Part shown: positions 1 to 9,261 of the stretch, one piece after another
How the letters are laid out: every line of letters begins with the position of its first letter
Position numbering within the stretch: position 1 is the stretch's first letter
Origin: a virus
Lineage: Duplodnaviria; Heunggongvirae; Uroviricota; Caudoviricetes
IMG/VR virus record: IMGVR_UViG_2657245500_000015
DNA length: 9,261 bases
Reading direction: 5' to 3' (one strand)
Program-made: the position numbers and the translations under genes
Notes under the pieces: model-generated
Database searches by the model: none
Seen by the model: the letters and a program-made list of their open reading frames with translations, nothing else
What the model was told of the DNA's origin: nothing

Positions 1-74
1 TTATCGTGAGAGTAATTCATCGGCACGTTAAATCATATCAGGCGTAATACCACAACCCTTAAGTTAGCGCTTAT

Positions 75-95
75 GGGGGGAAGTCCCCCTTTTTA
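75..95 (+). terminator. Putative rho-independent terminator
   Basis: G/C stem 76-80 (GGGGG) pairs with 85-89 (CCCCC), loop AAGT, followed by TTTTT at 90-94. Stop codons in all three + frames within 1-45 are consistent with a + strand gene ending just left of or at the window start. Confidence 0.4.
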
Positions 96-435
96 ACGTC
101 ATTTTATGCAGGGAATGTGTAGTTCTACACAGATTCTATGCAGTATCGGTATAGTCCCTTTTTATTCTAACTTATTGAAATATATAAAGAATCTGCAAAG
201 CCTCTTTTCAGGGAGCTATGCAGGGTGTTAGTCGTCCCTCTCCAGACACTACATATAGTGCTATATACAGGGCTATATAACGATATATAGATGTTTGGTC
301 ACATGGTGTAACTATCAAGAAACTTAATAGTTTCCTATGTGAAAGTTATTTCTGAGGGTGGGTAAGTGCTCAGGAGATTTCATGAGGATAATTCTTATCC
401 GAATCATCACGTAGAACACGCTTAAGCACAGATAC

Positions 436-458
436 AAAAAAGCCCCCATGAAGGAGGC
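436..458 (-). terminator. Putative rho-independent terminator of the recombinase gene
   Basis: On the minus strand the RNA reads GCCUCC-UUCAU-GGGGGC (6-bp stem with one G-U pair) followed by UUUUUU; it lies 27 nt downstream of the recombinase stop at 485. Confidence 0.55.
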
Positions 459-484
459 TATGAATCTATGCAGGTGATGAGAAA

Positions 485-1051
485 TTATTCAGCTTTAATA
501 CGCTGTACAGTTGACTTGGCAACGTTGAATTGAGCGGCTACTTTAGCGATTGAACTACCAGCAGCAAGAGCAGCTTTAATACCTTCTCTGTCAACCGCTT
601 TACCGTTACCCCTTCCAACTACACGACCAGCAGCTTTAGCAGCTTCATAACCTTCTCTTTGACGCTCAAGCATCATTTTACGTTCAGCTTCAGCCACTGC
701 TGAAAAGATTGTGAGAATCATCTTAGACGTGGGGTTATCGTCACCAGTTATCAGACCTTCTTTGTGAAAGTGAACCTTGATACCTTTCTGTGAAAGTTTA
801 TCCACCAGCGTTAATACATCCACGGTAGAGCGCCCTAAACGTGACAGGTCGTGTACATGGATAGTGTCACCTTCACGAACATAATCGAGCATAGCCTTTA
901 GTTGTGGACGGTCTGTATTCTTCCCAGATGCTTTATCAGTAAATACCTTATCCAGTACGACCCCTTCAAGTTGACGGTCTGTAATCTGCTGGATTGATGA
1001 AACTCGAACATAACCAATGTTAGCCATAATATACTCATTTGCCTTACTCAT
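485..1051 (-). CDS. Serine recombinase, resolvase/invertase family
   Basis: N-terminus MANIGYVRVSSIQQ matches the catalytic-serine motif of Hin/Gin/gamma-delta resolvase; also FTDKASG, DLSRLGRS, ILTIFSAVAEAER E-helix, and a C-terminal HTH (SSIAKVAAQFNVAKSTVQRI). The likely true start is the internal Met at 1027 (MANIGY...), since the ATG at 1051 has no SD. Confidence 0.9.
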   Translation of the reverse strand: MSKANEYIMANIGYVRVSSIQQITDRQLEGVVLDKVFTDKASGKNTDRPQLKAMLDYVREGDTIHVHDLSRLGRSTVDVLTLVDKLSQKGIKVHFHKEGLITGDDNPTSKMILTIFSAVAEAERKMMLERQREGYEAAKAAGRVVGRGNGKAVDREGIKAALAAGSSIAKVAAQFNVAKSTVQRIKAE

Positions 1052-1071
1052 TTGATGGATTGAGTATAACG

Positions 1072-1153
1072 TACCGATAAAGTGTTTTACAAGGCTAATC
1101 GGTATGGTTTTTACAGGGGGTTAGCTATACCTTTTTAGTATGCTATATCGGTA
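1072..1153. promoter_or_regulatory. Candidate recombinase binding (res/crossover-like) region upstream of the recombinase gene
   Basis: Inverted pair TACCGAT (1072-1078) and ATCGGTA (1098-1104), a further ATCGGTA at 1147-1153, and direct GTTTTACAAGG / GGTTTTTACAGG motifs. Its position just 5' of the recombinase gene is typical for res sites. Not validated. Confidence 0.25.
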
Positions 1154-1519
1154 TGCCTAAGAGATGGAGATGCCTTTACAGCAACTCACATAGAAAGTCA
1201 ATAGATATTTGGCTTTTTTGCAAAGGGGGTCACATAGCTGGTGTGACGGGTACTTAGCAGGTATAGACCTGTGATAGATATTTTCGAAGATTCGGGGAAG
1301 ATGAGATTCAAAGAGGGCTAGTCATTTTTTATAAAAATTTTCAGACTCTGAAAAGTTACTGTACAGATTTTATACAGATATCTTTAAAGTATCTGTAAAG
1401 ACTTTTAAGATAAGAGATAGATATCCCAGAAAGGATATCCGTTTAGAAAACCTGTTAAGTATCTCTTAAAAGAGAGTAAACCTTGTCAATAGTGATTGCA
1501 ATAAAAATTTTTATTTCTT

Positions 1520-2182
1520 ATGTCAATTGAGCATATTTTAATCGGGAAACATCATGGGGGTTCTGATTACTGGAGAACTCCATTTCTTATATTCCGCAAT
1601 TTGCACCGTGAGTTTAGTTTCAGTCTGGATGGTGCTGCAACTGAGCATGACACGCTGTTACCACGATTCACCAATGATATTCACAATCAGTCATGGGATG
1701 GTGAACGGGTGTTCTGTAACCCACCATACAGCGACACTAAAACATTCCTCCTAAAAGCCGCTGAAGCGGATTTAGCGGTATTCCTGATACCGTACCGACC
1801 CCACACCACATACTGGCTTAAGCACCTCTTCACAAACCCGCTTTGCCATGAAATCCGTATTCTTCATCGTGCAGTTAAATACCTTCCACCAGCAGGGCAT
1901 AACGGGCTTGCTATTAGGTCACCGTTTGCAAGTGCAATTGTCATCTTTAAAACTGAGCCACGCAGACATGAAATTACGCAGATGATTTGCTGTGCTGATA
2001 CATTGCTACCGTTAACCATCATTAACAGAGGAGGCTTAAGAGGAAGACCCACCATTTACCCACCTGAGACGCTCGACAGCTTCATAAAGCTATACAGGCA
2101 AGGAAAACCCATTAAGTGCATTGCAGATGCTCTCAGAATGCCTCTGAGCACGTCATACAGGATTGCGCAAAGGTTGAGCTAA
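1520..2182 (+). CDS. Dam-family DNA N6-adenine methyltransferase with C-terminal invertase-type HTH domain
   Basis: WRTP, FSLDGAATEHDTLLPRF, VFCNPPYSD and VFLIPYRP motifs are typical of phage (T1-type) Dam methyltransferases. The last ~55 aa (NRGGLRGRPT...LYRQGKPIKCIADALRMPLSTSYRIAQRL) match the GRP plus HTH C-terminal domain of Hin/Gin-type serine recombinases. No obvious SD before the ATG at 1520. Confidence 0.8.
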   Translation: MSIEHILIGKHHGGSDYWRTPFLIFRNLHREFSFSLDGAATEHDTLLPRFTNDIHNQSWDGERVFCNPPYSDTKTFLLKAAEADLAVFLIPYRPHTTYWLKHLFTNPLCHEIRILHRAVKYLPPAGHNGLAIRSPFASAIVIFKTEPRRHEITQMICCADTLLPLTIINRGGLRGRPTIYPPETLDSFIKLYRQGKPIKCIADALRMPLSTSYRIAQRLS

Positions 2183-2286
2183 AATTCTCATAAATATGGC
2201 CATTTACAAGACAGGTGATTTAGATATTAAGAAGTATCCCTGTGAACAATAAATGACCAATCAGTAATTATTCTGTGAAATAATTG

Positions 2287-2315
2287 TTGCAATCTATAAT
2301 CACACATGATATAGT
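2287..2315 (+). promoter_or_regulatory. Candidate sigma70 promoter (TTGCAA-N17-TATAGT) upstream of the replication gene
   Basis: TTGCAA at 2287-2292, 17-bp spacer, TATAGT at 2310-2315. Confidence 0.35.
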
Positions 2316-2548
2316 TTCATAGTGGGCTGATAAAAAAGTTCATGTCTTGAAGTGGTAACACTTGGGGAGGTGTCAGATGATTGACGTCAACAAGACCTCT
2401 CATTCAGGGTAATTACCTCAGCGTTTTAATCATCGTACTGTTTCAGGCATGGACTTCTTTATCAGTCCATCAATCCCCCAGATATTTTAATCACACAGGC
2501 TAATCGGTTTTATCCGGTTGGCCTTTTCACGTATGAGGTAATTTATGA

Positions 2549-3487
2549 ATGTCTAAATATAACCCAAATCAGTTTTATAAATTTGATGTGCGAATCTCTC
2601 AGCTTTCAGAAGAAATTAACGCAGCAGCAAGATTAATTTATATGGTCATGGTTCATAGCTGTGATTTCTATGAAGAGAAGTACAAAGCATATTCACCAAG
2701 TATTGACCATCTAGCTTATATGGCTGGTGTTTCAAAGAGAACGGCAATCAGAGCTATTGAGACACTTGAGAAACACGGTTTAATTCAGGTGCAAAAGAAT
2801 CAGGGTCGTCAAAGCACTTATCGTGTATTCACACTGGATGATAAGCCGGAATTACTTGTAAGACCTACATCACAGGAAGTTGCAGCCTCAGTAAGACAAA
2901 ATGACACCACTACCAGTGACAAAATGTCATCAGTACCAGTGACAAAATGTCATGGGGGTAGTGACAAAATGTCACCCGTGTTAGATAAGTTATTAGATAA
3001 AACATTAGATAATAATATTATAGATAAGAGTAAAGATACTGAACTTGATGTTGGTATCAATGAAGATGATTTTCTTTCTTTGGATGAATTAAATGATTTT
3101 CTCTCTATGAATGAATCTGACCTTGATAGTGAAGCTACTAAAGAGACCTCTAAAACATCTGACTTAGAGGAAGATAAAATCTCTGATGTGAATGAAGTTA
3201 GTGACCAGCAAGATACACCTTGCCGCCTCGAATCAACTGATGATGAATTACCGGATGTTGACCTTGATGATGAAGAAGACCCTGAAGAGGAATTGAAACG
3301 TGAACAGCGTAAAGCAGAAATTAAAGAAAGATTCAGAAAGGCAAAGCTAAAGAACAGGATTGATGAACTTGATGACTTTGATGATAGTGACGATGATTTT
3401 ACTTTTACACCAAAAAAGAAAACTCACACCGAGCCAAAGAAAGAAAAAGTTAAAGTCAGACGTGTTTATGCTGGAGGAATGTTTTAA
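2549..3487 (+). CDS. Replication initiator protein (N-terminal HTH DNA-binding domain, acidic C-terminal tail)
   Basis: N-terminal region (SIDHLAYMAGVSKRTAIRAIETLEKHGLI) resembles HTH-type phage/plasmid replication initiators. Four iterons and an AT-rich tract lie inside the coding sequence, as in lambda O/ori. SD GAGG at 2534-2537. The C-terminal third is highly acidic low-complexity sequence. Confidence 0.8.
   Translation: MSKYNPNQFYKFDVRISQLSEEINAAARLIYMVMVHSCDFYEEKYKAYSPSIDHLAYMAGVSKRTAIRAIETLEKHGLIQVQKNQGRQSTYRVFTLDDKPELLVRPTSQEVAASVRQNDTTTSDKMSSVPVTKCHGGSDKMSPVLDKLLDKTLDNNIIDKSKDTELDVGINEDDFLSLDELNDFLSMNESDLDSEATKETSKTSDLEEDKISDVNEVSDQQDTPCRLESTDDELPDVDLDDEEDPEEELKREQRKAEIKERFRKAKLKNRIDELDDFDDSDDDFTFTPKKKTHTEPKKEKVKVRRVYAGGMF
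2893..2975. repeat. Iteron array: four copies of the palindromic motif (a)GTGACAAAATGTCA(t) at ~23-bp spacing
   Basis: GACAAAATG cores at 2895-2903 (degenerate copy AGACAAAATGACA), 2918-2926, 2941-2949 and 2963-2971. Each full site has dyad symmetry (TGACA-AAA-TGTCA). The 23/23/22-bp period is about two helical turns. Confidence 0.7.
2981..3029. other. AT-rich tract with repeated TTAGATAA (putative DNA unwinding element of the origin)
   Basis: TTAGATAA at 2981-2988, 2993-3000 and 3005-3012 (12-bp period), and TAGATAAG at 3022-3029, immediately downstream of the iterons. Same order (iterons then AT-rich) as lambda ori. Confidence 0.5.
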
Positions 3488-3777
3488 TGAAAGAATATAA
3501 CGGTGAAAAACGATACAAAGATTATCTATTAAGGCGCTACAGCATTTCTCGTGAAGGTCATCTTCTGAAAGATACTCATGGGGAGGTTTACCGGATTCGA
3601 CCGAAGAAGGAAGGAAAGAATTATTTCTTTTTTGATGGTGTGACAGATTTAAAGATTGACGCTTTGAGGTTTGCAGTGATGTATCATTTTGATGTCTGGG
3701 ATTCAGTCCACCAGCTACGATTAAAAGACGGTGACCCCGGTAATCTGAAGGCCACCAATATCATCACAAAACGTTAG
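3487..3777 (+). CDS. Hypothetical small protein, NUMOD4/HNH_3-like (possibly degenerate HNH)
   Basis: The ATG overlaps the replication gene stop (TAATG coupling) and GGAGGA SD lies at 3471-3476. YSISREGHLL, ALRFAVMYHF and LRLKDGDPGNLKATN parallel the Y.VSN.GRV / HRLV / HIDGNK.NN.NL pattern of small HNH homing-endonuclease-like proteins, but the conserved His positions appear replaced. Confidence 0.6.
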   Translation: MKEYNGEKRYKDYLLRRYSISREGHLLKDTHGEVYRIRPKKEGKNYFFFDGVTDLKIDALRFAVMYHFDVWDSVHQLRLKDGDPGNLKATNIITKR

Positions 3778-3959
3778 TTTGTTTTACCATCATCAATCGT
3801 AATTGTGATTTCATATTTGAAAAGCTTAATGCTGAAATTGAATCGTGTACTTTTGGCGATAATCATTTTTAAAAGCTGATACACCAGAAGCACCAGAAAC
3901 ACAAAGCAACCTAAGCTTGCGAATCTGTGAGATTCAGCAATTGTTTCAAGAAAGCCCAT
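3774..3959 (-). CDS. Small hydrophobic (probable membrane) protein, 61 aa
   Basis: Minus-strand ORF with a predicted transmembrane stretch (LGCFVFLVLLVYQLL). SD-like AAGGGGA 5 nt upstream of the ATG, and a candidate minus-strand promoter at 4011-4038. Its 3' end overlaps the convergent ORF ending at 3777. Confidence 0.4.
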   Translation of the reverse strand: MGFLETIAESHRFASLGCFVFLVLLVYQLLKMIIAKSTRFNFSIKLFKYEITITIDDGKTN

Positions 3960-4010
3960 TAATTCCCCTTATTTATCAAAGGGAATGACCTGTATCAGCC
4001 CCTATAACCA

Positions 4011-4038
4011 TAATATCATGTAAATGAGATGTTGACAA
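4011..4038 (-). promoter_or_regulatory. Candidate minus-strand sigma70 promoter (TTGTCA-N16-TATTAT)
   Basis: The reverse complement of 4033-4038 is TTGTCA and of 4011-4016 is TATTAT, with a 16-bp spacer. It would drive the small hydrophobic ORF 3959->3774. Confidence 0.35.
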
Positions 4039-4060
4039 TATGTTAAATAAATGTTAAGAT
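4032..4060 (+). promoter_or_regulatory. Candidate sigma70 promoter (TTGACA-N17-TAAGAT) for the 4097-4812 operon
   Basis: TTGACA at 4032-4037, 17-bp spacer, TAAGAT at 4055-4060. Its -35 overlaps the -35 of the divergent minus-strand promoter. Confidence 0.4.
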
Positions 4061-4096
4061 TGTAGTATGAGTAAGAGATTTAAGGAGATTTTTACA

Positions 4097-4387
4097 ATGA
4101 CTCACACAGTTACGCGCCTTTTGCCAGAGGCATTTGAACGACTGGCAGCAATCAAAGCCAAATATCCCGATATGAAGCACACAGCGCTTGTTGCAGAGGT
4201 TTTAAAAGAGCCGGTAGACTTGACCCCTTTCGATAACGTTAAGGGCGTTGCAGAGGGTTCTAAGGCCATCAGAATCACAACGGGCCAACTGGAACTACTC
4301 AAAGCACAGTCCGCAGTAGCAGGTTGCTCAATGATTCAGGTCTTAAGCGCAAAGGTTCATCAATTAGCGGATAAGCTGGGGGTTTAA
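4097..4387 (+). CDS. Hypothetical DNA-binding protein, ribbon-helix-helix-like (possibly two tandem RHH motifs)
   Basis: The start is moved to the ATG at 4097 because of the AAGGAG SD at 4082-4087 (the ATG at 4067 sits on the promoter). TVTRLLPEAFERLAAIKAKY...HTALVAEVL and IRITTGQLELLKAQSAVAG...MIQVLSAKV each fit a beta-strand/helix/helix RHH pattern. Confidence 0.65.
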   Translation: MTHTVTRLLPEAFERLAAIKAKYPDMKHTALVAEVLKEPVDLTPFDNVKGVAEGSKAIRITTGQLELLKAQSAVAGCSMIQVLSAKVHQLADKLGV

Positions 4388-4812
4388 TGCTATGTACATT
4401 TGATTATCATGCGTTTTATCGACATAGAGGTCATCTTGTCCGTGAGAATAACGGAACATGGAAAGATTTAACTCGTAATGCTGAACCCTTCACACACCAG
4501 CAATTAAAATCCCGCTTCTCCAGATGGAAGAATGCACCAGCAGATACTGGTGATTTTGAGATTATCCATACCTTCGATTATGCCTCAGAAGATGACCTTC
4601 ACGATGCAATTAAGCTGATTGAAGACTTCAATACCTCAGAAAATGTGGATGGTGACAAATATAAATCCCGTGGTAACCGCTATAACCGTGATGATATCAC
4701 TCAGGCCATAAATGCTGGTCAATCTCAGCGATACATTACAGAAAAATATGGTATTTCACGGAGACAGTATTTCTACGTTAAATCATTGATTAATAAAGAC
4801 AATTCAAAATAA
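4387..4812 (+). CDS. Hypothetical protein with C-terminal helix-turn-helix
   Basis: The ATG overlaps the upstream stop (TAATG), indicating translational coupling. C-terminal ITQAINAGQSQRYITEKYGISRRQYFYV resembles resolvase/HTH_23-type HTH motifs. Confidence 0.65.
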   Translation: MLCTFDYHAFYRHRGHLVRENNGTWKDLTRNAEPFTHQQLKSRFSRWKNAPADTGDFEIIHTFDYASEDDLHDAIKLIEDFNTSENVDGDKYKSRGNRYNRDDITQAINAGQSQRYITEKYGISRRQYFYVKSLINKDNSK

Positions 4813-4971
4813 CCATCTCAGTAACGGTAGAATGCACTTTACAGGCAGAGTTGCACCTTAATTTGATAAATTACCTTACCAGCCAGTGCAACTCCCTCTG
4901 TAACCCGCATGGTTACTGGCCTCAGAATGGCTATTTTAAGAGGTCTGAGATGTGTTTTAGAGGAATTTAAA

Positions 4972-5295
4972 ATGAGCAATTACGAATTACAGATTTTCGT
5001 TGATAACGACACCGCTATGATGATTCAGGCTTTCAGTGATTCCGGTGTATCAATTGATTTTGACAGGCTGTTAAAGCTGATGGCTGATAATGCAGAAAAC
5101 ATCTCTGACTTTATTCAGTCGGTGGAGTTTAACGAGCCTCGAATGATGCTACCAATTACCGACTCAAACATGAAAAGATTGGTTATCGAGCAAACGAACA
5201 AACACAGTATTTCCCCAGAGCAATTTTTGAAAGGTGCTGTGACAATCCTGCACAGCGATAATATTCTGGTGACGGATTCTATGAGGGTTCACTAA
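4972..5295 (+). CDS. Hypothetical protein (107 aa)
   Basis: The start is placed at the ATG at 4972, preceded by GAGGA at 4959-4963; the longer ORF from 4909 has no SD. No family recognised. Confidence 0.6.
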   Translation: MSNYELQIFVDNDTAMMIQAFSDSGVSIDFDRLLKLMADNAENISDFIQSVEFNEPRMMLPITDSNMKRLVIEQTNKHSISPEQFLKGAVTILHSDNILVTDSMRVH

Positions 5296-5372
5296 TGGGA
5301 TTGATAATTGCTTGGACAGCTTTAGGTTTATTTGTTGGTTGCTGGGTGGGCAACACAGTAAATAAGAATTGA
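5295..5372 (+). CDS. Possible 25-aa hydrophobic peptide (MGLIIAWTALGLFVGCWVGNTVNKN)
   Basis: The ATG overlaps the stop of the upstream gene (TAATG at 5293-5297). The peptide is a single predicted transmembrane helix. Below the size cut-off of the ORF track. Confidence 0.3.
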   Translation: MGLIIAWTALGLFVGCWVGNTVNKN

Positions 5373-5396
5373 TGTTACCAATCTGTTAAAAAGCTG

Positions 5397-5425
5397 TTGA
5401 CAAATAACCTTAAGCATGGCATAAT
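5397..5425 (+). promoter_or_regulatory. Consensus-like sigma70 promoter (TTGACA-N17-CATAAT)
   Basis: TTGACA at 5397-5402, 17-bp spacer, CATAAT at 5420-5425; predicted transcription start near 5432. Confidence 0.5.
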
Positions 5426-5620
5426 TGTATATATGAGGATAGTCTTCTATCCGAAGTCTATAGGAAGAGCAATTTTTCCTAAAATCATATTTTCAATAAT
5501 CCGATGGATGGATATTCTGAGTTGGAAAGGTGCAATGCTTTTCGTCATGGCCTTTCAGTTTAGTCTGAGAGGTCATCTCAAAAAGTGCTTAATCATTCAT
5601 TATTGAACCCTTACAGCTTT

Positions 5621-5650
5621 GCCCTAACTCATGATTAGGGCGTTTTCTTT
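5621..5650 (+). terminator. Rho-independent terminator
   Basis: Stem GCCCTAA (5621-5627) pairs with TTAGGGC (5635-5641), 7-nt loop, followed by GTTTTCTTT. About 220 nt downstream of the 5397 promoter. Confidence 0.55.
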
Positions 5651-5720
5651 AAGAGTTTTGAAACAGAGCTTTTAAAGAAAGTTTTCCTGAAACTTCGTTA
5701 ACGTTATAAGCAAACCTTCA

Positions 5721-5755
5721 AAGCCCTTCACAGATTATGTTTAGGGCTTTTCTTA
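5721..5755 (+). terminator. Second terminator-like hairpin
   Basis: AAGCCCT (5721-5727) pairs with AGGGCTT (5743-5749), 15-nt loop, followed by TTCTT. Weaker than the first because of the large loop. Confidence 0.3.
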
Positions 5756-5851
5756 ATAGAGCATCTTTAATAAATCGTTAAGTCATCTTCTAAGTGTATT
5801 GGCGTTGAAGGTGCTCTATTAAGAAATAACCACACTTAGAGGAAAAAAATA

Positions 5852-6562
5852 ATGACAAACGATATTTACATTAATGGCAAAGTGATTGATAGCTTCGGTG
5901 ACTGGTCACCACAGACTGAACATCCAGCTATCGCTATTCAGCGCAAAGAGCACGATGCGAGAATTGCACTTGAGCAATCGCTAAAGATGACACCAAAGGA
6001 AATTACCTTTGTGGCTCCTGAACCTCAAGAGATGCCCGATATTGGCAAAACTGAAGCATTATTTAATCTTGAGCGCGAATATTACCCACAGTTAAAAGAA
6101 CAGCGCCTTAGATTAGATGACGCTTACAGCAAAGTTACCTTGATGCAATCAGCTATTGAGCCGTCAGAATTTGAGATTCAGGATGAATTGTCACAGAAAC
6201 CATTTGTCTATTACCAATACGAAGACAATGATGGTTTTGGTACTTTTCCAGAAAACATCACAGGCGTGATTAGTAGTCTTCCTGATGGATATCGAATTGT
6301 GAAGATGGTTAAAGCTTCAAGAGGTGCTGGTCAGTTTATTTACATGACCAATAAGAGCGATGAAGAACTCCGTGAAATTGCCAGACAGAACATCTTGGCA
6401 TCACGTAACAAGCAACTTGAAAATGTTAAGTTGTATCTCTCAAGAGAGCTTCAGGCTATGAAAGAGCTTGTTAGTGAATATGAGTCGCAGAAGAAGATTG
6501 CTATGCAAGCCGATATTGAGCAGCTTACGAAGATTTCTCAGAAGTATAGCAAAGCGATTTAA
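5852..6562 (+). CDS. Hypothetical protein (236 aa, C-terminal predicted coiled coil)
   Basis: Long ORF with SD AGAGG at 5838-5842 and ATG at 5852. No family recognised. Confidence 0.75.
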   Translation: MTNDIYINGKVIDSFGDWSPQTEHPAIAIQRKEHDARIALEQSLKMTPKEITFVAPEPQEMPDIGKTEALFNLEREYYPQLKEQRLRLDDAYSKVTLMQSAIEPSEFEIQDELSQKPFVYYQYEDNDGFGTFPENITGVISSLPDGYRIVKMVKASRGAGQFIYMTNKSDEELREIARQNILASRNKQLENVKLYLSRELQAMKELVSEYESQKKIAMQADIEQLTKISQKYSKAI

Positions 6563-6578
6563 TTTAAGTGAGGTGAGA

Positions 6579-6794
6579 ATGATTGATTTGCAACAGCGTT
6601 ATGAAACTATTAAGTCGGCTTGTGAAAACTTAAAGTTACAAACCAAGCCAGCCTTAAGAATTAAAACCAAACATCAAATTATCACCTCACACAAACCAAA
6701 AACACGCAAGATTCCAAAGTGGTGTATTGACCGTATTCCTTCTGATGCTCAAATCATAGGTGAAACGGAATTACATTATCTTGTCCGACATTAA
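6579..6794 (+). CDS. Hypothetical small basic protein (71 aa)
   Basis: ATG at 6579 preceded by GAGGTGA at 6568-6574. The longer ORF from 6468 overlaps the preceding gene and lacks an SD. Confidence 0.5.
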   Translation: MIDLQQRYETIKSACENLKLQTKPALRIKTKHQIITSHKPKTRKIPKWCIDRIPSDAQIIGETELHYLVRH

Positions 6795-6821
6795 AAAAGA
6801 ATTGGTTGGGTAAAAATCAAC

Positions 6822-6863
6822 GGGAGAGATTATCGAGTGATATCGGTAGTTTCTCCCTTTTTT
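6822..6863 (+). terminator. Putative terminator hairpin with T-run
   Basis: GGGAGA (6822-6827) pairs with TCTCCC (6852-6857), followed by TTTTTT at 6858-6863. The loop is long (24 nt), so stability is uncertain. Confidence 0.4.
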
Positions 6864-6870
6864 GTATGTG

Positions 6871-6913
6871 TGCTACGTGAAATCTTCTGAACAGATATAC
6901 CCACCAAAAATTA
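6871..6913. repeat. Direct repeat copy R1 (TGCTACGTGA-AAT-CTTCTGAACAGATA...AAAAATTA)
   Basis: About 43 bp, near-identical to 9110-9152: blocks TGCTACGTGA (10/10), CTTCTGAACAGATA (14/14) and CAAAAATTA match, with a short variable linker. R1 is additionally bounded by the 7-bp inverted repeat GCTACGT (6872-6878) / ACGTAGC (6920-6926). Confidence 0.7.
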
Positions 6914-6954
6914 TTTTTTACGTAGCTCACGCTTAAAGAGGTGAAAAAATATGA

Positions 6955-9021
6955 ATGGCACAATTTAAAGTTGATGATTTTCTGATTGAGCTAGGTTTTA
7001 ACTCTCAGAGGGTTTTAAAAGGTCTGGAAAAAGCCGAGAAACAAACGATGCAGGTAGCATCACGAATTGAGAAGCGATTGAATAAAGCTTTTAAAGTTAA
7101 CCCTACGCCTTTAAATGATTCTCTCAAGGTCATGGAAAGAAATGTCGATAAAACTGTTTCCAAGATTGAGCAGCGTCTTAAAAACACTAAAGCGTTTAAG
7201 ATTAAAACGGAAATTGAGGATACTTTAAAGCCACTTAGACAACCGAGACAGCCACGAATTAGCGGAAGCAGAGCAATTACAGCAGCGCATAGCGTGAATA
7301 TGAGCAAGCTTCGTGACTTTAATCCTATGCTTGAGAAGTATTTTAAAAGCCAGTATTACAGCTTAAGCAGTAAATCCAAGACACTTGGAAACGAAGCTTT
7401 TAATCGTGAGTTAGCAAAATTAAATCAATCTCTTCGTGAAACACTTTCTAAGTTTAACAAGACCACCAGCAAAAATAATCACAGTGAAAATGCTTCGAAT
7501 GGTCTGGATGTATTAGCTACGAGTGCAATCAAAGCAGGTACAGCCATTTATAGTTTTCAGACAGCCTTAGAAGCTTACAGGCGGATTATGGAGGTTGGTC
7601 TGAAAAAAGAAGCATCACAACGAGCGGCACAATTCGTTTTAGGTGATGAAGGTGCTAAACGAGCTACAGAATTTGTTAAGAATCTTGCTGATAGTAGTGG
7701 TGTAGACCAGATTGAAACATTAAGCAGTTTTGCTAAGTTTTCCGCTGGTGCTGGTGATATGAATGCAGACCAGAAAGAATCCTTATTTTCTAATGTGATT
7801 GGTACATCCAGATTAATGGGGCTAAGCACCGATGAAATTAACGGGATTTTAAAAGCTTTCGAGCAGATGGCATCTAAAGGAAAGATTCAGGCTGAAGAGC
7901 TACGCGGTCAATTAGGTGACAGAATGGCAGGTGCTTTTCAGTTATTTGCCAGAAGTCTTGGGATGACTACGGAAGAATTAGACAAGGCTATGAAAGACGG
8001 TAAGGTTCTTTCTAAAGATGTTCTCCCTAAAGTATCCGCTGAAATGGGAAAGATGATTGATAAAGCGGGAGGATGGGAAAAGATTATTAACTCTACTCAG
8101 ACGCAGTTAGGCCGCTTAAGTAATTCATGGAATAATAATTTGGCCTTAATGTTCGATGGTTCACAGGAAGGTTTAACAGACTTTACAAGGTCACTGACTA
8201 ATTTACTTAATTCACTGGGTGGTCAATCTAAAAATCTTGGTGAACATTTTGGCGACTTGATGAAAAGCATGTCAAACGGTATTGATGATTTAACCACGAT
8301 TAGCTACCGAGTGCAGGGATTCTTTGACAGAGTGACCCTTGCTTACAGAGAATTAAATGACACTCAAAAAGCTGTAGCTGATGGTATCGCAAATGGCCTG
8401 TTAAGTGCATTAAAGGGACTTGCTGGTATTGTCGCTGTAAGGTCTGGTATTGGTGCTGTAGGTGGTATCTGGAACTTAATTAGGGCTATTTCCACGCTTG
8501 GGAATGTAGCAAATACAGCAGCAGGAAGAATTAATTCACGTTCTGGTGGTGTTGAAAGTGGAAAAAGTAGGCTATCTGTAGCTGATGCAATTACCAGAGT
8601 AATGATTGTCGGTATGACAACTGATGTGATTAATGCCATTGTCAAACCGTTCTATGAACGTCAGATGAGTAAGTCAGATAATCCGATTGATAAAGTTGTA
8701 AGGTCAAAGGTGGAACCCACAGACCAGGCATTAACTGGTGACATGAACTCTTTAGCCGCTGTTTTATGGGCTATGGTTCATGGCAAATCAAAAGATGTTC
8801 CACAGTTTTCACCTGAAGCATTAAATAATCTAAAAGGTCGAGTGGAAACATTCACACAAGATTTAAAGGTTATCAAGCCGTCAGTAAATATTCAGCCTCA
8901 GACAATCAATATCACAACTCAGACGGTACTTGATGGAAAGGTTATTGATGAAAGAACCACATCGCATATTAATCGTATGCAGGAAGATACCTTGATTAGC
9001 TCAGCTTACCCAGAGGAATAA
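6955..9021 (+). CDS. Tape-measure-domain protein (phage tail tape measure-like), 688 aa
   Basis: The segment FEQMASKGKIQAEELRGQLGDRMAGAFQLFARSLGMTTEELDKAMKDGKVLSKDVLPKVSAEMGK matches the conserved tape-measure domain pattern (SKGK.Q.EEL..QL..R.PGA.Q..A...G....EL...M..GK.L...VLP). A Gly-rich hydrophobic segment (GLAGIVAVRSGIGAVGGIWNLI) is typical of tape-measure proteins. SD AAAGAGGTGA at 6936-6945. Confidence 0.85.
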   Translation: MAQFKVDDFLIELGFNSQRVLKGLEKAEKQTMQVASRIEKRLNKAFKVNPTPLNDSLKVMERNVDKTVSKIEQRLKNTKAFKIKTEIEDTLKPLRQPRQPRISGSRAITAAHSVNMSKLRDFNPMLEKYFKSQYYSLSSKSKTLGNEAFNRELAKLNQSLRETLSKFNKTTSKNNHSENASNGLDVLATSAIKAGTAIYSFQTALEAYRRIMEVGLKKEASQRAAQFVLGDEGAKRATEFVKNLADSSGVDQIETLSSFAKFSAGAGDMNADQKESLFSNVIGTSRLMGLSTDEINGILKAFEQMASKGKIQAEELRGQLGDRMAGAFQLFARSLGMTTEELDKAMKDGKVLSKDVLPKVSAEMGKMIDKAGGWEKIINSTQTQLGRLSNSWNNNLALMFDGSQEGLTDFTRSLTNLLNSLGGQSKNLGEHFGDLMKSMSNGIDDLTTISYRVQGFFDRVTLAYRELNDTQKAVADGIANGLLSALKGLAGIVAVRSGIGAVGGIWNLIRAISTLGNVANTAAGRINSRSGGVESGKSRLSVADAITRVMIVGMTTDVINAIVKPFYERQMSKSDNPIDKVVRSKVEPTDQALTGDMNSLAAVLWAMVHGKSKDVPQFSPEALNNLKGRVETFTQDLKVIKPSVNIQPQTINITTQTVLDGKVIDERTTSHINRMQEDTLISSAYPEE

Positions 9022-9109
9022 ACAATGTTAGAGCTACTAATATTTATTGCCACACATGGCAATCTATTAATCTTTATCTAGTATGACGATTCAACTATGA
9101 ATAGTCGAA

Positions 9110-9152
9110 TGCTACGTGATTTCTTCTGAACAGATACCAACATCAAAAATTA
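9110..9152. repeat. Direct repeat copy R2
   Basis: Near-identical to R1 (6871-6913); lies 89 bp downstream of the tape-measure gene stop. It lacks the right-hand ACGTAGC inverted-repeat arm seen at R1. Confidence 0.7.
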
Positions 9153-9261
9153 GATGAACCGCCCCGGGTTTCCTGGAGAGTGTTTTATCTGTGAACTCAG
9201 GCTGCCAGATCATTGTTTCCGATGGAAGCATAATAAGCTTTTTCTGCTTCTGCCGGAGGAG
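9112..9261 (-). CDS. Possible 3' end of a minus-strand gene continuing beyond the window (partial)
   Basis: The minus-strand frame is open for 49 codons from the window edge to a TAG at 9112-9114 (...LIFDVGICSEEIT*). The last ~110 bp are about 50% GC by manual count, against roughly 40% elsewhere. A + strand frame from the ATG at 9154 is also open, so strand and reality are uncertain. Confidence 0.25.
   Translation of the reverse strand, partial: LLRQKQKKLIMLPSETMIWQPEFTDKTLSRKPGAVHLIFDVGICSEEIT

What the first reader, a model, noticed from the sequence alone, without database searches (positions are those of the whole stretch)
100..480. Repeat-rich non-coding spacer between convergent terminators
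A ~340-bp stretch without any substantial ORF carries the motif TATGCAG(G) four times on the same strand (105-112, 137-143, 217-224, 467-474). It also has a compact cluster of 7-bp AT-rich elements in alternating orientation (CATATAG 252-258, CTATATA 261-267 and 273-279, TATATAG 284-290). Such arrays suggest protein-binding sites (partition or centromere-like, packaging, transfer origin or an operator cluster) or a non-coding RNA locus.
Basis: seen in the sequence. Interest (0 to 1): 0.45.

Follow-up and report, generated by a model that had tools for sequence, protein, structure and literature searches.

The report
Conserved control region of satellite-like island
The repeat-rich spacer is real non-coding DNA, kept almost unchanged just inside one end of an apparently undescribed 11.5-kb mobile island that looks like a phage satellite and is found in about one E. 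coli genome in ten; it is most likely a docking platform for DNA-binding proteins rather than a gene.

Summary

**Context**
- Window 1-75 is the end of an IS421 (IS4-family) insertion sequence. It is inserted in a GC hairpin, which is the "left terminator".
- The right terminator belongs to a small serine recombinase gene (485-1051, minus strand).
- Window 124-302/348 is a non-coding module found in 550 of 5,426 complete E. coli genomes, always chromosomal and never annotated. It also occurs in Salmonella and Citrobacter.
- The module lies about 100 bp inside attL of an ~11.5-kb island. The island is mobilised by a large serine recombinase and carries tape-measure and Dit-like tail genes. It has no capsid or terminase genes.

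**Motifs**
- Relatives carry 2-6 same-strand TATRCA copies at shifting positions, against 0-1 on the other strand.
- Only the copy at 137 is general within Escherichia and Salmonella.
- The copy at 217 is present in half of the relatives.
- The copy at 105 is in a rare left-arm variant.
- The copy at 467 is probably a chance match.
- Only the two central AT-rich heptamers are conserved.

**Tests**
- The module has no codon periodicity, no Rfam match and no convincing covariation.
- The island's replication repeats lie elsewhere.

**Best reading**
- It is a multi-site protein-binding control region with an IHF-like bend.
- A packaging site is the main rival.

The parts
1..75 (.). Terminal segment of an IS421 (IS4-family) insertion sequence. 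It is not part of the feature, but it explains the left border.
   Evidence: window 1-94/97 is 94-96% identical to the ends of annotated IS421 family transposase elements in hundreds of plasmids; relatives L001 and L004 lack it and share the window's sequence only from position 76 on.
75..96 (+). GC hairpin GGGGGGAAGTCCCCC followed by T5. It looks like a terminator and is the IS insertion point.
   Evidence: terminator scan; in L001 it starts about 19 bp after the stop codon of a large serine recombinase gene. L004 has the same hairpin with no gene upstream.
98..123 (+). Left-arm variant carrying TATGCAG copy 1 (105-111) and the palindrome TGTGTAG TT CTACACA (116-131).
   Evidence: only 3-5 relatives share it. 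Most relatives have a different arm of about 70 bp with its own TATGCA copies at -52 and -21 relative to position 137.
124..163 (+). Conserved block A, TTCTACACAGATTCTATGCAGTATCGGTATAGTCCCTTTTTA. It holds TATGCAG copy 2 (137-143), the bipartite ACAG-N7-GCAG, and the left arm (128-137) of a 10-bp inverted repeat.
   Evidence: near-zero entropy across 44 relatives. CACAGA is invariant across three genera; a paralogous 19-bp motif lies at 1359-1377.
168..197 (+). TAACTTATTGAAATATATAAAGAATCTG. It holds an IHF-consensus-like core (168-180, on the complementary strand) with an AT tract, and the right arm of the 10-bp inverted repeat (188-197; AGAATCTGTG in most relatives).
   Evidence: TAACTTATTGA and AAGAATCT are invariant in E. 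coli, Salmonella and Citrobacter; one E. coli relative (strain C7, L054) and both Citrobacter loci match YAANNNNTTGATW perfectly, and the other 46 of 47 Escherichia/Salmonella regions match with one mismatch.
213..225 (+). Dimorphic patch that holds TATGCAG copy 3 (217-223) in the window. The alternative allele is TAAACTGTATC.
   Evidence: about half of the relatives carry each allele. The alleles are reassorted freely with those of the other patches.
226..243 (+). Conserved block C, GTGTTAGTCGTCCCTCTC.
243..257 (+). Dimorphic patch (CAGACACTACATATA or TCGACTCCTAGAAAA).
   Evidence: CATATAG is absent from the commoner allele.
257..282 (+). Block D, AGTGCTATATACAGG..CTATATAAC. It holds the two conserved AT-rich heptamers and TATACAG (264-270).
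   Evidence: AGTGCTATATACAGG is identical in all seven loci from three genera. TATRCA is at +127 in 44 of 47 relatives.
283..348 (+).
   Evidence: homology to L003 and L055 ends at 348. In L054 and L061 the module ends at about 284 and a + strand cargo gene starts 60-70 bp further on.
441..459 (-). Intrinsic terminator of the small serine recombinase gene.
   Evidence: shared by relatives that have - strand recombinase cassettes.
467..473 (+). TATGCAG copy 4. It lies in the recombinase cassette between the stop codon and the terminator and is probably a chance match.
   Evidence: L001, whose recombinase is 99% identical, has TCTATATAGG here. The other relatives lack the segment.
485..1051 (-). 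Small serine recombinase (188 aa). It is one of five alternative cassettes that occupy the slot to the right of the module.
   Evidence: Resolvase, E = 4.5e-37. (PHROG family 'DNA invertase', E = 1.2e-58); five types that are 30-41% identical to the window's recombinase. Each type has a fixed orientation, and some islands have none.
1168..1379 (+). Second conserved non-coding module, to the right of the slot. It ends with CTGTACAGATTTTATACAG (1359-1377), a direct paralogue of 125-143.
   Evidence: (D10).

Best explanation
**What it is**
Window ~124-302 is a conserved, non-coding, cis-acting DNA module. Its arm reaches left to the IS junction at 76, and a tail reaches right to ~348.

The module sits about 100 bp inside the attL end of an ~11.5-kb chromosomal island. 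A large serine recombinase (LSR) integrates the island. The island carries replication genes plus tape-measure and Dit-like tail genes, and it has no capsid, terminase or lysis genes. That profile is like a phage satellite.

**How I think it works (inferred)**
It is a multi-site protein-binding control region.
- A left cluster of same-strand (R)CAG / TATRCAG sites is spaced at about one helical turn.
- An invariant IHF-like bend site follows.
- Further TATRCAG-type sites and an invariant 15-bp box (AGTGCTATATACAGG) lie to the right.
- An unidentified DNA-binding protein, encoded by the island or by a helper phage, would bind these sites cooperatively.
- The same 19-bp site recurs 1.2 kb away (1359-1377), upstream of the island's long operon. 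The two modules may therefore act together, for example by looping around the variable recombinase slot, to control transcription near attP.
- In the excised circle the module is also the upstream region of the LSR gene.

**Shown versus inferred**
- Shown: conservation, absence of coding signal, motif enrichment and strand bias, position within the island, and the paralogous site.
- Inferred: protein binding, a role for IHF, and the regulatory outcome.
For: **Distribution and annotation**
- The module is in 550 of 5,426 E. coli genomes, on chromosomes only, and is never annotated.

**Island boundaries and content**
- The island splits yecE (a DUF72 gene), and sits in wrbA, in mdtG and between yciI and tonB.

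**Conservation**
- Invariant boxes are interrupted by dimorphic patches, with no 3-base periodicity.
- The boxes are identical in Salmonella and Citrobacter islands, whose 236-aa core protein is only about 41-57% identical.
- The module persists when cargo genes lie on both sides of it (L054).
- It persists whatever recombinase cassette is adjacent.

**Motifs**
- TATRCA occurs 2-6 times on the + strand against 0-1 on the - strand in 47 distinct relatives. The positions are -52, -32, -21, 0, +80, +127 and +151. No shuffle out of 3000 reaches the observed count.
- The 19-bp paralogue at 1359-1377 is conserved across the family.
- ACAGATW occurs 14 times against 3.8 expected, mostly in intergenic DNA.
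- RCAG-N7-RCAG occurs 5 times against 0.9 expected.

**Position relative to the LSR gene**
- The LSR start codon is only 50-70 bp from attR.
Against: - No binding protein has been identified.
- No sigma-70-type promoter in the module is conserved across genera. One + strand candidate (126-155) exists in E. coli and none in Citrobacter, and the counts do not exceed shuffles.
- A one-mismatch IHF match is expected by chance at roughly 0.2 per region (my estimate).
- The relatives are related by descent, so motif counts across them are not independent.
- The dimorphic patches do not co-vary with each other or with any second site in the island.
- A packaging site would look much the same.
Confidence: 0.4

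Rival explanations
1. It is a packaging recognition site (pac- or cos-like). A small terminase subunit, from the helper phage or the island, binds the phased repeats on both sides of an IHF bend, as at lambda cosB or P1 pac. It then starts encapsidation of the excised, replicated island.
For: - The module is constant while cargo, recombinase and replication modules vary. That is expected of a site tied to one helper, whose tail genes (tape measure, Dit-like) are also core.
- Its layout is short repeats, an IHF-like site, then more repeats.
- The island is ~11.5 kb with accessory slots next to the module. This resembles P4, where cos sits beside the accessory hotspot and int-attP (from my own knowledge).
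- No conserved promoter, RNA structure or ORF explains the conservation.
Against: - The region has no similarity to any of 50,697 phage records beyond a terminator hairpin, so there is no sign that it mimics a helper's site.
- No terminase-like gene was recognised in the island.
- The 19-bp motif has a paralogue upstream of the main operon, and ACAGATW is dispersed in intergenic DNA. Both fit a regulator better.
- Neither metagenome nor virome contigs show the island as a free or circular molecule.
Confidence: 0.25
2. It is a recombination site (res-, hix- or crossover-type) for the adjacent small serine recombinase. The TATGCAG / ATCGGTA motifs would be half-sites.
For: - ATCGGTA occurs 5 times against 0.5 expected. 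One copy is in block A (145) and three lie upstream of the recombinase gene, including an inverted pair at 1072-1104.
- Short similarities exist between 129-165 and 1098-1377.
- 19-bp direct repeats bracket the slot.
Against: - The module is the same next to five recombinase types that are only 30-41% identical to the window's recombinase, and next to no recombinase at all.
- No recombinase type is found in both orientations, and no precise deletion between the repeats was seen.
- The ATCGGTA cluster at 1072-1153 lies inside the type-specific cassette, to the left of 1168 where homology to L002 (an island with a different recombinase type) resumes.
Confidence: 0.08
3. It is a small non-coding RNA gene, for example an immunity or antisense RNA like P4 CI RNA. 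The dimorphic patches would be its specificity determinants.
For: - Conserved blocks alternate with multi-nucleotide dimorphic patches.
- One small hairpin (191-211) shows an A-U to C-G change in three relatives.
- The - strand minimum free energy has a z-score of -2.2.
- A + strand promoter candidate lies at 126-155.
Against: - No Rfam family matches.
- The consensus folds are weak (-9 and -19.5 kcal/mol over 194 columns; -9 and -18 over 167 columns), with essentially no compensatory pairs.
- No terminator lies inside the module.
- The promoter candidate is lost in Citrobacter.
- The patches have no complementary or duplicated partner elsewhere in the islands.
Confidence: 0.08
4. It is the island's replication origin, made of a DnaA-box-like site, an AT-rich tract, an IHF site and short iterons.
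For: - TTTTACACA, a perfect TTWTNCACA match, is present in 17 of 47 relatives and a one-mismatch version in another 17.
- An AT-rich tract and an IHF-like site lie next to it.
Against: - The window's rep-like gene contains four 22-23-bp direct repeats at 2895-2980. This is the classical lambda O-type origin arrangement, inside the initiator gene (from my own knowledge).
- Replication modules differ between islands while this module does not.
- The DnaA-like box is absent from 13 of 47 relatives.
- The repeats are short and irregularly spaced.
Confidence: 0.04
5. It has no specific function. It would be a stretch of old intergenic DNA kept as a homologous linker between exchangeable modules, and the repeats would be chance or left over from duplications.
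For: - Window-level significance of the 7-mer cluster is marginal (18 of 300 shuffles).
- The copy number and positions of TATRCAG vary between relatives.
- Mosaic breakpoints fall at its edges.
Against: - The 15-bp and 11-bp boxes are invariant across three genera, while the flanking genes diverge strongly.
- The strand bias is strong.
- The motif recurs in non-homologous arm variants.
Confidence: 0.1

Closest known systems
Lambda cosB and P1 pac packaging sites (IHF-assisted terminase-binding arrays)
   Same: Short repeated protein-binding elements lie on both sides of an IHF-type bend in about 200 bp of non-coding DNA. The site is cis-acting and strongly conserved.
   Different: No sequence similarity to any phage record. 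No terminase gene was recognised in the island. No cohesive-end or cleavage sequence can be identified. The repeats are 7-8 bp with variable copy number.
Satellite phage P4 (11.6 kb; cos beside an accessory-gene hotspot and int-attP)
   Same: An element of about 11.5 kb in Enterobacteria is integrated site-specifically. Variable cargo slots lie next to a conserved non-coding site near the integrase/att end. The element lacks capsid genes.
   Different: The integrase is a large serine recombinase, not a tyrosine one. The genes are unrelated: a tape measure and a Dit-like protein instead of sid, psu and delta. No P2-type cos sequence is present. Dependence on a helper phage is not shown.
Vibrio cholerae PLE (satellites of the lytic myovirus ICP1, mobilised by a large serine recombinase)
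   Same: The island has a large serine recombinase at one end, its own replication initiator with iterons, and no capsid genes. Its tape-measure protein is most similar (28-29% identity) to those of virulent Felix O1-like myoviruses.
   Different: No sequence relationship was shown. The island is smaller. PLE is not known to carry tape-measure or Dit genes (from my own knowledge). The helper, induction and transfer are untested.
P2 Cox and lambda Xis binding arrays (helically phased direct repeats next to att that also regulate promoters)
   Same: Same-strand short repeats are spaced at about 10-11, 21 and 31 bp close to attP, with an IHF-type site nearby.
   Different: Those systems serve tyrosine integrases. 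Serine integrases are not known to need accessory DNA sites (from my own knowledge). No Cox- or Xis-like gene was identified.
P1 parS centromere (heptamer and hexamer boxes around an IHF site)
   Same: Heptamer repeats flank an IHF-like site.
   Different: No parA/parB-type genes are present. The element is chromosomal and integrated. No plasmid has a similar sequence.

Membership tests
Rho-independent terminators (the two flanking hairpins) | GC-rich stem-loop followed directly by a T-run, placed downstream of a gene on the same strand | tested here: met
   75-89 plus TTTTT on the + strand, and 459-441 plus TTTTTT on the - strand. The right hairpin follows the recombinase stop codon (485). 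The left hairpin follows an LSR gene in L001, but in the window it abuts an IS end.
Structured non-coding RNA (Rfam families) | Match to a covariance model at its gathering score | tested here: not met
   the best hit inside 100-480 scores 19.9 bits against a gathering score of 55 (Phe_leader; this is the terminator hairpin).
Structured non-coding RNA (any) | Consensus secondary structure supported by compensatory changes | tested here: not met
   consensus fold energies are -9 kcal/mol (+ strand) and -18 to -19.5 (- strand) over 167-194 columns. One pair shows A-U to C-G in 3 of 42 sequences, and the other pairs do not vary or are broken; z-scores of -1.5 and -2.2.
Protein-coding gene | ORF with a start codon that is conserved, and substitutions concentrated at third codon positions | tested here: not met
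   the open frames lack start codons or shift between relatives; variable sites by codon position number 15, 13 and 18.
IHF-binding site | Match to WATCAANNNNTTR with a flanking AT tract | tested here: inconclusive
   46 of 47 Escherichia/Salmonella regions match with one mismatch (TTGAAA for TTGATW), and one E. coli relative (L054) matches perfectly. Both Citrobacter loci also match perfectly. The core is invariant across genera. Binding itself was not tested, and a one-mismatch match is not rare by chance.
Iteron-type replication origin | Several direct repeats of 17-23 bp at regular spacing of about 22 bp, associated with the initiator gene | tested here: not met
   The repeats in 100-480 are 7-8 bp at spacings of 31, 21, 80, 47 and 24 bp. 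Repeats of the defining kind lie instead at 2895-2980, inside the rep-like gene.
res or hix/gix sites of small serine recombinases | Sites specific to, and co-varying with, the adjacent recombinase; inversion or deletion products seen among relatives | tested here: not met
   the module is unchanged next to five recombinase types and next to none. Each type has a single orientation.
Plasmid/prophage partition centromere or oriT | Cognate ParA/ParB or relaxase genes, or sequence similarity to known centromeres or oriTs on plasmids | tested here: not met
   no such proteins; no plasmid match at E <= 1 apart from one 28-bp chance hit.
cos/pac packaging site | Recognised and cut by a terminase; virion DNA ends or packaging series start there; usually similar to the helper's site or adjacent to a terS gene | not testable with these tools
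   Only indirect tests were possible. No phage has similar DNA, no terS-like gene was found, and no virion-derived contig was found.
Phage satellite (the island as a whole) | Discrete integrative element with its own integrase and replication, lacking a full structural gene set | tested here: met
   an 11-12 kb element with the same gene order at five chromosomal sites in three genera. It is bounded by an LSR gene and splits yecE and wrbA. Only the tape-measure and Dit-like genes are structural.
Phage satellite (the island as a whole) | Helper-dependent induction, packaging and transfer | not testable with these tools
   No experimental data are available. No paper describing the island was found.

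The most novel reading that the evidence does not exclude
The spacer is the helper-recognition site (packaging start or helper-responsive operator) of a previously undescribed family of phage satellites. The family is mobilised by a large serine recombinase and carries tape-measure and Dit-like tail genes. It is present in about 10% of complete E. coli genomes and also occurs in Salmonella and Citrobacter. It would be an enterobacterial counterpart of the Vibrio PLEs.
Probability: 0.25. Interest if true: 0.75.

Novelty: new variant of a known kind. Interest (0 to 1): 0.5.

Why it matters
**If the module is the control or packaging site**
- The island is widespread and unannotated, looks like a satellite, and carries tail genes plus swappable cargo slots.
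- The module would then give a short, easily searched DNA signature. The boxes TAACTTATTGA...AAGAATCT...AGTGCTATATACAGG can be used to find these islands, to define their ends and to design transfer or induction experiments.
- It would also add an enterobacterial example of a satellite that uses a serine integrase.
- Because the module sits between two cargo slots, it would give a handle on how such elements exchange accessory genes.

**If it turns out to be only a regulatory spacer**
- The practical gains remain: a corrected reading of the region (an IS-disrupted island end, not a stand-alone repeat locus) and the catalogue of the island family.

Tried and rejected
- **Coding.** I looked for a hidden small ORF, including a 21-aa GTG-initiated peptide at 225-290. 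I rejected it because frames and ends are not conserved and there is no codon periodicity.
- **RNA.** An Rfam scan, single-sequence folding on both strands and consensus folding on 42-44 relatives including Citrobacter gave no supported structure.
- **P4-like RNA immunity.** I searched every long island for second copies or complements of the dimorphic patches and found only sporadic 9-mers.
- **Invertible switch.** L003 has its recombinase in the opposite orientation, which suggested inversion. It is a different gene (36% identical). Clustering shows five recombinase types, each with a single orientation.
- **Circular or virion forms.** I checked 10-15-kb metagenome contigs for terminal overlaps and found none. 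They carry chromosomal flanks. Three IMG/VR scans returned four contigs that carry the island in an integrated context, not helper phages.
- **Helper site mimicry.** A blastn search of the region against 50,697 phage records found only a terminator-like hit.
- **oriT or centromere mimicry.** A blastn search against 72,556 plasmids found nothing.
- **Leftward LSR promoter across attP.** Hand inspection gave only 8-of-12 matches that vary between arm types, and the scanner found none.
- **LexA box in the 1359-1377 motif.** The spacing is wrong (N11 instead of N8).
- **Literature.** Four full-text searches found no description of the island.
- **Defence and family scans.** PADLOC and NCBIfam scans of the island proteins gave nothing that bears on the spacer.
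Full report
**1. What is at the coordinates**

No ORF longer than 41 aa lies between 100 and 480. Terminator-like hairpins sit at 75-89 (+ strand, followed by T5) and 459-441 (- strand, followed by T6).

The motif statistics are mixed.
- TATGCAG occurs 5 times in the window against 1.38 expected.
- Allowing for post-hoc choice, some 7-mer reaches 4 same-strand copies within 370 bp in 18 of 300 dinucleotide shuffles of the window. It does so in only 2 of 2000 shuffles of the region itself.
- The CTATATA family is not enriched on its own (3 against 1.29 expected; 28 of 200 shuffles).

**2. The surroundings change the reading**

- Window 1-75 is the end of an IS421 (IS4-family) element. It is inserted in the GC hairpin GGGGGGAAGTCCCCC. 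Relatives without the IS have the intact hairpin. From my own knowledge, IS186-type elements prefer GGGG(N6-7)CCCC targets.
- The right-hand terminator ends a 188-aa small serine recombinase gene (485-1051, - strand). It matches Pfam Resolvase at 4.5e-37 and the PHROG family 'DNA invertase' at 1.2e-58.
- The rest of the window encodes a Dam-like methyltransferase with an HTH_7 tail, a lambda-O/DnaD-like initiator, several unknown proteins and a tape-measure protein.
- At about 9148 the sequence turns into what looks like an IS3-family inverted repeat. L003 has an IS3 family transposase at the same place.
- This copy of the element is therefore cut by insertion sequences at both ends.

**3. The region belongs to a mobile island**

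Window 120-350 has homologues in 550 of 5,426 complete E. coli genomes (434 of them covering at least 80% of it). All are chromosomal, 74-95% identical, and never annotated. Annotated neighbourhoods show one ~11.5-kb element with the same gene order at different chromosomal sites.
- It splits yecE (a DUF72 gene) in LZSFT34 and F070.
- It lies between yciI and tonB in KV7, C7, TD225-C4 and a Citrobacter strain.
- It lies in mdtG in E110019.
- It lies in the 5' end of wrbA in Salmonella, Citrobacter and a metagenome E. coli.
- It lies between lafU and dinB in APEC O18.

The common layout runs in this order:
1. attL, then about 25-50 bp
2. a hairpin, ACCTGTnnnnnACAGG, followed by TATCAGG
3. a variable arm
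4. the conserved non-coding module
5. a variable slot
6. a second conserved non-coding module
7. replication genes and genes of unknown function
8. the tape-measure gene and a Dit-like gene
9. the large serine recombinase (LSR) gene on the - strand, then attR

No capsid, portal, terminase or lysis genes are present.

In the window and in APEC O18 the LSR gene lies instead to the left of the module on the + strand, with its stop codon in the loop of the ACCTGT hairpin. The tape-measure protein is 28-29% identical over its full length to those of virulent Felix O1-like myoviruses. Four literature searches found no description of this element. I therefore regard it as a satellite-like island whose helper dependence is untested.

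**4. Anatomy and conservation of the spacer**

I aligned 44-47 distinct copies from E. coli genomes, one species-representative scan and one metagenome scan. Most copies become homologous to the window at 121-125, and homology to the window ends at ~302-348 in most copies (at ~284 in L054 and L061).

Six blocks are near-invariant:
- 124-163
- 169-212
- 226-243
- 258-271
- 274-282
- 296-302

Four short variable patches separate them:
- 164-168
- 213-225
- 243-257
- 283-295

Three of the patches are dimorphic multi-nucleotide alleles, and these are reassorted in all combinations.

More distant islands in Salmonella and Citrobacter were reached through the 236-aa core protein. Their protein is only about 41-57% identical, yet they keep these boxes unchanged: CACAGA, TAACTTATTGA, AAGAATCT, AGTC..CCC.CTC..GAC, AGTGCTATATACAGG and TAT.TAAC. 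In every pairwise island comparison the module is one of the DNA segments that still aligns. It also persists when cargo genes lie on both sides of it, as in strain C7.

**5.

Relative to the copy at 137 (position 0 below), TATGCA occurs at six positions among the 40 relatives that have enough flanking sequence.

| Position relative to 137 | Relatives with TATGCA (of 40) | Equivalent in the window |
|---|---|---|
| -52 | 28 | none (different arm) |
| -32 | 3 | copy at 105 |
| -21 | 13 (TAAGCAG in most others) | degenerate (TGTGTAG at 116-122) |
| 0 | all, by construction | copy at 137 |
| +80 | 20 | copy at 217 |
| +151 | 8 | replaced by TATATAG (284-290) |

- The anchor copy at 137 becomes TATACAG in one E. 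coli relative (L064) and TACGCAG in one Citrobacter island, and is deleted in the other.
- With the relaxed form TATRCA, block D adds a copy at +127 in 44 of 47 relatives.
- Each relative has 2-6 copies on the + strand and 0-1 on the - strand. No shuffle out of 3000 reaches the observed count.
- The copy at 467 lies in the recombinase cassette and is absent from APEC O18, whose recombinase is 99% identical. I treat it as chance.
- Of the AT-rich heptamers, only 261-267 and 273-279 are conserved. The outer two fall in variable patches.

The enrichment and strand bias of a TATRCAG-type element are therefore real, and they recur in non-homologous arm variants.

**6. Further structure**

- In the left cluster the (R)CAG cores are phased at about 10-11 bp: 108, 118 (GTAG in the window, GCAG in relatives), 129 and 140. 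The -52, -21 and 0 copies are 31 and 21 bp apart.
- Block A contains ACAG-N7-GCAG. Its 19-bp core, CTACACAGATTCTATGCAG, has a direct paralogue, CTGTACAGATTTTATACAG, at 1359-1377. That paralogue lies at the right edge of the second conserved module and is conserved in nearly all relatives.
- CACAGATTCT (128-137) and AGAATCTGTG (188-197 in most relatives) form a 10-bp inverted repeat around the box TAACTTATTGAAA. On the complementary strand that box matches the IHF consensus WATCAANNNNTTR with one mismatch, and it matches perfectly in strain C7 and in Citrobacter. The consensus is from my own knowledge.
- ACAGATW occurs 14 times in the window against 3.8 expected, and 10 of the 14 copies are in intergenic DNA.
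- RCAG-N7-RCAG occurs 5 times against 0.9 expected.

**7. What it is not**

- *Not coding.* Open frames lack start codons or shift between relatives, and variable sites fall 15, 13 and 18 across the three codon positions.
- *Not a recognisable or structured RNA.* There is no Rfam hit. Consensus folds reach only -9 and -19.5 kcal/mol over 194 columns and -9 and -18 over 167 columns, with one compensatory pair in 3 of 42 sequences. Single-sequence z-scores are -1.5 and -2.2.
- *Not the origin.* The classical iterons, four 22-23-bp repeats, are inside the rep-like gene at 2895-2980. Replication modules differ between islands while this module does not.
- *Not the small recombinase's specific site.* The slot next to the module holds five recombinase types that are 30-41% identical to the window's recombinase, each in a fixed orientation, or none at all. 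In some islands it holds an AP2-like gene or unknown genes. The ATCGGTA inverted pair at 1072-1104 lies in the type-specific cassette, to the left of 1168 where homology to L002 resumes, and is a better candidate for that role.
- *Not plasmid-like.* No plasmid matches it.
- *Not similar to any phage record*.
- *No conserved sigma-70 promoter.* One + strand candidate (TACACA-N18-TATAGT, 126-155) exists in E. coli and none in Citrobacter, and counts do not exceed shuffles.

**8. Most likely mechanism**

A conserved, non-coding, non-RNA, orientation-fixed module is best read as a nucleoprotein assembly site. It has phased same-strand short repeats, an invariant IHF-like core and invariant boxes of 11-15 bp.

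I favour a control (operator) region at 0.40, for three reasons.
- Its core 19-bp element recurs upstream of the main operon.
- Related ACAGAT elements are scattered through the island's intergenic DNA.
- No helper-like sequence exists in the phage collection.

In islands with the LSR gene at the right end, its start codon is only 50-70 bp from attR. After excision the module therefore becomes the upstream region of the integrase gene. This is a plausible target of such control, but it is inference only.

The main rival is a pac/cos-type packaging site at 0.25. It would explain equally well why the module is the constant partner of the conserved tail genes and why it sits between cargo slots near att, as cos does in P4.

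The lesser rivals are:
- recombinase site, 0.08
- small RNA, 0.08
- origin, 0.04
- no function, 0.10

**9. Novelty and verdict**

The spacer is not a free-standing repeat locus. It is the att-proximal cis module of a widespread island that is apparently undescribed, looks like a phage satellite and uses a serine integrase.

- As a kind of thing, it is a new variant of known kinds: IHF-assisted multi-site control or packaging regions, and phage satellites.
- Interest is moderate (0.5). The function is unproven, but the module gives a compact signature and an experimental entry point for an element present in about one E. coli genome in ten.

Noticed in passing
window 2895-2980 and 3066-3116: Four direct repeats of 22-23 bp ((A)GTGACAAAATGTCA..) at 22-23-bp spacing lie inside the rep-like gene 2549-3487. 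A 24-bp repeat pair follows. This is the lambda O-type arrangement of an origin inside the initiator gene.
   Followed up: partly
window 6871-6913 and 9110-9152: A 43-bp repeat (TGCTACGTGAAATCTTCTGAACAGATA...CAAAAATTA, 84% identical between copies) sits just upstream of the tape-measure gene, after a terminator at about 6823-6866. A second copy sits just after that gene. A weaker relative (CCTATGTGAAAGTTATTTCTGA) lies at 333-356, inside the finding's tail. It could be a repeated promoter or regulatory element.
   Followed up: partly
window 129-9192 (14 sites): ACAGATW occurs 14 times against 3.8 expected (0 of 200 shuffles reach 14), and 10 of the 14 copies are in intergenic DNA. They include a palindrome, ACAGATA-N9-TATCTGT, at 1374-1396.
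   Followed up: partly
window 1-75 and about 9148-9261: The island copy in this window is interrupted at both ends by insertion sequences. An IS421 end lies on the left, in a GGGG..CCCC hairpin. What looks like an IS3-family inverted repeat (TGAACCGCCCCGGGTTTCCTGGAGAG) lies on the right, between the tape-measure gene and the expected Dit-like gene. L003 has an IS3 family transposase at the same place.
   Followed up: partly
window 1072-1156: ATCGGTA occurs three times upstream of the recombinase gene, including an inverted pair, TACCGAT-N19-ATCGGTA (1072-1104). These are probably the recombinase's own binding or res-like sites. They lie in the cassette-specific DNA.
   Followed up: partly
slot equivalent to window about 349-1167, in loci L001-L061: The slot to the right of the module holds five different small serine recombinase genes (30-41% identical to the window's recombinase; each type in a fixed orientation), an AP2-like gene, unknown genes, or nothing. 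In strain C7 and in one Citrobacter island, extra cargo genes also sit to the left of the module. Why a satellite-like island collects diverse small serine recombinases is unexplained.
   Followed up: partly
L055 5910-7728 (Salmonella island); likewise L001 12949-14988: Islands without the methyltransferase/rep module have 1.3-2 kb with no annotated genes. L055, the only one scanned, has no ORF longer than 102 aa there and a 95-bp tandem repeat (1.9 copies) at 7006-7183. This could be an alternative origin or a long non-coding transcript.
   Followed up: no
L001 11975-11990, L004 about 11955, L005 about 11925 (lost to the IS in the window): The hairpin ACCTGTnnnnnACAGG followed by TATCAGG marks the inner edge of attL in all arm types. 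In APEC O18 the stop codon of a + strand LSR gene lies in its loop. In other islands the LSR gene is at the opposite end on the - strand. The integrase-att module therefore exists in two inverted arrangements.
   Followed up: partly
window 6955-9021: The tape-measure protein aligns over its full length, at 28-29% identity, with those of virulent Felix O1-like (Ounavirinae) myoviruses. The downstream 'baseplate protein' of relatives is Dit-like (PF21821), a family typical of siphoviruses. The helper phage, if there is one, is unknown.
   Followed up: partly

What the first reader, a model, noticed from the sequence alone, without database searches (positions are those of the whole stretch)
298..1248. 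GTCACA...TGTGAC palindromes on both sides of the recombinase gene, plus inverted ATCGGTA half-sites upstream
A dyad GGTCACAT-N-TGT(G/A)AC occurs about 170 bp downstream (298-312, 3-bp centre, one mismatch) and about 180 bp upstream (1229-1248, 7-bp centre, perfect) of the recombinase gene. They enclose a ~950-bp segment, similar in size to the Hin invertible segment that carries its own recombinase. Closer to the gene start, TACCGAT/ATCGGTA half-sites (1072-1104, 1147-1153) could form res-type subsites. The different centre spacing of the two dyads argues against them being a matched crossover pair, so they may be operators instead.
Basis: inference. Interest (0 to 1): 0.4.

Follow-up and report, generated by a model that had tools for sequence, protein, structure and literature searches.

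The report
Resolvase with its own res site
The recombinase is an ordinary Tn3-type resolvase whose binding sites are the TACCGAT repeats just upstream of its gene, while the GTCACA palindromes belong to the surrounding island DNA and do not mark an invertible segment.

Summary
The second dyad is 1228-1247, one base off.

The invertible-segment reading fails:
- Both dyads lie in the backbone of an E. coli chromosomal island, outside a variable slot (about 349-1190).
- In relatives that slot holds this recombinase, an unrelated resolvase, a non-coding filler, or nothing. The upstream dyad is kept in every case.
- A chimeric query for the inverted junction was not matched in any of 508 E. coli genomes.
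- All 29 genomes carrying this recombinase are colinear through the upstream dyad.

The res suggestion holds:
- TACCGAT/ATCGGTA half-sites form a 28-bp site (1127-1154) and a 35-bp site (1071-1105). A weaker 24-bp site lies at 1044-1067. Spacing is close to Tn3/gamma-delta res.
- The recombinase promoter sits inside the two gene-proximal sites.
- Homologues 52-61% identical keep a distal 28-bp site plus longer gene-proximal sites, but with different half-site words.
- The protein is closest to Tn3/gamma-delta resolvases.

Most likely role (inferred): autoregulated multimer resolution of the excised, replicating island.

The dyads are two of about a dozen short palindromes in palindrome-dense non-coding DNA. 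Their function is unknown. The island itself looks like an undescribed parasite of FelixO1-like phages.

The parts
1..72 (.). End of an IS421-type insertion sequence that cuts off the left tip of the island. The exact IS/island boundary lies somewhere in 72-97 and is ambiguous.
   Evidence: 1-77 is 100% identical to an IS-bearing record; 1-94/97 is 94-96% identical to IS421 in 916 plasmids; islands L085 and L087 share sequence with the window from about 73 onward without the IS.
145..151 (+). Stray ATCGGTA copy, probably not a functional partner site.
   Evidence: It is present in only 3 of 8 islands with this recombinase. It is also present in L085, which has the other recombinase. Its would-be left arm (CTACACAG) does not match the half-site word.
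297..312 (+). Downstream dyad GGTCACATGGTGTAAC. It is an imperfect palindrome in island backbone, beyond the recombinase terminator.
   Evidence: One search shows the alleles in relatives: GGTCACATGGTATAAC, GCTCACATGGTGTAAC, GGTCACATAGAAAAC and GGTCACCATACGTTAC. None is a perfect dyad.
349..1190 (.). Variable accessory slot of the island. The recombinase-specific module (gene plus res) is about 466-1167.
   Evidence: The slot holds the same recombinase in L001, L086 and L087, an unrelated resolvase in L085, a roughly 390-bp filler in L002 and L084, and nothing in L083. Window and L085 share 349-465 and 1168 onward.
435..459 (-). Intrinsic terminator of the recombinase gene: AGCCTCCTTCATGGGGGCT followed by TTTTTTG.
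   Evidence: It is shared by both resolvase module types.
485..1027 (-). Small serine recombinase of 180 aa from MANIGY. The ORF is open up to the ATG at 1051. It is resolvase type: N-terminal catalytic domain plus C-terminal HTH.
   Evidence: PF00239 at 4.5e-37 and HTH_7. Tn3 and gamma-delta resolvase at E 1e-30, Gin at 2e-24. Y6, R8, S10, R68 and R71 equivalents are invariant, and homologues start at MAN/MAH.
1044..1067 (.). Candidate res subsite III, TTACTCAT-N8-TTGAGTAT (core TACTCA-N10-TGAGTA), next to the gene. This assignment is tentative.
   Evidence: The half-site word is only related to the main one (TACnnA). Homologues have direct rather than inverted repeats here.
1063..1092 (-). 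Sigma-70-like promoter of the recombinase: -35 TTGTAA at 1092-1087, 18-bp spacer, -10 TATACT at 1068-1063. It lies inside subsites II and III.
   Evidence: A GCCTTG/TTG-type -35 is kept in the centre of the equivalent site in homologues.
1071..1105 (.). res subsite II, GTACCGAT-N19-ATCGGTAT (35 bp, 7 of 8 symmetric).
   Evidence: The equivalent inverted repeat in L006-L008 is 31 bp and built from GTAGCGAT/ATCGCTAC.
1127..1154 (.). res subsite I, the likely crossover site: ATACCTTT-N12-ATCGGTAT (28 bp) with central AT at 1140-1141.
   Evidence: One search finds a 28-bp 8-12-8 inverted repeat in L004 (GTTGCAAT...ATTACAAC) and L006-L008 (GTAGCGAT...ATCGCTAC). These lie 133-155 bp upstream of the start codon, against about 100 bp in the window. 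Chance expectation is 0.08-0.18 per sequence.
1228..1247 (+). Upstream dyad GGTCACATAGCTGGTGTGAC, a perfect 6-bp palindrome in island backbone. Its function is unknown.
   Evidence: It is kept in 8 closely related islands whatever fills the slot. Diverged alleles (L088, L089, L090, L003) have different sequence here.
1381..1459 (+). Stretch of the Dam-HTH upstream region that is 82.5% identical to an intergenic region of FelixO1-like (Ounavirinae) phages. Context only.

Best explanation
The gene at 485-1027 (minus strand) encodes a Tn3/gamma-delta-type resolvase that comes with its own res site directly upstream, at 1044-1154.

**The res site.** Recombinase dimers would bind three subsites of unequal spacing built from the word ATACCGAT:
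- site I, 28 bp, farthest from the gene, with a central AT where the strands would be exchanged;
- site II, 35 bp;
- a weaker site III, 24 bp.

**Regulation.** The gene's promoter lies inside sites II and III, so binding should also repress the gene.

**Likely role.** The module sits in an accessory slot of an integrative island that encodes a replication-initiator-like protein and, in relatives, a large serine integrase. I infer that it resolves multimers of the excised, replicating island. It would do this by recombining two directly repeated res copies.

**The dyads.** The two GTCACA dyads are not part of this system. They belong to the palindrome-rich non-coding backbone on either side of the slot. 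They are most likely allele-specific protein-binding or hairpin motifs of the island, or relics of a short duplication.

**Shown versus inferred.** Shown: protein family, site architecture, its conservation in homologues with different words, the position of the dyads outside the cassette, and the absence of inversion in assemblies. Inferred: binding, autoregulation, the crossover point and the multimer-resolution role.
For: **Protein**
- Resolvase catalytic domain plus HTH_7.
- Best solved relatives are Tn3 and gamma-delta resolvases at E about 1e-30, ahead of Gin at 2e-24 and Sin.
- Catalytic residues are intact.

**Sites**
- ATCGGTA occurs 5 times against 0.51 expected.
- Three copies lie in 1072-1153 and are present in all 8 islands with this recombinase.
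- Geometry is I 28 bp, 21-bp linker, II 35 bp, 3 bp, III 24 bp, 111 bp in total. The Tn3 paper (PMC9943657) gives a 22-bp I-II linker, a site I spacer 3 bp longer than site III, a site II spacer 9 bp longer than site III, and about 120 bp overall.
- Homologues 52-61% identical keep a distal 28-bp 8-12-8 inverted repeat plus a 31-35-bp inverted repeat. Both are built from other words (GTAGCGAT, GTTGCAAT). Chance expectation for a 12-spacer repeat is 0.08-0.18 per region.
- The unrelated resolvase in L085 has its own TGTCTATA-type repeats.
- The promoter lies within sites II/III and a terminator follows the gene.
- The unit swapped between the window and L085 is exactly gene plus res, about 466-1167.

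**Dyads**
- The upstream dyad is retained with this recombinase, another recombinase, filler or nothing.
- No inverted junction was matched in 508 genomes.
- All 29 carriers are colinear through the upstream dyad.
- Both non-coding flanks are palindrome-dense: 8 against 1.5 expected and 14 against 2.0 expected, with no shuffle of 300 reaching these counts. The coding regions are not enriched.

**Island context**
- A replication-initiator-like protein is encoded at 2549-3487.
- The island occupies four different chromosomal sites. A gene annotated as a recombinase and long enough to be a large serine recombinase lies at an island end in L001 and L087.
Against: - No binding or recombination data exist. 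Everything about function is inferred from sequence.
- Site III is weak. In the L006-L008 homologues the gene-proximal repeats are direct, not inverted.
- Site I in the window has only 6 of 8 symmetric positions.
- The Tn3 regulatory-interface residues (R2, R32, K54, E56) read A, K, Y, R here. Synapse architecture may therefore differ from Tn3.
- Most islands of this family lack any resolvase, so the function is dispensable.
- Island excision and replication have not been demonstrated.
- The strong resemblance between the two dyads is left without a positive explanation. So is a third GGTCACA dyad in the filler variant.
- Static assemblies cannot exclude rare inversion within a population.
Confidence: 0.72

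Rival explanations
1. One reading: the two GTCACA dyads are hix/gix-like crossover sites, and the recombinase inverts the roughly 930-bp segment that carries its own gene.
For: - The two dyads resemble each other far more than chance allows.
- They bracket the gene at similar distances.
- PHROGs labels the protein family 'DNA invertase'.
Against: - The dyads lie outside the cassette, and the upstream one persists without any recombinase or with an unrelated one.
- Centre spacing is 3 against 7 bp, and the two are direct copies of each other.
- They lack the ATACCGAT word that the recombinase's own sites use.
- No inverted junction was matched in 508 genomes, and all 29 carriers are colinear through the upstream dyad.
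- The downstream dyad is never perfect and differs between alleles.
- Diverged islands with the same recombinase have no such dyad and no second copy of their own allele.
- The protein is closer to resolvases than to Gin.
- No switchable gene adjoins the segment.
Confidence: 0.03
2. The dyads, together with a third GGTCACA dyad in the filler variant, are real binding sites or strand-specific hairpins. An island, helper-phage or host factor would recognise them, for example as operators or boundary elements of the accessory slot or of the nearby origin/regulatory region.
For: - The 16-base pattern is repeated: 2 copies against 0 expected.
- L002 and L084 carry three GGTCACA dyads within about 500 bp, all on the + strand.
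- The upstream dyad is invariant in 8 closely related islands.
- The region is dense in palindromes, as regulatory and origin regions are.
Against: - Spacers of 3, 6 and 7 bp do not fit one rigid dimer.
- The dyad is less conserved than its flanks in diverged alleles.
- RNAalifold finds no conserved hairpin.
- No island protein co-varies with the dyad. It is present in L087, which lacks the Dam-HTH gene, and in islands with and without recombinase.
- The motif is not enriched in a FelixO1-like phage genome: 9 copies against 10.8 expected, and no similar dyads.
- There are no further copies in the window.
Confidence: 0.17
3. The dyads have no function. They are products of a short local duplication or gene conversion in fast-evolving, palindrome-rich non-coding DNA.
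For: - The downstream copy is imperfect and polymorphic.
- The pair exists only in one allele group.
- The half-words are not enriched.
Against: - The upstream dyad is a perfect palindrome that stays invariant across closely related islands.
- Three dyads of the same word in the filler variant are unlikely by chance.
Confidence: 0.07
4. The recombinase-res module is a relic of a Tn3-family transposon rather than a working part of the island.
For: The closest solved relatives are transposon resolvases, and the res layout is Tn3-like.
Against: - No transposase or terminal inverted repeats appear in the window or in 12 related loci.
- The module has clean boundaries at gene plus res inside a fixed island slot.
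- A second, unrelated resolvase module occupies the same slot in about 82-109 genomes.
- The gene is intact, with its own promoter and terminator.
Confidence: 0.01

Closest known systems
Tn3 / gamma-delta resolvase with its res site
   Same: - A small serine recombinase of about 180 aa with a C-terminal HTH, and the best match among solved structures.
- res lies immediately upstream of the gene, with three subsites of unequal spacing, a 28-bp crossover site farthest from the gene, and a I-II linker of about 21-22 bp.
- The promoter is embedded in the accessory sites.
   Different: - No transposase or transposon ends are present. The module sits in an integrative phage-like island.
- The half-site word is ATACCGAT, not TGTCYNNTA.
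- Regulatory-interface residues are not conserved (A2, K32, Y54, R56). There is a 5-residue deletion after helix A, and D67 is replaced by S with an acidic residue two positions earlier.
- Sites II and III measure 35 and 24 bp, against 34 and 25 bp recalled from memory for Tn3.
Plasmid multimer-resolution serine recombinases (RP4/RK2 ParA, Sin, beta of pSM19035)
   Same: A stand-alone resolvase plus an adjacent res on a replicon, with no transposase. The presumed job is to convert multimers to monomers, with autoregulation through res.
   Different: - Sin and beta use two subsites plus a host bending protein. Here the layout looks three-subsite, as in Tn3.
- The host element is a chromosomally integrated island whose replication is only inferred.
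- Sequence similarity to Sin is weaker, E 4e-19.
Hin / Gin / Cin / Pin DNA invertases with hix/gix sites
   Same: The same protein superfamily and a similar size.
   Different: - The palindromes are not matched 26-bp sites and are not the recombinase's binding word.
- They are unlinked to the recombinase in relatives.
- No orientation variants exist in assemblies, and no switchable flagellin or tail-fibre gene adjoins the segment.

Membership tests
Tn3/gamma-delta-type resolvase-res systems | Small serine recombinase: N-terminal catalytic domain with the nucleophilic serine and conserved arginines, plus a C-terminal HTH | tested here: met
   PF00239 at 4.5e-37 and PF02796. Tn3 and gamma-delta resolvases at E about 1e-30 over the full length. 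Y6, R8, S10, R68 and R71 equivalents are invariant.
Tn3/gamma-delta-type resolvase-res systems | A res site next to the gene with three dimer-binding subsites of different spacing and the crossover site (28 bp) distal | tested here: met
   Sites at 1127-1154 (28 bp), 1071-1105 (35 bp) and 1044-1067 (24 bp, tentative). ATCGGTA is enriched tenfold. A distal 28-bp site plus a 31-35-bp site are kept with other words in homologues. Reference geometry from PMC9943657.
Tn3/gamma-delta-type resolvase-res systems | Recombinase promoter inside res, giving autoregulation | tested here: inconclusive
   A consensus promoter (TTGTAA-18-TATACT) lies inside sites II/III, and a TTG-type -35 is conserved in site II of homologues. 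Repression itself was not tested.
Tn3/gamma-delta-type resolvase-res systems | Regulatory (R / 2-3') interface residues R2, R32, K54, E56 | tested here: not met
   The alignment gives A, K, Y, R at these positions. PMC9943657 notes that related resolvases have different R-interface specificities, so this does not exclude a synaptosome.
Tn3/gamma-delta-type resolvase-res systems | Part of a Tn3-family transposon (tnpA and 38-bp terminal repeats) | tested here: not met
   No transposase domain is present in the window apart from the unrelated IS421 end. None is annotated in 12 related loci.
Tn3/gamma-delta-type resolvase-res systems | Resolution selectivity: recombines only directly repeated res sites in one supercoiled molecule | not testable with these tools
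   Needs an in vitro or in vivo recombination assay.
Hin/Gin-type DNA inversion systems | Two matched crossover sites in inverted orientation, bound by the recombinase, at the ends of the invertible segment | tested here: not met
   The dyads differ in centre length (3 against 7 bp), are direct copies of each other, lack the ATACCGAT word, and lie outside the cassette.
Hin/Gin-type DNA inversion systems | Both orientations found among genomes or reads | tested here: not met
   A chimeric inverted-junction query was covered to 80% or more in none of 508 genomes. All 29 carriers are colinear through the upstream dyad. Read data were not available.
Hin/Gin-type DNA inversion systems | A gene or promoter switched by the inversion (flagellin, tail fibre) | tested here: not met
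   The segment holds only the recombinase, its res, its promoter and its terminator. The flanks are non-coding.
Hin/Gin-type DNA inversion systems | Fis-dependent enhancer inside the recombinase gene | not tested
   No reliable sequence test was available.

The most novel reading that the evidence does not exclude
The GGTCACA dyads would be functional, strand-specific boundary or operator motifs of a previously undescribed E. coli island that parasitises virulent FelixO1-like phages. They would mark an accessory slot into which interchangeable resolvase-res modules are recruited. Those modules would monomerise replicated island DNA before packaging.
Probability: 0.12. Interest if true: 0.55.

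Novelty: new member of a known kind. Interest (0 to 1): 0.27.

Why it matters
For the finding itself, little changes. The work replaces a speculative phase-variation switch with a standard autoregulated resolvase-res module and fixes its parts to the base. That prevents a mis-annotation as "DNA invertase".

It adds a diverged res specificity (ATACCGAT) with natural sister specificities (GTAGCGAT, GTTGCAAT). These could be useful for hybrid-resolvase work.

The more interesting lead is the context. About 10% of complete E. coli genomes carry this island. It combines phage-derived tail genes, a FelixO1-like regulatory region and a slot that repeatedly acquires unrelated resolvases.

Tried and rejected
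- **145-151 as a partner crossover site.** It is 18 of 28 identical to site I. Rejected because it is absent from 5 of 8 islands with this recombinase, present with the other recombinase, and its second arm does not match.
- **ATCGGTA at 6842-6848.** It has no partner arm and is absent in L001.
- **Dyad as a conserved RNA hairpin or terminator.** RNAalifold gives no consensus hairpin across alleles. Folding of 1190-1400 is only marginal, z = -2.0. No U-tract follows the stem, and Rfam finds nothing.
- **Dyad as a helper-phage motif.** There is no phage match, and the motif is not enriched in a Mooglevirus genome.
- **Dyads as cassette recombination sites.** The cassette boundaries are 37-60 bp away from them.
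- **Precise deletion product between the dyads.** Every high-coverage hit is made of two joined pieces with DNA between them. The shortest is the "empty" L083 type.
- **Allele-matched second copies in diverged islands.** None found.
- **Searches that returned nothing.** The IMG/VR scan with the Dam-HTH protein found nothing. Near-identity searches in phages and plasmids matched only the IS421 end. NCBIfam gives no family above its cut-off. Literature searches found no description of the island.
Full report
**What is in the window**

- Positions 1 to about 72 are the end of an IS421-type element.
- The rest is part of a chromosomal island. Its backbone occurs in about 552 of 5426 complete E. 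coli genomes, always on chromosomes.
- In relatives the island sits at at least four sites: beside yciI, inside yecE/DUF72, in mdtG, and beside lafU.
- The window's genes are:
  - a small serine recombinase (485-1027, minus strand);
  - a Dam-like methyltransferase fused to a resolvase-type HTH (1520-2182);
  - a replication-initiator-like wHTH protein (2549-3487);
  - several orphan genes;
  - a tape measure protein (6955-9021).

**Checking the observation**

- Both dyads and all three TACCGAT/ATCGGTA half-sites are present as described. The second dyad is 1228-1247.
- The two dyads are direct copies of one another, GGTCACAT[AGCT]GGTGTRAC. That pattern occurs twice and never in 200 shuffles.
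- The hexamer and the 8-mer halves are not enriched on their own.
- ATCGGTA occurs five times against 0.51 expected.

**The dyads are not the recombinase's sites**

I aligned seven E. coli islands.

- They share a variable slot between about 349 (GTGAAAGTTA) and about 1168-1190 (GAAAGTCAATAG).
- The slot holds one of four things:
  - this recombinase (window, L001, L086, and also L087);
  - a different serine recombinase, 31% identical, with its own TGTCTATA-type repeats (L085);
  - a non-coding filler of about 390 bp (L002, L084);
  - nothing (L083).
- The upstream dyad is kept in all of them, with one single-base change.
- The downstream position reads GGTCACATGGTGTAAC, ..GGTATAAC, GCTCACATGG.., GGTCACATAGAAAAC or GGTCACCATACGTTAC. 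It is never a perfect dyad.
- Both dyads lie 37-60 bp outside the slot boundaries.
- The piece exchanged between the window and L085 is exactly gene plus upstream repeats, about 466-1167. The terminator at 435-459 is shared.
- In more diverged islands with the same recombinase (L088, L089, L090, Citrobacter L003) the upstream dyad position reads ACCACTTAGGCGTAGTGAC, GCTGCTTAGGCTTAGTGAC or GGTGCT(T/A)TAGCGAGAATGCACC. The flanks stay conserved.
- Those islands have no second copy of their own allele.

**Test for inversion**

- I built a chimeric 400-nt query representing the left junction after inversion between the dyad centres. It was covered to 80% or more in none of 508 matching genomes, and each genome matched only one half.
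- The normal arrangement (485-1500) is colinear through the upstream dyad in all 29 genomes that carry this recombinase.
- A query for the precise deletion product gave only two-piece matches with DNA in between.
- Assemblies cannot exclude rare events within a culture.

**The half-sites form a res site**

Reading toward the gene, the layout is:

| Element | Coordinates | Sequence | Length |
|---|---|---|---|
| Site I | 1154-1127 | ATACCGAT-N12-AAAGGTAT, central AT at 1140-1141 | 28 bp |
| Linker | | | 21 bp |
| Site II | 1105-1071 | ATACCGAT-N19-ATCGGTAC | 35 bp |
| Linker | | | 3 bp |
| Site III | 1067-1044 | ATACTCAA-N8-ATGAGTAA | 24 bp |

- The total is 111 bp.
- The Tn3 paper PMC9943657 gives a 22-bp I-II linker, a site I spacer 3 bp longer than site III, a site II spacer 9 bp longer than site III, and about 120 bp with three dimers. 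Here the spacer differences are 4 and 11 bp.
- A sigma-70-type promoter lies inside sites II/III: TTGTAA at 1092-1087, 18-bp spacer, TATACT at 1068-1063. An intrinsic terminator follows the gene.

The strongest evidence is comparative.

- Recombinases 52-61% identical in other Enterobacterales keep a distal 28-bp 8-12-8 inverted repeat and a 31-35-bp inverted repeat nearer the gene.
- These repeats are built from different words: GTAGCGAT/ATCGCTAC in L006-L008 and GTTGCAAT/ATTACAAC in L004.
- A conserved GCCTTG/-35 element sits in the centre of the proximal site.
- A 12-spacer 8-bp inverted repeat is expected 0.08-0.18 times per 230-bp region by chance.
- The three half-sites in 1072-1153 are present in all eight islands with this recombinase.
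- The extra copies at 145-151 and 6842-6848 are not conserved.

**The protein**

- The closest solved relatives are Tn3 and gamma-delta resolvases at E about 1e-30 over the full length. Gin scores 2e-24 and Sin 4e-19.
- Catalytic residues are conserved.
- D67 is replaced by S, with an acidic residue two positions earlier. This pattern alternates across the subfamily.
- The Tn3 regulatory-interface residues are not conserved.
- The MAN/MAH starts of homologues support the ATG at 1027 rather than the one at 1051.

**Mechanism**

*Shown:*
- a complete, apparently intact resolvase-res-promoter-terminator unit;
- a unit that behaves as one exchangeable module.

*Inferred:*
- Dimers bind the three subsites.
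- Two directly repeated res copies synapse, and strands are exchanged at the centre of site I.
- Binding at sites II/III represses the gene.

Only one res exists per island. Directly repeated copies would therefore arise in multimers of the excised, replicating island.

A second, unrelated resolvase module occupies the same slot in about 82-109 genomes. This suggests that the island recruits the function itself. Most islands lack a resolvase, so it is dispensable.

**What the dyads may be**

- Both non-coding flanks are dense in perfect short palindromes: 8 against 1.5 expected and 14 against 2.0 expected, with no shuffle of 300 reaching these counts. The recombinase and Dam genes are not enriched.
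- The dyads are therefore two of about a dozen palindromes in what is probably the island's regulatory, origin or packaging region.
- The filler variant has a third GGTCACA dyad, GGTCACAgaagttTGTGTC. All three are on the same strand, with spacers of 3, 6 and 7 bp. The motif family looks real, but it does not fit a rigid dimer site.
- I found no conserved hairpin, no Rfam hit and no co-varying island protein.
- The motif is not enriched in a FelixO1-like phage genome.
- Their function stays open.

**Context noticed along the way**

- Window 1381-1459, upstream of the Dam-HTH gene, is 82.5% identical to a divergent intergenic region of the Mooglevirus phage vB_EcoM_3HA14. The core of this stretch matches 244 Ounavirinae phages at 80-90% identity.
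- The island tape measure protein finds its best full-length matches in Felixounavirus tape measures, at 28-29% identity.
- The baseplate-like protein that follows it in relatives is about 76% identical to a protein of about 250 such phages.
- The island was not found in IMG/VR with a Dam-HTH protein query. Only its IS421 end matched the INPHARED phage set at near-identity.
- I found no paper describing the island.
- It looks like an undescribed parasite or satellite of virulent FelixO1-like phages.

**Verdict**

- The invertible-segment interpretation is not supported.
- The res interpretation is supported.
- The system is a new member of a known kind.

Noticed in passing
window 1381-1459; 6955-9021; L001:18225-19013: The island looks like a parasite or satellite of virulent FelixO1-like (Ounavirinae) phages. 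Window 1381-1459, upstream of the Dam-HTH gene, is 82.5% identical to an intergenic region of phage vB_EcoM_3HA14, and its core matches 244 such phages at 80-90%. The tape measure's best full-length matches are Felixounavirus tape measures (28-29% aa). The next gene in relatives is about 76% aa identical to a protein of about 250 such phages. I found no description in the held literature.
   Followed up: partly
L085:2857-3640, equivalent to window about 466-1167: A second, unrelated resolvase (31% aa identity) with its own TGTCTATA-type res occupies exactly the same slot. It shares the terminator and flanks. It is present in about 82-109 E. coli genomes, against about 29 for the window type.
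   Followed up: partly
window 98-484 and 1052-1519: Both non-coding flanks are strongly enriched in perfect short palindromes (8 against 1.5 expected, 14 against 2.0 expected). Examples are TTTTCAGAnTCTGAAAA at 1338-1354, GATATCCCAGAAAGGATATC at 1420-1439 and TGTGTAGTTCTACACA at 116-131. The region is probably regulatory, an origin or a packaging site.
   Followed up: partly
window 1520-2182: A Dam-like N6-adenine methyltransferase with an NPPY motif is fused to a C-terminal resolvase-type arm plus HTH_7 domain (RGRP...HTH). This is an unusual architecture with an unknown DNA target.
   Followed up: no
L002:6226-6608 and L084 equivalent: Recombinase-less islands carry a filler of about 390 bp with no annotated gene. 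It contains a third GGTCACA dyad (GGTCACAgaagttTGTGTC) on the same strand as the other two.
   Followed up: partly
window 1-97: An IS421-type end abuts the island and removes its left tip, the CCTGTTAAnnACAGG palindrome seen in relatives. Bases 73-97 are shared both with plasmid sequence that is contiguous with IS421 copies and with IS-free islands L085 and L087, so the exact junction is ambiguous. GGGGGGAAGTCCCCCTTTTT at 75-94 looks like an intrinsic terminator.
   Followed up: no
window 485-1027 (protein positions 65-67): In this resolvase subfamily the conserved acidic residue D67 alternates with S67 plus an acidic residue at position 65 (HDLSR against HSIDR). There is also a 5-residue deletion after helix A relative to gamma-delta resolvase.
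   Followed up: no
L087:3543-5582, L089:3533-4915, L090:3541-5109: Related islands have 1.4-2 kb stretches with no annotated gene upstream of the recombinase. The island family occupies at least four chromosomal sites (yciI side, yecE, mdtG, lafU), and some genomes hold 2-4 copies.
   Followed up: no

What the first reader, a model, noticed from the sequence alone, without database searches (positions are those of the whole stretch)
1520..2182. Dam-family adenine methyltransferase fused to an invertase-type DNA-binding domain
One uninterrupted 220-aa ORF combines a complete-looking Dam-type catalytic core (WRTP...DGAATEHD...NPPYSD...VFLIPYRP) with a C-terminal ~55 aa that aligns motif-for-motif with the GRP plus HTH DNA-binding domain of Hin/Gin/Cin serine invertases (Gin: GGRPPKLTKAEWEQAGRLLAQGIPRKQVALIYDVALSTLYKK; here: RGRPTIYPPETLDSFIKLYRQGKPIKCIADALRMPLSTSYRI). 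It lies one intergenic region away from an intact serine recombinase. It may be a methyltransferase targeted to recombinase-type sites (an epigenetic switch or protection of a recombination site), or the product of a rearrangement that replaced a recombinase catalytic domain.
Basis: partly seen in the sequence, partly recalled or inferred. Interest (0 to 1): 0.7.

Follow-up and report, generated by a model that had tools for sequence, protein, structure and literature searches.

The report
Adenine methyltransferase fused to resolvase-type HTH
The gene is real: a small phage-type DNA adenine methyltransferase joined to a DNA-binding domain of the kind used by resolvases and invertases, and it is a conserved early gene of a mobile E. 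coli island that looks like an undescribed parasite (satellite) of Felix O1-like phages.

Summary
ORF 1520-2182 encodes 220 aa. Residues 15-155 are a 'phage Dam' (PF05869) N6-adenine methyltransferase core with an intact NPPY motif. Residues 175-220 are a resolvase-type HTH_7 domain with its GRP arm.

It is not an assembly artefact. The same 220-aa protein occurs in at least 111 complete E. coli genomes. Full-length relatives at 35-50% identity occur in Pantoea, Erwinia, Pseudocitrobacter and Scandinavium.

The proposed link to the neighbouring serine recombinase is not supported. That gene is a swappable cassette: absent, replaced, or inverted in other copies of the island.

The context matters more. 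The gene is a leftmost core gene of an ~11.5 kb island integrated by a large serine recombinase. The island has no GATC at all (about 41 expected). It shares 39% GC, total GATC avoidance, a tape-measure gene and a baseplate-type gene (60-74% identity) with Felix O1-like virulent phages. A 63-nt phage intergenic element lies just upstream of this gene.

Best reading: a phage-responsive orphan methyltransferase whose HTH supplies DNA targeting. GATC methylation of its own element is impossible, so the target is another motif or other DNA.

The architecture is secure. The function is inferred.

The parts
1520..2182 (+). Dam-HTH gene: 220-aa two-domain protein (stop codon included)
   Evidence: ORF. 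It is 90% identical, over its full length, to RefSeq WP_071777358 'DNA N-6-adenine-methyltransferase'. The exact sequence is in NCBI as E. coli CUK19260.1 and others, in a cluster of 1842 members.
1562..1984 (+). Methyltransferase core (residues ~15-155): motif-I-like LDGAAT at 35-40, catalytic NPPY at 67-70
1985..2041 (+). Clade-specific beta-hairpin and linker (residues 156-174) with the conserved CADT..L motif
   Evidence: D160 and L165 are invariant in the fused clade. Strands 153-157 and 164-170 appear in the model; pLDDT drops to 68 at 171-180.
2042..2179 (+). C-terminal GRP arm plus three-helix HTH_7 domain (residues 175-220)
   Evidence: HTH_7 25.4 bits on the isolated domain. Sin and gamma-delta resolvase hits. 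Helices 182-193, 198-204 and 209-219. G175, R176, P177, T178 and Y180 are invariant in the five closest clade members.
1330..1519 (.). Strongly conserved upstream control region of the gene, packed with short inverted repeats; no Shine-Dalgarno sequence and no consensus sigma-70 promoter found
   Evidence: Near-identical in four island variants that differ by ~10% elsewhere. Repeats. The promoter scan found nothing for this gene.
1397..1459 (.). 63-nt segment homologous to an intergenic element of Felix O1-like (Ounavirinae) phages; it contains the hairpin GATATCC-CAGAAA-GGATATC (1420-1439)
   Evidence: 84% identity to Felix O1 21578-21638. 253 phage records, essentially all Ounavirinae by name, match at 82-86%, E down to 2e-10 against 2.3 Gb. 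In E24377A the stem sequence differs but the loop is kept.
2060..2540 (.). Ultra-conserved DNA block covering the HTH-coding 3' end and the whole intergenic region up to rep; it includes a candidate structured RNA or leader (about 2320-2548)
   Evidence: Mean pairwise identity 0.92-1.00 across five variants, including the divergent E24377A copy. pS is 0.03 in HTH codons against 0.25-0.37 in the core. RNA fold z = -5.1. No Rfam family.
485..1051 (-). Small serine recombinase (Resolvase + HTH_7), inside a variable cassette at about 349-1203
   Evidence: Pfam and PHROG 125. The cassette is not homologous to the EC20017429 island at DNA level. It is absent in ZJ3920.
2549..3487 (+). Replication-initiator-like gene (HTH_36) with internal iterons AGTGACAAAATGTCA at about 2895-2979
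   Evidence: Pfam HTH_36 and PHROG replication-initiation families. Repeats D3 and D9.
6955..9021 (+). Tape measure protein gene related to those of Felix O1-like phages
   Evidence: Pfam TMP_3 and PHROG 4036. 28-29% identity over 100% of its length to Ounavirinae tape measure proteins.

Best explanation
Shown. ORF 1520-2182 encodes a genuine, conserved two-domain protein. The N-terminal part is a minimal 'phage Dam' (PF05869) N6-adenine DNA methyltransferase core with intact catalytic and cofactor motifs. The model shows no separate target-recognition domain. The C-terminal part is a resolvase/invertase-type HTH_7 DNA-binding domain, including the GRP arm.

Also shown. The gene is the first gene at the left end in two island copies (ZJ3920, Pantoea) and sits just inside the integrase or recombinase genes in the others. 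The island is ~11.5 kb, carries its own replication initiator, and is integrated by a large serine recombinase. It contains no GATC. It shares base composition, GATC avoidance, a tape-measure gene, a baseplate-type gene and an upstream intergenic element with Felix O1-like virulent phages. It is therefore most likely a satellite of those phages.

Inferred mechanism. The gene is controlled from the phage-like region upstream. The HTH docks the catalytic core onto specific DNA sites in the island and/or helper DNA. The core methylates adenines there. Because the element has no GATC, the family's classical GATC target cannot be the relevant substrate in cis. The enzyme therefore either has another specificity, set or restricted by the HTH, or acts on other DNA. 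The probable purpose is regulation or protection during the satellite's induction and replication. It is not tied to the neighbouring recombinase.
For: Architecture.

Real gene, not a merge:
- The gene plus its upstream region is covered at >=80% in 111 complete E. coli genomes, always annotated as one CDS.
- A fused clade at 36-62% identity, with NPP[YF] and D37 kept, is seen.
- Full-length relatives occur in four other enterobacterial genera.

Selection: pN/pS is about 0.27-0.37 in the core, and the HTH is essentially invariant.

Orphan status: no nuclease partner; PADLOC calls it an orphan methyltransferase.

Position: it is the first gene at the island's left end in ZJ3920 and in Pantoea, and lies next to the integrase in Pseudocitrobacter.

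GATC avoidance:
- Window island 0 against 41 expected; EC20017429 island 0 against 50.
- The same holds in CT02, ZJ3920, 504211 and E24377A outside IS insertions.
- Felix O1 has 0 against 283 expected. This is published for the genus (PMC5477317).

Phage link:
- Tape measure protein 28-29% identical over its full length.
- Baseplate-type gene 60-74% identical to 253 Ounavirinae phages.
- The 63-nt upstream element is found in 253 phage records, essentially all Ounavirinae.

Characterised PF05869 enzymes target GATC: M.EcoVT2Dam, per PMC6602927.
Against: - No methylation, DNA-binding or expression data exist here; specificity and targets are inferred.
- The low synonymous divergence of the HTH-coding part belongs to a 480-bp ultra-conserved DNA block. 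Its conservation may therefore reflect a DNA- or RNA-level constraint, or recombination, rather than selection on the protein alone.
- Relatives in Pantoea and Pseudocitrobacter sit in islands that do contain GATC, so the ancestral enzyme could be an ordinary GATC Dam.
- Island variants without this gene are also GATC-free, so GATC loss is not caused by the enzyme.
- The short repeats upstream are not conserved in E24377A although its HTH is identical. This argues against them being the HTH's operators.
- No promoter or ribosome-binding site could be assigned.
Confidence: 0.45

Rival explanations
1. It is an ordinary GATC-specific Dam homologue that acts in trans on the host chromosome or other incoming DNA. 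The HTH only raises general DNA affinity or autoregulates the gene, as in methyltransferases that carry a regulatory HTH.
For: The characterised PF05869 enzyme cited in the literature read here, M.EcoVT2Dam, targets GATC (PMC6602927). The core is 32-47% identical to stand-alone family members. Relatives in other genera sit in GATC-containing islands. Stx phages also carry seemingly redundant Dam genes in Dam-positive E. coli.
Against: The host is already Dam-positive and the element has no GATC. A GATC enzyme would then have no obvious selective value for the island, yet the core stays under purifying selection. The invariant GRP arm and recognition helix suggest specific rather than generic binding.
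Confidence: 0.25
2. The protein works mainly as an HTH transcription or replication regulator of the island's early module. The methyltransferase-like domain is vestigial, or serves only as a dimerisation or SAM-sensing module.
For: The gene belongs to a swappable early/replication module (window 1377-4890) together with the structured RNA and rep. The HTH part is far more conserved than the core. Some database entries name the protein only 'helix-turn-helix domain-containing protein'.
Against: NPP[YF], D37 and the other family-invariant residues are kept throughout the fused clade, down to 36% identity. The core's pN/pS of about 0.3 indicates constraint. The conservation of the HTH-coding DNA extends into non-coding DNA, so it is not evidence about the protein alone.
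Confidence: 0.12
3. The methyltransferase is targeted to the sites of the neighbouring serine recombinase, either to switch or to protect a recombination site. Alternatively, it is a recent derivative of that recombinase.
For: The C-terminal domain is homologous to serine-recombinase DNA-binding domains, junction included. A small serine recombinase is adjacent in the window and in several islands.
Against: The recombinase cassette is absent in ZJ3920. It is of another type and orientation in EC20017429 and E24377A. It is replaced by tyrosine integrases in Pseudocitrobacter. The HTH has no detectable similarity to the window's own recombinase. No inverted-repeat pair bounding an invertible segment was found around the gene.
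Confidence: 0.07
4. It is an artefact: two genes merged by a frameshift or an assembly join near 1950-2050.
For: The window is a short draft contig bounded by IS fragments. Frameshifted and truncated copies of the gene exist in databases (P0126-P0132).
Against: The same uninterrupted 220-aa ORF is present in over a hundred complete genomes. Full-length homologues occur in other genera. The model shows the beta-strands of residues 153-170 continuing the core into the linker at high confidence.
Confidence: 0.01

Closest known systems
Small phage 'Dam' methyltransferases of Pfam PF05869 / TIGR01712 (M.EcoVT2Dam of Stx phages; from my own knowledge also the T1 and HP1 phage Dam enzymes)
   Same: Same catalytic core family, with the D-x-A-A and NPPY motifs and about 150 aa without a separate target-recognition domain. 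Orphan, encoded on a mobile element of enterobacteria.
   Different: It carries an extra C-terminal HTH_7 domain that none of the hits in 50,697 phage genomes, IMG/VR or BFVD shows. It scores 41.3 bits against the TIGR01712 equivalog, far below the 97.05 cut-off. It sits in an element with no GATC, the known target of the family.
C-terminal DNA-binding domain of small serine recombinases (Sin, gamma-delta/Tn3 resolvase, Hin/Gin invertases; Pfam HTH_7)
   Same: A G-R-P arm followed by a three-helix HTH. There are significant profile and fold matches.
   Different: There is no Resolvase catalytic domain (PF00239 is absent). The domain is attached to a methyltransferase and is not specifically related to the recombinases next to it. 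Tc1/Sleeping Beauty PAI-type HTH domains match about as well.
DNA methyltransferases with an added DNA-binding module (from my own knowledge: SsoII/Ecl18kI-type C5 methyltransferases with a regulatory N-terminal HTH; CcrM with a C-terminal DNA-binding domain)
   Same: The concept is the same: one polypeptide with a catalytic domain plus a second DNA-binding part that regulates or assists it.
   Different: The enzyme class, the position of the extra domain and the HTH type all differ. No homology was tested, and none of these appeared in the searches.
[quoted passage not shown]
   Same: The island context is similar: integration by a large serine recombinase, its own replication initiator with iterons, no capsid genes, and ties to a virulent helper phage (PLE properties from abstracts).
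   Different: No sequence relationship was tested. The host and presumed helper are different. This island carries helper-like tail genes (tape measure and baseplate-type). Induction and packaging are not shown.

Membership tests
PF05869 'Dam' N6-adenine DNA methyltransferase family | Profile match above Pfam's gathering score | tested here: met
   56.6 bits against a cut-off of 28.1, E=3.4e-15.
PF05869 'Dam' N6-adenine DNA methyltransferase family | Catalytic (D/N)PP(Y/F) motif and the conserved D-x-A-A cofactor motif | tested here: met
   NPPY at 67-70 and D37-G-A-A. These columns are >=90% conserved in a 74-sequence family alignment and in the fused clade.
PF05869 'Dam' N6-adenine DNA methyltransferase family | Rossmann-type methyltransferase fold | tested here: met
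PF05869 'Dam' N6-adenine DNA methyltransferase family | Methylation of adenine in GATC (activity and specificity) | not testable with these tools
   No methylome or biochemistry is available. The element itself offers no GATC substrate.
TIGR01712 phage N-6-adenine-methyltransferase (equivalog) | Score above NCBI's curated cut-off | tested here: not met
   41.3 bits against 97.05, and only residues 15-83 matched.
HTH_7 (PF02796) resolvase-type DNA-binding domain | Profile match above the gathering score | tested here: met
   The whole protein scores 21.2 bits, below 23.8. The isolated domain scores 25.4 bits, and 11 of 12 clade members match, best E=1.2e-7. HTH_23 matches nearly as well, so the assignment is to the HTH_7/homeodomain-like group.
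HTH_7 (PF02796) resolvase-type DNA-binding domain | G-R-P arm followed by a three-helix bundle | tested here: met
   GRPT-Y is invariant in the five closest clade members. It aligns with KGVYKGRPLLY of Sin. Helices at 182-193, 198-204 and 209-219.
Small serine recombinase (resolvase/invertase) | N-terminal catalytic Resolvase domain (PF00239) with the active-site serine | tested here: not met
   No PF00239 hit in this protein. The neighbouring gene at 485-1051 has one at 4.5e-37.
Restriction-modification system | A cognate restriction endonuclease gene next to the methyltransferase | tested here: not met
   No nuclease family was found in any window protein by Pfam, PHROGs or PADLOC. PADLOC assigns 'orphan methyltransferase'.
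Phage satellite (context of the gene) | An integrase, its own replication module, helper-related genes, and no full virion gene set | tested here: met
   A large serine recombinase and two integration sites. A Rep-like gene plus iterons. A tape measure gene and a baseplate-type gene related to Ounavirinae. No capsid or terminase genes in 11.5 kb.
Phage satellite (context of the gene) | Helper-dependent induction, replication and packaging | not testable with these tools
   This needs infection experiments. The island is not present in IMG/VR viral contigs.

The most novel reading that the evidence does not exclude
The protein is a natural 'targeted' adenine methyltransferase. A methyltransferase core without its own target-recognition domain is tethered by a site-specific resolvase-type HTH. 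An undescribed satellite of Felix O1-like virulent phages switches it on from a copied phage control element. It then writes local m6A marks on helper and/or satellite DNA, which both lack GATC. Those marks would control helper gene expression, satellite replication or packaging.
Probability: 0.15. Interest if true: 0.85.

Novelty: new variant of a known kind. Interest (0 to 1): 0.6.

Why it matters
Orphan phage Dam enzymes are common and are usually dismissed as GATC methylases. This one has acquired a site-specific DNA-binding domain, and it lives in an element that has purged every GATC. Its biological target must therefore be something else.

If the HTH directs methylation, this would be a natural counterpart of engineered tethered methyltransferases. 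It would also be a new way for a mobile element to mark or control DNA.

The context may matter more. The island looks like a widespread but undescribed satellite of Felix O1-like lytic phages in E. coli and Shigella. Parts of it match 569 of 5426 complete genomes. Those phages are used for typing and are candidates for phage therapy, so such an element could affect how well they work.

Tried and rejected
- Sequence search of the whole protein against solved structures gave only a weak HTH hit. A domain profile was needed.
- The search for homologous proteins returned only near-identical E. coli and Shigella copies in its top 120. The exhaustive representative search was needed to see the fused clade.
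- The first alignment was too diverse for a genome scan. It was repeated with closer sequences.
- The afdb50 fold library was unavailable.
- IMG/VR hit L096 seemed to cover residues 15-218. On translation it is a spurious high-GC match, not a fusion.
- Longer PF05869 proteins (P0135, P0142, P0149 and others) are fused to other methyltransferase domains or to unknown extensions, not to an HTH.
- I considered that the non-specific adenine methyltransferases Hia5/Hin1523 might be relatives, which would support a non-specific core. The paper shows they belong to the EcoDam/DpnM group, so the analogy was dropped.
- Three GATATC sites within 63 nt looked like a possible target. They are the stem of a hairpin, and in E24377A the stem has a different sequence with the same loop. 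GATATC as such is therefore not the conserved feature.
- The motif ASAGATAY is enriched in the window (7 against 1.6 expected). It is not enriched in E24377A, whose HTH is identical, so it was rejected as the HTH operator.
- A TCTTAAAAG-like repeat is shared by both upstream regions. It is AT-rich and weak.
- No sigma-70 promoter or ribosome-binding site could be assigned to the gene.
- No Rfam family was found anywhere in the window.
- Literature searches for HTH_7 + adenine methyltransferase, yciI/tonB islands, and Felixounavirus + phage satellite found nothing relevant.

Full report
**1. The observation**

The N-terminal part matches Pfam Dam PF05869 (E=3.4e-15, 56.6 bits, cut-off 28.1). 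It also matches PHROG 111 'DNA methyltransferase' over residues 15-151 and PADLOC's orphan-methyltransferase model. It scores well below the cut-off of the TIGR01712 equivalog (41.3 against 97.05).

The C-terminal part scores just under the HTH_7 cut-off in the context of the whole protein (21.2 against 23.8 bits). It scores above the cut-off when scanned alone (25.4 bits, E=1.5e-5), and 11 of 12 clade members hit HTH_7. A profile built from the C-terminal domains of the clade finds Sin/Bin3 resolvase (E=7e-7). That alignment starts at the arm, KGVYKGRPLLY against rGglrGRptly. The profile also finds gamma-delta resolvase (4e-5), and about as well the Sleeping Beauty PAI subdomain.

The finding's own refutation criteria are not met.

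**2. It is a real, conserved fusion**

- The exact protein is in NCBI as an E. coli protein, in a cluster of 1842 members.
- The gene with its upstream region is covered at >=80% in 111 of 5426 complete E. coli genomes, always annotated as a single 'DNA N-6-adenine-methyltransferase' CDS.
- An exhaustive search of 1.84 billion cluster representatives gave 2417 family members at E<=0.001. Only the 150 best are listed, and most of these are 130-200-aa proteins that match the core only.
- A small clade matches over the full length, at 37-62% identity for the listed members (P0121-P0125, P0131).
- Full-length relatives at 35-50% identity lie in Pantoea, Erwinia, Pseudocitrobacter and Scandinavium genomes.
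- In this clade NPP[Y/F], D37 and a clade-specific C-A-D-T motif are conserved, and GRPT-Y is invariant in the five closest members.
- No sequenced phage (50,697 records), IMG/VR contig or BFVD model shows the two-domain form.
- Other long family members are fused to further methyltransferase domains, not to an HTH.

**3. The neighbouring recombinase is not a partner**

Comparing islands shows that the small serine recombinase is a variable cassette (window about 349-1203).

- EC20017429 and E24377A carry a different recombinase gene on the other strand (35% identity in EC20017429).
- CT02 has the window's type.
- ZJ3920 has none.
- In Pseudocitrobacter the gene is flanked by tyrosine integrases.
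- In Pantoea it abuts chromosomal cmoA/cmoB.
- The HTH has no BLASTP similarity to the window's own recombinase, and only 33% identity over 43 aa to the other type.

The domain was probably recruited from a serine recombinase or a related HTH long ago. There is no evidence that it works at the neighbour's sites.

**4. What the surrounding element is**

In complete genomes the window corresponds to an ~11.5 kb island. Its gene order is: (optional small recombinase) - Dam-HTH - Rep-like gene with internal iterons - small ORFs - tape measure protein - 'baseplate' protein - large serine recombinase.

The island is inserted either between yciI and tonB or inside the DUF72 gene next to yecN. The window itself is a draft contig cut by IS fragments at both ends.

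Three observations tie the island to Felix O1-like virulent myoviruses (Ounavirinae).

(a) Tail genes. The tape measure protein is 28-29% identical over its whole length to theirs. The next gene is 68% identical to the Felix O1 gene that follows its tape measure gene, and 60-74% identical in 253 such phages.

(b) Composition. The island has 39% GC and no GATC at all: 0 against about 41 expected in the window, and 0 against 50 in EC20017429. The GATC-free zone coincides exactly with the island borders in six genomes, and GATC appears only inside IS insertions. Felix O1 also has 39% GC and 0 GATC against 283 expected. This trait has been published for the genus (PMC5477317).

(c) A shared control element. 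A 63-nt segment just upstream of the Dam-HTH gene (1397-1459) is 82-86% identical to an intergenic element present in 253 phage records, essentially all Ounavirinae, with E down to 2e-10 against 2.3 Gb.

The island has an integrase and a replication module but no capsid or terminase genes. It therefore looks like a satellite of these lytic phages, comparable in layout to Vibrio PLEs. I found no paper linking Felixounavirus and phage satellites in the library. Induction and packaging are not shown.

**5. Consequences for the methyltransferase**

The characterised member of this family cited in the literature read here targets GATC (M.EcoVT2Dam, PMC6602927).

Here the host is already Dam-positive and the element has no GATC. 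Yet the core keeps all family-invariant residues and evolves under purifying selection, with pN/pS about 0.27-0.37 among island variants. A cis-acting GATC enzyme would be useless in this setting. Either the specificity is different, plausibly set or restricted by the HTH since the model shows no separate recognition domain, or the enzyme acts in trans.

Relatives in Pantoea and Pseudocitrobacter islands are not GATC-free. Island variants lacking this gene are still GATC-free. GATC loss is therefore a property of the Felix-type lifestyle and not of the enzyme.

The gene belongs to a swappable early module (window 1377-4890). That module runs from the phage-like element through Dam-HTH, a structured intergenic RNA candidate and rep to the 141-aa ORF (4387-4812).

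**6. Points that limit the inference**

- The HTH-coding DNA has almost no synonymous change (pS 0.03 against 0.25-0.37 in the core).
- This is part of a 480-bp ultra-conserved block (2060-2540) that continues through the whole intergenic region to rep. That region folds into a stable RNA (z=-5.1) with no Rfam match.
- The striking identity of the HTH, even in the divergent E24377A copy, may therefore reflect a DNA- or RNA-level constraint or recombination, and not only protein function.
- The short repeats upstream are not kept in E24377A, so they are poor candidates for the HTH's operator.
- No promoter or Shine-Dalgarno sequence could be assigned.

**7. Verdict**

The architecture is certain.

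The best-supported mechanism has confidence about 0.45. It is a phage-responsive orphan adenine methyltransheferase whose resolvase-type HTH supplies DNA targeting, acting on non-GATC sites or on other DNA during the life cycle of a Felix O1-type satellite.

The rivals are:
- an ordinary trans-acting GATC Dam with an accessory or autoregulatory HTH (0.25);
- a regulator with a vestigial methyltransferase domain (0.12);
- the recombinase-site idea (0.07);
- an artefact (0.01).

It is a new variant of a known kind. A methylome of an expressing strain and a Felix-type infection experiment would settle both the enzyme and the island.

Noticed in passing
window 100-9140 (whole island part); also L001 11811-23593, L122 4809-16678, L123 4787-16442: GATC is completely absent: 0 observed against about 41-50 expected. 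The only GATC in the window, at 9208, lies in the IS fragment. The GATC-free zone coincides with the island borders in six E. coli genomes. Felix O1 is equally GATC-free (0 against 283 expected).
   Followed up: yes
whole window; L001 12001-23400: The island looks like an undescribed satellite of Felix O1-like (Ounavirinae) lytic phages. It has a large serine recombinase, two chromosomal integration sites (yciI/tonB and inside the DUF72 gene by yecN), and Rep plus iterons. Its tape measure protein is 28-29% identical and its baseplate-type gene 60-74% identical to those phages. It has the same 39% GC and no capsid or terminase genes. Parts of it match 569 of 5426 complete E. coli genomes.
   Followed up: partly
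window 1397-1459: This 63-nt segment upstream of the Dam-HTH gene is 82-86% identical to an intergenic element conserved in 253 phage genomes, essentially all Ounavirinae (Felix O1 21578-21638, between ORF40 and ORF41). It contains the hairpin GATATCC-CAGAAA-GGATATC. In E24377A the stem is ACACTC/GAGTGT with the same loop.
   Followed up: partly
window 2060-2540: This is an ultra-conserved block (0.92-1.00 identity across five island variants that otherwise differ by 10-25%). It spans the last ~120 nt of the Dam-HTH gene and the whole 366-nt spacer before rep. Positions 2320-2548 fold into a long stem plus a terminator-like hairpin (z=-5.1), with no Rfam family. Overlapping promoter-like sites lie on both strands at 2287-2333.
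   Followed up: partly
window 2895-2979: Four tandem copies (spacing 22-23 nt) of AGTGACAAAATGTCA-like iterons lie inside the Rep-like gene. This suggests an origin embedded in the initiator gene, as in lambda O. The C-terminal half of the protein is extremely acidic and of low complexity.
   Followed up: no
window 6871-6913 and 9110-9152: A 43-nt direct repeat (84% identical) lies upstream of the tape measure gene and again upstream of the baseplate-type gene, which is cut off by the IS. It is conserved in EC20017429. These may be paired promoters or regulatory sites for the two phage-derived tail genes.
   Followed up: no
window 349-1203: The small serine recombinase cassette differs between islands. 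It has the same type and orientation in CT02, another type (35% identity) on the opposite strand in EC20017429, and is absent in ZJ3920. The flanks at 121-348 and 1204 onward are shared.
   Followed up: partly
window 1377-4890 compared with L124 13048-15978: Some islands (for example strain 504211) replace the whole early module, from the phage-like element and Dam-HTH through the RNA and rep to the 141-aa ORF (4387-4812), with an unrelated ~2.9 kb segment that is largely without annotated genes. The break lies exactly at 1376/1377.
   Followed up: no
window 1-~100 and 9144-9261: Both ends of the window are IS fragments: IS421-like on the left and IS3-family IS629-like on the right. The right one truncates the island after the tape measure gene. 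The window equals a ~9.6 kb draft contig of an E. coli assembly.
   Followed up: partly
window 1554-1754 (+1 frame); protein P0126: Databases contain frameshifted and truncated copies of the gene. P0126 begins in the alternative frame that corresponds to the window ORF 1554-1754. Some lineages have therefore inactivated the methyltransferase part while keeping the C-terminal part in frame.
   Followed up: no

What the first reader, a model, noticed from the sequence alone, without database searches (positions are those of the whole stretch)
2893..3029. Origin-like iteron array and AT-rich tract embedded in the replication initiator gene
Four copies of the dyad-symmetric 13-16-bp motif TGACAAAATGTCA recur with 23/23/22-bp periodicity (two helical turns), followed directly by a 50-bp AT-rich tract with TTAGATAA repeated at 12-bp intervals. 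All of it lies in-frame inside the initiator gene (encoding ...TTTSDKMSSVPVTKCHGGSDKMSPVLDKLLDKTLDNNIIDK). This is the lambda O/ori arrangement; the N-terminal HTH domain would bind the iterons. No helicase-loader or primase gene follows; the next gene is a small HNH-like ORF.
Basis: partly seen in the sequence, partly recalled or inferred. Interest (0 to 1): 0.55.

Follow-up and report, generated by a model that had tools for sequence, protein, structure and literature searches.

The report
Replication origin inside its initiator gene
A small E. coli mobile island very probably carries its replication origin (four initiator-binding repeats plus an easily melted AT-rich stretch) inside the initiator gene itself, a textbook arrangement found here in a little-studied, satellite-like element.

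Summary
There are three exact copies of AGTGACAAAATGTCA and one degenerate copy, spaced 23/23/22 bp. They are followed by the least stable DNA segment of the whole window. All of it lies inside a 312-aa gene.

The origin reading is strongly supported by comparison. Related E. coli islands carry three different N-terminal winged-helix domains. Each has its own four-copy dyad-symmetric repeat array at the same gene position, while the C-terminal half is shared. The repeats fall in all three reading frames and encode a linker predicted to be disordered.

The same 13-bp repeat recurs in HTH_36 phage initiators across phyla, where it is usually followed by a DnaC-like loader or a DnaB helicase. This island has neither.

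Verdict: a new member of a known kind.

Side findings: the host element is an 11-12 kb island with a serine integrase, a tape-measure gene and a Dit-like gene. It is essentially free of GATC and may be an undescribed phage satellite.

The parts
2287..2315 (+). Promoter-like site (TTGCAA-17-TATAGT, with TG) upstream of rep. Transcription from here would run through the origin.
   Evidence: This is a consensus match only, and the number of such sites in the region is not above the shuffle expectation.
2549..3487 (+). rep: 312-aa modular replication initiator (N-terminal winged-helix domain, disordered linker, C-terminal effector module).
   Evidence: ORF. Pfam HTH_36 scores 29.5 bits against a cut-off of 25. 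PHROG 'replication initiation / O-like / DnaD-like' families match at E 1e-9 to 1e-10. AF2 model.
2579..2863 (+). Coding region for the winged helix-turn-helix DNA-binding domain (aa 11-105), the presumed iteron reader.
2894..2906 (.). Iteron 1, degenerate (AGACAAAATGACA), in reading frame 0.
   Evidence: The exact repeat in this frame would start with a TGA stop codon.
2915..2929 (.). Iteron 2 (AGTGACAAAATGTCA). Dyad TGACA-AAA-TGTCA, encodes SDKMS.
2938..2952 (.). Iteron 3 (AGTGACAAAATGTCA). Lies in a different reading frame and encodes VTKCH.
2960..2974 (.). Iteron 4 (AGTGACAAAATGTCA), next to the AT-rich tract. Encodes SDKMS.
2975..3045 (.). AT-rich tract, the presumed DNA-unwinding element. 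TTAGATAA at 2981, 2993 and 3005; ATAGATAA at 3020.
   Evidence: Least stable 40/60/100-bp segment of the window, z about 4. The same holds in islands L001 and L033 and in the type C locus L004. GC is 23-29%. ATAGATAA-type repeats follow the same iterons in unrelated viral contigs.
3052..3118 (.). Zone of mosaic breakpoints. Upstream (N-domain + iterons + AT tract) the DNA is cassette-specific; downstream it is shared by all types.
   Evidence: blastn hits of type B and C islands start at query nt 504 or 570, which is window 3052 or 3118. Protein alignment.
3066..3116 (+). Two in-frame 27-nt repeats encoding acidic-hydrophobic motifs (DDFLSLDEL / NDFLSMNES). This is a protein-level repeat at the start of the shared C-terminal module.
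   Evidence: D3. Shared by some members of all three cassette types (L002, L004) but replaced in others (P0122, P0124, L007). One copy is missing in strain 2018-11-3CC.
3281..3361 (+). Coding region for the only confidently predicted C-terminal helix (aa 245-271, basic).
   Evidence: pLDDT 81-91. Conserved across types.
3368..3406 (+). Coding region for the conserved acidic motif LDDFDDSDDDFTF. A basic tail follows.
   Evidence: Invariant L274, F277, D279, D281-283 and F284 in alignment A3. The resemblance to the SSB C-terminal tip is from my own knowledge and is not tested.

Best explanation
Coordinates 2894-3045 are the vegetative (theta-type) replication origin of an 11-12 kb integrative island. 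The origin lies in the part of the initiator gene that encodes a disordered linker.

Proposed mechanism. Only the sequence features are shown; every functional step below is inferred.
1. Rep is made from mRNA that reads through the origin.
2. Dimers of its N-terminal winged-helix domain bind the four dyad-symmetric repeats (TGACA-AAA-TGTCA, spaced 22-23 bp). The central A-tracts and the phasing bend the DNA into an initiator-DNA complex.
3. The stress is relieved by melting of the adjacent AT-rich tract (2975-3045).
4. The shared C-terminal module (acidic-hydrophobic motifs, a basic helix, a DDFDDSDDDFTF motif) recruits a helicase, primase or restart protein supplied in trans by the host or a helper phage. 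The island encodes no helicase, loader or primase.

The N-domain, repeats and AT tract behave as one exchangeable specificity cassette of about 500 bp.
For: Shown by sequence and computation:

1. The repeats and the AT tract are present and non-random.

2. The copies lie in all three reading frames. The one frame-0 copy is altered exactly where TGA would arise, so the constraint acts on the DNA rather than the protein.

3. Three cassette types occur in the same E. coli island family.
- Type A: TGACAAAATGTCA.
- Type B: AACCAGAATTTGGTT.
- Type C: GTCAAAATCTTTGAC.
Each type has about 4 copies spaced 22-23 bp at gene nt about 345-430, followed by an A/T-rich stretch. Each is tied to a different N-domain, and all share one C-terminal half. 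The association was perfect in all 16 gene copies inspected (the window plus 15 loci). Each repeat type occurs only in its own gene.

4. Among type A variants, the region spanning the repeats and AT tract shows markedly fewer substitutions than the N-domain coding region. That region does carry indels and repeat-unit conversions in individual strains.

5. In the AF2 model the N-domain has pLDDT above 90. The region encoded by the repeats and AT tract (aa 116-165) is disordered.

7. The literature describes the same layout.
- pSK41 Rep binds four Rep boxes central in rep. Its linker is encoded by the ori and is dispensable. Its C-terminal domain is genus-specific and binds DnaG.
- In pPR9 about 500 bp (N-domain + ori) was swapped for a Pfam PF13730 (HTH_36) N-domain, and the plasmid still replicates (PMC5703833). 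I found repeats followed by an AT tract in the pPR9 rep gene.
[quoted passage not shown] 8. The identical 13-mer array followed by an AT tract recurs in HTH_36 proteins on viral contigs of 28-56% GC. In five of the seven contigs whose flanking genes I examined, the next gene is an IstB/DnaC-like ATPase, a DnaB helicase or ParA. Staphylococcus phage 77 has a related array (TTGACGCAAAYGTCAA) in its annotated replication initiation gene, directly upstream of a DnaC-like helicase loader.
Against: There is no experimental evidence for binding, unwinding or replication.

- No DnaA box, IHF site or GATC lies in or near the array.
- The island has no helicase, loader or primase gene.
- The family was seen only integrated in chromosomes: 160 places, none on plasmids. 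It is absent from IMG/VR, so it has never been observed as a free replicon.
- In type B islands the A/T-rich stretch after the repeats is not among the three least stable segments.
- The N-domain is also a generic winged HTH. By sequence alone, the PDB profile search finds only MarR/SlyA-type regulators.
- Pfam support for HTH_36 is modest (29.5 bits against a cut-off of 25).
Confidence: 0.8

Rival explanations
1. The repeats are only an autoregulatory operator. Rep binds inside its own gene as a transcriptional roadblock, or for copy control, and replication does not start here.
For: The N-domain is a winged HTH of the kind used by MarR/SlyA repressors. Binding sites inside a gene can block elongation. 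No DnaA or IHF sites accompany the array.
Against: Each repeat type is absent from the island's promoters. The only repeat-like 13-mer at a promoter (4033) is conserved in all three types, so it is not type-specific. The array is always followed by an A/T-rich tract, which in types A and C is the least stable DNA of the locus. The best fold matches are initiators. Relatives sit in phage replication modules. Autoregulation could also coexist with origin function.
Confidence: 0.07
2. The array is a decoy or interference site. It titrates the initiator of an invading or helper phage that has the same repeat specificity, as cloned phage origins can do, and it does not serve the island's own replication.
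For: The same 13-mer is used by many phage initiators. Cloned lambda replication regions are reported to inhibit lambdoid phages (abstract of PMC3349717, listed). The island lacks its own replisome genes.
Against: The island encodes its own matching N-domain, which co-varies with the repeats. A pure decoy would not need that. No coliphage in the 50,697-record phage collection carries this N-domain or this array.
Confidence: 0.05
3. The array is a packaging (pac) or partition (centromere-like) site, bound by some other protein.
For: pac sites and centromeres can be repeat arrays inside genes. The island carries tail genes, so it presumably interacts with phage particles.
Against: No terminase, ParA or ParB gene is present in the island. 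The repeats co-vary with the DNA-binding domain of the very gene that holds them.
Confidence: 0.04
4. The repeats are a by-product of slippage or duplication in a low-complexity linker and have no function at the DNA level.
For: The region encodes a disordered linker. Unit loss and unit conversion occur in some strains.
Against: A 22-23 nt period is not a multiple of 3, and the copies use all three reading frames. The 15-mers are exact. The same 13-mer is conserved from Escherichia to low-GC viral contigs while the flanking protein sequence diverges. In the one case seen, loss of a unit left a frameshifted pseudogene.
Confidence: 0.02

Closest known systems
RepA_N-type plasmid initiators with an in-gene origin (pSK41 Rep), and the natural pPR9 chimera
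   Different: There is no sequence match to Pfam RepA_N and no pairwise similarity to pPR9 Rep. The host is a Gram-negative chromosomal island rather than a Gram-positive plasmid. The C-terminal module is unrelated and mostly disordered and acidic. Its partner is unknown, whereas the pSK41 domain binds DnaG.
RepA and ori of the Vibrio cholerae phage satellite PLE
   Different: The PLE origin lies in a non-coding region, whereas here it lies inside rep. There is no detectable sequence similarity. PLE's dependence on its helper phage ICP1 is proven, whereas no helper is known here.
Bacteriophage lambda O protein and ori-lambda (and lambdoid relatives)
   Same: The origin lies in the middle of the initiator gene. 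Four dyad-symmetric, A-tract-containing repeats are followed by an AT-rich tract. The N-terminal domain binds the repeats and the C-terminal part recruits the replisome. N-domain and repeats vary together among relatives (PMC7466680). The lambdoid prophage next to the island in strain W444 shows in-gene repeats at a similar position.
   Different: There is no sequence relationship (BLASTP E 0.12 to the neighbouring prophage's replication protein; no Phage_rep_O hit). No P-like or DnaB/DnaC-like gene follows.
HTH_36 replication initiators of temperate phages (e.g. Staphylococcus phage 77 ORF016; Lactobacillus phages KC5a and phiPYB5)
   Same: They share the N-domain family and the layout of repeats followed by an AT tract inside the gene. 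The repeat grammar is related: phage 77 has TTGACGCAAAYGTCAA spaced 22-24 bp. Metagenomic relatives carry the identical TGACAAAATGTCA.
   Different: Those proteins end in Phg_2220_C, DUF6017 or other domains, and most of those examined are followed by a DnaC-like loader or a DnaB helicase. The E. coli protein has a C-terminal module found in only three 50%-identity clusters among 1.84 billion representatives, and no loader gene follows it.

Membership tests
Pfam HTH_36 (PF13730) winged-helix N-domain, as in phage and pPR9 initiators | Sequence match above the curated gathering score | tested here: met
   29.5 bits against a cut-off of 25, aa 22-79. The precomputed Pfam annotation of all 120 close homologues is PF13730.
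Lambda O family (Pfam Phage_rep_O) | Sequence membership of the N-terminal domain | tested here: not met
   No such family among the Pfam hits at E <= 0.01. Only PHROG families annotated 'O-like' match, at E about 1e-9.
Lambda O family (Pfam Phage_rep_O) | Origin (repeats + AT-rich tract) inside the initiator gene | tested here: met
   Layout as described in PMC7466680.
Lambda O family (Pfam Phage_rep_O) | A P-type helicase-loader gene immediately downstream | tested here: not met
   The next ORF (3487-3777) and all other island ORFs have no helicase or loader family hit.
RepA_N initiators (Pfam PF06970) | Sequence match to the RepA_N domain | tested here: not met
   Not among the Pfam hits. 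PLE RepA likewise lacks sequence similarity and was assigned to the family by structure (PMC7145576).
RepA_N initiators (Pfam PF06970) | N-domain fold (winged helix of the DnaD-NTD type) | tested here: met
RepA_N initiators (Pfam PF06970) | Semi-palindromic direct repeats converging on a poly-A tract, located centrally in rep | tested here: met
   TGACA-AAA-TGTCA, four copies at gene nt 346-426 of 939. Feature as described in PMC7145576 and PMC5703833.
RepA_N initiators (Pfam PF06970) | The central linker encoded by the ori is dispensable for protein function | not testable with these tools
   Only indirect evidence: the region is predicted to be disordered and differs completely between cassette types.
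Iteron-type theta origin (general) | The initiator binds the repeats and melts the adjacent AT-rich DNA | not testable with these tools
   Inferred from co-variation and from the stability minimum.
Iteron-type theta origin (general) | Accessory DnaA box or IHF site, common in enterobacterial iteron plasmids | tested here: not met
   No TTWTNCACA or WATCAANNNNTTR in 2300-3600. This feature is common but not obligatory.
PLE-like phage satellite | Small island, large serine recombinase integrase, own initiator + ori, no replisome genes | tested here: met
   Complete copies are 11-12 kb, lie in yecE or between yciI and tonB, and end with a 507-aa Resolvase+Recombinase+Zn-ribbon protein. The window copy is cut by IS629 before that gene.
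PLE-like phage satellite | Helper-phage-dependent excision, replication and packaging | not testable with these tools
   No helper is known. The element is absent from IMG/VR.

The most novel reading that the evidence does not exclude
The rep-ori cassette belongs to an undescribed family of E. coli/Shigella/Salmonella phage satellites with a PLE-like logic. The family is an 11-12 kb island with these features:
- a large serine recombinase;
- a RepA_N-fold initiator with an in-gene origin;
- no replisome genes;
- its own tape-measure and Dit-like tail genes;
- a Dam-family methyltransferase;
- essentially complete avoidance of GATC.

On this reading the origin fires only when a helper phage, or a host restart pathway recruited by the acidic SSB-tip-like C-terminus, supplies a helicase. 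The exchangeable N-domain/repeat cassettes would set incompatibility groups among co-resident islands.
Probability: 0.35. Interest if true: 0.7.

Novelty: new member of a known kind. Interest (0 to 1): 0.45.

Why it matters
An origin embedded in its initiator gene is a textbook arrangement (lambda O, pSK41 Rep), so the finding does not change how replication initiation is understood. Its value lies in three more specific points.

1. It gives a clean natural experiment. Three swapped cassettes of DNA-binding domain plus repeats sit on one shared effector module within a single species. That makes recognition specificity and incompatibility directly testable.

2. One 13-bp repeat and its reader domain are conserved from enterobacteria to low-GC phages. 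The repeat leaves a recognisable peptide footprint (SDKMS / VTKCH / QNVT), which could be used to annotate origins automatically in thousands of phage genomes.

3. It flags an unstudied, narrowly distributed E. coli island that has an initiator but no replisome genes, as the Vibrio satellite PLE does. This raises the testable question of whose helicase it borrows.

Tried and rejected
1. **Repeat-like 13-mer at 4033 as a second Rep site.** Rejected. TGACAATATGTTA overlaps a promoter -35 and is conserved unchanged in type B and C islands, so it does not follow Rep specificity.

2. **Direct relatives among cultured phages and plasmids.**
- The N-domain query found only a weak Parageobacillus phage hit.
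- The repeat DNA found only a chance-level Agrobacterium phage hit.
- P0139 against plasmids gave nothing useful.
- No plasmid carries the island; only IS ends match.

3. **Wider distribution.**
- The genome-contig scan found one species representative.
- IMG/VR has no close relative.
- The representative search found three full-length clusters.

4. **Literature search for the exact repeat sequence.** It returned only unrelated papers. Searches for a described E. coli satellite with tape-measure and Dit genes found nothing matching.

5. **PDB search by sequence profile.** It gave only generic MarR/SlyA winged-helix hits. Fold comparison was needed to see the initiator relationship.

6. **RNA explanations.** There is no Rfam family and no tRNA or tmRNA in the window.

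7. **DnaA boxes, IHF sites and GATC in the origin.** None found.

8. **Known defence systems.** PADLOC found only 'orphan methyltransferase' for the Dam-like gene.

9. **Recognition-helix motif versus repeat type.** Across distant HTH_36 proteins the comparison was suggestive only. Types B and C lack the conserved Arg of the '...T.IR' helix, but this is not a rigorous test.

10. **Non-coding arrays of the same 13-mer.** Four related marine viral contigs carry them between lysis-like genes. Their meaning is unclear, and I do not use them as evidence.
Full report
**1. The observation**

The sequence is as described.
- AGTGACAAAATGTCA occurs exactly three times (2915, 2938, 2960). A degenerate copy, AGACAAAATGACA, lies at 2894. 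The spacing is 23/23/22.
- Allowing two mismatches, the 13-mer has 6 matches in the window against 0.50 expected. No shuffle out of 200 reached 6.
- The array is followed by TTAGATAA at 2981, 2993 and 3005 and ATAGATAA at 3020, in a stretch of 23-29% GC.
- By nearest-neighbour free energy, 2980-3040 is the least stable 40-, 60- and 100-bp segment of the whole 9261-bp window (z about 4). Every other low-stability segment is intergenic.

**2. The constraint is on DNA, not protein**

The four copies lie at frame offsets 0, 2, 1 and 2. They therefore encode three different peptides (RQND, SDKMS, VTKCH). In frame 0 the exact repeat would start with TGA. The frame-0 copy is precisely the one that reads AGA instead. 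The last spacing of 22 rather than 23 keeps copy 4 out of frame 0. The AlphaFold2 model has a confident N-terminal winged helix (aa 11-105, pLDDT 91-98). From about aa 115 to 240 it is disordered, and this stretch includes the residues encoded by the repeats (116-143) and by the AT tract (144-165).

**3. What the gene is**

- Pfam reports HTH_36 (29.5 bits against a cut-off of 25) plus weaker winged-HTH families.
- PHROGs reports several 'replication initiation', 'O-like' and 'DnaD-like helicase loader' families at E 1e-9 to 1e-10. All of these matches cover the N-terminal part.
- A PDB search by sequence profile finds only MarR/SlyA-type winged helices.
- According to PMC7145576, 4RO3 is the N-terminal domain of RepA, the replication initiator of the Vibrio cholerae phage satellite PLE. 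That paper assigns it to the RepA_N family on structural grounds.

**4. Comparative test of the origin hypothesis**

The window is E. coli DNA. Its ends match IS421 and IS629. The region around rep matches 151 of 5426 complete E. coli genomes, always on the chromosome.

A sensitive DNA search with rep alone showed two groups. 68 genomes match over 80% or more of the gene. Most of the others match only from query nt 504 or 570 onward, which is just past the AT tract.

I fetched 15 loci. They showed three cassette types in the same gene neighbourhood (Dam-like methyltransferase, rep, a 96-aa ORF and so on):
- Type A: the window's N-domain with TGACAAAATGTCA.
- Type B: N-terminus MKKETNAF..., with AACCAGAATTTGGTT-like dyads.
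- Type C: N-terminus MEKFHMFDD..., with GTCAAAATCTTTGAC-like dyads.

Each type has about four copies spaced 22-23 bp at gene nt about 345-430, followed by an A/T-rich stretch. The C-terminal half is shared by all three. Each repeat type occurs only inside its own rep gene.

This co-variation of a DNA-binding domain with repeats in its own gene is the signature of an initiator/origin pair. It is the strongest evidence obtainable without experiments.

Within type A, the region of repeats plus AT tract shows markedly fewer substitutions than the N-domain coding region. It does carry indels and unit conversions in individual strains. One strain lost a 23-bp unit, and its gene is annotated as frameshifted.

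The stretch after the repeats is the least stable segment of the locus in types A and C, but not in type B.

**5. The module is ancient and widespread**

The full-length family, including the C-terminal module, is tiny.
- It forms three full-length 50%-identity clusters among 1.84 billion representatives.
- It occurs in one of 185,579 species-representative genomes.
- IMG/VR has no close relative.

The type A N-domain and its repeats are not rare.
- 15 other proteins among the 68 representative hits carry two or more of the peptides that the repeat encodes (DKMS, TKCH and variants); the related QNVT peptide also occurs.
- An exact-pattern scan for two copies 22-23 bp apart found 17 viral contigs of 28-56% GC.
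- In 12 of these contigs the array (3-6 copies) lies at nt about 280-560 of a sizeable ORF. The eight of these proteins that I scanned comprise six HTH_36 proteins with diverse C-termini and two with no Pfam hit. The array is followed by an AT-rich tract (10-45% GC; 30% or below in nine of the twelve), in some contigs with ATAGATAA-type repeats.
- I examined the flanking genes in seven of these contigs. In five the next gene is an IstB/DnaC-like ATPase, a DnaB helicase or ParA.

A relative of the module (P0137) matches 'replication initiation protein' genes in 471 cultured phage genomes. In Staphylococcus phage 77 that gene holds TTGACGCAAAYGTCAA repeats spaced 22-24 bp, followed by an AT tract. 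The next gene is annotated as a DnaC-like helicase loader.

**6. Comparison with the known**

[quoted passage not shown] As a positive control, the lambdoid prophage next to the island in strain W444 shows in-gene repeats at a similar position. That protein is unrelated in sequence to the island's Rep.

- **pSK41 Rep, the closest described parallel.** The N-domain (1-120) binds four Rep boxes central in rep. The central domain is encoded by the ori and is a dispensable linker. The C-terminal domain is genus-specific and binds DnaG.

- **pPR9.** About 500 bp (N-domain plus origin) has been replaced by a phage-like N-domain of Pfam PF13730, and the plasmid still replicates (PMC5703833). I fetched pPR9 and found repeats followed by an AT tract in the middle of its rep gene. 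There is no pairwise similarity to the window protein.

- **RepA_N iterons.** They are described as semi-palindromic repeats converging on a poly-A tract (PMC7145576). TGACA-AAA-TGTCA has exactly that form.

**7. How it most likely works**

Shown here: the sequence anatomy, the co-variation, the frame usage, the predicted disorder, the fold similarity and the context of relatives.

Inferred:
- Rep dimers bind the four dyads.
- The complex bends the DNA and melts 2975-3045.
- The shared C-terminal module recruits a helicase or primase. That module consists of acidic-hydrophobic motifs, a basic helix (aa 245-271) and a conserved LDDFDDSDDDFTF motif.

Because no island gene matches a helicase, loader or primase family, that activity must come from the host or from a helper phage, as it does for PLE (PMC7145576). 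I put the origin reading at about 0.8. The rivals are given with their weights in the rival section: operator only, decoy, pac or partition site, and slippage by-product.

**8. The host element**

Complete copies are 11-12 kb. They are inserted in yecE (strain W444) or between yciI and tonB (strains UMNK88 and NCCP15648). The gene order is fixed:
- a variable cargo slot (a small invertase in the window and in UMNK88);
- a Dam-family methyltransferase;
- rep;
- about six small unknown ORFs;
- a 236-aa unknown ORF;
- a tape-measure protein;
- a Dit-like tail protein;
- a 507-aa large serine recombinase.

The window copy is cut by IS629 after the tape-measure gene. This combination resembles PLE in logic, and I did not find it described.

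The island is also essentially free of GATC.
- The window has 1 site (at 9208, inside the IS629 end) against about 43 expected.
- The W444 island has 0 in 11,037 bp against about 45 expected.
- Twelve other island fragments have 1 in 30.6 kb.
- The host flanks and the neighbouring prophage have normal densities.

**9. Verdict**

The feature is a new member of a known kind and its interest is moderate. The more novel leads are the candidate satellite nature of the island, its GATC avoidance, and the conservation across phyla of one initiator/repeat pair that leaves a readable peptide footprint.

Noticed in passing
window 98-9143 (whole island part); L001:18107-29143; L032:8596-15340: The island is essentially GATC-free. 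The window's only GATC (9208) lies in the IS629 end, against about 43 expected. The W444 island has 0 in 11,037 bp against about 45 expected. Twelve other island fragments have 1 in 30.6 kb. Host flanks and the adjacent lambdoid prophage have normal densities. GATC is by far the most depleted palindromic 4-mer (O/E 0.02). In L032 the GATC-free zone starts close to the island's left end (last GATC at 8428, island end about 8596). Possible reasons: escape from SeqA or MutH, or immunity to a GATC-directed nuclease. None of these was tested.
   Followed up: partly
window 1520-2182: The GATC-free island encodes a Dam-family N6-adenine methyltransferase (Pfam Dam, E 3e-15; NPPY motif). It has an unusual C-terminal resolvase-type HTH (HTH_7, aa 175-215). 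PADLOC calls it an orphan methyltransferase. Its target sequence is unknown.
   Followed up: partly
L001:18107-29143; L033:8232-20237; L034:7400-19500: The host element is a conserved 11-12 kb integrative island with this gene order: cargo slot, Dam-like MTase, rep/ori, about six small unknown ORFs, a 236-aa unknown ORF, tape-measure protein, Dit-like tail protein, large serine recombinase. It is inserted in yecE or between yciI and tonB. It has no capsid, terminase, helicase or lysis genes. It is a candidate PLE-like phage satellite, and I found no description of it in the papers searched.
   Followed up: partly
window 1-97 and 9144-9261: The window's ends match IS421 (left) and IS629 (right). 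IS629 truncates this copy of the island just after the tape-measure gene, so the Dit-like gene and the serine recombinase seen in complete copies are missing.
   Followed up: yes
window 344-1200 (invertase ORF 485-1051, minus strand): A Pin/Gin-like small serine invertase occupies a variable cargo slot. The slot is absent from the W444 island and holds a different, non-homologous sequence in L032. A small recombinase sits at the same place in UMNK88. No inverted target segment was looked for.
   Followed up: no
proteins P0137, P0139, P0140, P0141, P0145, P0160, P0167, P0177, P0182 etc.; loci L008-L019: The repeat TGACAAAATGTCA leaves a peptide footprint (SDKMS, VTKCH, and QNVT when the first T is changed to avoid TGA) in the linkers of HTH_36 initiators from very different hosts (28-56% GC). 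This could serve as an annotation marker for in-gene origins.
   Followed up: partly
L017, L020:2750-2840, L021, L024: Four related viral contigs carry four copies of AAAACTGACAAAATGTCATTTT, spaced 23-24 bp, in non-coding DNA. In L020, the one contig inspected, the array lies between lysis-like genes with no HTH_36 gene among the ORFs examined nearby. It could be an origin, an operator, or coincidence.
   Followed up: partly
L025:401-1319 (E. coli 2012C-4227): This copy lost one 23-bp repeat unit and is annotated as a frameshifted pseudogene. Another of its repeats has a flipped centre (TGACATTTTGTCA). In strain OkiPb01692, unit 2 has been converted to the sequence of unit 1.
   Followed up: yes
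window 3368-3406 (aa 274-286) and 3066-3116: Conserved acidic-hydrophobic motifs lie in the shared C-terminal module (LDDFDDSDDDFTF; DDFLSLDEL / NDFLSMNES). From my own knowledge they resemble the C-terminal tip of E. coli SSB (...DFDDDIPF). They might recruit SSB-interacting replication or restart proteins.
   Followed up: no
window 4010-4060: A pair of divergent promoter-like sites (10 of 12 matches each) lies in the gap between the minus-strand 61-aa ORF and the ORF106 operon. The -35 element of the plus-strand site overlaps the repeat-like TGACAATATGTTA (4033-4045), and this 13-mer is conserved in all three island types.
   Followed up: yes
window 3487-3777: The 96-aa ORF directly after rep, with an overlapping stop/start (ATGA), is conserved in all the complete island copies examined. 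It has no family match in Pfam, PHROGs, NCBIfam or PADLOC.
   Followed up: yes

What the first reader, a model, noticed from the sequence alone, without database searches (positions are those of the whole stretch)
4097..4812. Translationally coupled pair: RHH-like protein (two RHH-like halves) plus a 141-aa protein with C-terminal HTH
The 96-aa product contains two successive segments that each fit the ribbon-helix-helix pattern (TVTRLLPEAFERLAAIKAKY...ALVAEVL and IRITTGQLELLKAQSAVAG...MIQVLSAKV); tandem RHH in one chain is uncommon and known from proteins such as TraY. The downstream gene starts on the stop codon (TAATG) and ends in a resolvase-like HTH. The pair resembles regulator or antitoxin-first two-gene modules, but neither protein matches a family I can name.
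Basis: inference. Interest (0 to 1): 0.5.

Follow-up and report, generated by a model that had tools for sequence, protein, structure and literature searches.

The report
Single-chain double-RHH regulator plus HTH partner
The 96-aa gene most likely encodes a rare one-chain "double" ribbon-helix-helix DNA-binding protein that controls two promoters of a small phage-parasite-like island in E. coli and its relatives, and the gene coupled to it is an exchangeable DNA-binding accessory protein, not a toxin.

Summary

New here: 7-bp direct repeats (A/C)TGTTRA lie at 11-bp phase over the -35/-10 of P1 (4018-4057, in front of the pair and over a divergent promoter). They recur at a second strong promoter, P2 (5372-5400). 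In about 286 kb of related loci, such phased chains occur at P1 and P2 of every island variant, plus one extra pair in the L008 P1 leader. The RHH beta-strands are nearly invariant in homologues only 24% identical.

The gene after the RHH gene is exchangeable: N-domain plus HTH, N-domain alone, or an HNH-like protein. That argues against a toxin-antitoxin pair.

Best reading: an autoregulating single-chain RHH regulator of a PLE-like island that carries a serine integrase, tape measure and Dit-like protein. DNA binding is inferred, not shown. Moderate interest.

The parts
4097..4387 (+). Gene for the 96-aa single-chain tandem ribbon-helix-helix protein ('RHH2'). Unit 1 is residues 3-36, the linker is 38-55 and unit 2 is residues 57-94.
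4387..4812 (+). Gene for the 141-aa protein. It has an orphan N-terminal beta-rich domain (about residues 1-83), a linker, and a C-terminal three-helix HTH (residues 101-138).
4375..4389 (+). Coupling junction GGGGGTTTAATG: a G-rich SD-like run followed by overlapping TAA stop and ATG start.
   Evidence: Sequence. Conserved in window, L001-L003, L009 and L013. Variants GGAGGTTTAATG (L008) and AGGTATTTAATG (L010) keep the overlap. In HNH-slot variants the junction is GGAGGTCTGATTATG.
4018..4057 (+). Candidate operator O1: four same-orientation 7-bp repeats at 4018 (ATGTAAA), 4029 (ATGTTGA), 4040 (ATGTTAA) and 4051 (ATGTTAA), spaced 11 bp apart.
   Evidence: Three overlapping matches against 0.04 expected by chance. 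The repeat cores are invariant while the 4-nt spacers vary between islands. Phased chains occur at P1 and P2 of every island variant (one extra pair in the L008 P1 leader) in about 286 kb of loci, both strands.
4032..4060 (+). Promoter P1 for the pair: TTGACA, 17 nt, TAAGAT, with TG extension. The -35 lies inside repeat 2 and the -10 overlaps repeat 4.
   Evidence: 10 of 12 matches. Conserved in relatives.
4010..4038 (-). Divergent leftward promoter (TTGTCA, 17 nt, TATTAT). Its -35 overlaps that of P1, and repeats 1-2 lie in its spacer and -35.
3774..3959 (-). Divergent 61-aa hydrophobic protein gene. Its SD lies in the 3' arm of a 5'-UTR hairpin (3962-3986).
   Evidence: A 58-62-aa minus-strand gene occupies the same position in most island variants examined.
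5372..5400 (+). Candidate operator O2: ATGTTAC (5372), CTGTTAA (5383) and CTGTTGA (5394), spaced 11 bp apart. The third repeat contains the -35 of P2.
5397..5425 (+). Promoter P2 (TTGACA, 17 nt, CATAAT, with TG extension), the best sigma-70-like site in the window. It heads an ORF-less leader of about 420 nt upstream of the 236-aa gene, the tape-measure gene and the genes beyond.
   Evidence: 11 of 12 matches. Leader fold z = -3.3. Terminator-like site at 5620-5650.

Best explanation
The 96-aa protein is a monomeric 'pseudo-dimer' RHH transcription factor. Its two unlike beta-strands form one ribbon inside a single chain. Because that reading head is asymmetric, it should recognise an asymmetric site, and several monomers should line up head-to-tail on one face of the DNA.

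The proposed sites are the same-orientation (A/C)TGTTRA repeats, spaced 11 bp apart.
- At P1 they cover the -35, spacer and -10 of the protein's own promoter, and the -35 and spacer of the divergent promoter. The protein would therefore repress itself and the leftward 61-aa gene.
- At P2 the same repeats sit on and just upstream of the -35 of the promoter that leads towards the tail-gene block. This ties both operons of the island to one regulator.

The 141-aa gene sits in an exchangeable slot just downstream, behind a conserved stop/start overlap. It encodes an orphan domain, here fused to a resolvase-type HTH. Its role is inferred to be an accessory DNA-binding or modulating protein of the island, not a toxin.

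Shown: gene reality, the predicted folds, the repeats and their specificity to these promoters, and the variable slot. Inferred: that the RHH protein is what binds the repeats, the sign of regulation, and any role of the 141-aa protein.
For: - Operator: phased repeats are found 3 times against 0.04 expected. In about 286 kb of related loci, both strands, chains of TGTT[AG][AC] at 10-11 bp occur at P1 and P2 of each island, plus one extra inverted pair in the L008 P1 leader.
- P1 and P2 are the two best plus-strand sigma-70-like sites in the window.
- Repeat cores are invariant while the spacers between them vary.
- Protein-DNA match: homologues at only 24% identity (hhalign probability 96.5%) keep the same DNA repeats. 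They also keep the beta-strand residues T4, T6, R7, R59 and I60.
- The RHH protein is the only predicted DNA-binder present in every variant that carries the repeats. The HTH is absent in L003, L013 and L014, and the small recombinase is absent in L013.
- The Rep iterons are a different sequence located inside the rep gene.
- Precedent: F TraY monomers form a train on adjacent sites (PMC12117103).
Against: - No binding experiment exists.
- The AF2 confidence is only moderate (pLDDT 62.7) and comes from a shallow alignment.
- There is no sequence link to any RHH family.
- The two halves show no detectable sequence similarity to each other.
- The conserved 107-aa protein (4972-5295) looks by eye like another beta-alpha-alpha protein and could not be modelled, so it is a competing candidate binder.
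- From my own knowledge, TGTTAA-N5-TGTTAA resembles boxes of host response regulators such as PhoP (TGTTTA-N5-TGTTTA).
- In L008- and L010-type islands the P1 repeats lie upstream of the -35 rather than over the -10, so the sign of regulation may differ between variants.
Confidence: 0.6

Rival explanations
1. The repeats are real regulatory sites but are read by something else. Candidates are the HTH of the 141-aa protein, the conserved 107-aa protein, or a host response regulator of the OmpR/PhoB/PhoP type that binds 10-11-bp direct repeats. The 96-aa RHH protein would then have another target.
For: - Direct repeats at 11-bp phase near the -35 are typical of winged-helix response regulators (own knowledge).
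- The 107-aa protein is conserved in all variants and lies just upstream of P2.
- The 141-aa protein has a confident HTH.
Against: - The HTH is missing in L003, L013 and L014, yet the repeats persist.
- The putative strand residues of the 107-aa family vary between subfamilies (23-25% identity), while the DNA motif does not.
- Both promoters already have consensus -35 hexamers and TG-extended -10s. They therefore look repressible rather than activator-dependent.
- In the roughly 286 kb examined, the phased chains lie only at these island promoters and not in the flanking chromosome.
Confidence: 0.15
2. The 96-aa protein is mainly architectural, like TraY. A train of monomers on phased repeats would bend DNA to help excision/integration by the serine recombinases, replication, or packaging. 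The HTH protein would be its partner, and transcription effects would be secondary.
For: - TraY is the best structural match, and it forms trains on adjacent sites.
- The island has two serine recombinases and needs a directionality factor.
- The HTH resembles resolvase and small-terminase HTHs.
Against: - In every variant both repeat clusters coincide with the -35 of strong promoters. They do not coincide with the island ends, the rep iterons or any nic-like site.
- There are no homologues on 72,556 plasmids.
- There is no sequence relation to TraY.
Confidence: 0.12
3. The pair is a type II toxin-antitoxin or abortive-infection module, with an RHH antitoxin first and the 141-aa protein as toxin.
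For: - The arrangement fits: two small coupled genes, RHH first, probably autoregulated.
- The N-domain has conserved polar residues R19, N21 and D27.
Against: - There are no toxin or defence family hits.
- The RHH protein has no tail beyond its two RHH units.
- The partner is swapped behind near-identical RHH genes and is replaced by an HNH-like protein in other island variants, including the one with the largest RHH cluster.
- The putative toxin carries a DNA-binding HTH.
Confidence: 0.05
4. The RHH protein, with or without its partner, mainly acts on a helper phage. It would repress phage promoters, as PLE CapR represses ICP1 capsid genes, and its binding to island promoters would be only autoregulation.
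For: - The island resembles Vibrio PLE satellites: a large serine recombinase plus its own tape measure and baseplate-type protein.
- The exchangeable slot would suit helper-specific effectors.
Against: - No helper phage is known.
- No phage genome was searched for the repeats.
- Nothing in the present data requires a phage target.
Confidence: 0.08

Closest known systems
F-plasmid TraY (relaxosome accessory protein, PDB 9f0x)
   Same: - It has two RHH units in one polypeptide that act as a monomeric pseudo-dimer.
- It binds adjacent sites as a train of monomers (PMC12117103).
   Different: - There is no detectable sequence relationship (hhalign probability 0.8%; no Pfam TraY hit).
- The window has no relaxase, no oriT-like nic site and no plasmid homologues.
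- The protein here is shorter (96 against 131 aa).
- Its candidate sites overlap promoters.
Phage P22 Arc repressor (immI region) and engineered single-chain Arc (PDB 1u9p)
   Same: - It is a small RHH repressor encoded as the first gene of an operon whose promoter overlaps a divergent promoter.
- Two readers sit about 11 bp apart on one DNA face (own knowledge of the Arc-operator complex).
   Different: - Natural Arc is a homodimer that reads a pseudo-symmetric operator.
- Here a natural single chain is paired with same-orientation repeats.
- There is no sequence similarity.
AvtR (archaeal lipothrixvirus regulator, PDB 4hv0); omega, CopG and ParG-type RHH repressors
   Same: - AvtR is also a natural tandem-RHH chain (76 residues aligned).
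- Omega and ParG bind arrays of short direct repeats in promoters (PDB titles; own knowledge).
   Different: - AvtR is archaeal-viral and unrelated in sequence.
- Omega, CopG and ParG are homodimers.
- No partition ATPase or plasmid copy-control context is present here.
Resolvase / sigma region 4 / small-terminase type three-helix HTH proteins (HTH_7, HTH_23, HTH_28)
   Same: - The C-terminal 40 residues of the 141-aa protein superpose at 1.1-1.2 A.
- Relatives give weak HTH_7, HTH_28 and Sigma70_r4 hits.
   Different: - There is no catalytic recombinase domain.
- The N-terminal domain is an orphan.
- All Pfam scores are below the curated cut-offs.
Vibrio cholerae PLE phage satellites (context only)
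   Same: The island has a large serine recombinase, a replication initiator, a small membrane protein, HNH-like small proteins, ORF-less spaces, and its own tape measure plus a baseplate-type protein (PMC12987554, PMC9410903).
   Different: - It occurs in other hosts (Escherichia, Salmonella, Citrobacter).
- No sequence homology to PLE genes was tested.
- No helper phage or mobilisation is known.
- According to PMC13060381, PLE repression is attributed mainly to H-NS, not to an RHH protein.

Membership tests
Ribbon-helix-helix (MetJ/Arc) superfamily | A beta-alpha-alpha unit, two of which form a two-stranded antiparallel ribbon | tested here: met
Ribbon-helix-helix (MetJ/Arc) superfamily | A significant match to a curated RHH sequence family | tested here: not met
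   No Pfam, NCBIfam or PHROG family at E<=1. No PDB sequence hit.
TraY family | Tandem RHH in one chain | tested here: met
TraY family | Sequence homology to TraY | tested here: not met
   hhalign of the family profile against F TraY gives probability 0.8%. The TraY sequence used was verified as identical to 9f0x_E.
TraY family | Association with a relaxase, an oriT and a conjugative plasmid | tested here: not met
   No relaxase gene in the island. No F-type nic site. No homologue on 72,556 plasmids. All E. coli copies are chromosomal.
Type II toxin-antitoxin module (RHH antitoxin) | Antitoxin with a toxin-binding extension beyond the DNA-binding domain | tested here: not met
   The two RHH units span residues 3-94 of 96. 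Only an 18-residue disordered linker is left over.
Type II toxin-antitoxin module (RHH antitoxin) | Partner belongs to a toxin family or fold | tested here: not met
Type II toxin-antitoxin module (RHH antitoxin) | Stable, co-inherited cognate pair | tested here: not met
   The slot holds a 141/130-aa, a 73-76-aa or an HNH_3-like 90-aa protein. 62 genomes carry the 141-aa gene against 127 with this RHH type.
Type II toxin-antitoxin module (RHH antitoxin) | Toxicity that is neutralised by the partner | not testable with these tools
   Needs expression experiments.
Resolvase-type HTH (HTH_7 and related Pfam families) | Three-helix HTH fold | tested here: met
Resolvase-type HTH (HTH_7 and related Pfam families) | Score above the curated family cut-off | tested here: not met
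   HTH_28 scores E 0.11 (13.1 bits against a cut-off of 25) for the window protein. Relatives reach E about 1e-3 but stay below the cut-offs.
PLE-like phage satellite (context of the pair) | Integrase, replication initiator and hijack-type structural genes in a small island without capsid or lysis genes | tested here: met
   The island is about 11 kb. It has a large serine recombinase, an HTH_36/O-like Rep with internal iterons, TMP_3 and Dit_like.
PLE-like phage satellite (context of the pair) | Helper-dependent induction, packaging and transfer | not testable with these tools
   Needs infection experiments. The closest phage TMPs belong to Felix O1-like myoviruses at 28-29% identity.

The most novel reading that the evidence does not exclude
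The 96-aa protein is the master switch of an undescribed family of PLE-like phage satellites in Escherichia, Salmonella and Citrobacter. It founds a new sequence family of natural single-chain RHH regulators. Monomers polymerise head-to-tail on phased TGTTRA repeats to hold both the early operon (P1) and the tail-gene operon (P2) silent until a helper phage relieves them. The exchangeable slot behind it, here the 141-aa N-domain plus HTH protein, encodes helper-specific sensors or effectors.
Probability: 0.3. Interest if true: 0.7.

Novelty: new variant of a known kind. Interest (0 to 1): 0.5.

Why it matters
Natural single-chain double-RHH proteins are rare; TraY and AvtR are the usual examples. 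This family pairs that architecture with a clear, comparatively supported operator made of same-orientation repeats. That makes it a clean test case for how an asymmetric RHH reader recognises asymmetric DNA and assembles into arrays.

It also gives a handle on how a widespread island is regulated. Related sequence occurs in about 10% of complete E. coli genomes, and the island is also found in Salmonella and Citrobacter. I found no description of it in the literature searched. It carries its own tape measure and Dit-like genes next to a serine integrase, as the Vibrio PLE satellites do. If the island is a satellite, this regulator and its two promoters are where helper-phage sensing should be looked for.

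Tried and rejected
- **Internal duplication.** hhalign of the N half against the C half of the 96-aa family finds nothing. The halves share a fold, not detectable sequence.
- **Membership in TraY.** hhalign finds no relation.
- **Weak viral hits L006 and L007.** These are chance word matches inside tail-fibre genes.
- **N-domain related to the island's NUMOD4/HNH-like small proteins.** The idea came from HNH and homing-endonuclease names among weak BFVD hits and a 'GHL[VL][RK]' motif seen by eye. hhalign rejects it.
- **N-domain in the PDB or Pfam.** Nothing found.
- **Exhaustive HMM search.** It only showed that the 141-aa family is tiny.
- **Phage or plasmid homologues.** None for either protein in 50,697 phages (one marginal hit at E 0.06, otherwise nothing). 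None for the 96-aa protein in 72,556 plasmids; the 141-aa protein was not searched there.
- **F-type nic site.** Absent.
- **Repeats as Rep iterons.** Rejected. Different 15-bp iterons lie inside the rep gene, and island variants with a different first gene keep the repeats.
- **Known RNA families.** No Rfam family anywhere in the window.
- **afdb50 fold library.** Unavailable.
- **Literature.** Searches found no description of this island or protein pair.

Full report
**Context**

The window is a chromosomal island of the E. coli/Shigella type. Both ends are insertion sequences: an IS421-like element at about 1-100 and IS629 from 9144.

Its genes, in order:
- a small serine recombinase (485-1051, minus strand)
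- a Dam methylase with an HTH_7 tail (1520-2182)
- an HTH_36/O-like replication initiator (2549-3487) with four 15-bp iterons inside the gene
- a 96-aa protein that aligns with HNH_3-like proteins of related islands (3487-3777; A7; it has no HNH_3 hit itself)
- a divergent 61-aa hydrophobic protein (3774-3959, minus strand)
- the two target genes (4097-4387 and 4387-4812)
- a 107-aa protein (4972-5295)
- an ORF-less stretch
- a 236-aa gene (5852-6562)
- a tape measure protein (6955-9021)

An intact relative lies between yciI and tonB in E. coli EC20017429. It continues with a Dit-like 'baseplate' protein and a 506-aa large serine recombinase. Related sequence occurs in 569 of 5,426 complete E. 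coli genomes, always on the chromosome.

Variants sit at other chromosomal sites in E. coli, E. albertii, Citrobacter and Salmonella. All of them end in tape measure, Dit_like and a large serine recombinase.

**The observation**

Both ORFs are as described, and RefSeq calls them identically. An AAGGAG lies 9 nt before ATG 4097. The upstream ATG at 4067 is not conserved.

The TAA stop overlaps the next ATG. The junction GGGGGTTTAATG is kept across diverged variants. dN/dS is 0.1-0.25 for the first gene in informative pairs. For the second it is 0.06-0.38, on few substitutions.

Neither protein hits Pfam, PHROGs, NCBIfam or PADLOC or PDB sequences. Neither has homologues in 50,697 phage records, and the 96-aa protein has none in 72,556 plasmid records.

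**Fold of the 96-aa protein**

AlphaFold2 used a 25-sequence alignment (pLDDT 62.7, pTM 0.56). It gives strand 3-7, helices 10-22 and 28-36, a disordered linker 38-55, then strand 57-61 and helices 62-75 and 79-94.

These are the only two strands, and DSSP scores both as bridged. They therefore pair with each other, which is the RHH ribbon made within one chain.

- The tandem proteins DndE and AvtR are also aligned over about 70 residues.
- Dozens of ordinary RHH proteins are aligned over one half only.

The tandem-RHH observation is therefore confirmed at the level of structure prediction.

It is not a TraY family member. A family profile against F TraY gives hhalign probability 0.8%. I verified my recalled TraY sequence as identical to 9f0x_E. 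The two halves show no sequence similarity to each other.

**Fold of the 141-aa protein**

AF2 (pLDDT 62.9) gives a low-confidence beta-beta-beta-alpha-beta-alpha N-domain. It also gives a confident (pLDDT 83-87) three-helix C-terminal HTH.

An exhaustive profile search of 1.84 billion representatives found only 13 proteins at E<=1e-3. Two of them (P0056, P0061) have clearer resolvase/sigma-4-type HTHs. The N-domain matches nothing in the PDB or Pfam.

**A candidate operator**

The intergenic region holds a strong rightward promoter P1 (TTGACA, 17 nt, TAAGAT, TG-extended; 4032-4060). A divergent promoter shares its -35 region.

Four same-orientation 7-bp repeats lie across them, 11 bp apart: ATGTAAA at 4018, ATGTTGA at 4029, ATGTTAA at 4040 and ATGTTAA at 4051. 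The dimer pattern occurs 3 times against 0.04 expected by chance.

The same arrangement recurs at 5372, 5383 and 5394. There the third repeat holds the -35 of P2 (5397-5425), the best sigma-70-like site in the window.

In about 286 kb of fetched loci, both strands, chains of TGTT[AG][AC] at 10-11-bp spacing occur at P1 and P2 of every island variant. The only other chain is an inverted pair in the P1 leader of L008.

Between islands the repeat cores stay fixed while the 4-nt spacers change. The Rep iterons (AGTGACAAAATGTCA, 22-23-bp spacing, 2892-2974) are different.

**Who reads the repeats**

A profile search widened the RHH family to 143 clusters of 92-97 aa. All are 'hypothetical', and the named ones all come from Escherichia, Shigella, Citrobacter and Salmonella. 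The 92-aa subfamily is 24% identical to the window protein (hhalign probability 96.5%), yet its islands keep the same DNA repeats.

Across 120 sequences (119 cluster representatives plus the window protein) the strands are almost invariant: H3-T4-[LV]-T6-R7 and K56-x-I58-R59-I60.

The RHH protein is the only predicted DNA-binder present in every variant. The HTH is absent where the slot holds only the N-domain (L003, L013, L014), and L013 lacks the small recombinase.

From this I infer that the single-chain RHH reads the repeats. An asymmetric ribbon fits same-orientation sites. TraY monomers are known to form a train on adjacent sites (PMC12117103).

At P1 the sites cover the -35, spacer and -10, and the divergent promoter's spacer and -35. 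This predicts autorepression and repression of the 61-aa gene. At P2, and at P1 of the L008/L010 types, the sites lie on and upstream of the -35, so the sign of regulation there is uncertain.

**The pair is not a fixed module**

Downstream of the RHH gene the slot holds one of three things:
- the N-domain plus HTH (141 or 130 aa)
- the N-domain alone (73-76 aa) followed by a 71-aa protein
- an HNH_3-like 90-aa protein followed by a 66-aa protein; seen in four loci (L015-L018), including the RHH cluster with the most member sequences (2,085), and in Salmonella

L003 has an RHH protein 94% identical to the window's but a 76-aa partner. Among complete E. coli genomes, 127 carry this RHH gene type and 62 carry the 141-aa gene.

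The RHH protein has no tail beyond its two units, and no toxin signal was found. Together with the swapping, this makes a toxin-antitoxin reading unlikely. The role of the 141-aa protein remains an inference: an accessory DNA-binding or modulating protein in a variable slot.

**Comparison with known systems**

The 96-aa protein works like TraY or AvtR in architecture and like Arc in promoter layout. It belongs to none of those families by sequence.

The island resembles Vibrio PLE satellites. PLEs have a large serine recombinase and encode their own tape measure, tail chaperone and baseplate hub, which build chimeric tails (PMC12987554). They also carry HNH-type NixI, a small membrane protein and ORF-less spaces (PMC9410903).

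The island's tape measure is closest to those of Felix O1-like myoviruses, at 28-29% identity. I found no paper describing this island.

**Limits**

- The models have moderate confidence.
- There is no binding or expression data.
- The 107-aa protein (4972-5295) looks by eye like another double beta-alpha-alpha protein. It could not be modelled and has no sequence-based support. It remains a competing candidate for the repeats, although its putative strand residues vary while the DNA motif does not.
- A host response regulator cannot be excluded.

**Verdict**

This is a new sequence family with a rare but known architecture, plus a well-supported candidate operator. Interest is moderate.

Noticed in passing
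window 100-9140; intact copy L001 about 18400-29350: The whole island may be an undescribed phage-satellite family in Enterobacteriaceae. It is about 11 kb and has a large serine recombinase, an O-like Rep, a tape measure (28-29% identical to Felix O1-like myovirus TMPs) and a Dit-like protein. It has no capsid or lysis genes. It integrates at several chromosomal sites, and related sequence is present in 569 of 5,426 E. coli genomes. Its organisation parallels Vibrio PLEs.
   Followed up: partly
window 5432-5851: P2 is followed by an ORF-less leader of about 420 nt. The leader contains a terminator-like hairpin (5620-5650) and further stem-loops. The first 224 nt fold better than all 200 shuffles (z = -3.3). 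There is no Rfam match. An equivalent ORF-less space exists in all island variants. It could be a small RNA or an antitermination-controlled leader.
   Followed up: partly
window 3962-3986 (minus-strand mRNA): A 5'-UTR hairpin (AUUCCCUUUG / UAAGGGGAAU) buries the Shine-Dalgarno of the divergent 61-aa hydrophobic protein gene. The arms change in a compensatory way in L009, L013 and L014. This suggests translational control of a small membrane protein, possibly toxin-like or LidI-like.
   Followed up: partly
window 4972-5295: The conserved 107-aa protein just upstream of P2 shows, by eye, two beta-alpha-alpha-like segments (LQIFVDNDTAMMIQAF... and MLPITDSNMKRLVIEQTNKHSISPEQFLKGAV). It may be a second tandem-RHH protein. 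No Pfam or PDB sequence support was found, and it could not be modelled.
   Followed up: partly
window 2892-2974 and 3066-3116: Four copies of AGTGACAAAATGTCA at 22-23-bp spacing lie inside the replication-initiator gene, followed by AT-rich repeats. This looks like a lambda-O-type origin embedded in its own initiator gene.
   Followed up: no
window 3487-3777; L017 10285-10557: Small proteins with an HNH_3-like C-terminal pattern recur in the island family. The 90-aa version that replaces the 141-aa gene in some variants hits Pfam HNH_3 (E 3.9e-5). The 96-aa version in the window has only a weak DUF7271 hit.
   Followed up: partly
window 6822-6867: A strong terminator-like hairpin (15-bp stem followed by a T-run) sits between the 71-aa ORF and the tape measure gene. 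Tape measure expression may therefore need read-through or a separate, unrecognised promoter.
   Followed up: no
window 1-100 and 9144-9261: Both ends of the window are insertion sequences (IS421-like and IS629). In this genome IS629 interrupts the island about 120 bp after the tape measure gene, upstream of where the Dit-like and integrase genes lie in intact copies. This copy may be immobilised.
   Followed up: no

What the first reader, a model, noticed from the sequence alone, without database searches (positions are those of the whole stretch)
5397..5650. Consensus-like promoter and intrinsic terminator about 220 nt apart: short-transcript unit resembling lambda pR'/tR'
TTGACA-N17-CATAAT (5397-5425) is followed about 195 nt later by a clean hairpin plus T-run terminator (5621-5650). 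The only ORF in between would be leaderless (ATG at 5433, 58 aa, stop at 5606), with low-complexity hydrophobic composition. The arrangement matches a small RNA gene, or the constitutive short transcript that late-gene antiterminators (Q-type) extend into downstream structural genes. Here the downstream genes run into the tape-measure gene.
Basis: partly seen in the sequence, partly recalled or inferred. Interest (0 to 1): 0.55.

Follow-up and report, generated by a model that had tools for sequence, protein, structure and literature searches.

The report
Conserved non-coding leader gating tail genes
A strong, highly conserved promoter in a small, apparently undescribed mobile element of E. 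coli makes a roughly 200-base structured RNA that codes for no protein and stops at built-in terminators, and it most likely acts as the gate that decides when the element's phage-tail genes downstream are switched on.

Summary
TTGACA-N17-CATAAT with an extended -10 TG (5397-5425) is the best promoter match in the window, and a hairpin plus T-run lies at 5620-5650. Conservation, not the consensus match, shows it is functional. The promoter is kept in 111 of 113 distinct relatives and is the best-conserved block of the intergenic region. The 57-codon ORF is not conserved, because its ATG sits in a 28-nt insertion that most relatives lack. The RNA core hairpin (5547-5576) shows compensatory base changes. 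The unit is larger than reported: triple TGTT repeats overlap the -35 and recur only at the early promoter (4030); a duplicated terminator T2 lies at 5720-5757; a 22-33 bp hairpin follows, whose loop pairs with the ribosome-binding site of the next gene; and a third strong terminator (6822-6857) precedes the tape-measure gene. No other conserved promoter serves these genes. Best reading: a regulated promoter with a terminated leader RNA gating the tail-gene operon of a satellite-like element, found in 477 of 5426 complete E. coli genomes. The lambda pR'/tR' analogy holds for architecture only. I found no Q homologue and no fixed pause region, and the tape-measure protein resembles those of Felix O1-like phages. 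A stand-alone regulatory small RNA remains a serious rival. The RNA has no Rfam family.

The parts
5373..5398 (+). Three TGTT repeats at 11-bp spacing (starting at 5373, 5384 and 5395). The third overlaps the -35 as TGTTGACA. Candidate operator or UP-like element.
   Evidence: The pattern TGTT-N7-TGTT-N7-TGTT has only 2 hits in the window, with 0.00 expected from shuffles. In 49 long loci it occurs only on the + strand and only at this promoter and the early promoter. A relaxed form is kept in 65 of 70 loci.
5397..5425 (+). Sigma-70 promoter: -35 TTGACA (5397-5402), 17-nt spacer, extended -10 TG (5417-5418), -10 CATAAT (5420-5425). The predicted start is about 5431-5433.
   Evidence: 11 of 12 consensus matches. 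Kept in 111 of 113 relatives. The block is 94% identical. It is the only conserved promoter-like site in the region.
5433..5460 (+). A 28-nt insertion with its own small hairpin (GGATAG/CTATCC, 5437-5452). It carries the ATG of the supposed 57-codon ORF.
   Evidence: Present in 19 of 111 relatives and 78% gaps in the 28-locus alignment.
5461..5481 (+). 5'-proximal hairpin A (AGGAAGAG / UUUUUCCU in the window; GGGAGAG/CUCUCUC in most relatives).
   Evidence: Predicted. Two of its four consensus pairs change on both sides while keeping the pair: GC40/GU29/AU15 and GC56/AU21.
5525..5586 (+). Conserved RNA core: an invariant 5' segment GAAAGGUGCAAUG, an outer helix (5538-5544 with 5579-5585) and an inner 12-bp hairpin (5547-5576).
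   Evidence: All 22 sequence variants keep the inner hairpin. Covariance-model alignment: 95.5% paired, 6 pairs changed on both sides, covariation score 0.230 against 0.138 for shuffles (0 of 500 reach it) and 0.063 or less for slid controls. Sense hits score 56-88 bits against 27-36 bits for antisense. The block is 90% identical.
5587..5619 (+). A/U-rich linker with a variable (AUUC)n tract and the conserved UUGAA(C/U)CCUUUA.
   Evidence: Alignments.
5620..5650 (+). Intrinsic terminator T1: stem 5620-5642 followed by TTTTCTTT.
   Evidence: Present in 76 of 111 relatives. Absent as part of a roughly 105-nt block in one third of the family.
5720..5757 (+). Intrinsic terminator T2 (AAAGCCCT...AGGGCTTT plus TCTTAAT), a paralogue of T1.
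   Evidence: Inverted repeat I7 and direct repeats D4 and D6. A T2-like hairpin is present in 107 of 111.
5749..5826 (+). Long hairpin with 22-nt arms (5749-5770 and 5805-5826). Its apical loop holds the anti-SD sequence UCUUCUAAGUGU (5786-5797).
   Evidence: Inverted repeats I1 and I8. Three sequence-distinct versions (alpha, beta, gamma) all form stems of 20-29 bp, with dG of -32 to -47 kcal/mol.
5832..5854 (+). Shine-Dalgarno region ACACUUAGAGGA (5832-5843) and the ATG (5852) of the 236-aa gene. It is complementary to the hairpin loop.
   Evidence: Loop:SD duplex medians are -17.3, -17.4 and -14.5 kcal/mol, with z of -4.2, -4.2 and -2.7 in the three families.
5852..6794 (+). Two genes of unknown function between T2 and T3: gp236 (5852-6562, coiled coil) and gp71 (6579-6794).
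   Evidence: No family matches. AlphaFold2 model and fold search (uninformative).
6822..6867 (+). Strong intrinsic terminator T3 (15-bp stem, about -22 kcal/mol, followed by T6), placed before the tape-measure gene.
   Evidence: Conserved in 86 of 90 loci with covarying stems.
6955..9021 (+). Tape-measure protein gene, the cargo at the end of the gated operon. In intact relatives a baseplate-protein gene follows it.
   Evidence: Pfam TMP_3 and PHROG 4036. 28-29% identical over its full length to Felix O1-like phage tape-measure proteins. Annotations.
4030..4060 (+). Early promoter TTGACA-N17-TAAGAT carrying the second copy of the triple TGTT motif, here inside the core promoter.
4972..5295 (+). 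gp107, immediately upstream. Candidate DNA-binding regulator with a tandem beta-alpha-alpha topology.
   Evidence: AlphaFold2 pLDDT 61. The best Foldseek matches are weak (E 0.065) and are F-plasmid relaxosome accessory chains.

Best explanation
The unit is the promoter and promoter-proximal leader of the tail-gene operon of a small (about 11 kb) integrative, satellite-like element. The shown and inferred steps are as follows.

Shown by sequence and comparison:
- A near-consensus sigma-70 promoter with an extended -10 is the best-conserved feature of the region. It is the only conserved promoter for the co-oriented genes gp236, gp71, tape-measure and baseplate.
- It transcribes a 176-251-nt RNA that does not code for protein. 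This RNA contains a 5' hairpin and a covariation-supported core hairpin.
- The RNA ends at one intrinsic terminator or at two tandem, paralogous ones (T1 and T2).
- Beyond them lies a 20-29-bp hairpin whose apical loop is complementary to the Shine-Dalgarno region of gp236.
- A third strong terminator (T3) lies before the tape-measure gene.

Inferred:
- By default RNA polymerase stops at T1 or T2, so the cell accumulates only the short RNA and the tail genes stay silent.
- Expression of the operon needs a signal that makes polymerase read through T1, T2 and T3. That means processive antitermination, either by a protein factor of the element or of a helper phage, or by the conserved leader RNA itself.
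- Translation of gp236 additionally needs the loop-SD pairing to be released. The long perfect stem resembles known RNase III cleavage sites (my own knowledge; not tested).
- The triple TGTT repeats overlapping the -35 are shared with the early promoter. They suggest that initiation is also controlled by a DNA-binding regulator, so the promoter is probably not simply constitutive.
For: Promoter conservation: 111 of 113 relatives; 94% identity, the best block of the intergenic region; the only conserved promoter-like site from -330 to +2200.

Non-coding: the longest ATG ORF ranges from 5 to 57 aa, and 56 aa or more occurs in only 4 of 111. The ATG at 5433 lies in an insertion present in 19 of 111.

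Structured RNA: z = -3.19 for the window RNA. Hairpin A has compensatory pairs. The core helix is 95.5% paired with 6 doubly changed pairs, a covariation score of 0.230 against 0.138 +/- 0.010 for shuffles (0 of 500 reach it), and 0.063 or less for slid controls. Strand asymmetry of model scores favours the + strand.

Terminators in series: T1 in 76 of 111 and T2 in 107 of 111; T3 in 86 of 90, about -22 kcal/mol plus T6.

Loop-SD complementarity is kept in three unrelated sequence versions.

TGTT motif: 2 hits in the window with 0 expected, found only at the two promoters in 49 loci.

Element context: all genes from 1520 to 9021 are co-oriented; intact relatives carry a large serine recombinase, a tape-measure gene and a baseplate gene, and are inserted at different chromosomal sites.
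Against: No transcript data exist, so the start site, termination efficiency and read-through are all predicted. No antiterminator has been identified. None of the element's small proteins matches a known antiterminator, and their models are of low confidence. I found no alternative anti-terminator pairing with comparative support, and the long-range helix of the minimum-free-energy fold is not supported by covariation (alignments). T1 is dispensable in a third of the family, and 12 variants of the sole remaining terminator have a poor T-run (AGGGCTATTCAGTTTT). T1 and T2 could equally be the terminators of the upstream early operon. Promoters of other types, such as phage-sigma or activator-dependent ones, in front of gp236 or the tape-measure gene would escape the consensus scan.
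Confidence: 0.5

Rival explanations
1. A stand-alone, trans-acting small RNA gene. The 180-220-nt RNA is the product. It base-pairs with host or helper-phage mRNAs, or titrates an RNA-binding protein. T1 and T2 merely end it and also end the upstream early operon. The downstream genes would be expressed by some other route.
For: It has its own strong conserved promoter. It has an intrinsic terminator with a U-tail preceded by an A/U-rich linker. The core is conserved, with covariation and an invariant unpaired 13-mer, GAAAGGUGCAAUG. The RNA has 2-5 GGAU repeats in many members. By analogy (my own knowledge), the short transcript that ends at the terminator after the Shiga-toxin phage late promoter is itself a regulatory small RNA (StxS).
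Against: No target was found. There is no significant complementarity to any translation start of the element or to the RNA's own leader (|z| < 2), and the one striking pairing (I2, 5279-5297 with 5598-5616) is not conserved. Host and helper targets could not be searched. This reading does not explain why the downstream tail genes lack any conserved promoter, nor why T3 and the SD-masking hairpin are conserved. It is compatible with the best explanation and does not exclude it.
Confidence: 0.3
2. A cis-acting antitermination RNA, working like the put RNAs of phage HK022. The conserved core hairpin would bind the transcribing polymerase and make it terminator-resistant without a protein factor. 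Control would then lie at initiation (the TGTT operator) and at translation (SD masking).
For: A highly conserved, covariation-supported hairpin with invariant flanks sits between the promoter and several terminators in series. No antiterminator protein is recognisable. There is evidence for control at initiation.
Against: If read-through were built in, selection for two or three good terminators would be hard to explain. There is no sequence or Rfam similarity to any known RNA. Only one long hairpin is conserved, where put has two stem-loops (my own knowledge). The idea cannot be tested in silico.
Confidence: 0.1
3. A true lambda-type pR'/Q unit. A Q-like protein encoded in 4067-5295 would bind at the promoter, join a sigma-paused polymerase and carry it through the terminators.
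For: The gene order of regulator genes, promoter, roughly 200-nt terminated RNA and structural genes matches lambda. The promoter spacer is unusually conserved. There are multiple downstream terminators.
Against: No Q family or fold match exists for any upstream protein. gp107 exists in alleles only about 27% identical to each other, while the promoter stays invariant. The initially transcribed region is variable, with a 28-nt insertion at about +3 in 19 of 111. The genes between 4387 and 4909 are replaced by other cargo, such as HNH endonucleases, in relatives. The tape-measure protein points to non-lambdoid helper phages.
Confidence: 0.07
4. A leaderless mRNA for a 57-aa hydrophobic protein (5433-5606).
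For: An ATG lies at the predicted transcription start, and the frame is open to 5606 in this window.
Against: The ATG lies in an insertion that 92 of 111 relatives lack. The longest ORF in relatives ranges from 5 to 57 aa in different frames. There are no family hits. Substitutions follow RNA pairing, not codon positions.
Confidence: 0.02

Closest known systems
Lambda pR' - 6S RNA - tR' late-operon gate with Q antitermination, and the StxS small RNA made by the same arrangement in Shiga-toxin phages
   Same: A strong sigma-70 promoter in front of the structural genes, a terminated non-coding transcript of about 200 nt, further terminators downstream, and regulator genes just upstream in the same orientation.
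   Different: No Q homologue is recognisable. The initially transcribed region is variable. Operator-like repeats overlap the -35. The terminators are tandemly duplicated. An additional long hairpin masks the SD of the first gene. The element is an 11-kb satellite-like island whose tape-measure protein resembles those of Felix O1-like virulent phages, not a lambdoid prophage. There is no sequence similarity to any phage record.
HK022 put RNA and other cis-acting processive antitermination RNAs
   Same: A conserved structured RNA lies directly after a promoter and ahead of several terminators, and no dedicated protein factor is evident.
   Different: A single long hairpin is conserved, where put has two stem-loops. 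There is no sequence relation. The function is untested.
P4 CI RNA and the P1/P7 c4 RNA (immunity RNAs processed from the leader of the operon they control)
   Same: A satellite or prophage context, with a small stable RNA made from the 5' part of an operon whose downstream genes are kept off by premature termination or translational block.
   Different: The defining complementarity between the RNA and target sites in the same transcript was sought and not found (z = -0.69 for the leader). The SD here is masked by a loop inside the leader itself, not by the upstream RNA.
RNase III-processed leaders that control translation (the lambda N leader, T7 early mRNAs)
   Same: A long, nearly perfect double-stranded stem (20-29 bp) lies immediately upstream of a ribosome-binding site that is involved in secondary structure.
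   Different: The anti-SD lies in the apical loop, giving a pseudoknot-like contact, and not in the stem. Cleavage is only inferred.

Membership tests
Lambda-type Q / pR'-tR' antitermination unit | A sigma-70 promoter immediately upstream of the late or structural genes, with a short terminated transcript | tested here: met
   The promoter is kept in 111 of 113 relatives, and the first terminator ends 176-251 nt downstream. No other conserved promoter serves the downstream genes.
Lambda-type Q / pR'-tR' antitermination unit | A Q-family antiterminator gene adjacent to and upstream of the promoter | tested here: not met
   No Pfam, NCBIfam, PHROG or PDB-sequence hit for gp96b/gp106, gp141, gp107 or the 25-aa peptide. 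The gp107 model has a tandem beta-alpha-alpha topology, and its weak best fold matches are relaxosome accessory chains, not Q.
Lambda-type Q / pR'-tR' antitermination unit | A Q-binding element in the promoter plus a sigma-dependent promoter-proximal pause at a fixed distance | tested here: inconclusive
   The spacer is highly conserved, which is compatible with a binding site. However, the first 30 transcribed nucleotides differ among members, including a 28-nt insertion at about +3 in 19 of 111. By inspection I saw no canonical TAnnnT hexamer in the early transcribed region. Pausing itself cannot be tested here.
Lambda-type Q / pR'-tR' antitermination unit | Several downstream terminators overridden processively | tested here: inconclusive
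   Three terminators in series are present and conserved. Whether they are overridden is not testable with these tools.
Hfq-type trans-acting small RNA | Own promoter, an intrinsic terminator with a U-tail, and a conserved unpaired seed | tested here: met
   The invariant GAAAGGUGCAAUG is unpaired in about half of the predicted folds. Caveat: most family members were retrieved with a 20-mer that contains it, but it is also invariant in the 28 loci retrieved by BLAST.
Hfq-type trans-acting small RNA | Conserved complementarity to a target mRNA | tested here: not met
   Within the element there is no significant duplex, and the I2 pairing is not conserved. Host and helper-phage targets were not testable.
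P4 CI / P1 c4 cis-encoded immunity RNA | The RNA is complementary to sites in the same transcript, causing termination or a translational block | tested here: not met
   The duplex of the RNA with its own downstream leader gives z = -0.69, and with the gp236 translation start z = 0.05.
Rfam RNA families (all 4227) | A covariance-model match | tested here: not met
   No hit in 5296-5851 even at E of 1 or less.
Type I toxin-antitoxin (small hydrophobic peptide plus antisense-like RNA) | The RNA is complementary to the translation start of an adjacent small hydrophobic ORF | tested here: not met
   A 19-nt complementarity exists in the window (I2), but it is lost in relatives that carry the other alleles of the target region.

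The most novel reading that the evidence does not exclude
The conserved leader RNA is the sensor and switch of a previously undescribed family of E. coli phage satellites that carry their own tape-measure and baseplate genes and exploit Felix O1-like virulent phages. On this reading a helper-phage factor, or the RNA itself acting as a new class of processive-antitermination RNA, converts polymerase started at this promoter to a terminator-resistant form. Only in infected cells would it then pass T1, T2 and T3, with RNase III-type processing of the long hairpin unmasking the first ribosome-binding site.
Probability: 0.15. Interest if true: 0.8.

Novelty: new variant of a known kind. Interest (0 to 1): 0.58.

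Why it matters
If the reading is right, about 9% of complete E. coli genomes (477 of 5426) carry an unannotated structured RNA and a three-layer genetic gate: an operator, serial terminators and a masked ribosome-binding site. This gate would control phage-tail genes in a mobile element for which I found no description in the searched literature. It would give a concrete, testable entry point to two questions: how such an element senses its helper phage, and how tail-gene hijacking is timed. It would also add a new RNA family to the small set of antitermination and leader RNAs known from phages. Even on the modest reading, a prophage-type small RNA, it is a widespread RNA gene missing from Rfam and from genome annotation.

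Tried and rejected
1. Protein-coding reading of 5433-5606. Rejected: the ORF is not conserved.
2. Type I toxin-antitoxin, or fold-back pairing between 5598-5616 and the SD/ATG of the 25-aa ORF (I2). Rejected: the complementarity is lost in relatives with other target alleles. Only a 6-7-nt GGAUUC/GAAUCC core persists, which is too short to count.
3. P4-CI/c4-like self-targeting. No significant duplex with the leader or with any translation start. An earlier, heavier version of this script timed out.
4. Long-range helix GAGUUG/CAGCUU from the minimum-free-energy fold. GAGTTG-to-GAATTG changes are not compensated.
5. Pairing of the (GGAU)n tract with the (AUUC)n tract. By inspection of the alignment, their copy numbers do not track each other.
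6. RNAalifold on the raw MAFFT alignment gave only two short helices, because gaps were misplaced in the core. I replaced it with a covariance-model alignment.
7. My first T3 finder was too strict and found only 2 of 90. Redone with RNAfold.
8. Phage-database and Rfam searches for the RNA: no hits.
9. Literature searches for the element family, or for satellites of Felix O1-like phages: nothing relevant.
10. Structure and fold searches. gp107 gave only weak, suggestive matches. gp236 is dominated by coiled coil and was uninformative. gp106 and gp107 show no detectable sequence similarity.
11. Linking the TGTT motif to a specific protein. The early-promoter copy co-occurs strictly with the adjacent gp96a/gp96b module (26 of 26 against 0 of 44). 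That is physical linkage, and the RNA-promoter copy is kept whichever early module is present, so no binder can be assigned.

Full report
**What the window is.** The 9261-base window is the interior of an integrated element of Escherichia. Its left end (1-97) is an IS421 end and its right end (9144-9261) is an IS629 end. All genes except two run on the + strand:
- a small serine recombinase/invertase (485-1051, minus strand);
- a Dam-type methyltransferase with an HTH (1520-2182);
- an HTH_36 replication-initiator-like protein (2549-3487);
- several ORFans, including a 61-aa ORF on the minus strand (3774-3959);
- a tape-measure protein (6955-9021; Pfam TMP_3, PHROG 4036).

Intact relatives in complete E. 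coli genomes are about 11 kb long. They continue with a 'phage baseplate protein' gene and a roughly 507-aa serine recombinase, and they are inserted at different chromosomal sites: inside a DUF72 gene in strain ZJ3920, and between yciI and tonB in EC20017429. This is the anatomy of a phage satellite or similar small integrative element. Its tape-measure protein is 28-29% identical, over its full length, to those of Felix O1-like virulent myoviruses. I found no paper describing this family.

**The observation.** TTGACA lies at 5397-5402, followed by a 17-nt spacer, an extended -10 TG at 5417-5418 and CATAAT at 5420-5425. At 11 of 12 matches it is the best promoter-like site in the window. A hairpin at 5620-5642 is followed by TTTTCTTT. 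A consensus match is not evidence by itself, since the window has fewer promoter-like sites than its shuffles (18 against 27.7), so I turned to comparison.

**Comparative data.** The intergenic region 5296-5851 is found in 477 of 5426 complete E. coli genomes. It is always chromosomal, at 67-93% identity, and never carries an annotated gene. It has no match in 50,697 phage records and no Rfam match even at E of 1 or less. I fetched 26 loci from E. coli genomes, 8 from genome or viral contig collections, and about 110 metagenomic or viral contigs that contain an invariant 20-mer of the RNA. Together they gave 113 distinct 850-nt segments.

**The promoter is real and special.** TTGACA, the 17-nt spacing, the TG and a (C/G)AT(A/G)AT -10 are kept in 111 of 113 segments. 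In the 28 aligned intergenic regions that were not selected with the 20-mer (27 fetched loci plus the window), the block 5373-5425 is 94% identical with 33 of 53 columns invariant. That is more conserved than the neighbouring small coding ORF (75%). Across 84 distinct 2.5-kb segments it is the only promoter-like site that is conserved: 89% of loci have it, against 24% or less in any 100-nt bin downstream.

**The ORF is not a gene.** The ATG at 5433 lies inside a 28-nt insertion (5433-5460, with its own small hairpin) that is present in only 19 of 111 relatives. The longest ATG ORF between promoter and terminator varies from 5 to 57 aa, in different frames, and reaches 56 aa or more in only 4 of 111.

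**The RNA is structured.** The window RNA folds better than its shuffles (z = -3.19). A 5'-proximal hairpin (5461-5481) has two pairs that switch between G-C and A-U in 15 and 21 sequences. The core (5525-5586) occurs in 22 sequence variants, and all of them keep a 12-bp inner hairpin (5547-5576). Examples are CCUUUCAG/CUGAGAGG against CCUAUUUAG/CUAGAUAGG, and AUGACC always paired with GGUCAU.

I built a covariance model of the core and aligned 64 sense-strand matches (35 distinct). The inner helix is 95.5% paired, and 6 of its 12 pairs change on both sides. The covariation score for the whole 19-pair core structure is 0.230, against 0.138 +/- 0.010 in 500 shuffles (none reach it) and 0.063 or less when the partners are slid by 1-3 columns. 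Sense matches score 56-88 bits and antisense matches 27-36 bits, which favours the + strand.

The segment GCUUUUCG can pair either with the invariant upstream GAAAGGU or with the downstream (A/G)AAAAGU. This is a possible two-state element, but it has no variation that would let me test it.

**The unit is bigger than reported.** There are five additions.

1. Three TGTT repeats at 11-bp spacing (5373, 5384, 5395) run into the -35. The pattern TGTT-N7-TGTT-N7-TGTT occurs only twice in the window, with 0.00 expected. The second copy is at 4030-4055, inside the other strong promoter (TTGACA-N17-TAAGAT), which drives the early operon. In 49 long loci the pattern occurs only on the + strand and only at these two positions. 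Loci with a different early-gene module instead have an early promoter that is visibly paralogous to the RNA promoter: TGTTAAAAATGCTTGACA...TAGTAT-TGTATATATAG.

2. T1 is absent, as part of a roughly 105-nt block, in about a third of the family. T2 (5720-5757) is a paralogue of T1 and is nearly universal: T1 occurs in 76 of 111 and a T2-like hairpin in 107 of 111.

3. After T2 comes a very long hairpin with arms at 5749-5770 and 5805-5826. It exists in three sequence-unrelated versions, all with stems of 20-29 bp and dG of -32 to -47 kcal/mol. In all three the apical loop is complementary to the Shine-Dalgarno region of the next gene. In the window, UCUUCUAAGUGU (5786-5797) pairs with ACACUUAGAGGA (5832-5843). 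Median duplex energies are -17.3, -17.4 and -14.5 kcal/mol, with z of -4.2, -4.2 and -2.7.

4. A third, strong terminator (6822-6857 plus T6, about -22 kcal/mol) lies between gp71 and the tape-measure gene. It is kept in 86 of 90 loci, with covarying stems.

5. No conserved sigma-70-like promoter exists after T2 or after T3.

**Mechanism.** Taken together, the shown facts describe a promoter whose transcripts must pass two or three terminators to reach the tail genes, and whose first downstream gene has a masked ribosome-binding site. The most economical reading has three parts. By default a short, stable, structured RNA is made. The operon is opened by read-through, which is processive because several terminators lie in series. 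Initiation is additionally regulated through the TGTT repeats shared with the early promoter.

Which factor opens the gate is unknown. The ORFans have no family matches. gp107, immediately upstream, has a beta-alpha-alpha/beta-alpha-alpha topology (pLDDT 61). Its weak best fold matches are F-plasmid relaxosome accessory chains of 110-120 residues, which I take from my own knowledge to be TraY, a tandem ribbon-helix-helix protein. That would make gp107 a DNA binder, not an antiterminator. gp236 is a coiled-coil protein with no informative match.

Membership in the Q system is not supported, for four reasons: there is no Q homologue; the initially transcribed region is variable; the promoter stays invariant although the upstream protein occurs in alleles only about 27% identical; and the structural gene affiliation is non-lambdoid.

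**Rivals.** A stand-alone trans-acting small RNA is the main rival and is not exclusive of the gate model. It has the right parts: a promoter, an A/U-rich linker, a U-tailed terminator and an invariant unpaired 13-mer. However, I found no target inside the element and could not search host or helper genomes. A put-like self-antitermination RNA is possible but cannot be tested here. The coding and chance explanations are effectively excluded.

**Verdict.** This is a new, widespread, unannotated structured RNA and leader with no Rfam family. It belongs to a known general kind, the terminated promoter-proximal transcript gating late genes, but has a distinct multi-layer design and sits in a mobile element I could not find described. 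All functional statements beyond conservation and structure remain inferences until transcripts are mapped.

Noticed in passing
5295-5372 (+): An unannotated 25-codon ORF, MGLIIAWTALGLFVGCWVGNTVNKN, whose ATG overlaps the stop of gp107 (TAATG). It is preceded by GAGGG. It reads as an intact 21- or 25-codon ORF in 24 of the 28 loci in two main allelic forms; the other is MELVIICFVLIGMIAGASIKV. In the remaining four my script picked the wrong ATG, and by eye they carry a third form (MTLVILW...). It is probably a real small membrane protein. No family hit.
   Followed up: partly
4030-4055 and 5373-5398 (+): The triple TGTT repeats at 11-bp phasing occur only at the two strong promoters of the element. 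At 4030 they lie inside the core promoter, from the -35 to the -10. At 5373 they lie upstream and overlap the -35. Divergent promoter-like sites at 4010-4060 look like a genetic switch region.
   Followed up: partly
whole window; L001 12001-23000; L002 12001-23400: The element looks like an undescribed satellite-like island: a large serine recombinase, an invertase, Dam, a replication initiator, a tape-measure gene and a baseplate gene, about 11 kb in total, inserted at different chromosomal sites. Its tape-measure protein is closest to those of Felix O1-like myoviruses (28-29% identity). In this window it is truncated by IS421 (1-97) and IS629 (9144-9261), and it lacks the baseplate and integrase genes.
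   Followed up: partly
6822-6867 (+): A strong, conserved intrinsic terminator lies directly upstream of the tape-measure gene (86 of 90 loci, covarying stem). No conserved promoter lies between it and the ATG at 6955.
   Followed up: yes
5503-5513 and 5590-5603 (+): There are microsatellite-like tracts inside the RNA. (GAUG/GGAU)n varies from 2 to 5 copies and (AUUC/UCAU)n from 1 to 4 copies among relatives. The GGAUG repeats resemble CsrA-binding GGA motifs (my own knowledge), but they are replaced by unrelated sequence in two other module variants.
   Followed up: no
5620-5642 (+): The T1 hairpin occurs in two forms whose loops are reverse complements of each other: GCCCTAA-CTCATGA-TTAGGGC and GCCCTAA-TCATGAG-TTAGGGC. 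It looks as if the loop had been flipped by recombination within the stem.
   Followed up: no
5433-5460 (+); the second insertion is not in the window (e.g. L001 about 16997-17024): Two different 28-nt hairpin-containing insertions come and go within the RNA among relatives: ATGAGGATAGTCTTCTATCCGAAGTCTA, and GTGAGGTATGTTCTATACCGAACATTCT just 5' of the core. They may be miniature mobile or duplicated hairpin modules.
   Followed up: no
5852-6562 (+): gp236 is named 'transposase' by NCBI annotation in many genomes. It has no Pfam, NCBIfam or PHROG domain, and its predicted fold is coiled coil plus a small beta domain. The name looks unfounded.
   Followed up: partly
6468-6794 (+): The frame that encodes gp71 stays open upstream for 95 nt, overlapping the end of gp236 in the +1 frame. 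Given its position just before a tape-measure gene, a frameshift-type chaperone pair is conceivable, but gp71 has its own SD (GAGGTGAGA-ATG at 6579).
   Followed up: no
5279-5297 and 5598-5616 (+): A 19-nt complementarity (84%) links the SD and ATG region of the 25-aa ORF to the 3' part of the RNA in this window. It is not conserved in relatives with other alleles. In a third allele group the upstream gene instead ends with AAACCCTTACAG, a direct copy of the RNA's GAACCCTTACAG, which may be a recombination scar.
   Followed up: yes
4055-4100 (+): The early promoter's -10 (TAAGAT, 4055-4060) places the transcription start at about 4067, exactly on the first ATG of the 106-aa ORF. Relatives annotate a 96-aa protein starting at 4097, which has a good SD (AAGGAG), so 4097 is probably the true start.
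   Followed up: no

What the first reader, a model, noticed from the sequence alone, without database searches (positions are those of the whole stretch)
5721..5851. Interleaved inverted repeats in the leader of gene 5852, one arm overlapping the ribosome binding site
A 12-bp perfect inverted repeat (CTTAATAGAGCA 5752-5763 / TGCTCTATTAAG 5812-5823) is interleaved with a 9-bp perfect inverted repeat (TCTAAGTGT 5789-5797 / ACACTTAGA 5832-5840). The second arm of the latter abuts the SD (AGAGG 5838-5842) of the 236-aa gene. An A-B-A'-B' order implies either a pseudoknot or mutually exclusive helices, a layout typical of translational or attenuation control. A terminator-like hairpin sits immediately upstream (5721-5755).
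Basis: seen in the sequence. Interest (0 to 1): 0.45.

Follow-up and report, generated by a model that had tools for sequence, protein, structure and literature searches.

The report
Anti-Shine-Dalgarno hairpin in island leader
The leader of this gene folds into a long, evolutionarily conserved RNA hairpin whose tip is complementary to the gene's own ribosome binding site, a previously uncatalogued RNA control element that most likely keeps the gene untranslated, found in a small mobile island carried by about one in eleven complete E. coli genomes.

Summary
A/A' is a 21-22 bp RNA stem (5749-5770 / 5805-5826). B/B' is a 12-bp complementarity (5786-5797 / 5832-5843). B lies in the apical loop of the A/A' hairpin, and B' covers the SD of the 236-aa gene.

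Across 80 distinct homologous leaders, A/A' is 99% paired. Eleven of its 19 consensus pairs show compensatory double changes. Its exceptions to Watson-Crick pairing are overwhelmingly U.G on the + strand. The structure is therefore most simply an RNA of the + strand.

The loop and the SD region change together between hairpin types: CUUCUAAG x CUUAGAGG against UUCACCUC x GAGGUGAA.

The module sits at the end of a roughly 420-nt structured leader. That leader is driven by a near-consensus promoter (5397-5425) and contains two terminator-like hairpins (T1 5620-5650, T2 5720-5755).

The most likely function is translational silencing of read-through transcripts by loop-SD pairing. Whether the pairing acts in cis, as a strained pseudoknot, or in trans after processing, as in c4, CI or IsrK, is unresolved. 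Classical attenuation is not supported.

No Rfam family matches. I rate it a new variant of a known kind, of moderate interest.

The parts
5397..5425 (+). Sigma-70 promoter of the leader: TTGACA, 17-nt spacer, CATAAT, with TG before the -10. Inferred transcription start about 5432.
   Evidence: Best promoter match in the window, 11 of 12. The -35 and flanks are nearly invariant in about 100 homologous leaders. The start site is inferred, not mapped.
5525..5586 (+). Conserved 5' leader domain: an invariant 20-mer GAAAGGTGCAATGCTTTTCG (5525-5544) and a covarying hairpin (5547-5556 / 5567-5576).
   Evidence: The 20-mer is identical in all homologues of the first alignment and was used to fetch 112 loci. 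The hairpin sequence varies with pairing kept, e.g. GGCCUUUC/GAGAGGUC, GGCCUCUC/GAGAGGCU and GCCUAUUUAG/CUAGAUAGGC. It is predicted in the fold of the whole leader.
5620..5650 (+). T1, intrinsic-terminator-like hairpin: GCCCUAA..UUAGGGC followed by UUUUCUUU.
   Evidence: Flagged by the terminator scan. Present in window-type leaders and absent from some others, such as L003.
5644..5680 (+). H4, a 17-bp hairpin whose 5' arm is the U tract of T1. The layout matches T2 plus A/A'.
   Evidence: Inverted repeat I2. Predicted in the whole-leader fold. A compensatory change, UUUCUUUAA/UUAAAGAAA to UUUCUUCAA/UUGAAGAAA, is seen in L122. Direct repeat D1 links T1 and T2.
5715..5719 (+). CCUUC (CCUCC in many homologues), a short second anti-SD-like element just 5' of T2.
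   Evidence: It pairs with the SD in the nested minimum-energy fold, which gives a three-way junction. The mean probability that the SD is unpaired is 0.10-0.18 across types. Only 4 bp are involved, so this is weak evidence.
5720..5755 (+). T2, terminator-like hairpin: AAAGCCCU..AGGGCUUU followed by UUUCUU.
   Evidence: Inverted repeat I5. Folds. AGGGC plus the U tract is conserved in 80 of 81 distinct modules; loop insertions are tolerated.
5749..5770 (+). Arm A, the 5' strand of the long hairpin. It starts inside the U tract of T2.
   Evidence: Covariation.
5776..5804 (+). Upper stem-loop of the hairpin: CGUUAA/UUGGCG, CAU/GUG and a 7-nt apical loop CUUCUAA (5787-5793).
   Evidence: Fold of the isolated hairpin. 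Loop bases 5789-5792 are unpaired with probability about 1.0 in the ensemble.
5786..5797 (+). B, the anti-SD segment UCUUCUAAGUGU, made of the apical loop plus its 3' flank.
   Evidence: Inverted repeat I6. Duplex with the translation initiation region -16.9 kcal/mol. Type-specific complementarity.
5805..5826 (+). Arm A', the 3' strand of the long hairpin.
5832..5843 (+). B', ACACUUAGAGGA, which includes the Shine-Dalgarno sequence AGAGGA (5838-5843).
5852..6562 (+). The regulated gene: a 236-aa protein, predicted largely helical and coiled-coil, function unknown.
   Evidence: ORF list. No Pfam, PHROG or NCBIfam match. AlphaFold2 model of modest confidence, pLDDT 68.6, mostly long helices. No fold match among viral structures. 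The same family (25-100% identity, mostly 233-246 aa) follows the module in 110 of 111 loci, the exception being the unrelated locus L097.
6822..6857 (+). Strong terminator (15-bp stem followed by T6) after the 71-aa ORF (6579-6794) and before the tape measure gene (6955-9021).
   Evidence: Top hit of the terminator scan. It is operon context and was not analysed further.

Best explanation
Positions 5749-5843 form a conserved cis-regulatory RNA module of the + strand transcript. A very stable hairpin about 30 bp long (A/A' plus an upper stem) displays an anti-Shine-Dalgarno sequence (B) in its apical loop. That loop base-pairs over 11-13 bp with the SD region (B') of the gene that starts 5-25 nt downstream of the hairpin. 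The pairing blocks 30S binding, so transcripts that escape the two upstream terminators (T1, T2) are not translated.

Together with the strong promoter at 5397-5425, the leader then works as a layered lock on the island's 236-aa / 71-aa / tape-measure operon: premature termination first, translational masking second. Rho-dependent polarity may follow from the lack of translation.

What is shown: both helices exist as conserved complementarities, the hairpin is RNA on the + strand, and the loop and SD co-vary.

What is inferred: the pairing represses translation, and some unknown trigger relieves it (helper phage or induction signal, RNase III cleavage of the stem, or an antiterminated, ribosome-coupled polymerase).

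Geometry: in the window the linker between A' and B' is only 5 nt. A cis contact therefore needs about 7 A-U-rich base pairs at the foot of the stem to open, at a cost of about 9.5 kcal/mol against about -17 kcal/mol for the duplex. Otherwise the contact is made between molecules.
For: - **Hairpin stability.** -33.2 kcal/mol, z = -9.06; region z = -7.05.
- **Covariation in A/A'.** On 80 distinct homologous modules RNAalifold predicts 19 pairs, 11 of them with double compensatory changes. Pair counting gives helix 1 as 99.1% paired; the whole structure is 90.8% paired against 41-53% when partners are slid, and 0 of 500 shuffles reach the observed covariation score.
- **Strand.** From the per-pair table I count 228 U.G/G.U cells against 13 true mismatches in helix 1. 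The covariance model scores 100-124 bits on the + strand against 25-43 bits on the reverse strand.
- **Loop position.** Five stem sequence types (T1-T5) all place the anti-SD in or at the apical loop.
- **Loop-SD specificity.** Cognate duplexes average -18.0 (T1), -18.4 (T2) and -14.4 (T4) kcal/mol, against -7 to -9.6 for shuffled loops. In the cross-type matrix each loop type pairs best, or nearly best, with an initiation region of its own specificity group, T1/T3, T2 or T4/T5.
- **Variants keep pairing.** U/C with G at AAG[U/C]CUC; ACGC for ACAC; GGGG for GAGG.
- **Conserved placement.** The module is always directly upstream of the same protein family, although that protein diverges to 25% identity. 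There is exactly one copy per locus in 877 kb searched.
- **Leader context.** Promoter and terminators.
Against: There are no expression data of any kind.

With a 5-9 nt linker in type 1, a rigid hairpin of about 30 bp cannot reach B' without partial melting, so the cis pseudoknot is strained. Linker length varies from 5 to 33 nt without any matching change in stem length.

As nested alternatives, A/A' beats B/B' by 9.3 kcal/mol.

Most covariation reflects about 5-7 exchanges of whole modules between types, not many independent point events.

B and B' are almost invariant within a type, and part of the conservation of B' is simply SD conservation.

A 9-nt inverted repeat is expected by chance in a single sequence.

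Nested folding already predicts SD occlusion by the CCUYC element 5' of T2, so the loop contact may be redundant.
Confidence: 0.55

Rival explanations
1. A processed, trans-acting antisense RNA with the logic of P1/P7 c4, P4 CI or IsrK. The hairpin, or its upper part, is cut out of the leader, for instance by RNase III in the 21-bp stem. It accumulates and pairs in trans with the SD of other read-through transcripts of the same element and of co-resident elements of the same type. It would then act as an immunity-like determinant, with at least two specificities: T1-T3 against T4-T5.
For: - The anti-SD is displayed in a 6-9 nt loop on a long stem, as in antisense RNAs.
- The short and variable linkers argue against a fixed pseudoknot geometry.
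- There are two loop/SD specificity groups.
- Up to 6 copies of the region occur per genome, and two copies lie on one contig (loci L084 and L120).
- An uninterrupted 21-bp duplex fits the general RNase III substrate requirement as I know it (established knowledge; stem).
- Published precedents for leader-derived RNAs acting on their own operon: IsrK and P4 CI (PMC4825925).
Against: No Rfam C4 or IsrK match. There is no second, upstream target copy as in c4 (a1/b1) or P4 (seqA). There is no terminator or RNase P-like signal that would define a discrete small RNA. The hairpin is made only by transcripts that have already passed T2, and each of those carries its own SD in cis.
Confidence: 0.22
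2. The hairpin is mainly an RNA processing or stability element: an RNase III site, or a 5' protective stem for the mature mRNA. Under this view the loop-SD complementarity is secondary or even activating. For example, cleavage would remove the anti-SD and the CCUUC element and so switch translation on, as RNase III does in the lambda N leader.
For: The duplex is long and perfect, and its central AGCA/UGCU is invariant in all but one type. T2 and the hairpin stack directly, and T1 is followed by a similar hairpin, H4, that has no anti-SD loop. This suggests the stems have a role of their own.
Against: It does not by itself explain why the loop and the SD flank co-vary between types. It also does not explain why the anti-SD is always apical.
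Confidence: 0.12
3. Transcription attenuation: A/A' and B/B' are alternative terminator and antiterminator helices.
For: The arms are interleaved, and a terminator lies immediately upstream.
Against: Neither helix is followed by a U run; A' is followed by AUAACC and B' by A7. A' and B' are transcribed after T2 and so cannot influence it. The alternative fold is 9.3 kcal/mol less stable. No conserved leader peptide is present: the short ATG-initiated frames in the T1 and T2 loops lack an SD and are absent from type 2 leaders.
Confidence: 0.04
4. A DNA-level element: a protein-binding palindrome, a recombination site or a single-stranded-DNA hairpin, rather than an RNA structure.
For: The island encodes two serine recombinases, a replication initiator and an HNH nuclease. 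G.T pairs are also tolerated in single-stranded-DNA hairpins (established knowledge).
Against: The stem sequence is replaced wholesale between types while pairing is kept, and 228 wobble cells occur on one strand only. The spacing between B and B' varies. The loop is complementary to the SD, which has meaning only in mRNA. The element lies in a transcribed leader 9 nt from the start codon.
Confidence: 0.03

Closest known systems
P1/P7 c4 antisense RNA and P4 CI RNA (Rfam C4 family, RF01695)
   Same: A regulatory RNA segment is encoded in the leader of the operon it controls, upstream of its target. It is complementary to the ribosome binding site of the first downstream gene. It belongs to a phage or satellite-like mobile element. 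Different specificities exist in related elements. The c4 mechanism is cited from established knowledge; the P4 CI description is from PMC4825925.
   Different: No covariance-model match. Here there is one complementary box, not two, and no upstream target copy. The antisense segment sits on a rod of about 30 bp directly abutting its target, rather than in a compact tRNA-like RNA processed by RNase P. Processing and trans action are untested here.
IsrK of Salmonella Gifsy-1 (PMC4825925)
   Same: A promoter drives a structured short RNA that ends at an intrinsic terminator. A fraction reads through into a downstream ORF, and that long isoform is translationally inactive because of leader structure.
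   Different: In IsrK the short isoform activates the long one in trans by remodelling it. Here no conserved complementarity was found between the short RNA (promoter to T1 or T2) and the hairpin. There is no sequence or covariance-model similarity.
Loop-to-RBS pseudoknots of IncI-alpha and IncB plasmid rep mRNAs (ColIb-P9 repZ, pMU720 repA)
   Same: A hairpin loop in the leader pairs with a sequence at the ribosome binding site of the downstream gene, which gives an A-B-A'-B' pseudoknot topology (established knowledge).
   Different: Those pseudoknots pair next to the SD, not with it, and they activate translation. They are antagonised by a separate antisense RNA. Here the loop covers the SD itself and no antisense gene is evident.
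SD-sequestering fold-back structures: IS10 fold-back inhibition, and the T4 e, soc and 49 early transcripts
   Same: Transcripts that start upstream carry an anti-SD that masks the ribosome binding site, so read-through transcription yields no protein (established knowledge).
   Different: In those cases the anti-SD and SD are the two arms of one simple hairpin, and a promoter inside the hairpin produces the active mRNA. Here the anti-SD is an apical loop, and no internal promoter was found.
RNase III-processed leaders: lambda N leader, T7 early mRNAs, pnp and rnc leaders
   Same: A long, nearly perfect duplex lies in a 5' leader next to a translation start (established knowledge).
   Different: Cleavage is untested here. 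The known examples have no co-varying loop-SD complementarity.

Membership tests
C4 antisense RNA family (P1/P7 c4, P4 CI; Rfam RF01695) | Sequence and structure match to the family covariance model | tested here: not met
   cmscan of the whole window at E<=1 and of 5380-5900 at E<=10 lists no C4 hit. Only miRNA-like hairpin noise appears, far below the gathering scores.
C4 antisense RNA family (P1/P7 c4, P4 CI; Rfam RF01695) | A leader-encoded segment complementary to the RBS of the first downstream gene of the same transcript | tested here: met
   B 5786-5797 pairs with B' 5832-5843, 12 bp, -16.9 kcal/mol. The complementarity is conserved and type-specific.
C4 antisense RNA family (P1/P7 c4, P4 CI; Rfam RF01695) | Two complementary boxes and/or an additional target copy upstream of the RNA (a1/b1 and a2/b2; seqA and seqC) | tested here: not met
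   The only good matches to B' in the window are B' itself and the reverse complement of B; a 2-mismatch site at 3160 is at chance level. There is no consistent upstream partner for the loop.
C4 antisense RNA family (P1/P7 c4, P4 CI; Rfam RF01695) | Processing, by RNase P among others, to a stable small RNA that acts in trans | not testable with these tools
   Needs Northern blots or RNA-seq and genetics. The ACCA at 5829-5832 is 2 nt away from the stem end, so it is not in the stem-N-CCA register.
IsrK-type dual-function RNA (Rfam RF01394; PMC4825925) | Promoter, then a short RNA with an intrinsic terminator, then a read-through isoform that carries a downstream ORF | tested here: met
   In silico only: promoter 5397-5425, T1 and T2, then the SD and ATG at 5852.
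IsrK-type dual-function RNA (Rfam RF01394; PMC4825925) | The short isoform base-pairs with the long isoform to switch it to a translatable structure | tested here: inconclusive
   RNAduplex of the hairpin interior against the upstream leader gives only diffuse, gapped and non-conserved pairings. The 12-nt complementarity 5714-5725 / 5801-5812 is broken by the common U-to-C variant.
IsrK-type dual-function RNA (Rfam RF01394; PMC4825925) | Match to the family covariance model | tested here: not met
   No hit.
Transcription attenuator (terminator/antiterminator switch) | Two mutually exclusive helices of comparable stability, one of them an intrinsic terminator (stem followed by a U run) | tested here: not met
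   No U run follows A' or B'. The fold with forced B/B' is 9.3 kcal/mol worse than the fold with A/A'.
H-type pseudoknot translational operator | Both helices supported in homologues | tested here: met
   Helix 1 is 99.1% paired with 11 covarying pairs. Helix 2 is 79.4% paired on a sequence alignment that misaligns types 4 and 5. Duplex energies are type-specific.
H-type pseudoknot translational operator | Loop lengths sterically compatible with both helices forming at the same time | tested here: inconclusive
   The 5-nt linker cannot span about 30 bp. It becomes feasible only if about 7 basal A-U-rich pairs open, at +9.5 kcal/mol against -16.9 for the duplex. This is my own geometric estimate, and no pseudoknot-capable folding program was available.
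RNase III substrate | About two turns (20 bp or more) of uninterrupted double-stranded RNA | tested here: met
   21 consecutive pairs, 5750-5770 / 5805-5825; 21-25 bp in the other types.
RNase III substrate | Actual cleavage | not testable with these tools
   Needs an in vitro cleavage assay or 5'-end mapping in rnc mutants.

The most novel reading that the evidence does not exclude
The hairpin is the immunity determinant of a previously undescribed family of small E. coli islands that resemble phage satellites: large serine recombinase, O-like Rep, HNH nuclease, own tape measure and baseplate genes. It would be cut from the leader and act in trans as an antisense RNA that blocks translation of the late operon. 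Elongation could also be blocked, through polarity. At least two heteroimmune specificity classes would exist (loops CUUCUAAG and UUCACCUC), by analogy with P1/P7 c4 but built on an unrelated RNA fold.
Probability: 0.18. Interest if true: 0.7.

Novelty: new variant of a known kind. Interest (0 to 1): 0.5.

Why it matters
The module is a well-supported structured RNA motif that no Rfam family matches. It controls the first gene of the tail-related operon of a small mobile island. A relative of the leader-gene region is found in 474 of 5,426 complete E. coli genomes, and also in E. albertii and Salmonella.

It gives a concrete, testable handle on how this uncharacterised island keeps its structural genes silent and what switches them on. 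The mutations to make are obvious: loop against SD flank.

It also adds a distinct architecture to the known ways of masking a ribosome binding site. Here the anti-SD is displayed on the tip of a 30-bp rod that starts in a terminator's U tract.

If the trans-acting reading holds, it would be a second, independently evolved, c4-like RNA immunity system.

Tried and rejected
- **Rfam.** Scans of the window and of the leader alone found no family, only eukaryotic miRNA-like hairpin noise.
- **Phage and plasmid collections.** No match for the leader or the 236-aa protein. A first near-identity search hit only the IS elements at the window ends.
- **Degenerate hairpin pattern.** It had the wrong spacing and found only 2 loci, which wasted a scan.
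- **IsrK-like trans activator or decoy.** I looked for conserved complementarity between the upstream leader and the hairpin loop. The pairings were diffuse and not type-specific, so I rejected them as evidence. The 12-nt repeat 5714-5725 / 5801-5812 is not maintained in homologues.
- **Promoter inside the hairpin** (T4 e or IS10 logic). None was found by the scan or by eye.
- **Leader peptide.** The short ATG frames in the T1 and T2 loops have no SD and are not conserved.
- **RNase P-type 3' CCA signal.** It is not in register.
- **Function of the 236-aa protein.** No Pfam, PHROG, NCBIfam or PDB sequence match. The AlphaFold2 model has pLDDT 68.6 and is mostly long helices. Foldseek against viral structures gave nothing below E = 0.03. 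The RefSeq name 'transposase' is unsupported.
- **Q-like antiterminator idea.** I considered that the 107-aa gene just upstream of the promoter (4972-5295) could be one. There is no sequence match, and the model was too poor to search (pLDDT 51.5). The idea remains untested.
- **Literature.** Searches for a description of the island found nothing relevant.

Full report
**1. Observation**

Both repeats are longer than reported.
- A/A' is perfect over 15 nt (5749-5763 / 5812-5826). It runs to 22 nt with two U.G pairs.
- B/B' runs to 12 nt (5786-5797 / 5832-5843) with one U.G pair.
- B' contains the SD, AGAGGA, 9 nt before the ATG at 5852.

A perfect inverted repeat of 12 nt or more is rare in shuffles of the window (mean 0.095 per shuffle). 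A 9-nt inverted repeat is not rare (mean 4.5 per shuffle). B/B' alone would therefore not be significant.

The region folds far better than shuffled controls: 5700-5870 has z = -7.05, and the hairpin alone gives -33.2 kcal/mol with z = -9.06.

**2. Context**

The window is a copy, truncated by insertion sequences, of a small island. In a complete genome the island is about 11 kb and splits yecE. There it is bounded by an invertase-like recombinase and a large serine recombinase. It carries these genes:
- a Dam-like methyltransferase;
- an O-like replication initiator;
- an HNH nuclease;
- the 236-aa gene;
- a small ORF (71 aa in the window);
- a tape measure gene;
- a baseplate gene.

Relatives of the 5300-6900 segment occur in 474 of 5,426 complete E. 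coli genomes. All copies are chromosomal, with up to 6 per genome. None is found in the phage or plasmid collections.

Upstream of the finding lies the best promoter match in the window (5397-5425, 11 of 12 with an extended -10) and two terminator-like hairpins:
- T1 (5620-5650) was flagged by the scanner.

From the inferred start near 5432, the leader is about 420 nt long and strongly structured (z = -7.69). T1 is followed by a 17-bp hairpin (H4, 5644-5680) that uses the U tract of T1 as its 5' arm. T2 is followed by A/A' in exactly the same way. The two units look like a duplication.

**3. Homologues**

I fetched 112 loci through an invariant 20-mer of the leader, and a few more through the protein. 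This gave 105 distinct leaders and 80 distinct hairpin modules.

The stems fall into five sequence types: T1 (26 modules, the window's type), T2 (42), T3 (1), T4 (10) and T5 (1). The types share the architecture but have largely different stem sequences.

The evidence for A/A' is as follows.
- RNAalifold predicts a 19-pair consensus helix, and 11 of those pairs show changes on both sides with pairing kept.
- Pair counting gives 99.1% of cells paired in this helix.
- The whole structure is 90.8% paired, against 41-53% when partners are slid by 1-3 columns. No shuffle out of 500 reaches the observed covariation score.
- From the per-pair table I count 228 U.G/G.U cells against 13 real mismatches. 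The structure is therefore read on the + strand, most simply as RNA.
- A covariance model scores 100-124 bits on the + strand and 25-43 bits on the reverse strand. It finds exactly one copy per locus in 877 kb.

One caveat applies. The covariation mostly reflects a handful of exchanges of whole modules, not many independent substitutions.

**4. The loop-SD contact**

In every type the anti-SD lies in or at the apical loop and is complementary to the initiation region.
- Types 1-3: CUUCUAAG(UGU) pairs with (ACA)CUUAGAGG. In type 2 the pairing extends on the other side as CCUCUUCUAAG with CUUAGAAGAGG.
- Type 4: UUCACCUCU pairs with AGAGGUGAA.
- Type 5: AUUCACCUC pairs with GAGGUGAAU.

Cognate duplexes average -18.0, -18.4 and -14.4 kcal/mol for T1, T2 and T4. 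Shuffled loops give -7 to -9.6 kcal/mol. In the cross-type matrix each loop type pairs best, or nearly best, with an initiation region of its own specificity group, T1/T3, T2 or T4/T5. Minor variants keep pairing through wobble.

The downstream protein is always of the same family, although it diverges to 25% identity. The module is therefore under its own selection.

**5. Mechanism**

As nested alternatives the two helices are not comparable. Forcing B/B' costs 9.3 kcal/mol relative to the fold with A/A'. Neither helix is followed by a U run. Classical attenuation is therefore not supported.

Both helices must coexist in one of two ways:
- as a pseudoknot in cis;
- with B/B' formed between molecules.

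In the window the linker is 5 nt, and the rod is about 30 bp long. By my estimate, a cis contact needs about 7 basal A-U-rich pairs to open, at +9.5 kcal/mol against -16.9 kcal/mol for the duplex. The cis pseudoknot would then be marginally stable. Linker length varies from 5 to 33 nt with no compensating change in stem length, which fits a trans or otherwise flexible contact better.

Nested folding also predicts that the SD pairs with a CCUYC element just 5' of T2, with a mean probability of 0.10-0.18 that the SD is unpaired. This suggests redundant masking.

I therefore commit to translational silencing of read-through transcripts by loop-SD pairing (confidence 0.55 for the cis or unspecified version). 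The processed, trans-acting antisense version is the main rival (0.22). An RNase III processing or stability role comes next (0.12). Attenuation (0.04) and a DNA-level element (0.03) are unlikely.

**6. Comparison with known systems**

The closest matches in logic are these:
- the leader-embedded antisense RNAs of P1/P7 (c4) and P4 (CI);
- the IsrK read-through system of Gifsy-1 (PMC4825925);
- the loop-RBS pseudoknots of IncI-alpha and IncB rep mRNAs;
- simple SD fold-back masking (IS10, T4 e);
- RNase III-processed leaders.

Membership in the C4 or IsrK families fails on two counts: the covariance-model test and the requirement for a second or upstream target. The module works like these systems but is not a member of them.

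**7. Verdict**

This is a real, conserved and previously uncatalogued RNA control module. Its kind is known (masking of the SD by a leader structure), but its architecture is new, and it sits in an uncharacterised, widespread E. coli island. I rate it a new variant of a known kind, with interest 0.5.

What the 236-aa protein does remains unknown, as does what relieves the block.

Noticed in passing
window 1-9261; L001 7116-18203: The window is an IS-flanked copy (right end 9144-9261 is IS629/IS3; the left end matches IS421-family hits) of an island of about 11 kb. In NZ_LR882052.1 the island splits yecE (DUF72). It carries a 188-aa invertase-like recombinase, a large serine recombinase, a Dam-like methyltransferase, an O-like Rep, an HNH nuclease, a tape measure protein and a baseplate protein. 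Its size and gene content resemble a phage satellite. I found no description of it in the papers searched.
   Followed up: partly
window 5397-5650: A near-consensus promoter is followed by a conserved, covarying, structured RNA of about 215 nt that ends at terminator T1. It includes a 5'-terminal hairpin, the invariant 20-mer at 5525-5544 and the hairpin 5547-5576. It looks like a small-RNA gene in its own right, and it has no Rfam match.
   Followed up: partly
window 5436-5463; L002 and L004 leaders, including inside the T2 loop: Small cassettes of about 28-30 nt that form hairpins are present in some leaders and cleanly absent from others. Examples are GAGGATAGTCTTCTATCCGAAGTCT, GTGAGGTATGTTCTATACCGAACATTCT and GAGGATGATTCCATGAATATCCGAATCACC. 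They behave like tiny insertions. Their origin is unknown.
   Followed up: no
window 5503-5513: A (GGAT)n tract in the leader varies from 2 to 5 copies among homologues.
   Followed up: no
window 5620-5680 compared with 5720-5826: T1 plus hairpin H4 looks like a shortened duplicate of T2 plus the A/A' hairpin. In both units the terminator's U tract is the 5' arm of the next hairpin. Leaders such as that of E. albertii (L003) have only one unit.
   Followed up: partly
window 5852-6562: RefSeq names this protein family 'transposase'. It has no Pfam, PHROG, NCBIfam or PDB sequence support, and the model is mostly long helices. The name is probably wrong.
   Followed up: yes
window 6955-9021: The closest phage relatives of the tape measure protein are full-length matches at about 29% identity to Felix O1-like myoviruses (Felixounavirus). 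This is a possible hint at the helper phage group.
   Followed up: partly
window 6822-6857: A very strong terminator (15-bp stem followed by T6) separates the 236-aa and 71-aa genes from the tape measure gene. Expression of the tail genes from the leader promoter would therefore need read-through or antitermination.
   Followed up: no
window 4972-5295: The ORF listed as 128 aa is a 107-aa protein in homologues (start at 4972). It lies immediately upstream of the leader promoter, in the position that Q occupies relative to PR' in lambdoid phages. It has no family match, and the structure model was too poor to test the idea.
   Followed up: partly
window 1348-1472: A hairpin (1348-1409) and 9-nt inverted repeats (1402/1464 and 1411/1460) lie in the intergenic region between the invertase-like gene and the methyltransferase gene. 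They could be recombinase sites.
   Followed up: no
L084 and L120 (contig OOBX01000469.1): Two identical copies of the leader lie about 12 kb apart on one 23-kb metagenomic contig, so elements can sit in tandem or close together.
   Followed up: no

What the first reader, a model, noticed from the sequence alone, without database searches (positions are those of the whole stretch)
6871..9152. 43-bp imperfect direct repeats bracket the tape-measure gene
R1 (6871-6913) and R2 (9110-9152) share TGCTACGTGA, CTTCTGAACAGATA and CAAAAATTA blocks with only a short variable linker, far beyond chance for this window. They delimit a 2.2-kb segment that contains exactly one gene, the tape-measure-domain protein. 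R1 is itself enclosed by a 7-bp inverted repeat (GCTACGT...ACGTAGC, 6872-6926). Possible roles: recombination or attachment-type sites (cassette exchange of the enclosed gene), a repeated regulatory or 3'-UTR element, or a remnant of a duplicated gene end (the reverse complement of both copies reads ...ICSE(E/D)(I/F)T-stop).
Basis: seen in the sequence. Interest (0 to 1): 0.6.

Follow-up and report, generated by a model that had tools for sequence, protein, structure and literature searches.

The report
Repeated palindromic gene-expression cassette, not att sites
The two 43-bp repeats are copies of a roughly 70-bp palindrome-flanked unit that sits just upstream of two stolen phage-tail genes in a small E. 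coli island related to Felix O1-like phages; the same unit sits upstream of genes in phage P1 relatives and one P22-like prophage, and also occurs in many Klebsiella plasmids.

Summary
The repeat is real: 36 of 43 bases match, against 27-30 in simulations. It is incomplete in this window. An IS629 insertion at 9154/9155 cuts off the 3' third of copy R2.

In intact relatives each copy is TGCTACGTGA, then 39 nt, then ACGTAGCTCACGCTTAA, then a ribosome-binding site. The two arms are inverted repeats whose starts are always 48 nt apart.

The host is an ~11-kb E. coli island with a replication initiator, a Dam-like methylase and a large serine integrase. It also carries a tape-measure protein (TMP) gene and a Dit-like gene homologous to Felix O1 gp67 and gp68. 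R1 follows a strong terminator and precedes the TMP gene. R2 precedes the Dit-like gene. A third, interrupted copy (R3) lies at 333-428 on the minus strand.

The same arms and spacing occur upstream of P1 cra-cre, overlapping the annotated promoter P3cre. They also occur upstream of other Cre-like genes, in a P22-like prophage and in over 1000 Klebsiella plasmids.

R resembles neither the island's att sites nor invertase sites, and the TMP gene is never deleted or inverted. The best reading (~0.45) is a portable promoter/operator cassette. As conserved homology it also marks mosaic exchange boundaries, like the promoter-terminator cassettes (PeSLs) of T4-type phages. The trans-acting factor is unknown.

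The parts
6822..6863 (+). Intrinsic terminator directly upstream of R1: a 15-bp stem at 6822-6857 and a T6 run at 6858-6863. It closes the upstream gene block.
   Evidence: strand folding gives dG -23.6 kcal/mol, z -6.1. It is the top terminator-like site in the island of relative L001. It is conserved, with stem changes that keep pairing, in all islands examined.
6871..6936 (+). R1, a complete copy of the unit. Left arm GCTACGTGAAA at 6872-6882, AT-rich variable core, -10-like hexamer TATTTT at 6912-6917, right arm TTACGTAGC at 6918-6926, conserved box CACGCTTAA at 6928-6936.
   Evidence: The arm start-to-start spacing of 48 nt is the same in every uninterrupted copy found.
6936..6957 (+). 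Shine-Dalgarno sequence AAGAGGTGA (6936-6944) and the TMP start codon (6955-6957). The ATG is 35 nt after the start of ACGTAGC in the right arm.
6955..9021 (+). Tape-measure protein gene (688 aa), the single gene enclosed by the repeats. It is 28-29% identical over its full length to Felix O1-like phage TMPs (Felix O1 gp67).
9047..9062 (+). Short hairpin TTGCCACACATGGCAA followed by T-rich sequence, lying between the TMP stop codon and R2. At best a weak terminator-like element.
   Evidence: Read directly from the sequence. It is not listed by the terminator scan.
9110..9154 (+). R2, truncated: the left arm (9111-9119) and core only. The IS629 insertion cuts inside the -10-like hexamer (TAGA|TT). 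The right arm, the CACGCTTAA box and the downstream Dit-like gene are missing from the window.
9155..9261 (.). Terminal part of IS629 (IS3 family), beginning TGAACCGCCCCGGG. This is the insertion that truncates R2.
   Evidence: 97-100% identity to annotated IS629 / IS3-family copies
333..428 (-). R3, a third and interrupted copy on the minus strand. Its left arm is TTCTACGTGA (416-407) with the flank CTTAAGCGTG. It carries a 27-nt palindromic insertion (about 406-380). Its -10-like hexamer is TAACTT and its right arm is TTTCACATAGG (345-335). It points toward the island's left (attL) end.
   Evidence: The same 27-nt insertion sits at the same position in R1 of island L015.

Best explanation
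R is a portable cis-acting gene-expression cassette that works at the DNA level. It consists of an AT-rich core with a -10-like hexamer, bracketed by two sequence-conserved inverted arms (GCTACGTRAA and YACGTAGC) whose starts are exactly 48 nt apart, followed by a Shine-Dalgarno sequence. In this island it makes the TMP gene and the Dit-like gene separate transcription units downstream of a terminator or hairpin. If the hexamer is a real -10, transcription would start inside the right arm. The arms would then lie at about -48 and about +1, the positions expected for an operator or activator site. The lack of a -35 hexamer implies dependence on a trans-acting factor, which could come from the host, the helper phage or the element itself; this factor is not identified. 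As a secondary, passive effect, the conserved cassette provides homology for recombination and gene conversion. This shuffles R types and flanking modules among islands, in the manner of PeSL cassettes. What is shown: the anatomy, the positions, the conservation pattern, the homologous units elsewhere, and the mosaicism. What is inferred: promoter activity, the start site, and arm-binding by a protein.
For: (1) Position. In intact relatives both copies sit upstream of consecutive genes in the same orientation. The gene's ATG lies 35-36 nt after ACGTAGC in window-type islands. R1 directly follows the strongest intrinsic terminator of the island. (2) The same arms and spacing lie 25-46 nt upstream of start codons in independent contexts: P1 cra-cre, other Cre-like genes (L026, L074, L079), the L017/L064 operon, and an ejection-protein gene in a P22-like prophage. 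(3) In P1 the annotated sigma-70 promoter P3cre has its -10 hexamer TAAAAT at 124-129, inside the left arm. The record equates P3cre with the earlier promoter pR1. (4) Conservation across 22 variants: the arm cores are invariant, as are A48 and T52. These are positions 2 and 6 of the hexamer, the two most important -10 positions. The rest of the core varies. (5) The arms show no compensatory change: covariation score 0.098 against a shuffled mean of 0.096. The sequence itself is conserved, as expected for a protein-binding site rather than a structure-only helix. (6) The spacing is identical in all uninterrupted copies despite unrelated core sequences. (7) The terminator-R1-SD block stays 90-100% identical where both flanks drop to 40-70%. 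Chimeric core types occur in both positions.
Against: No consensus sigma-70 promoter is found in R. The best pairing is TGAACA-18-TATTTT, 8 of 12, below the scan threshold, and the -35 region is not conserved. A48 and T52 also belong to the extended palindrome, since they pair with T20 and A16. The D-type exceptions are recombinants. So their invariance is not independent proof of a -10. In P1 the annotated -10 lies in the left arm, not at the hexamer I propose. The satellite left arm reads TGAAAT, where the G at position 2 is unfavourable. Several islands lack R1 yet keep the TMP gene right behind the terminator (L018, L085, L071), so R1 is dispensable or replaceable. Copies with a 27-30-nt insertion break the spacing. 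In Klebsiella plasmids no annotated gene follows the unit closely. No shared candidate regulator was found between the island and P1-like loci. The unit is absent from the half of Felix O1 examined (21.8-64.1 kb) and from the whole SUSP2 genome.
Confidence: 0.45

Rival explanations
1. R acts as RNA. On read-through or upstream-initiated transcripts the arms pair into a hairpin 20-40 nt upstream of the ribosome-binding site. That hairpin would stabilise or process the mRNA, or modulate translation of the downstream gene.
For: The arms fold into stable hairpins: dG -17 to -29 kcal/mol, z -3.5 to -5.2. The P1 and Klebsiella versions have stems of about 17-20 bp. Several arm mismatches are G.U-compatible on the gene strand (pair 14-54). 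In the P22-like prophage and in tail-gene operons an internal promoter is not expected.
Against: There is no covariation above shuffles. A.C mismatches occur on the gene strand in P1, L064 and L058. R1 sits immediately after a strong terminator, so few upstream transcripts would contain it. The P1 promoter annotated in the left arm would yield RNA lacking that arm. A strictly fixed loop length is not needed for a hairpin. There is no Rfam match.
Confidence: 0.13
2. R is mainly a selfish or hitch-hiking palindromic mini-element, MITE- or REP-like. It spreads among mobile elements by insertion or recombination, and its position next to genes merely reflects the short intergenic spaces there.
For: At the R1 position there is a precise presence/absence polymorphism of the arm-to-arm unit: empty sites GTATATG|AACGCTTAA in L018 and L085. 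The unit has terminal inverted repeats. It occurs in unrelated element types: the island, P1-like phage-plasmids, a P22-like prophage and more than 1000 Klebsiella IncFIB/HI1B plasmids. It carries nested small palindromic insertions.
Against: There is no target-site duplication at filled versus empty sites. It is not dispersed through host chromosomes: BLAST matches occur in 448 of 5426 E. coli genomes, with a median of one match per genome. In the five fetched chromosomal loci the unit occurs only inside the island. No cognate transposase is evident. Orientation and distance to start codons are consistent across many contexts. Arm sequence and spacing are conserved far beyond what a decaying MITE would keep.
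Confidence: 0.17
3. R1 and R2 are site-specific recombination sites (att- or res-type) that excise or exchange the TMP gene as a cassette.
For: The copies are direct repeats flanking a single gene. The island encodes serine recombinases. TMP alleles are highly variable between islands.
Against: The integrase's att site is a different palindrome at the island ends. R matches cix at 13/26, below the chance best of 16/26. The small invertase lies in a variable slot, and islands without one in the sequence examined still have R. No island lacks or inverts the TMP gene, and no solo hybrid R was seen. The same unit occurs singly upstream of genes in P1-like elements. Mosaic breakpoints also fall inside the TMP gene.
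Confidence: 0.04

Closest known systems
PeSL cassettes (promoter-early stem-loop) of T4-type phages (Arbiol et al. 2010, PMC2839356; Comeau et al. 2014, PMC4122927)
   Same: Both are short repeated intergenic composites ordered stem-loop/terminator, then promoter-type sequence, then SD. Both flank individual genes in direct orientation and serve as homology for modular shuffling and chimeric copies.
   Different: PeSLs carry consensus sigma-70 -35 and -10 boxes with tested promoter and terminator activity, and they form mini-circles. R has only a -10-like hexamer and no conserved -35. R is defined by sequence-conserved inverted arms at fixed spacing, sits in islands, phage-plasmids and plasmids of enterobacteria, and shows no deletion of the enclosed gene.
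Regulatory region of phage P1 cra-cre (promoter P3cre, which the record equates with pR1; NC_005856 nt 104-206)
   Same: It appears homologous. It has the same arms (GCGCTACGTAAAATCTG ... CAGATTTCGCGTAGCGC), the same 48-nt spacing and a similar AGAGGTGAAAAATG ribosome-binding region.
   Different: In P1 the annotated -10 lies in the left arm, with a Dam-methylated -35 just upstream. The island copies lack that -35 and have G at hexamer position 2. In the 1-3000 stretch of the P1 record that I read, the inverted repeat is not annotated as a feature.
Morons and conserved boundary or linker sequences of mosaic phages (general concept, from my own knowledge)
   Same: A gene carries its own upstream promoter-type element and is set off by terminators. 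A conserved non-coding block coincides with mosaic joints.
   Different: Here the enclosed genes are core tail genes copied from a helper-type phage, not accessory genes, and the same cassette is shared by unrelated element families.
Site-specific recombination sites: serine-integrase attP/attB and hix/gix/cix invertase sites
   Same: Short repeated sequences with dyad symmetry, lying next to recombinase-bearing DNA.
   Different: Different sequence, different geometry (arms 48 nt apart), direct rather than inverted orientation, no co-occurrence with the invertase, and no rearranged variants.
MITEs and REP/BIME palindromic elements
   Same: A small unit with terminal inverted repeats, an intergenic location and presence/absence polymorphism.
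   Different: No target duplication, no genome-wide dispersal, no similarity that I recognise to the E. coli REP consensus (from memory, not computed), and a consistent position upstream of start codons.

Membership tests
PeSL-type promoter/terminator cassette | Repeated intergenic motif flanking genes in direct orientation | tested here: met
   R1 and R2 flank the TMP gene in 11 of the 19 related islands examined, plus this window; R2 is present in every one.
PeSL-type promoter/terminator cassette | Stable stem-loop acting as terminator or attenuator of upstream transcription | tested here: met
   For R1 there is a 15-bp stem plus T6 run at 6822-6863, dG -23.6. For R2 there is only a weak hairpin, or none in L004-type islands. 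Activity was not measured.
PeSL-type promoter/terminator cassette | Consensus sigma-70 promoter (-35 and -10 boxes) | tested here: not met
   No site with 9 or more of 12 matches lies inside R. Only a -10-like hexamer is conserved, and the -35 region varies.
PeSL-type promoter/terminator cassette | Recombination between copies yields chimeric copies and indels of the flanked gene | tested here: inconclusive
   Chimeric core types occur, and types swap between the R1 and R2 positions. No island with the TMP gene deleted was seen. Mini-circles cannot be tested here.
Sigma-70 promoter with flanking operator | Transcription start within or just after the unit; expression depends on the hexamer and arms | not testable with these tools
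   This needs TSS mapping or reporter assays. The only indirect support is that the P1 record annotates P3cre in the homologous unit.
DNA-invertase crossover sites (hix/gix/cix) | 26-bp site with two 12-bp inverted half-sites resembling TTATCAAAAACC | tested here: not met
   The best match of the P1 cixL core to R1 or R2 is 13/26, against a chance best of 16/26 elsewhere in the window.
DNA-invertase crossover sites (hix/gix/cix) | Paired sites in inverted orientation with a cognate invertase in cis | tested here: not met
   The copies are direct repeats. The invertase lies in a variable slot. No invertase match was found in the sequence examined for L002, L004 and L005, which still have R1 and R2.
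Serine-integrase att site | Sequence matches the element's attP/attL/attR and lies at the element boundary | tested here: not met
   The island ends carry TAGTGTATTTA|AATACACTA (L002). R is internal and unrelated in sequence.
MITE / REP-like mobile palindrome | Terminal inverted repeats plus presence/absence polymorphism | tested here: met
   The arms are 9-17 nt inverted repeats. The R1 unit is precisely absent in L018 and L085.
MITE / REP-like mobile palindrome | Target-site duplication and many dispersed copies in the host genome | tested here: not met
   There is no duplication at filled versus empty sites. BLAST matches occur in 448 of 5426 E. coli genomes, with a median of one match per genome. 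In the five fetched chromosomal loci the unit is found only inside the island.
Structured RNA element (conserved helix) | Compensatory base changes that maintain the helix | tested here: not met
   77.5% of cells are paired, but the covariation score is 0.098 against a shuffled mean of 0.096, and 226 of 500 shuffles do as well. The core pairs never vary, so the test has limited power. There is no Rfam match.
Intrinsic terminator | GC-rich hairpin with a short loop followed by a T run | tested here: not met
   The R arms enclose a 25-39-nt loop and are followed by CACGCTTAA rather than a T run. The true terminator is the separate hairpin at 6822-6863.

The most novel reading that the evidence does not exclude
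R may be a so far undescribed family of portable palindromic expression switches. It would be shared by unrelated enterobacterial mobile elements: a Felix O1-related island, P1-type phage-plasmids (upstream of cre), a P22-like prophage and large Klebsiella IncFIB/HI1B plasmids. A common, probably host-encoded, factor or a DNA-structure transition would read it. That would couple expression of integrase, recombinase and virion genes across different elements to one signal. The island itself would be an undescribed satellite, or tail-assembly parasite, of virulent Felix O1-like phages that uses this switch for its hijacked TMP and Dit-like genes.
Probability: 0.2. Interest if true: 0.7.

Novelty: new variant of a known kind. 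Interest (0 to 1): 0.45.

Why it matters
If R is a working promoter/operator cassette, it shows how a small island makes two tail genes copied from a virulent phage into separately controlled units. It would also reveal a regulatory module that very different mobile elements share, including the P1 cre region used throughout molecular genetics. Identifying the factor that reads the arms could expose a common control point for satellites, phage-plasmids and large plasmids. More modestly, the conserved block explains where mosaic exchange between island variants can occur. For annotation, it warns that direct repeats around a phage gene need not be att sites. It also shows that this window is an IS-truncated remnant in which R2 and the downstream gene are disrupted.

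Tried and rejected
- tRNA and Rfam scans of the window found nothing at R.
- BLAST of R against phage genomes gave no match.
- Motif and profile (nhmmer) searches found no R in Felix O1 21.8-64.1 kb or in the whole SUSP2 genome. I therefore dropped the idea that R copies a helper-phage promoter. SUSP2 has its own, different, repeated early-promoter cassettes.
- P1 late promoters (a -22 box such as AAGTGACTT plus CAGAAT) do not match R.
- tblastn of all island ORFs against P1-like loci and the first 50 kb of P1 found only the invertase-Cin match. No shared regulator emerged.
- A full-text search for the arm sequences returned only primer and shRNA noise.
- Searches for a described Felix O1 satellite found nothing relevant.
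- From memory only, not tested: I compared the arms with many E. coli transcription-factor consensus sites, RfaH ops, boxA, integron attC core sites and IS terminal repeats. I saw only short similarities that look like chance.
- The idea that R3 drives the integrase gene across attP in the excised circle fits the geometry, but it is untested.
Full report
**Observation.** The window's top direct repeat is 6871-6913 against 9110-9152, with 36 of 43 bases identical and the copies 2239 nt apart. My exhaustive diagonal scan confirms this as the best 43-mer match in the window. Sixty first-order Markov simulations reached only 27-30 matches. One gene lies between the copies, at 6955-9021. It matches Pfam TMP_3 and PHROG tape-measure families.

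**What the window is.** Both ends of the window are insertion sequences. The left end matches records where IS421 is annotated, and the right end from about 9155 is IS629. The ~9 kb between them is 88-94% identical, in pieces, to an ~11-kb chromosomal island found in 569 of 5426 complete E. coli genomes.

Intact copies are L001, between yciI and tonB, and L002, inside a DUF72 gene. The gene order in intact islands is as follows.
- A variable slot, which in this window holds a 188-aa DNA invertase.
- A Dam-type methylase.
- A replication initiator with iterons inside the gene.
- Several unknown ORFs.
- The TMP gene, then a Dit-like gene annotated 'baseplate protein'.
- A large serine recombinase on the opposite strand.

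The Dit-like protein is 70-74% identical to a protein of Felix O1-like myophages (Ounavirinae). The TMP is 28-29% identical to theirs over its full length. In Felix O1 and SUSP2 the two genes (gp67 and gp68) are adjacent with no spacer. The island therefore looks like a satellite or parasite of these virulent phages. I found no description of such an element.

**The real unit.** In intact relatives R2 continues past the point where IS629 cuts it in the window...CAAAAATTAGA|TTTCACGTAGCTCACGCTTAACAGA, followed by an SD and the ATG of the Dit-like gene. R1 continues the same way into the TMP start.

The unit is therefore TGCTACGTGA, 39 nt, then ACGTAGCTCACGCTTAA. The arms are inverted repeats, and their start-to-start spacing is 48 nt in every uninterrupted copy.

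R1 directly follows the island's strongest intrinsic terminator at 6822-6863, with dG -23.6 kcal/mol. In window-type islands the downstream ATG lies 35-36 nt after ACGTAGC for both copies. In L004-type islands R2 abuts the TMP stop codon and lies 97 nt from the Dit-like start.

A third copy, R3, lies on the minus strand at 333-428. It carries a 27-nt palindromic insertion that is also present at the same position in R1 of island L015.

**Comparative pattern.** I compared 19 related islands (L001-L005 and 14 IMG/VR loci) with this window.
- The order o236, o72, terminator, R1, TMP, R2, Dit-like, integrase is constant.
- The TMP gene is never missing or inverted.
- TMP alleles range from 41% to 97% amino-acid identity.
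- R2 is always present.
- R1 is precisely absent in L018 and L085, leaving the empty site GTATATG|AACGCTTAA. More is missing in L071. L014 and L033 carry another small palindrome in its place.
- The inner core comes in several types. These occur at either position and as chimeras, while the immediate 5' flank stays position-specific.
- The terminator-R1-SD block remains 90-100% identical where both flanks fall to 40-70%. Other mosaic joints lie inside the TMP gene.

This is what recombination or gene conversion at a conserved non-coding block would produce. It is not the pattern of site-specific excision.

**Not att or invertase sites.** The island ends carry a different palindrome, TAGTGTATTTA|AATACACTA, as expected for a serine-integrase attP. 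R matches the P1 cix core at 13/26, below the chance best of 16/26 elsewhere in the window. Islands with no detected small invertase still have R1 and R2.

**The unit occurs elsewhere.** A pattern scan of viral contigs and later analysis found the same arms and the same spacing in several other settings.
- Upstream of cra-cre in phage P1, at NC_005856 nt 116-174.
- Upstream of other Cre-like recombinase genes (L026, L074, L079).
- Upstream of a PHROG-7674 gene followed by cra and cre (L017, L064, L103).
- Upstream of an ejection-protein gene in a P22-like prophage (L058).

In these cases a start codon follows ACGTAGC by 25-46 nt. The P1 record annotates the sigma-70 promoter P3cre with its -10 hexamer TAAAAT inside the left arm, and equates P3cre with the earlier promoter pR1.

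BLAST with the P1 unit also matches 1765 plasmids. Of these, 1046 match at 60-80% identity, and Klebsiella accounts for 1029 of all hits. The two I read are IncFIB/HI1B plasmids. Both have the 48-nt spacing but no annotated gene immediately downstream.

The unit is absent from the half of Felix O1 examined and from all of SUSP2. No protein other than the invertase-Cin pair is shared between the island and the P1-like loci examined.

**DNA or RNA.** In an alignment of 22 variants the arm cores are invariant. So are A48 and T52, which are positions 2 and 6 of a -10-like hexamer reading TATTTT, TAGATT, TAGAAT or CAGAAT. The rest of the core varies.

The arms would fold stably as RNA or single-stranded DNA, with dG -17 to -29 kcal/mol and z -3.5 to -5.2. 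Pair counts show no covariation above shuffles, 0.098 against 0.096. Mismatches of both the G.T and the A.C kind occur.

Conserved sequence plus fixed spacing favours recognition on double-stranded DNA. There are three caveats.
- No consensus -35 exists.
- A48 and T52 are also part of the extended palindrome.
- Some islands do without R1.

**Conclusion.** The most likely reading, at about 0.45, is a portable promoter/operator-type cassette that gives the TMP and Dit-like genes their own control. A secondary role is as a recombination substrate that shuffles modules. The closest described analogue is the PeSL cassette of T4-type phages (PMC2839356, PMC4122927). The rivals are:
- a 5'-UTR RNA hairpin (0.13);
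- a MITE-like selfish palindrome (0.17);
- site-specific recombination sites (0.04).

In this particular window the system is a remnant. IS629 splits the R2 hexamer (TAGA|TT) and removes the downstream gene, and the IS421-type end replaces about 95 nt of the island's left end, including the attL half.

Noticed in passing
window 1-9261; relatives L001 about 11,700-23,400 and L002 about 11,910-22,985: The window is an IS-truncated copy of an ~11-kb integrative island present in 569 of 5426 E. coli genomes. The island carries a replication initiator, a Dam-like methylase, a large serine integrase, and homologues of Felix O1 gp67 (TMP) and gp68 (Dit-like, 70-74% identical). It looks like an undescribed satellite or tail-assembly parasite of virulent Felix O1-like phages.
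   Followed up: partly
window 348-1204: This is a variable cargo slot. Here it holds a 188-aa resolvase/invertase-family gene on the minus strand (485-1051). L001 has a different 183-aa recombinase on the plus strand, L002 has non-coding DNA, and L005 has an AP2-type gene. R-like arm sequences lie near both edges of the slot: CCTATGTGAAAG at 334-345 and TCACATAGC at 1230-1238.
   Followed up: partly
window 2895-2979: Four tandem iteron-like repeats (GACAAAATGNCA-type, period 22-23 nt) lie inside the replication-initiator gene (2549-3487), as in lambda O-type origins.
   Followed up: no
L002 about 11,905-11,930 and 22,960-22,990; L001 right end about 23,320-23,400: The island ends form an imperfect palindromic attP, TAGTGTATTTA|AATACACTA. 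In L002 the integrase start codon is only about 55 nt from the right end. R3 points outward from the left end, so in an excised circle it would read across attP into the integrase gene.
   Followed up: partly
L115 5005-5066 and L116 5009-5072 (Klebsiella and E. coli IncFIB/HI1B plasmids): The same palindromic unit, about 78% identical to the P1 version, matches about 1000 large, mainly Klebsiella, plasmids. In the two copies I read it lies in a long non-coding stretch. It is followed by a conserved 7-10-codon mini-ORF (MIS(V/G)RL...), and in L115 it is flanked by CAAAAGTTACTTTT direct repeats.
   Followed up: no
L114 19,840-25,490 (phage SUSP2 nt 64,840-70,490): The early region of this helper-type phage consists of small ORFs, each preceded by a repeated ~85-nt cassette: TTTACA, then an inverted repeat GGGGTTATA...TATAGCCCC around a -10, then CCTAAACTGGAGATTCAAAAATG. 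This is a PeSL-like promoter array, unrelated in sequence to R.
   Followed up: no
window 6955-6969 versus L017 (oriented) 757-771: The TMP gene and the unrelated PHROG-7674 gene that follows R in P1-like elements start with nearly the same codons: ATGGCACA(A/G)(T/A)TTAAA, giving MAQFK and MAQIK. This hints that the exchanged module may include the first codons.
   Followed up: no
window 9144-9261: A few Stx-phage IS629 copies match the window from 9144-9150, that is 5-11 nt of flanking AAAAATTAGA-like sequence beyond the IS end. This suggests either an IS629 preference for this AT-rich target or a shared junction.
   Followed up: no

What the first reader, a model, noticed from the sequence alone, without database searches (positions are those of the whole stretch)
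6955..9021. Tape-measure-domain protein in an atypical gene context
The tape-measure-like gene follows replication and regulatory genes after only two unknown ORFs, with no recognisable major tail, chaperone, terminase or capsid gene between. It is short for a tape-measure protein and sits alone between direct repeats. It may be a structural gene of a reduced or satellite-type element, or a tape-measure-derived protein with another role.
Basis: partly seen in the sequence, partly recalled or inferred. Interest (0 to 1): 0.4.

Follow-up and report, generated by a model that had tools for sequence, protein, structure and literature searches.

The report
Tape-measure gene of a putative phage satellite
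The tape-measure gene is real and belongs to a small, apparently undescribed, roughly 11-kb mobile island of E. coli that carries two tail-core genes (tape measure and tube initiator) copied from virulent Felix O1-like phages, so it is most likely a parasite ("satellite") of those phages that builds hybrid tails.

Summary
Window 6955-9021 encodes an intact 688-aa tape measure protein (TMP) with no tube, sheath, chaperone, capsid or terminase gene nearby, and it lies between two copies of a 43-nt repeat.

- **Window ends.** Both ends are insertion-sequence ends (1-77 and 9155-9261), so the window is an IS-bounded piece of a larger element.
- **Intact relatives.** These are about 11-12 kb chromosomal islands. 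TMP-homologous DNA occurs in 244 of 5426 complete E. coli genomes.
- **Conserved module.** The order is p107, p236, p71, TMP, tube initiator, then a large serine recombinase. Upstream lies a lambda-O-type replication module.
- **Link to Felix O1-like phages (Ounavirinae).** The TMP aligns full length with theirs at 27-32% identity. The tube initiator is 60-76% identical to the gene that follows the TMP in those phages. A 63-nt non-coding segment upstream of the island's dam gene matches the phage ORF40-41 promoter region.
- **Upstream ORFs.** The 236-aa protein shows no tube or chaperone fold; the 71-aa protein was not modelled and matched no family.

Best reading (about 0.6): a PLE-like satellite of these virulent phages that assembles chimeric, slightly shorter tails. 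I found no paper describing this family. Nothing here shows induction, packaging or transfer.

The parts
1..77 (.). Foreign DNA: terminal 77 nt of an IS421-type (IS4-family) insertion sequence, with its terminal inverted repeat at 53-77. Not part of the element.
   Evidence: 100% identical to plasmid locus L023 4670-4746, with 53-77 repeated inverted at 3421-3397. Other plasmid hits name IS421 at this place.
78..9154 (+). IS-bounded remnant of an 11-12 kb integrative element. In this contig it lacks the tube-initiator gene and the large serine recombinase gene.
   Evidence: Collinear with chromosomal islands L001, L002 and L006. Window 75-281 aligns just downstream of the recombinase stop codon in L006.
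485..1051 (-). Small serine recombinase (resolvase/invertase type), 188 aa.
   Evidence: Pfam Resolvase E 4.5e-37 and HTH_7. PHROG 125 'DNA invertase' E 1.2e-58.
1397..1459 (+). Non-coding segment shared with Felix O1-like phages, about 60-120 nt upstream of dam. Probably a phage-type regulatory site.
   Evidence: 29 of 30 nt identical to SUSP2. It hits 253 phage records whose listed names are almost all Felix O1-type phages (one Staphylococcus-labelled record), at 81-86% identity, mostly once per record, in DNA that is unannotated in nearly all listed rows. In Felix O1 it maps to the ORF40-41 intergenic region. The core motif starts about 118 nt upstream of dam in the relatives checked and occurs in 20 of 99 related loci.
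1520..2182 (+). Dam-like N6-adenine DNA methyltransferase with a C-terminal helix-turn-helix, 220 aa.
   Evidence: Pfam Dam E 3.4e-15 and HTH_7. PHROG 111. PADLOC 'orphan methyltransferase'.
2549..3487 (+). Replication initiator of the lambda O / DnaD-like HTH type, 312 aa, with an acidic C-terminal half.
   Evidence: Pfam HTH_36. PHROGs 'replication initiation protein' and 'replication initiation O-like', E about 1e-9 to 1e-10.
2893..3030 (.). Putative origin inside the initiator gene: about four 23-nt-spaced iterons (palindromic core GTGACAAAATGTCA) followed by an A+T-rich stretch.
   Evidence: Tandem Repeats Finder: period 23, 3.5 copies, score 97. The layout copies lambda ori inside gene O (established knowledge).
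3487..3777 (+). p96, unknown function.
   Evidence: No significant family match (one sub-threshold Pfam hit, DUF7271, E 0.015). Conserved in relatives that share this replication module.
3774..3959 (-). p61m, a 61-aa protein with a hydrophobic stretch (read directly from the sequence), encoded on the opposite strand.
   Evidence: 98-100% identical in six relatives whose neighbouring genes are only 83-95% identical. No family match in Pfam or PHROGs.
4067..4387 (+). p106 (annotated as 96 aa in relatives), unknown function.
4387..4812 (+). p141, unknown function.
   Evidence: No family match. Conserved in relatives.
4972..5295 (+). p107, the first gene of the conserved late module. It is the most conserved protein of the family.
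   Evidence: Mean column identity 89% across diverged elements. The AlphaFold2 model is poor (pLDDT 52) but shows a repeated strand-helix-helix pattern.
5852..6562 (+). p236, an element-specific protein with a long coiled-coil hairpin plus a small alpha/beta domain. Not a tube or chaperone fold.
   Evidence: Only 24 representatives among 1.84 billion proteins clustered at 50% identity. AlphaFold2 pLDDT 80. No Foldseek match in PDB or BFVD. Always sits two genes upstream of the TMP.
6579..6794 (+). p71, a small lysine- and arginine-rich protein with its own ribosome-binding site (GAGGTGA), always immediately upstream of the TMP.
   Evidence: Conserved at 39-96% identity across the family. No family match.
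6822..6857 (+). Terminator-like hairpin (15-bp stem followed by a T run) that separates the TMP gene from the upstream genes.
   Evidence: Conserved in L001, L002 and L006.
6871..6936 (+). Repeat copy 1: a 55-nt dyad element (GCTACGTGA, 37 nt, TTACGTAGC; 6872-6926) plus a nearly invariant box TCACGCTTAA. It serves as leader or promoter of the TMP gene.
   Evidence: Present in 61 of 99 related loci with a constant 37-nt spacer (38 nt in one), directly upstream of the TMP or the tube-initiator gene wherever gene positions were mapped. Absent from phage SUSP2.
6955..9021 (+). Tape measure protein, 688 aa, a diverged full-length homologue of the Felix O1-type phage TMP.
9110..9154 (+). Repeat copy 2: the same dyad element that precedes the tube-initiator gene in relatives. 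Here it is cut inside the dyad by the IS.
9155..9261 (.). Foreign DNA: the end of an IS3-family (IS629-like) insertion sequence.
   Evidence: 100% identical to L023 1501-1607. Thousands of IS hits. In the sister contig L104 an rve transposase follows.

Best explanation
The TMP gene belongs to a family of about 11-12 kb integrative elements of Escherichia, Shigella and Salmonella. These elements behave like V. cholerae PLEs, that is, as satellites of virulent myophages, here Felix O1-like phages (subfamily Ounavirinae).

**Proposed cycle**
1. *Inferred.* The element sits in the chromosome, integrated by a large serine recombinase.
2. *Inferred.* Infection by a Felix O1-like phage switches on the dam/initiator operon through a cis segment copied from the phage's ORF40-41 promoter region. 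The element then replicates from the iteron origin inside its initiator gene.
3. *Shown.* The element encodes its own TMP and tube initiator, each behind the same dyad leader.
4. *Inferred.* These two proteins replace the phage's gp17 and gp18 equivalents inside phage-made baseplate, tube and sheath. The result is a chimeric tail roughly 6-9 nm shorter.
5. *Inferred.* The phage's terminase and capsid proteins package the element, and it moves to new cells. Felix O1 has no recognisable small terminase, so the element may need only a cis packaging site.

In the copy in this window, IS insertions separate the TMP from its partner gene and from the recombinase. This copy may be disabled.
For: **It is a defined mobile element, not a prophage tail module.**
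- Intact relatives lie between yciI and tonB, inside yecE, and between lafU and dinB. A more distant relative lies beside mdoGH and msyB.
- Different integration sites go with different recombinases.
- No capsid, terminase, tube, sheath or conjugation gene was found.
- TMP-homologous DNA occurs in 244 of 5426 complete E. coli genomes, always on the chromosome. A copy in E. albertii is 96% identical. Close p236 homologues occur in Salmonella and Shigella.

**The two tail genes come from Felix O1-like phages.**
- The TMP aligns over 100% of its length at 28-29% identity with those phages' TMPs and matches Bas63 gp017 at E 1.7e-74.
- The next gene in relatives is 60-76% identical to the phage gene that directly follows the TMP. 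It matches the Bas63 tube initiator gp018 at E 5e-108 (role from PMC12609058).

**The TMP conservation pattern fits a protein that must dock into phage parts.** Against the phage TMPs, the first ~55 residues are 45-60% identical, the core around residues 288-350 is 51-55%, and the last ~20 residues are 50%. The rest is 8-30%.

**All element TMPs are shorter than the phage TMPs:** 679-716 aa against 742-746 aa.

**Non-coding DNA is shared with the phages.** Window 1397-1459 hits 253 phage records, almost all Felix O1-type by name. In Felix O1 it maps to the ORF40-41 divergent promoter region (PMC3185647).

**Base composition matches.** The window's G+C runs mostly 35-45%. Felix O1 is 39%.

**A replication module is present:** a lambda-O-like initiator and iterons.

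**An experimental precedent exists.** PLEs carry a TMP, a tail assembly chaperone and a baseplate hub protein that are 20%, 20% and 41% identical to their ICP1 counterparts. They build chimeric tails about 10 nm shorter, and deleting the PLE tmp lowers transduction by 96-99.9% (PMC12987554).

**The size ratio is similar.** The element is about 11.5 kb and the phage about 87 kb. A PLE is about 18 kb and ICP1 about 126 kb.
Against: - Nothing in the sequence shows induction, excision, packaging or transfer.
- No circular or terminally overlapping contig was found among 80 metagenome loci. The 11-12 kb contigs inspected (17 of the 80 loci) have the same gene order. That pattern fits assembly breaks at junctions as well as anything else.
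- No capsid-size redirection protein, packaging signal or tail assembly chaperone was identified. p236 matched no known fold.
- The IMG/VR hits are 20-55 kb 'viral' contigs, larger than the element, so they give no evidence that the element alone is packaged.
- The phage-like 63-nt segment occurs only in the elements that carry the dam module, 20 of 99 loci.
- The copy in this window is IS-disrupted.
Confidence: 0.6

Rival explanations
1. Defence island that uses structural decoys. The element-encoded TMP and tube initiator, possibly with p71 or p236, enter or block the phage's baseplate and tube initiation complex. This poisons Felix O1-like tail assembly and protects the bacterial population. 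The element itself is not packaged. It spreads by generalized transduction or recombination.
For: - The tube initiator is 60-76% identical to the phage protein, so it can plausibly bind phage partners, whereas the TMP is highly diverged.
- Tail-assembly-targeting defences are known, for example Rta of PLE11, which acts on the ICP1 TMP (PMC12987554).
- No packaging or capsid-remodelling gene was recognised.
Against: - A decoy would not need a full-length TMP with preserved N-terminus, core and C-terminus, kept intact across alleles only 35-85% identical.
- A decoy would not need its own replication initiator and origin.
- No PADLOC defence model matches apart from an orphan methyltransferase.
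- In PLE, interference and chimeric-tail building coexist. This rival is therefore partly compatible with the best explanation rather than exclusive of it.
Confidence: 0.2
2. A decaying remnant. The TMP and tube-initiator genes are leftovers of a tail module picked up once by an integrative or replicative element, or left from a defective prophage. They have no present function.
For: - The copy in the window is flanked and truncated by IS elements.
- In E. albertii (L007) no full-length ORF the size of the tube initiator follows the TMP.
- Many E. coli hits cover only part of the TMP gene.
Against: - The TMP ORF is intact (679-716 aa) in diverged relatives, with the gene order p107, p236, p71, TMP, tube initiator conserved.
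- A dedicated, conserved dyad leader precedes both genes.
- The element family is found at several integration sites and in several species.
- Felix O1-like phages are virulent, and no integrase was noticed in the SUSP2 annotation. They therefore should not leave prophage remnants.
- The partial hits reflect mosaic alleles, not truncated genes. They are annotated as complete TMP genes.
Confidence: 0.07
3. Ordinary prophage tail module whose remaining genes simply lie outside the window.
For: The window ends in IS sequence on both sides, so the neighbouring genes of this particular copy cannot be seen.
Against: In complete genomes the element is bounded by host genes within about 11-12 kb. After the TMP it holds only the tube initiator and the recombinase. 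No other virion gene is found in any relative examined.
Confidence: 0.03

Closest known systems
[quoted passage not shown]
   Same: - Both are small chromosomal islands, and both have a replication initiator and no capsid or terminase genes. This family uses a large serine recombinase. PLE's integrase type was not checked here; from my own knowledge it is also a large serine recombinase.
- Both have their own TMP that is strongly diverged from the helper's (about 28% here, 20% in PLE).
- Both have a better-conserved baseplate-hub-side protein (60-76% here, 41% in PLE).
- In both, the satellite TMP is shorter than the helper's.
- In both, the (putative) helper is a large virulent myophage about 7-8 times the size of the element.
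   Different: - No sequence relationship to PLE proteins was tested or seen.
- The host is Escherichia, Shigella or Salmonella, and the presumed helper is a Felix O1-like phage.
- The element is smaller (about 11.5 kb against about 18 kb).
- The second tail gene is the Dit-like tube initiator rather than BhuB.
- No tail assembly chaperone was recognised.
- A dam-like methyltransferase and a lambda-O-type origin are present.
- There are no experimental data at all.
Tail module of Felixounavirus and Suspvirus (Bas63 gp17 TMP and gp18 tube initiator; PDB 9ndy; PMC12609058)
   Same: - The two genes are in the same order.
- The TMP is homologous over its full length.
- The tube initiator is 60-76% identical.
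- The TMP N-terminus, core and C-terminal tip are conserved.
   Different: - In the phage the two genes abut and follow sheath, tube and two chaperone genes. In the element they stand alone, each behind its own dyad leader.
- In the element they are preceded by unrelated genes (p107, p236, p71).
- The element TMP is 26-67 residues shorter and only 27-32% identical.
EPIPs, satellites of Mycolicibacterium aichiense that carry a TMP (preprint, PMC12822802)
   Same: A satellite that carries a TMP and a serine integrase. A role of the TMP in changing tail length has been proposed.
   Different: - EPIPs also encode a small terminase, head-tail adaptors, a scaffold and a capsid protein.
- Their host is an actinobacterium and their helper is a temperate phage.
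- Their tails are longer, not shorter.
P4-like satellites, PICIs and cf-PICIs of Enterobacteria
   Same: Small integrative elements of E. coli that depend on helper phages. Some cf-PICIs have putative tmp genes (Extended Data Fig. 10 of PMC12987554).
   Different: From my own knowledge, those families use tyrosine integrases, primase-type replicases (Pri-Rep or alpha), AlpA-type regulators, and small-terminase or capsid genes, and their helpers are temperate phages. None of those hallmark genes was detected here.

Membership tests
Phage tail tape measure protein (Pfam TMP_3 / TIGR02675) | Significant match to the family models above their curated cut-offs | tested here: met
   TMP_3 scores 74.8 bits against a cut-off of 41. 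TIGR02675 scores 60.6 bits against 21.35. PHROG 4036 E 3.8e-93.
Phage tail tape measure protein (Pfam TMP_3 / TIGR02675) | Full-length homology to a TMP seen in a solved virion structure | tested here: met
   Bas63 gp017 (9ndy_F), E 1.7e-74, with the best stretch covering residues 199-688. tblastn covers 100% of the query against Felix O1-type TMPs.
Phage tail tape measure protein (Pfam TMP_3 / TIGR02675) | Actually sets tail length and lies inside the tail tube | not testable with these tools
   Needs virion proteomics and electron microscopy.
Ordinary prophage or phage tail module | TMP preceded by tube (and sheath) genes and by a frameshifted chaperone pair | tested here: not met
   No such family is found upstream. 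p236 matched no known fold, chaperone or tube folds included. p71 has its own ribosome-binding site and start codon (sequence).
Ordinary prophage or phage tail module | Followed by hub, spike, wedge and fibre genes, and accompanied by capsid and terminase genes | tested here: not met
   In intact relatives only the tube initiator follows, then the recombinase and host genes.
PLE-like satellite with chimeric tails | Small integrative island with a large serine recombinase | tested here: met
   Met in relatives: Resolvase, Recombinase and Zn_ribbon_recom domains in proteins of 506-514 aa, with host genes on both sides. The gene is not present in this window because the contig is cut by an IS.
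PLE-like satellite with chimeric tails | Own replication initiator and origin | tested here: met
   Met by homology and anatomy only: O-like initiator, iterons and an A+T-rich stretch inside the gene.
PLE-like satellite with chimeric tails | Satellite TMP that is a diverged homologue of the helper's TMP | tested here: met
   27-32% identity to SUSP2 and Felix O1 TMPs, which are 81% identical to each other.
PLE-like satellite with chimeric tails | Satellite copy of a baseplate-hub component | tested here: met
   Met in relatives: a Dit-like tube initiator, 60-76% identical to the phage protein, matching 9ndy_A at E 5e-108. In the window it is separated or lost at the IS junction near 9155.
PLE-like satellite with chimeric tails | Satellite tail assembly chaperone | tested here: inconclusive
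   No sequence or fold match for p236. The p107 model is too poor to search. p71 was not modelled.
PLE-like satellite with chimeric tails | Induced by infection with the helper, packaged in helper capsids, and transduced | not testable with these tools
   Only indirect hints exist: a shared phage regulatory segment, and no circular contigs were seen.
PLE-like satellite with chimeric tails | Sequence homology to V. cholerae PLE genes | not tested
   No PLE sequences were at hand. No named family links the two.
PICI / cf-PICI / P4-like satellites | Tyrosine integrase, AlpA-type regulator, primase-replicase, and small-terminase or capsid genes (features listed from my own knowledge) | tested here: not met
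   None was detected by Pfam, PHROGs or NCBIfam in the window or in the relatives' extra genes.

The most novel reading that the evidence does not exclude
This is the first satellite family of virulent Felix O1-like coliphages and Salmonella phages, an enterobacterial counterpart of V. cholerae PLE. It swaps in its own tape measure and tube initiator to build private tails, probably interferes with the helper, and is carried by about 4-5% of sequenced E. coli. That would give a tractable E. coli model for satellites of lytic phages. It would also reveal a hidden host factor that affects Felix O1-type phages, which several of the retrieved papers propose for biocontrol.
Probability: 0.5. Interest if true: 0.8.

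Novelty: new variant of a known kind. Interest (0 to 1): 0.68.

Why it matters
- **Rarity.** A December 2025 commentary calls PLE a 'notable exception' among satellites because its helper is lytic (PMC12772148). Satellite-encoded tape measure proteins were first demonstrated only in 2025-2026 (PMC12987554).
- **A testable model.** A common E. coli, Shigella and Salmonella island with the same logic, but aimed at Felix O1-like phages, would make this biology testable in the best genetic model, using available phages such as Bas63, SUSP2 and Felix O1.
- **Generality.** It would show that chimeric-tail piracy is general rather than a Vibrio peculiarity.
- **Practical use.** Felix O1-type phages are proposed for biocontrol in several of the papers retrieved. 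A resident island that hijacks or blocks their tails could change how well they work.
- **Annotation.** Thousands of database proteins of this island are currently labelled 'transposase' or 'hypothetical'. The island is also called 'viral' in IMG/VR.

Tried and rejected
1. **Tube or chaperone fold for the 236-aa protein.** The AlphaFold2 model had pLDDT 80. Foldseek against PDB and BFVD gave nothing below E 0.046. A profile search of PDB sequences found only coiled-coil noise.
2. **Structure of p107.** Only near-identical sequences could be submitted, and the model was poor (pLDDT 52). I did not run a fold search on it.
3. **Homology of the other element ORFs to a Felix O1-like genome.** tblastn against the whole SUSP2 genome hit only the TMP and the tube initiator.
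4. **The 43-nt repeat as a copy of a phage late promoter.** It has no counterpart in SUSP2.
5. **Circular or episomal forms in metagenomes.** No terminal overlaps were found, and the near-element-length contigs inspected share one gene order.
6. **Known defence systems.** PADLOC found none.
7. **Known RNA families.** Rfam found none at E 0.1 or better.
8. **The dyad element as an RNA hairpin.** It folds as a long stem, but the z-score is only -1.8. The question stays undecided.
9. **Literature.** Five full-text searches, including one on RefSeq protein accessions, found no description of this family. Subscription journals are not covered, so prior description cannot be excluded.
10. **NCBI's name 'transposase' for p236.** No HMM supports it.
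Full report
**1. The observation**

Window 6955-9021 (+) is an intact 688-codon ORF.
- It matches Pfam TMP_3 (E 9.5e-21, above the curated cut-off) and TIGR02675.
- It matches PHROG 4036 'tail length tape measure protein' (E 3.8e-93).
- It matches the tape measure protein gp017 of the solved Bas63 virion, PDB 9ndy_F (E 1.7e-74).

The other ORFs of the window are as follows:

| Coordinates | Product |
|---|---|
| 485-1051 (-) | small serine recombinase |
| 1520-2182 | Dam-like methyltransferase fused to a helix-turn-helix |
| 2549-3487 | lambda-O-like replication initiator |
| various | seven ORFs with no family match |

No tube, sheath, chaperone, capsid or terminase gene is present. The 43-nt direct repeat at 6871-6913 and 9110-9152 is real.

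**2. What the window is**

Both ends are foreign DNA.
- Bases 1-77 are 100% identical to the end of an IS421-type element.
- Bases 9155-9261 are 100% identical to the end of an IS3-family (IS629-like) element.
- All 13 public contigs that encode exactly this TMP are 10 kb or shorter. The longest shows an rve transposase immediately to the right.

The window is therefore almost certainly a draft-assembly contig that breaks at IS repeats. It contains a piece (78-9154) of something larger.

**3. The whole element**

Megablast against 5426 complete E. coli genomes finds collinear relatives, all chromosomal. The best-matching places are 88-95% identical. TMP-homologous DNA occurs in 244 genomes.

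In three annotated examples the TMP is followed by a 256-aa 'phage baseplate protein', and a 506-514-aa large serine recombinase lies at one end of the element. The whole unit is about 11-12 kb and is bounded by host genes:
- yciI and tonB;
- a split yecE;
- lafU and dinB.

A more distant member lies next to mdoGH and msyB. Different sites go with unrelated recombinase genes. In GB089 the recombinase lies at the opposite end, which is what a different attP position on a circular form would produce.

A scan of species-representative genomes found one more copy, in E. albertii. Close homologues of the element-specific proteins come from E. coli, Shigella and Salmonella. Eighty metagenome loci, including contigs labelled as human gut, carry the family.

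Across all of these, the early region is modular. It holds either dam, the O-like initiator, p96, p61m, p106 and p141, or an unrelated pair of 185-aa and 92-aa proteins. The late region is constant: p107, p236, p71, TMP (679-716 aa), tube initiator (253-269 aa), and recombinase on the opposite strand.

**4. Origin of the two tail genes**

*The TMP.* tblastn against 50,697 phage records shows that it aligns end to end (100% coverage, 28-29% identity) with the TMPs of Felix O1-like myophages, subfamily Ounavirinae. No phage record reaches 60% identity.

*The next gene.* The downstream 256-aa protein is 60-76% identical to a protein of the same phages. In SUSP2 and Felix O1 that gene directly follows the TMP. 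The Bas63 cryo-EM study identifies it as gp18, the tube initiator of the baseplate hub (PMC12609058). The match to PDB 9ndy_A is E 5e-108, and Pfam calls it Dit_like.

*Nothing else is shared.* No other element ORF hits the SUSP2 genome.

*Rates of divergence.*

| Comparison | TMP identity | Tube initiator identity |
|---|---|---|
| Phage vs phage (SUSP2 vs Felix O1) | 81% | 86% |
| Element vs element | 35-85% | 58-91% |
| Element vs phage | 27-32% | 60-76% |

The element TMPs are thus a separate, fast-evolving clade, while the tube initiator stays close to the phage protein.

*Where the TMP is conserved.* Similarity to the phage TMPs is concentrated at three places: the first ~55 residues (45-60%), a core around residues 288-350 (51-55%, with about 85% DNA identity over 95 nt), and the last ~20 residues (50%). 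Elsewhere it is 8-30%. These are the parts expected to contact other tail components; the Bas63 study locates 'TMP tip helices' in the hub.

*Length.* Every element TMP is 26-67 residues shorter than the phage TMPs.

**5. Non-coding links and regulatory anatomy**

*A shared phage segment.* Window 1397-1459, upstream of dam, is 29 of 30 nt identical over its first 30 nt, and about 84-86% identical over 63 nt, to Felix O1-like phages.
- It hits 253 phage records. Their names are almost all Felix O1-type; one record is labelled Staphylococcus.
- It occurs mostly once per record (256 places in 253 records), in DNA that is unannotated in nearly all listed rows.
- In Felix O1 it lies in the ORF40-41 intergenic region.
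- The Felix O1 genome paper describes that region as a divergent promoter region. Several flanking genes peak at 25 min after infection (PMC3185647).
- In the family, the core of this segment starts about 118 nt upstream of dam in the relatives checked. It is found in 20 of 99 loci.

*The origin.* The initiator gene contains about four 23-nt-spaced iterons followed by an A+T-rich stretch. This is the lambda ori layout.

- One copy follows a strong terminator-like hairpin and precedes the TMP. The other precedes the tube initiator.
- The dyad is found in 61 of 99 related loci with constant spacing. It lies directly upstream of one or both of these genes wherever gene positions were mapped.
- It is absent from SUSP2.
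- In the phage the two genes abut. In the element each has its own copy of this control element.
- Whether it acts as a promoter with an operator or as an RNA stem is undecided.
- In the window the IS sits inside the second copy, about 40 nt upstream of where the tube-initiator gene would start.

**6. The upstream ORFs**

- **p236.** It belongs to a very small family, with 24 representatives among 1.84 billion clustered proteins. It models well (pLDDT 80) as a long coiled-coil hairpin plus a small alpha/beta domain. It matches nothing in PDB or BFVD, so a tube or chaperone fold is not supported.
- **p71.** It is small and rich in lysine and arginine, has its own ribosome-binding site, and matches no family.
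- **p107.** It is the most conserved protein of the family, but it could not be modelled reliably.

Their functions remain open. By position and conservation they work with the TMP and the tube initiator.

**7. Mechanism**

The closest experimentally understood system is V. cholerae PLE.
- PLEs encode a TMP, a tail assembly chaperone and a baseplate hub protein that are 20%, 20% and 41% identical to their ICP1 counterparts.
- PLE virions contain the PLE proteins instead of the phage ones.
- Their tails are about 10 nm shorter.
- Deleting the PLE tmp lowers transduction by 96-99.9% (PMC12987554).

The present family has the same logic. It is a small island with a large serine recombinase, its own initiator and origin, no head or packaging genes, a strongly diverged full-length TMP, and a better-conserved hub-side partner. 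Its presumed helper is a virulent myophage about 7-8 times its size.

I therefore propose that it is a satellite of Felix O1-like phages that builds chimeric tails roughly 6-9 nm shorter. That figure is an inference from 26-67 fewer residues at about 1.5 Å per residue, scaled by the PLE measurement. Felix O1 has no recognisable small terminase, so a satellite may need only a cis packaging site.

What is shown: the anatomy, the homologies, the shared non-coding DNA and the distribution. What is inferred: induction, replication, chimeric assembly, packaging and transfer.

I rate this reading at about 0.6. The rivals are:

| Rival | Confidence |
|---|---|
| Defence island acting through structural decoys (partly compatible with the best reading) | about 0.2 |
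| Functionless remnant | about 0.07 |
| Ordinary tail module | about 0.03 |

**8. Novelty**

Five full-text searches found no description of this family. A December 2025 commentary on satellite families discusses only P4, PICIs, cf-PICIs, PLE and the new jumbo-phage islands, and it calls PLE a notable exception because its helper is lytic. A December 2025 preprint states that TMPs are otherwise unknown in satellites apart from PLE11 and its own EPIPs.

The category 'satellite with a partial tail module' is therefore known. This family, its hosts, its presumed helper and its TMP-plus-tube-initiator pair appear to be new. The literature tools do not cover subscription journals, so prior description cannot be excluded.

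**9. Caveat for this particular window**

This copy is bracketed by IS elements. Its tube-initiator leader is interrupted, and its recombinase is not on the contig. It may be an immobilised or partly inactivated copy, even if the family is active.

Noticed in passing
window 1397-1459: A 63-nt non-coding segment upstream of dam is 81-86% identical to a site in 253 phage records, almost all Felix O1-type by name (29 of 30 nt identical to SUSP2). In Felix O1 it lies in the ORF40-41 divergent promoter region. In the relatives checked, the core motif starts about 118 nt upstream of dam.
   Followed up: yes
window 2893-3030: About four 23-nt-spaced iterons (GTGACAAAATGTCA) followed by an A+T-rich stretch lie inside the initiator gene. 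This is the lambda ori-in-gene-O arrangement.
   Followed up: partly
window 3774-3959 (-): A 61-aa ORF with a hydrophobic stretch, on the opposite strand, is 98-100% identical in six relatives whose neighbouring genes are only 83-95% identical. It is a candidate toxin, exclusion or interference factor.
   Followed up: partly
window 5397-5425 and 5620-5642: The best sigma-70-like promoter of the window (TTGACA, 17 nt, CATAAT, with an extended TG) is followed about 200 nt later by a terminator-like hairpin, in the gap between p107 and p236. This could be a small RNA or a leader. The -35 region (5388-5405) is 17 of 18 nt identical to a stretch of the same SUSP2 intergenic region (80617-80634). 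There is no Rfam match.
   Followed up: partly
window 5295-5372 (+): A 25-codon hydrophobic micro-ORF (MGLIIAWTALGLFVGCWVGNTVNKN) starts in the TAATG overlap with the p107 stop codon.
   Followed up: no
window 5852-6562: NCBI records name most members of the p236 family 'transposase'. No Pfam, NCBIfam or PHROG model and no fold match supports that name.
   Followed up: yes
window 1-77 and 9155-9261: Both window ends are IS ends: IS421-type on the left and IS3-family (IS629-like) on the right. Every public contig with this exact TMP is 10 kb or shorter, so the window is a repeat-bounded draft contig.
   Followed up: yes
related loci L008, L012-L019, L026-L102: The family is strongly mosaic. It has two unrelated replication modules and several unrelated large serine recombinases. 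TMP alleles are only 35-85% identical yet sit next to nearly identical p236, p71 or p107 genes. In E. coli genomes many hits cover only the first 330-630 nt or only the last 1780 nt of the TMP gene.
   Followed up: partly
window 1520-2182: The Dam-like methyltransferase carries a C-terminal resolvase-type helix-turn-helix (residues 175-218), an unusual fusion.
   Followed up: no
L010-L019 (IMG/VR): IMG/VR lists regions holding this island as viral genomes of 20-55 kb, much larger than the island. Two of the twelve come from metagenomes. In IMG/VR the island is counted as 'viral'.
   Followed up: partly
L007 1759-2800 (E. albertii NBRC 107761): Downstream of the TMP there are only 104-aa and 118-aa ORFs instead of a roughly 256-aa tube initiator. 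That gene may be disrupted in this genome.
   Followed up: no
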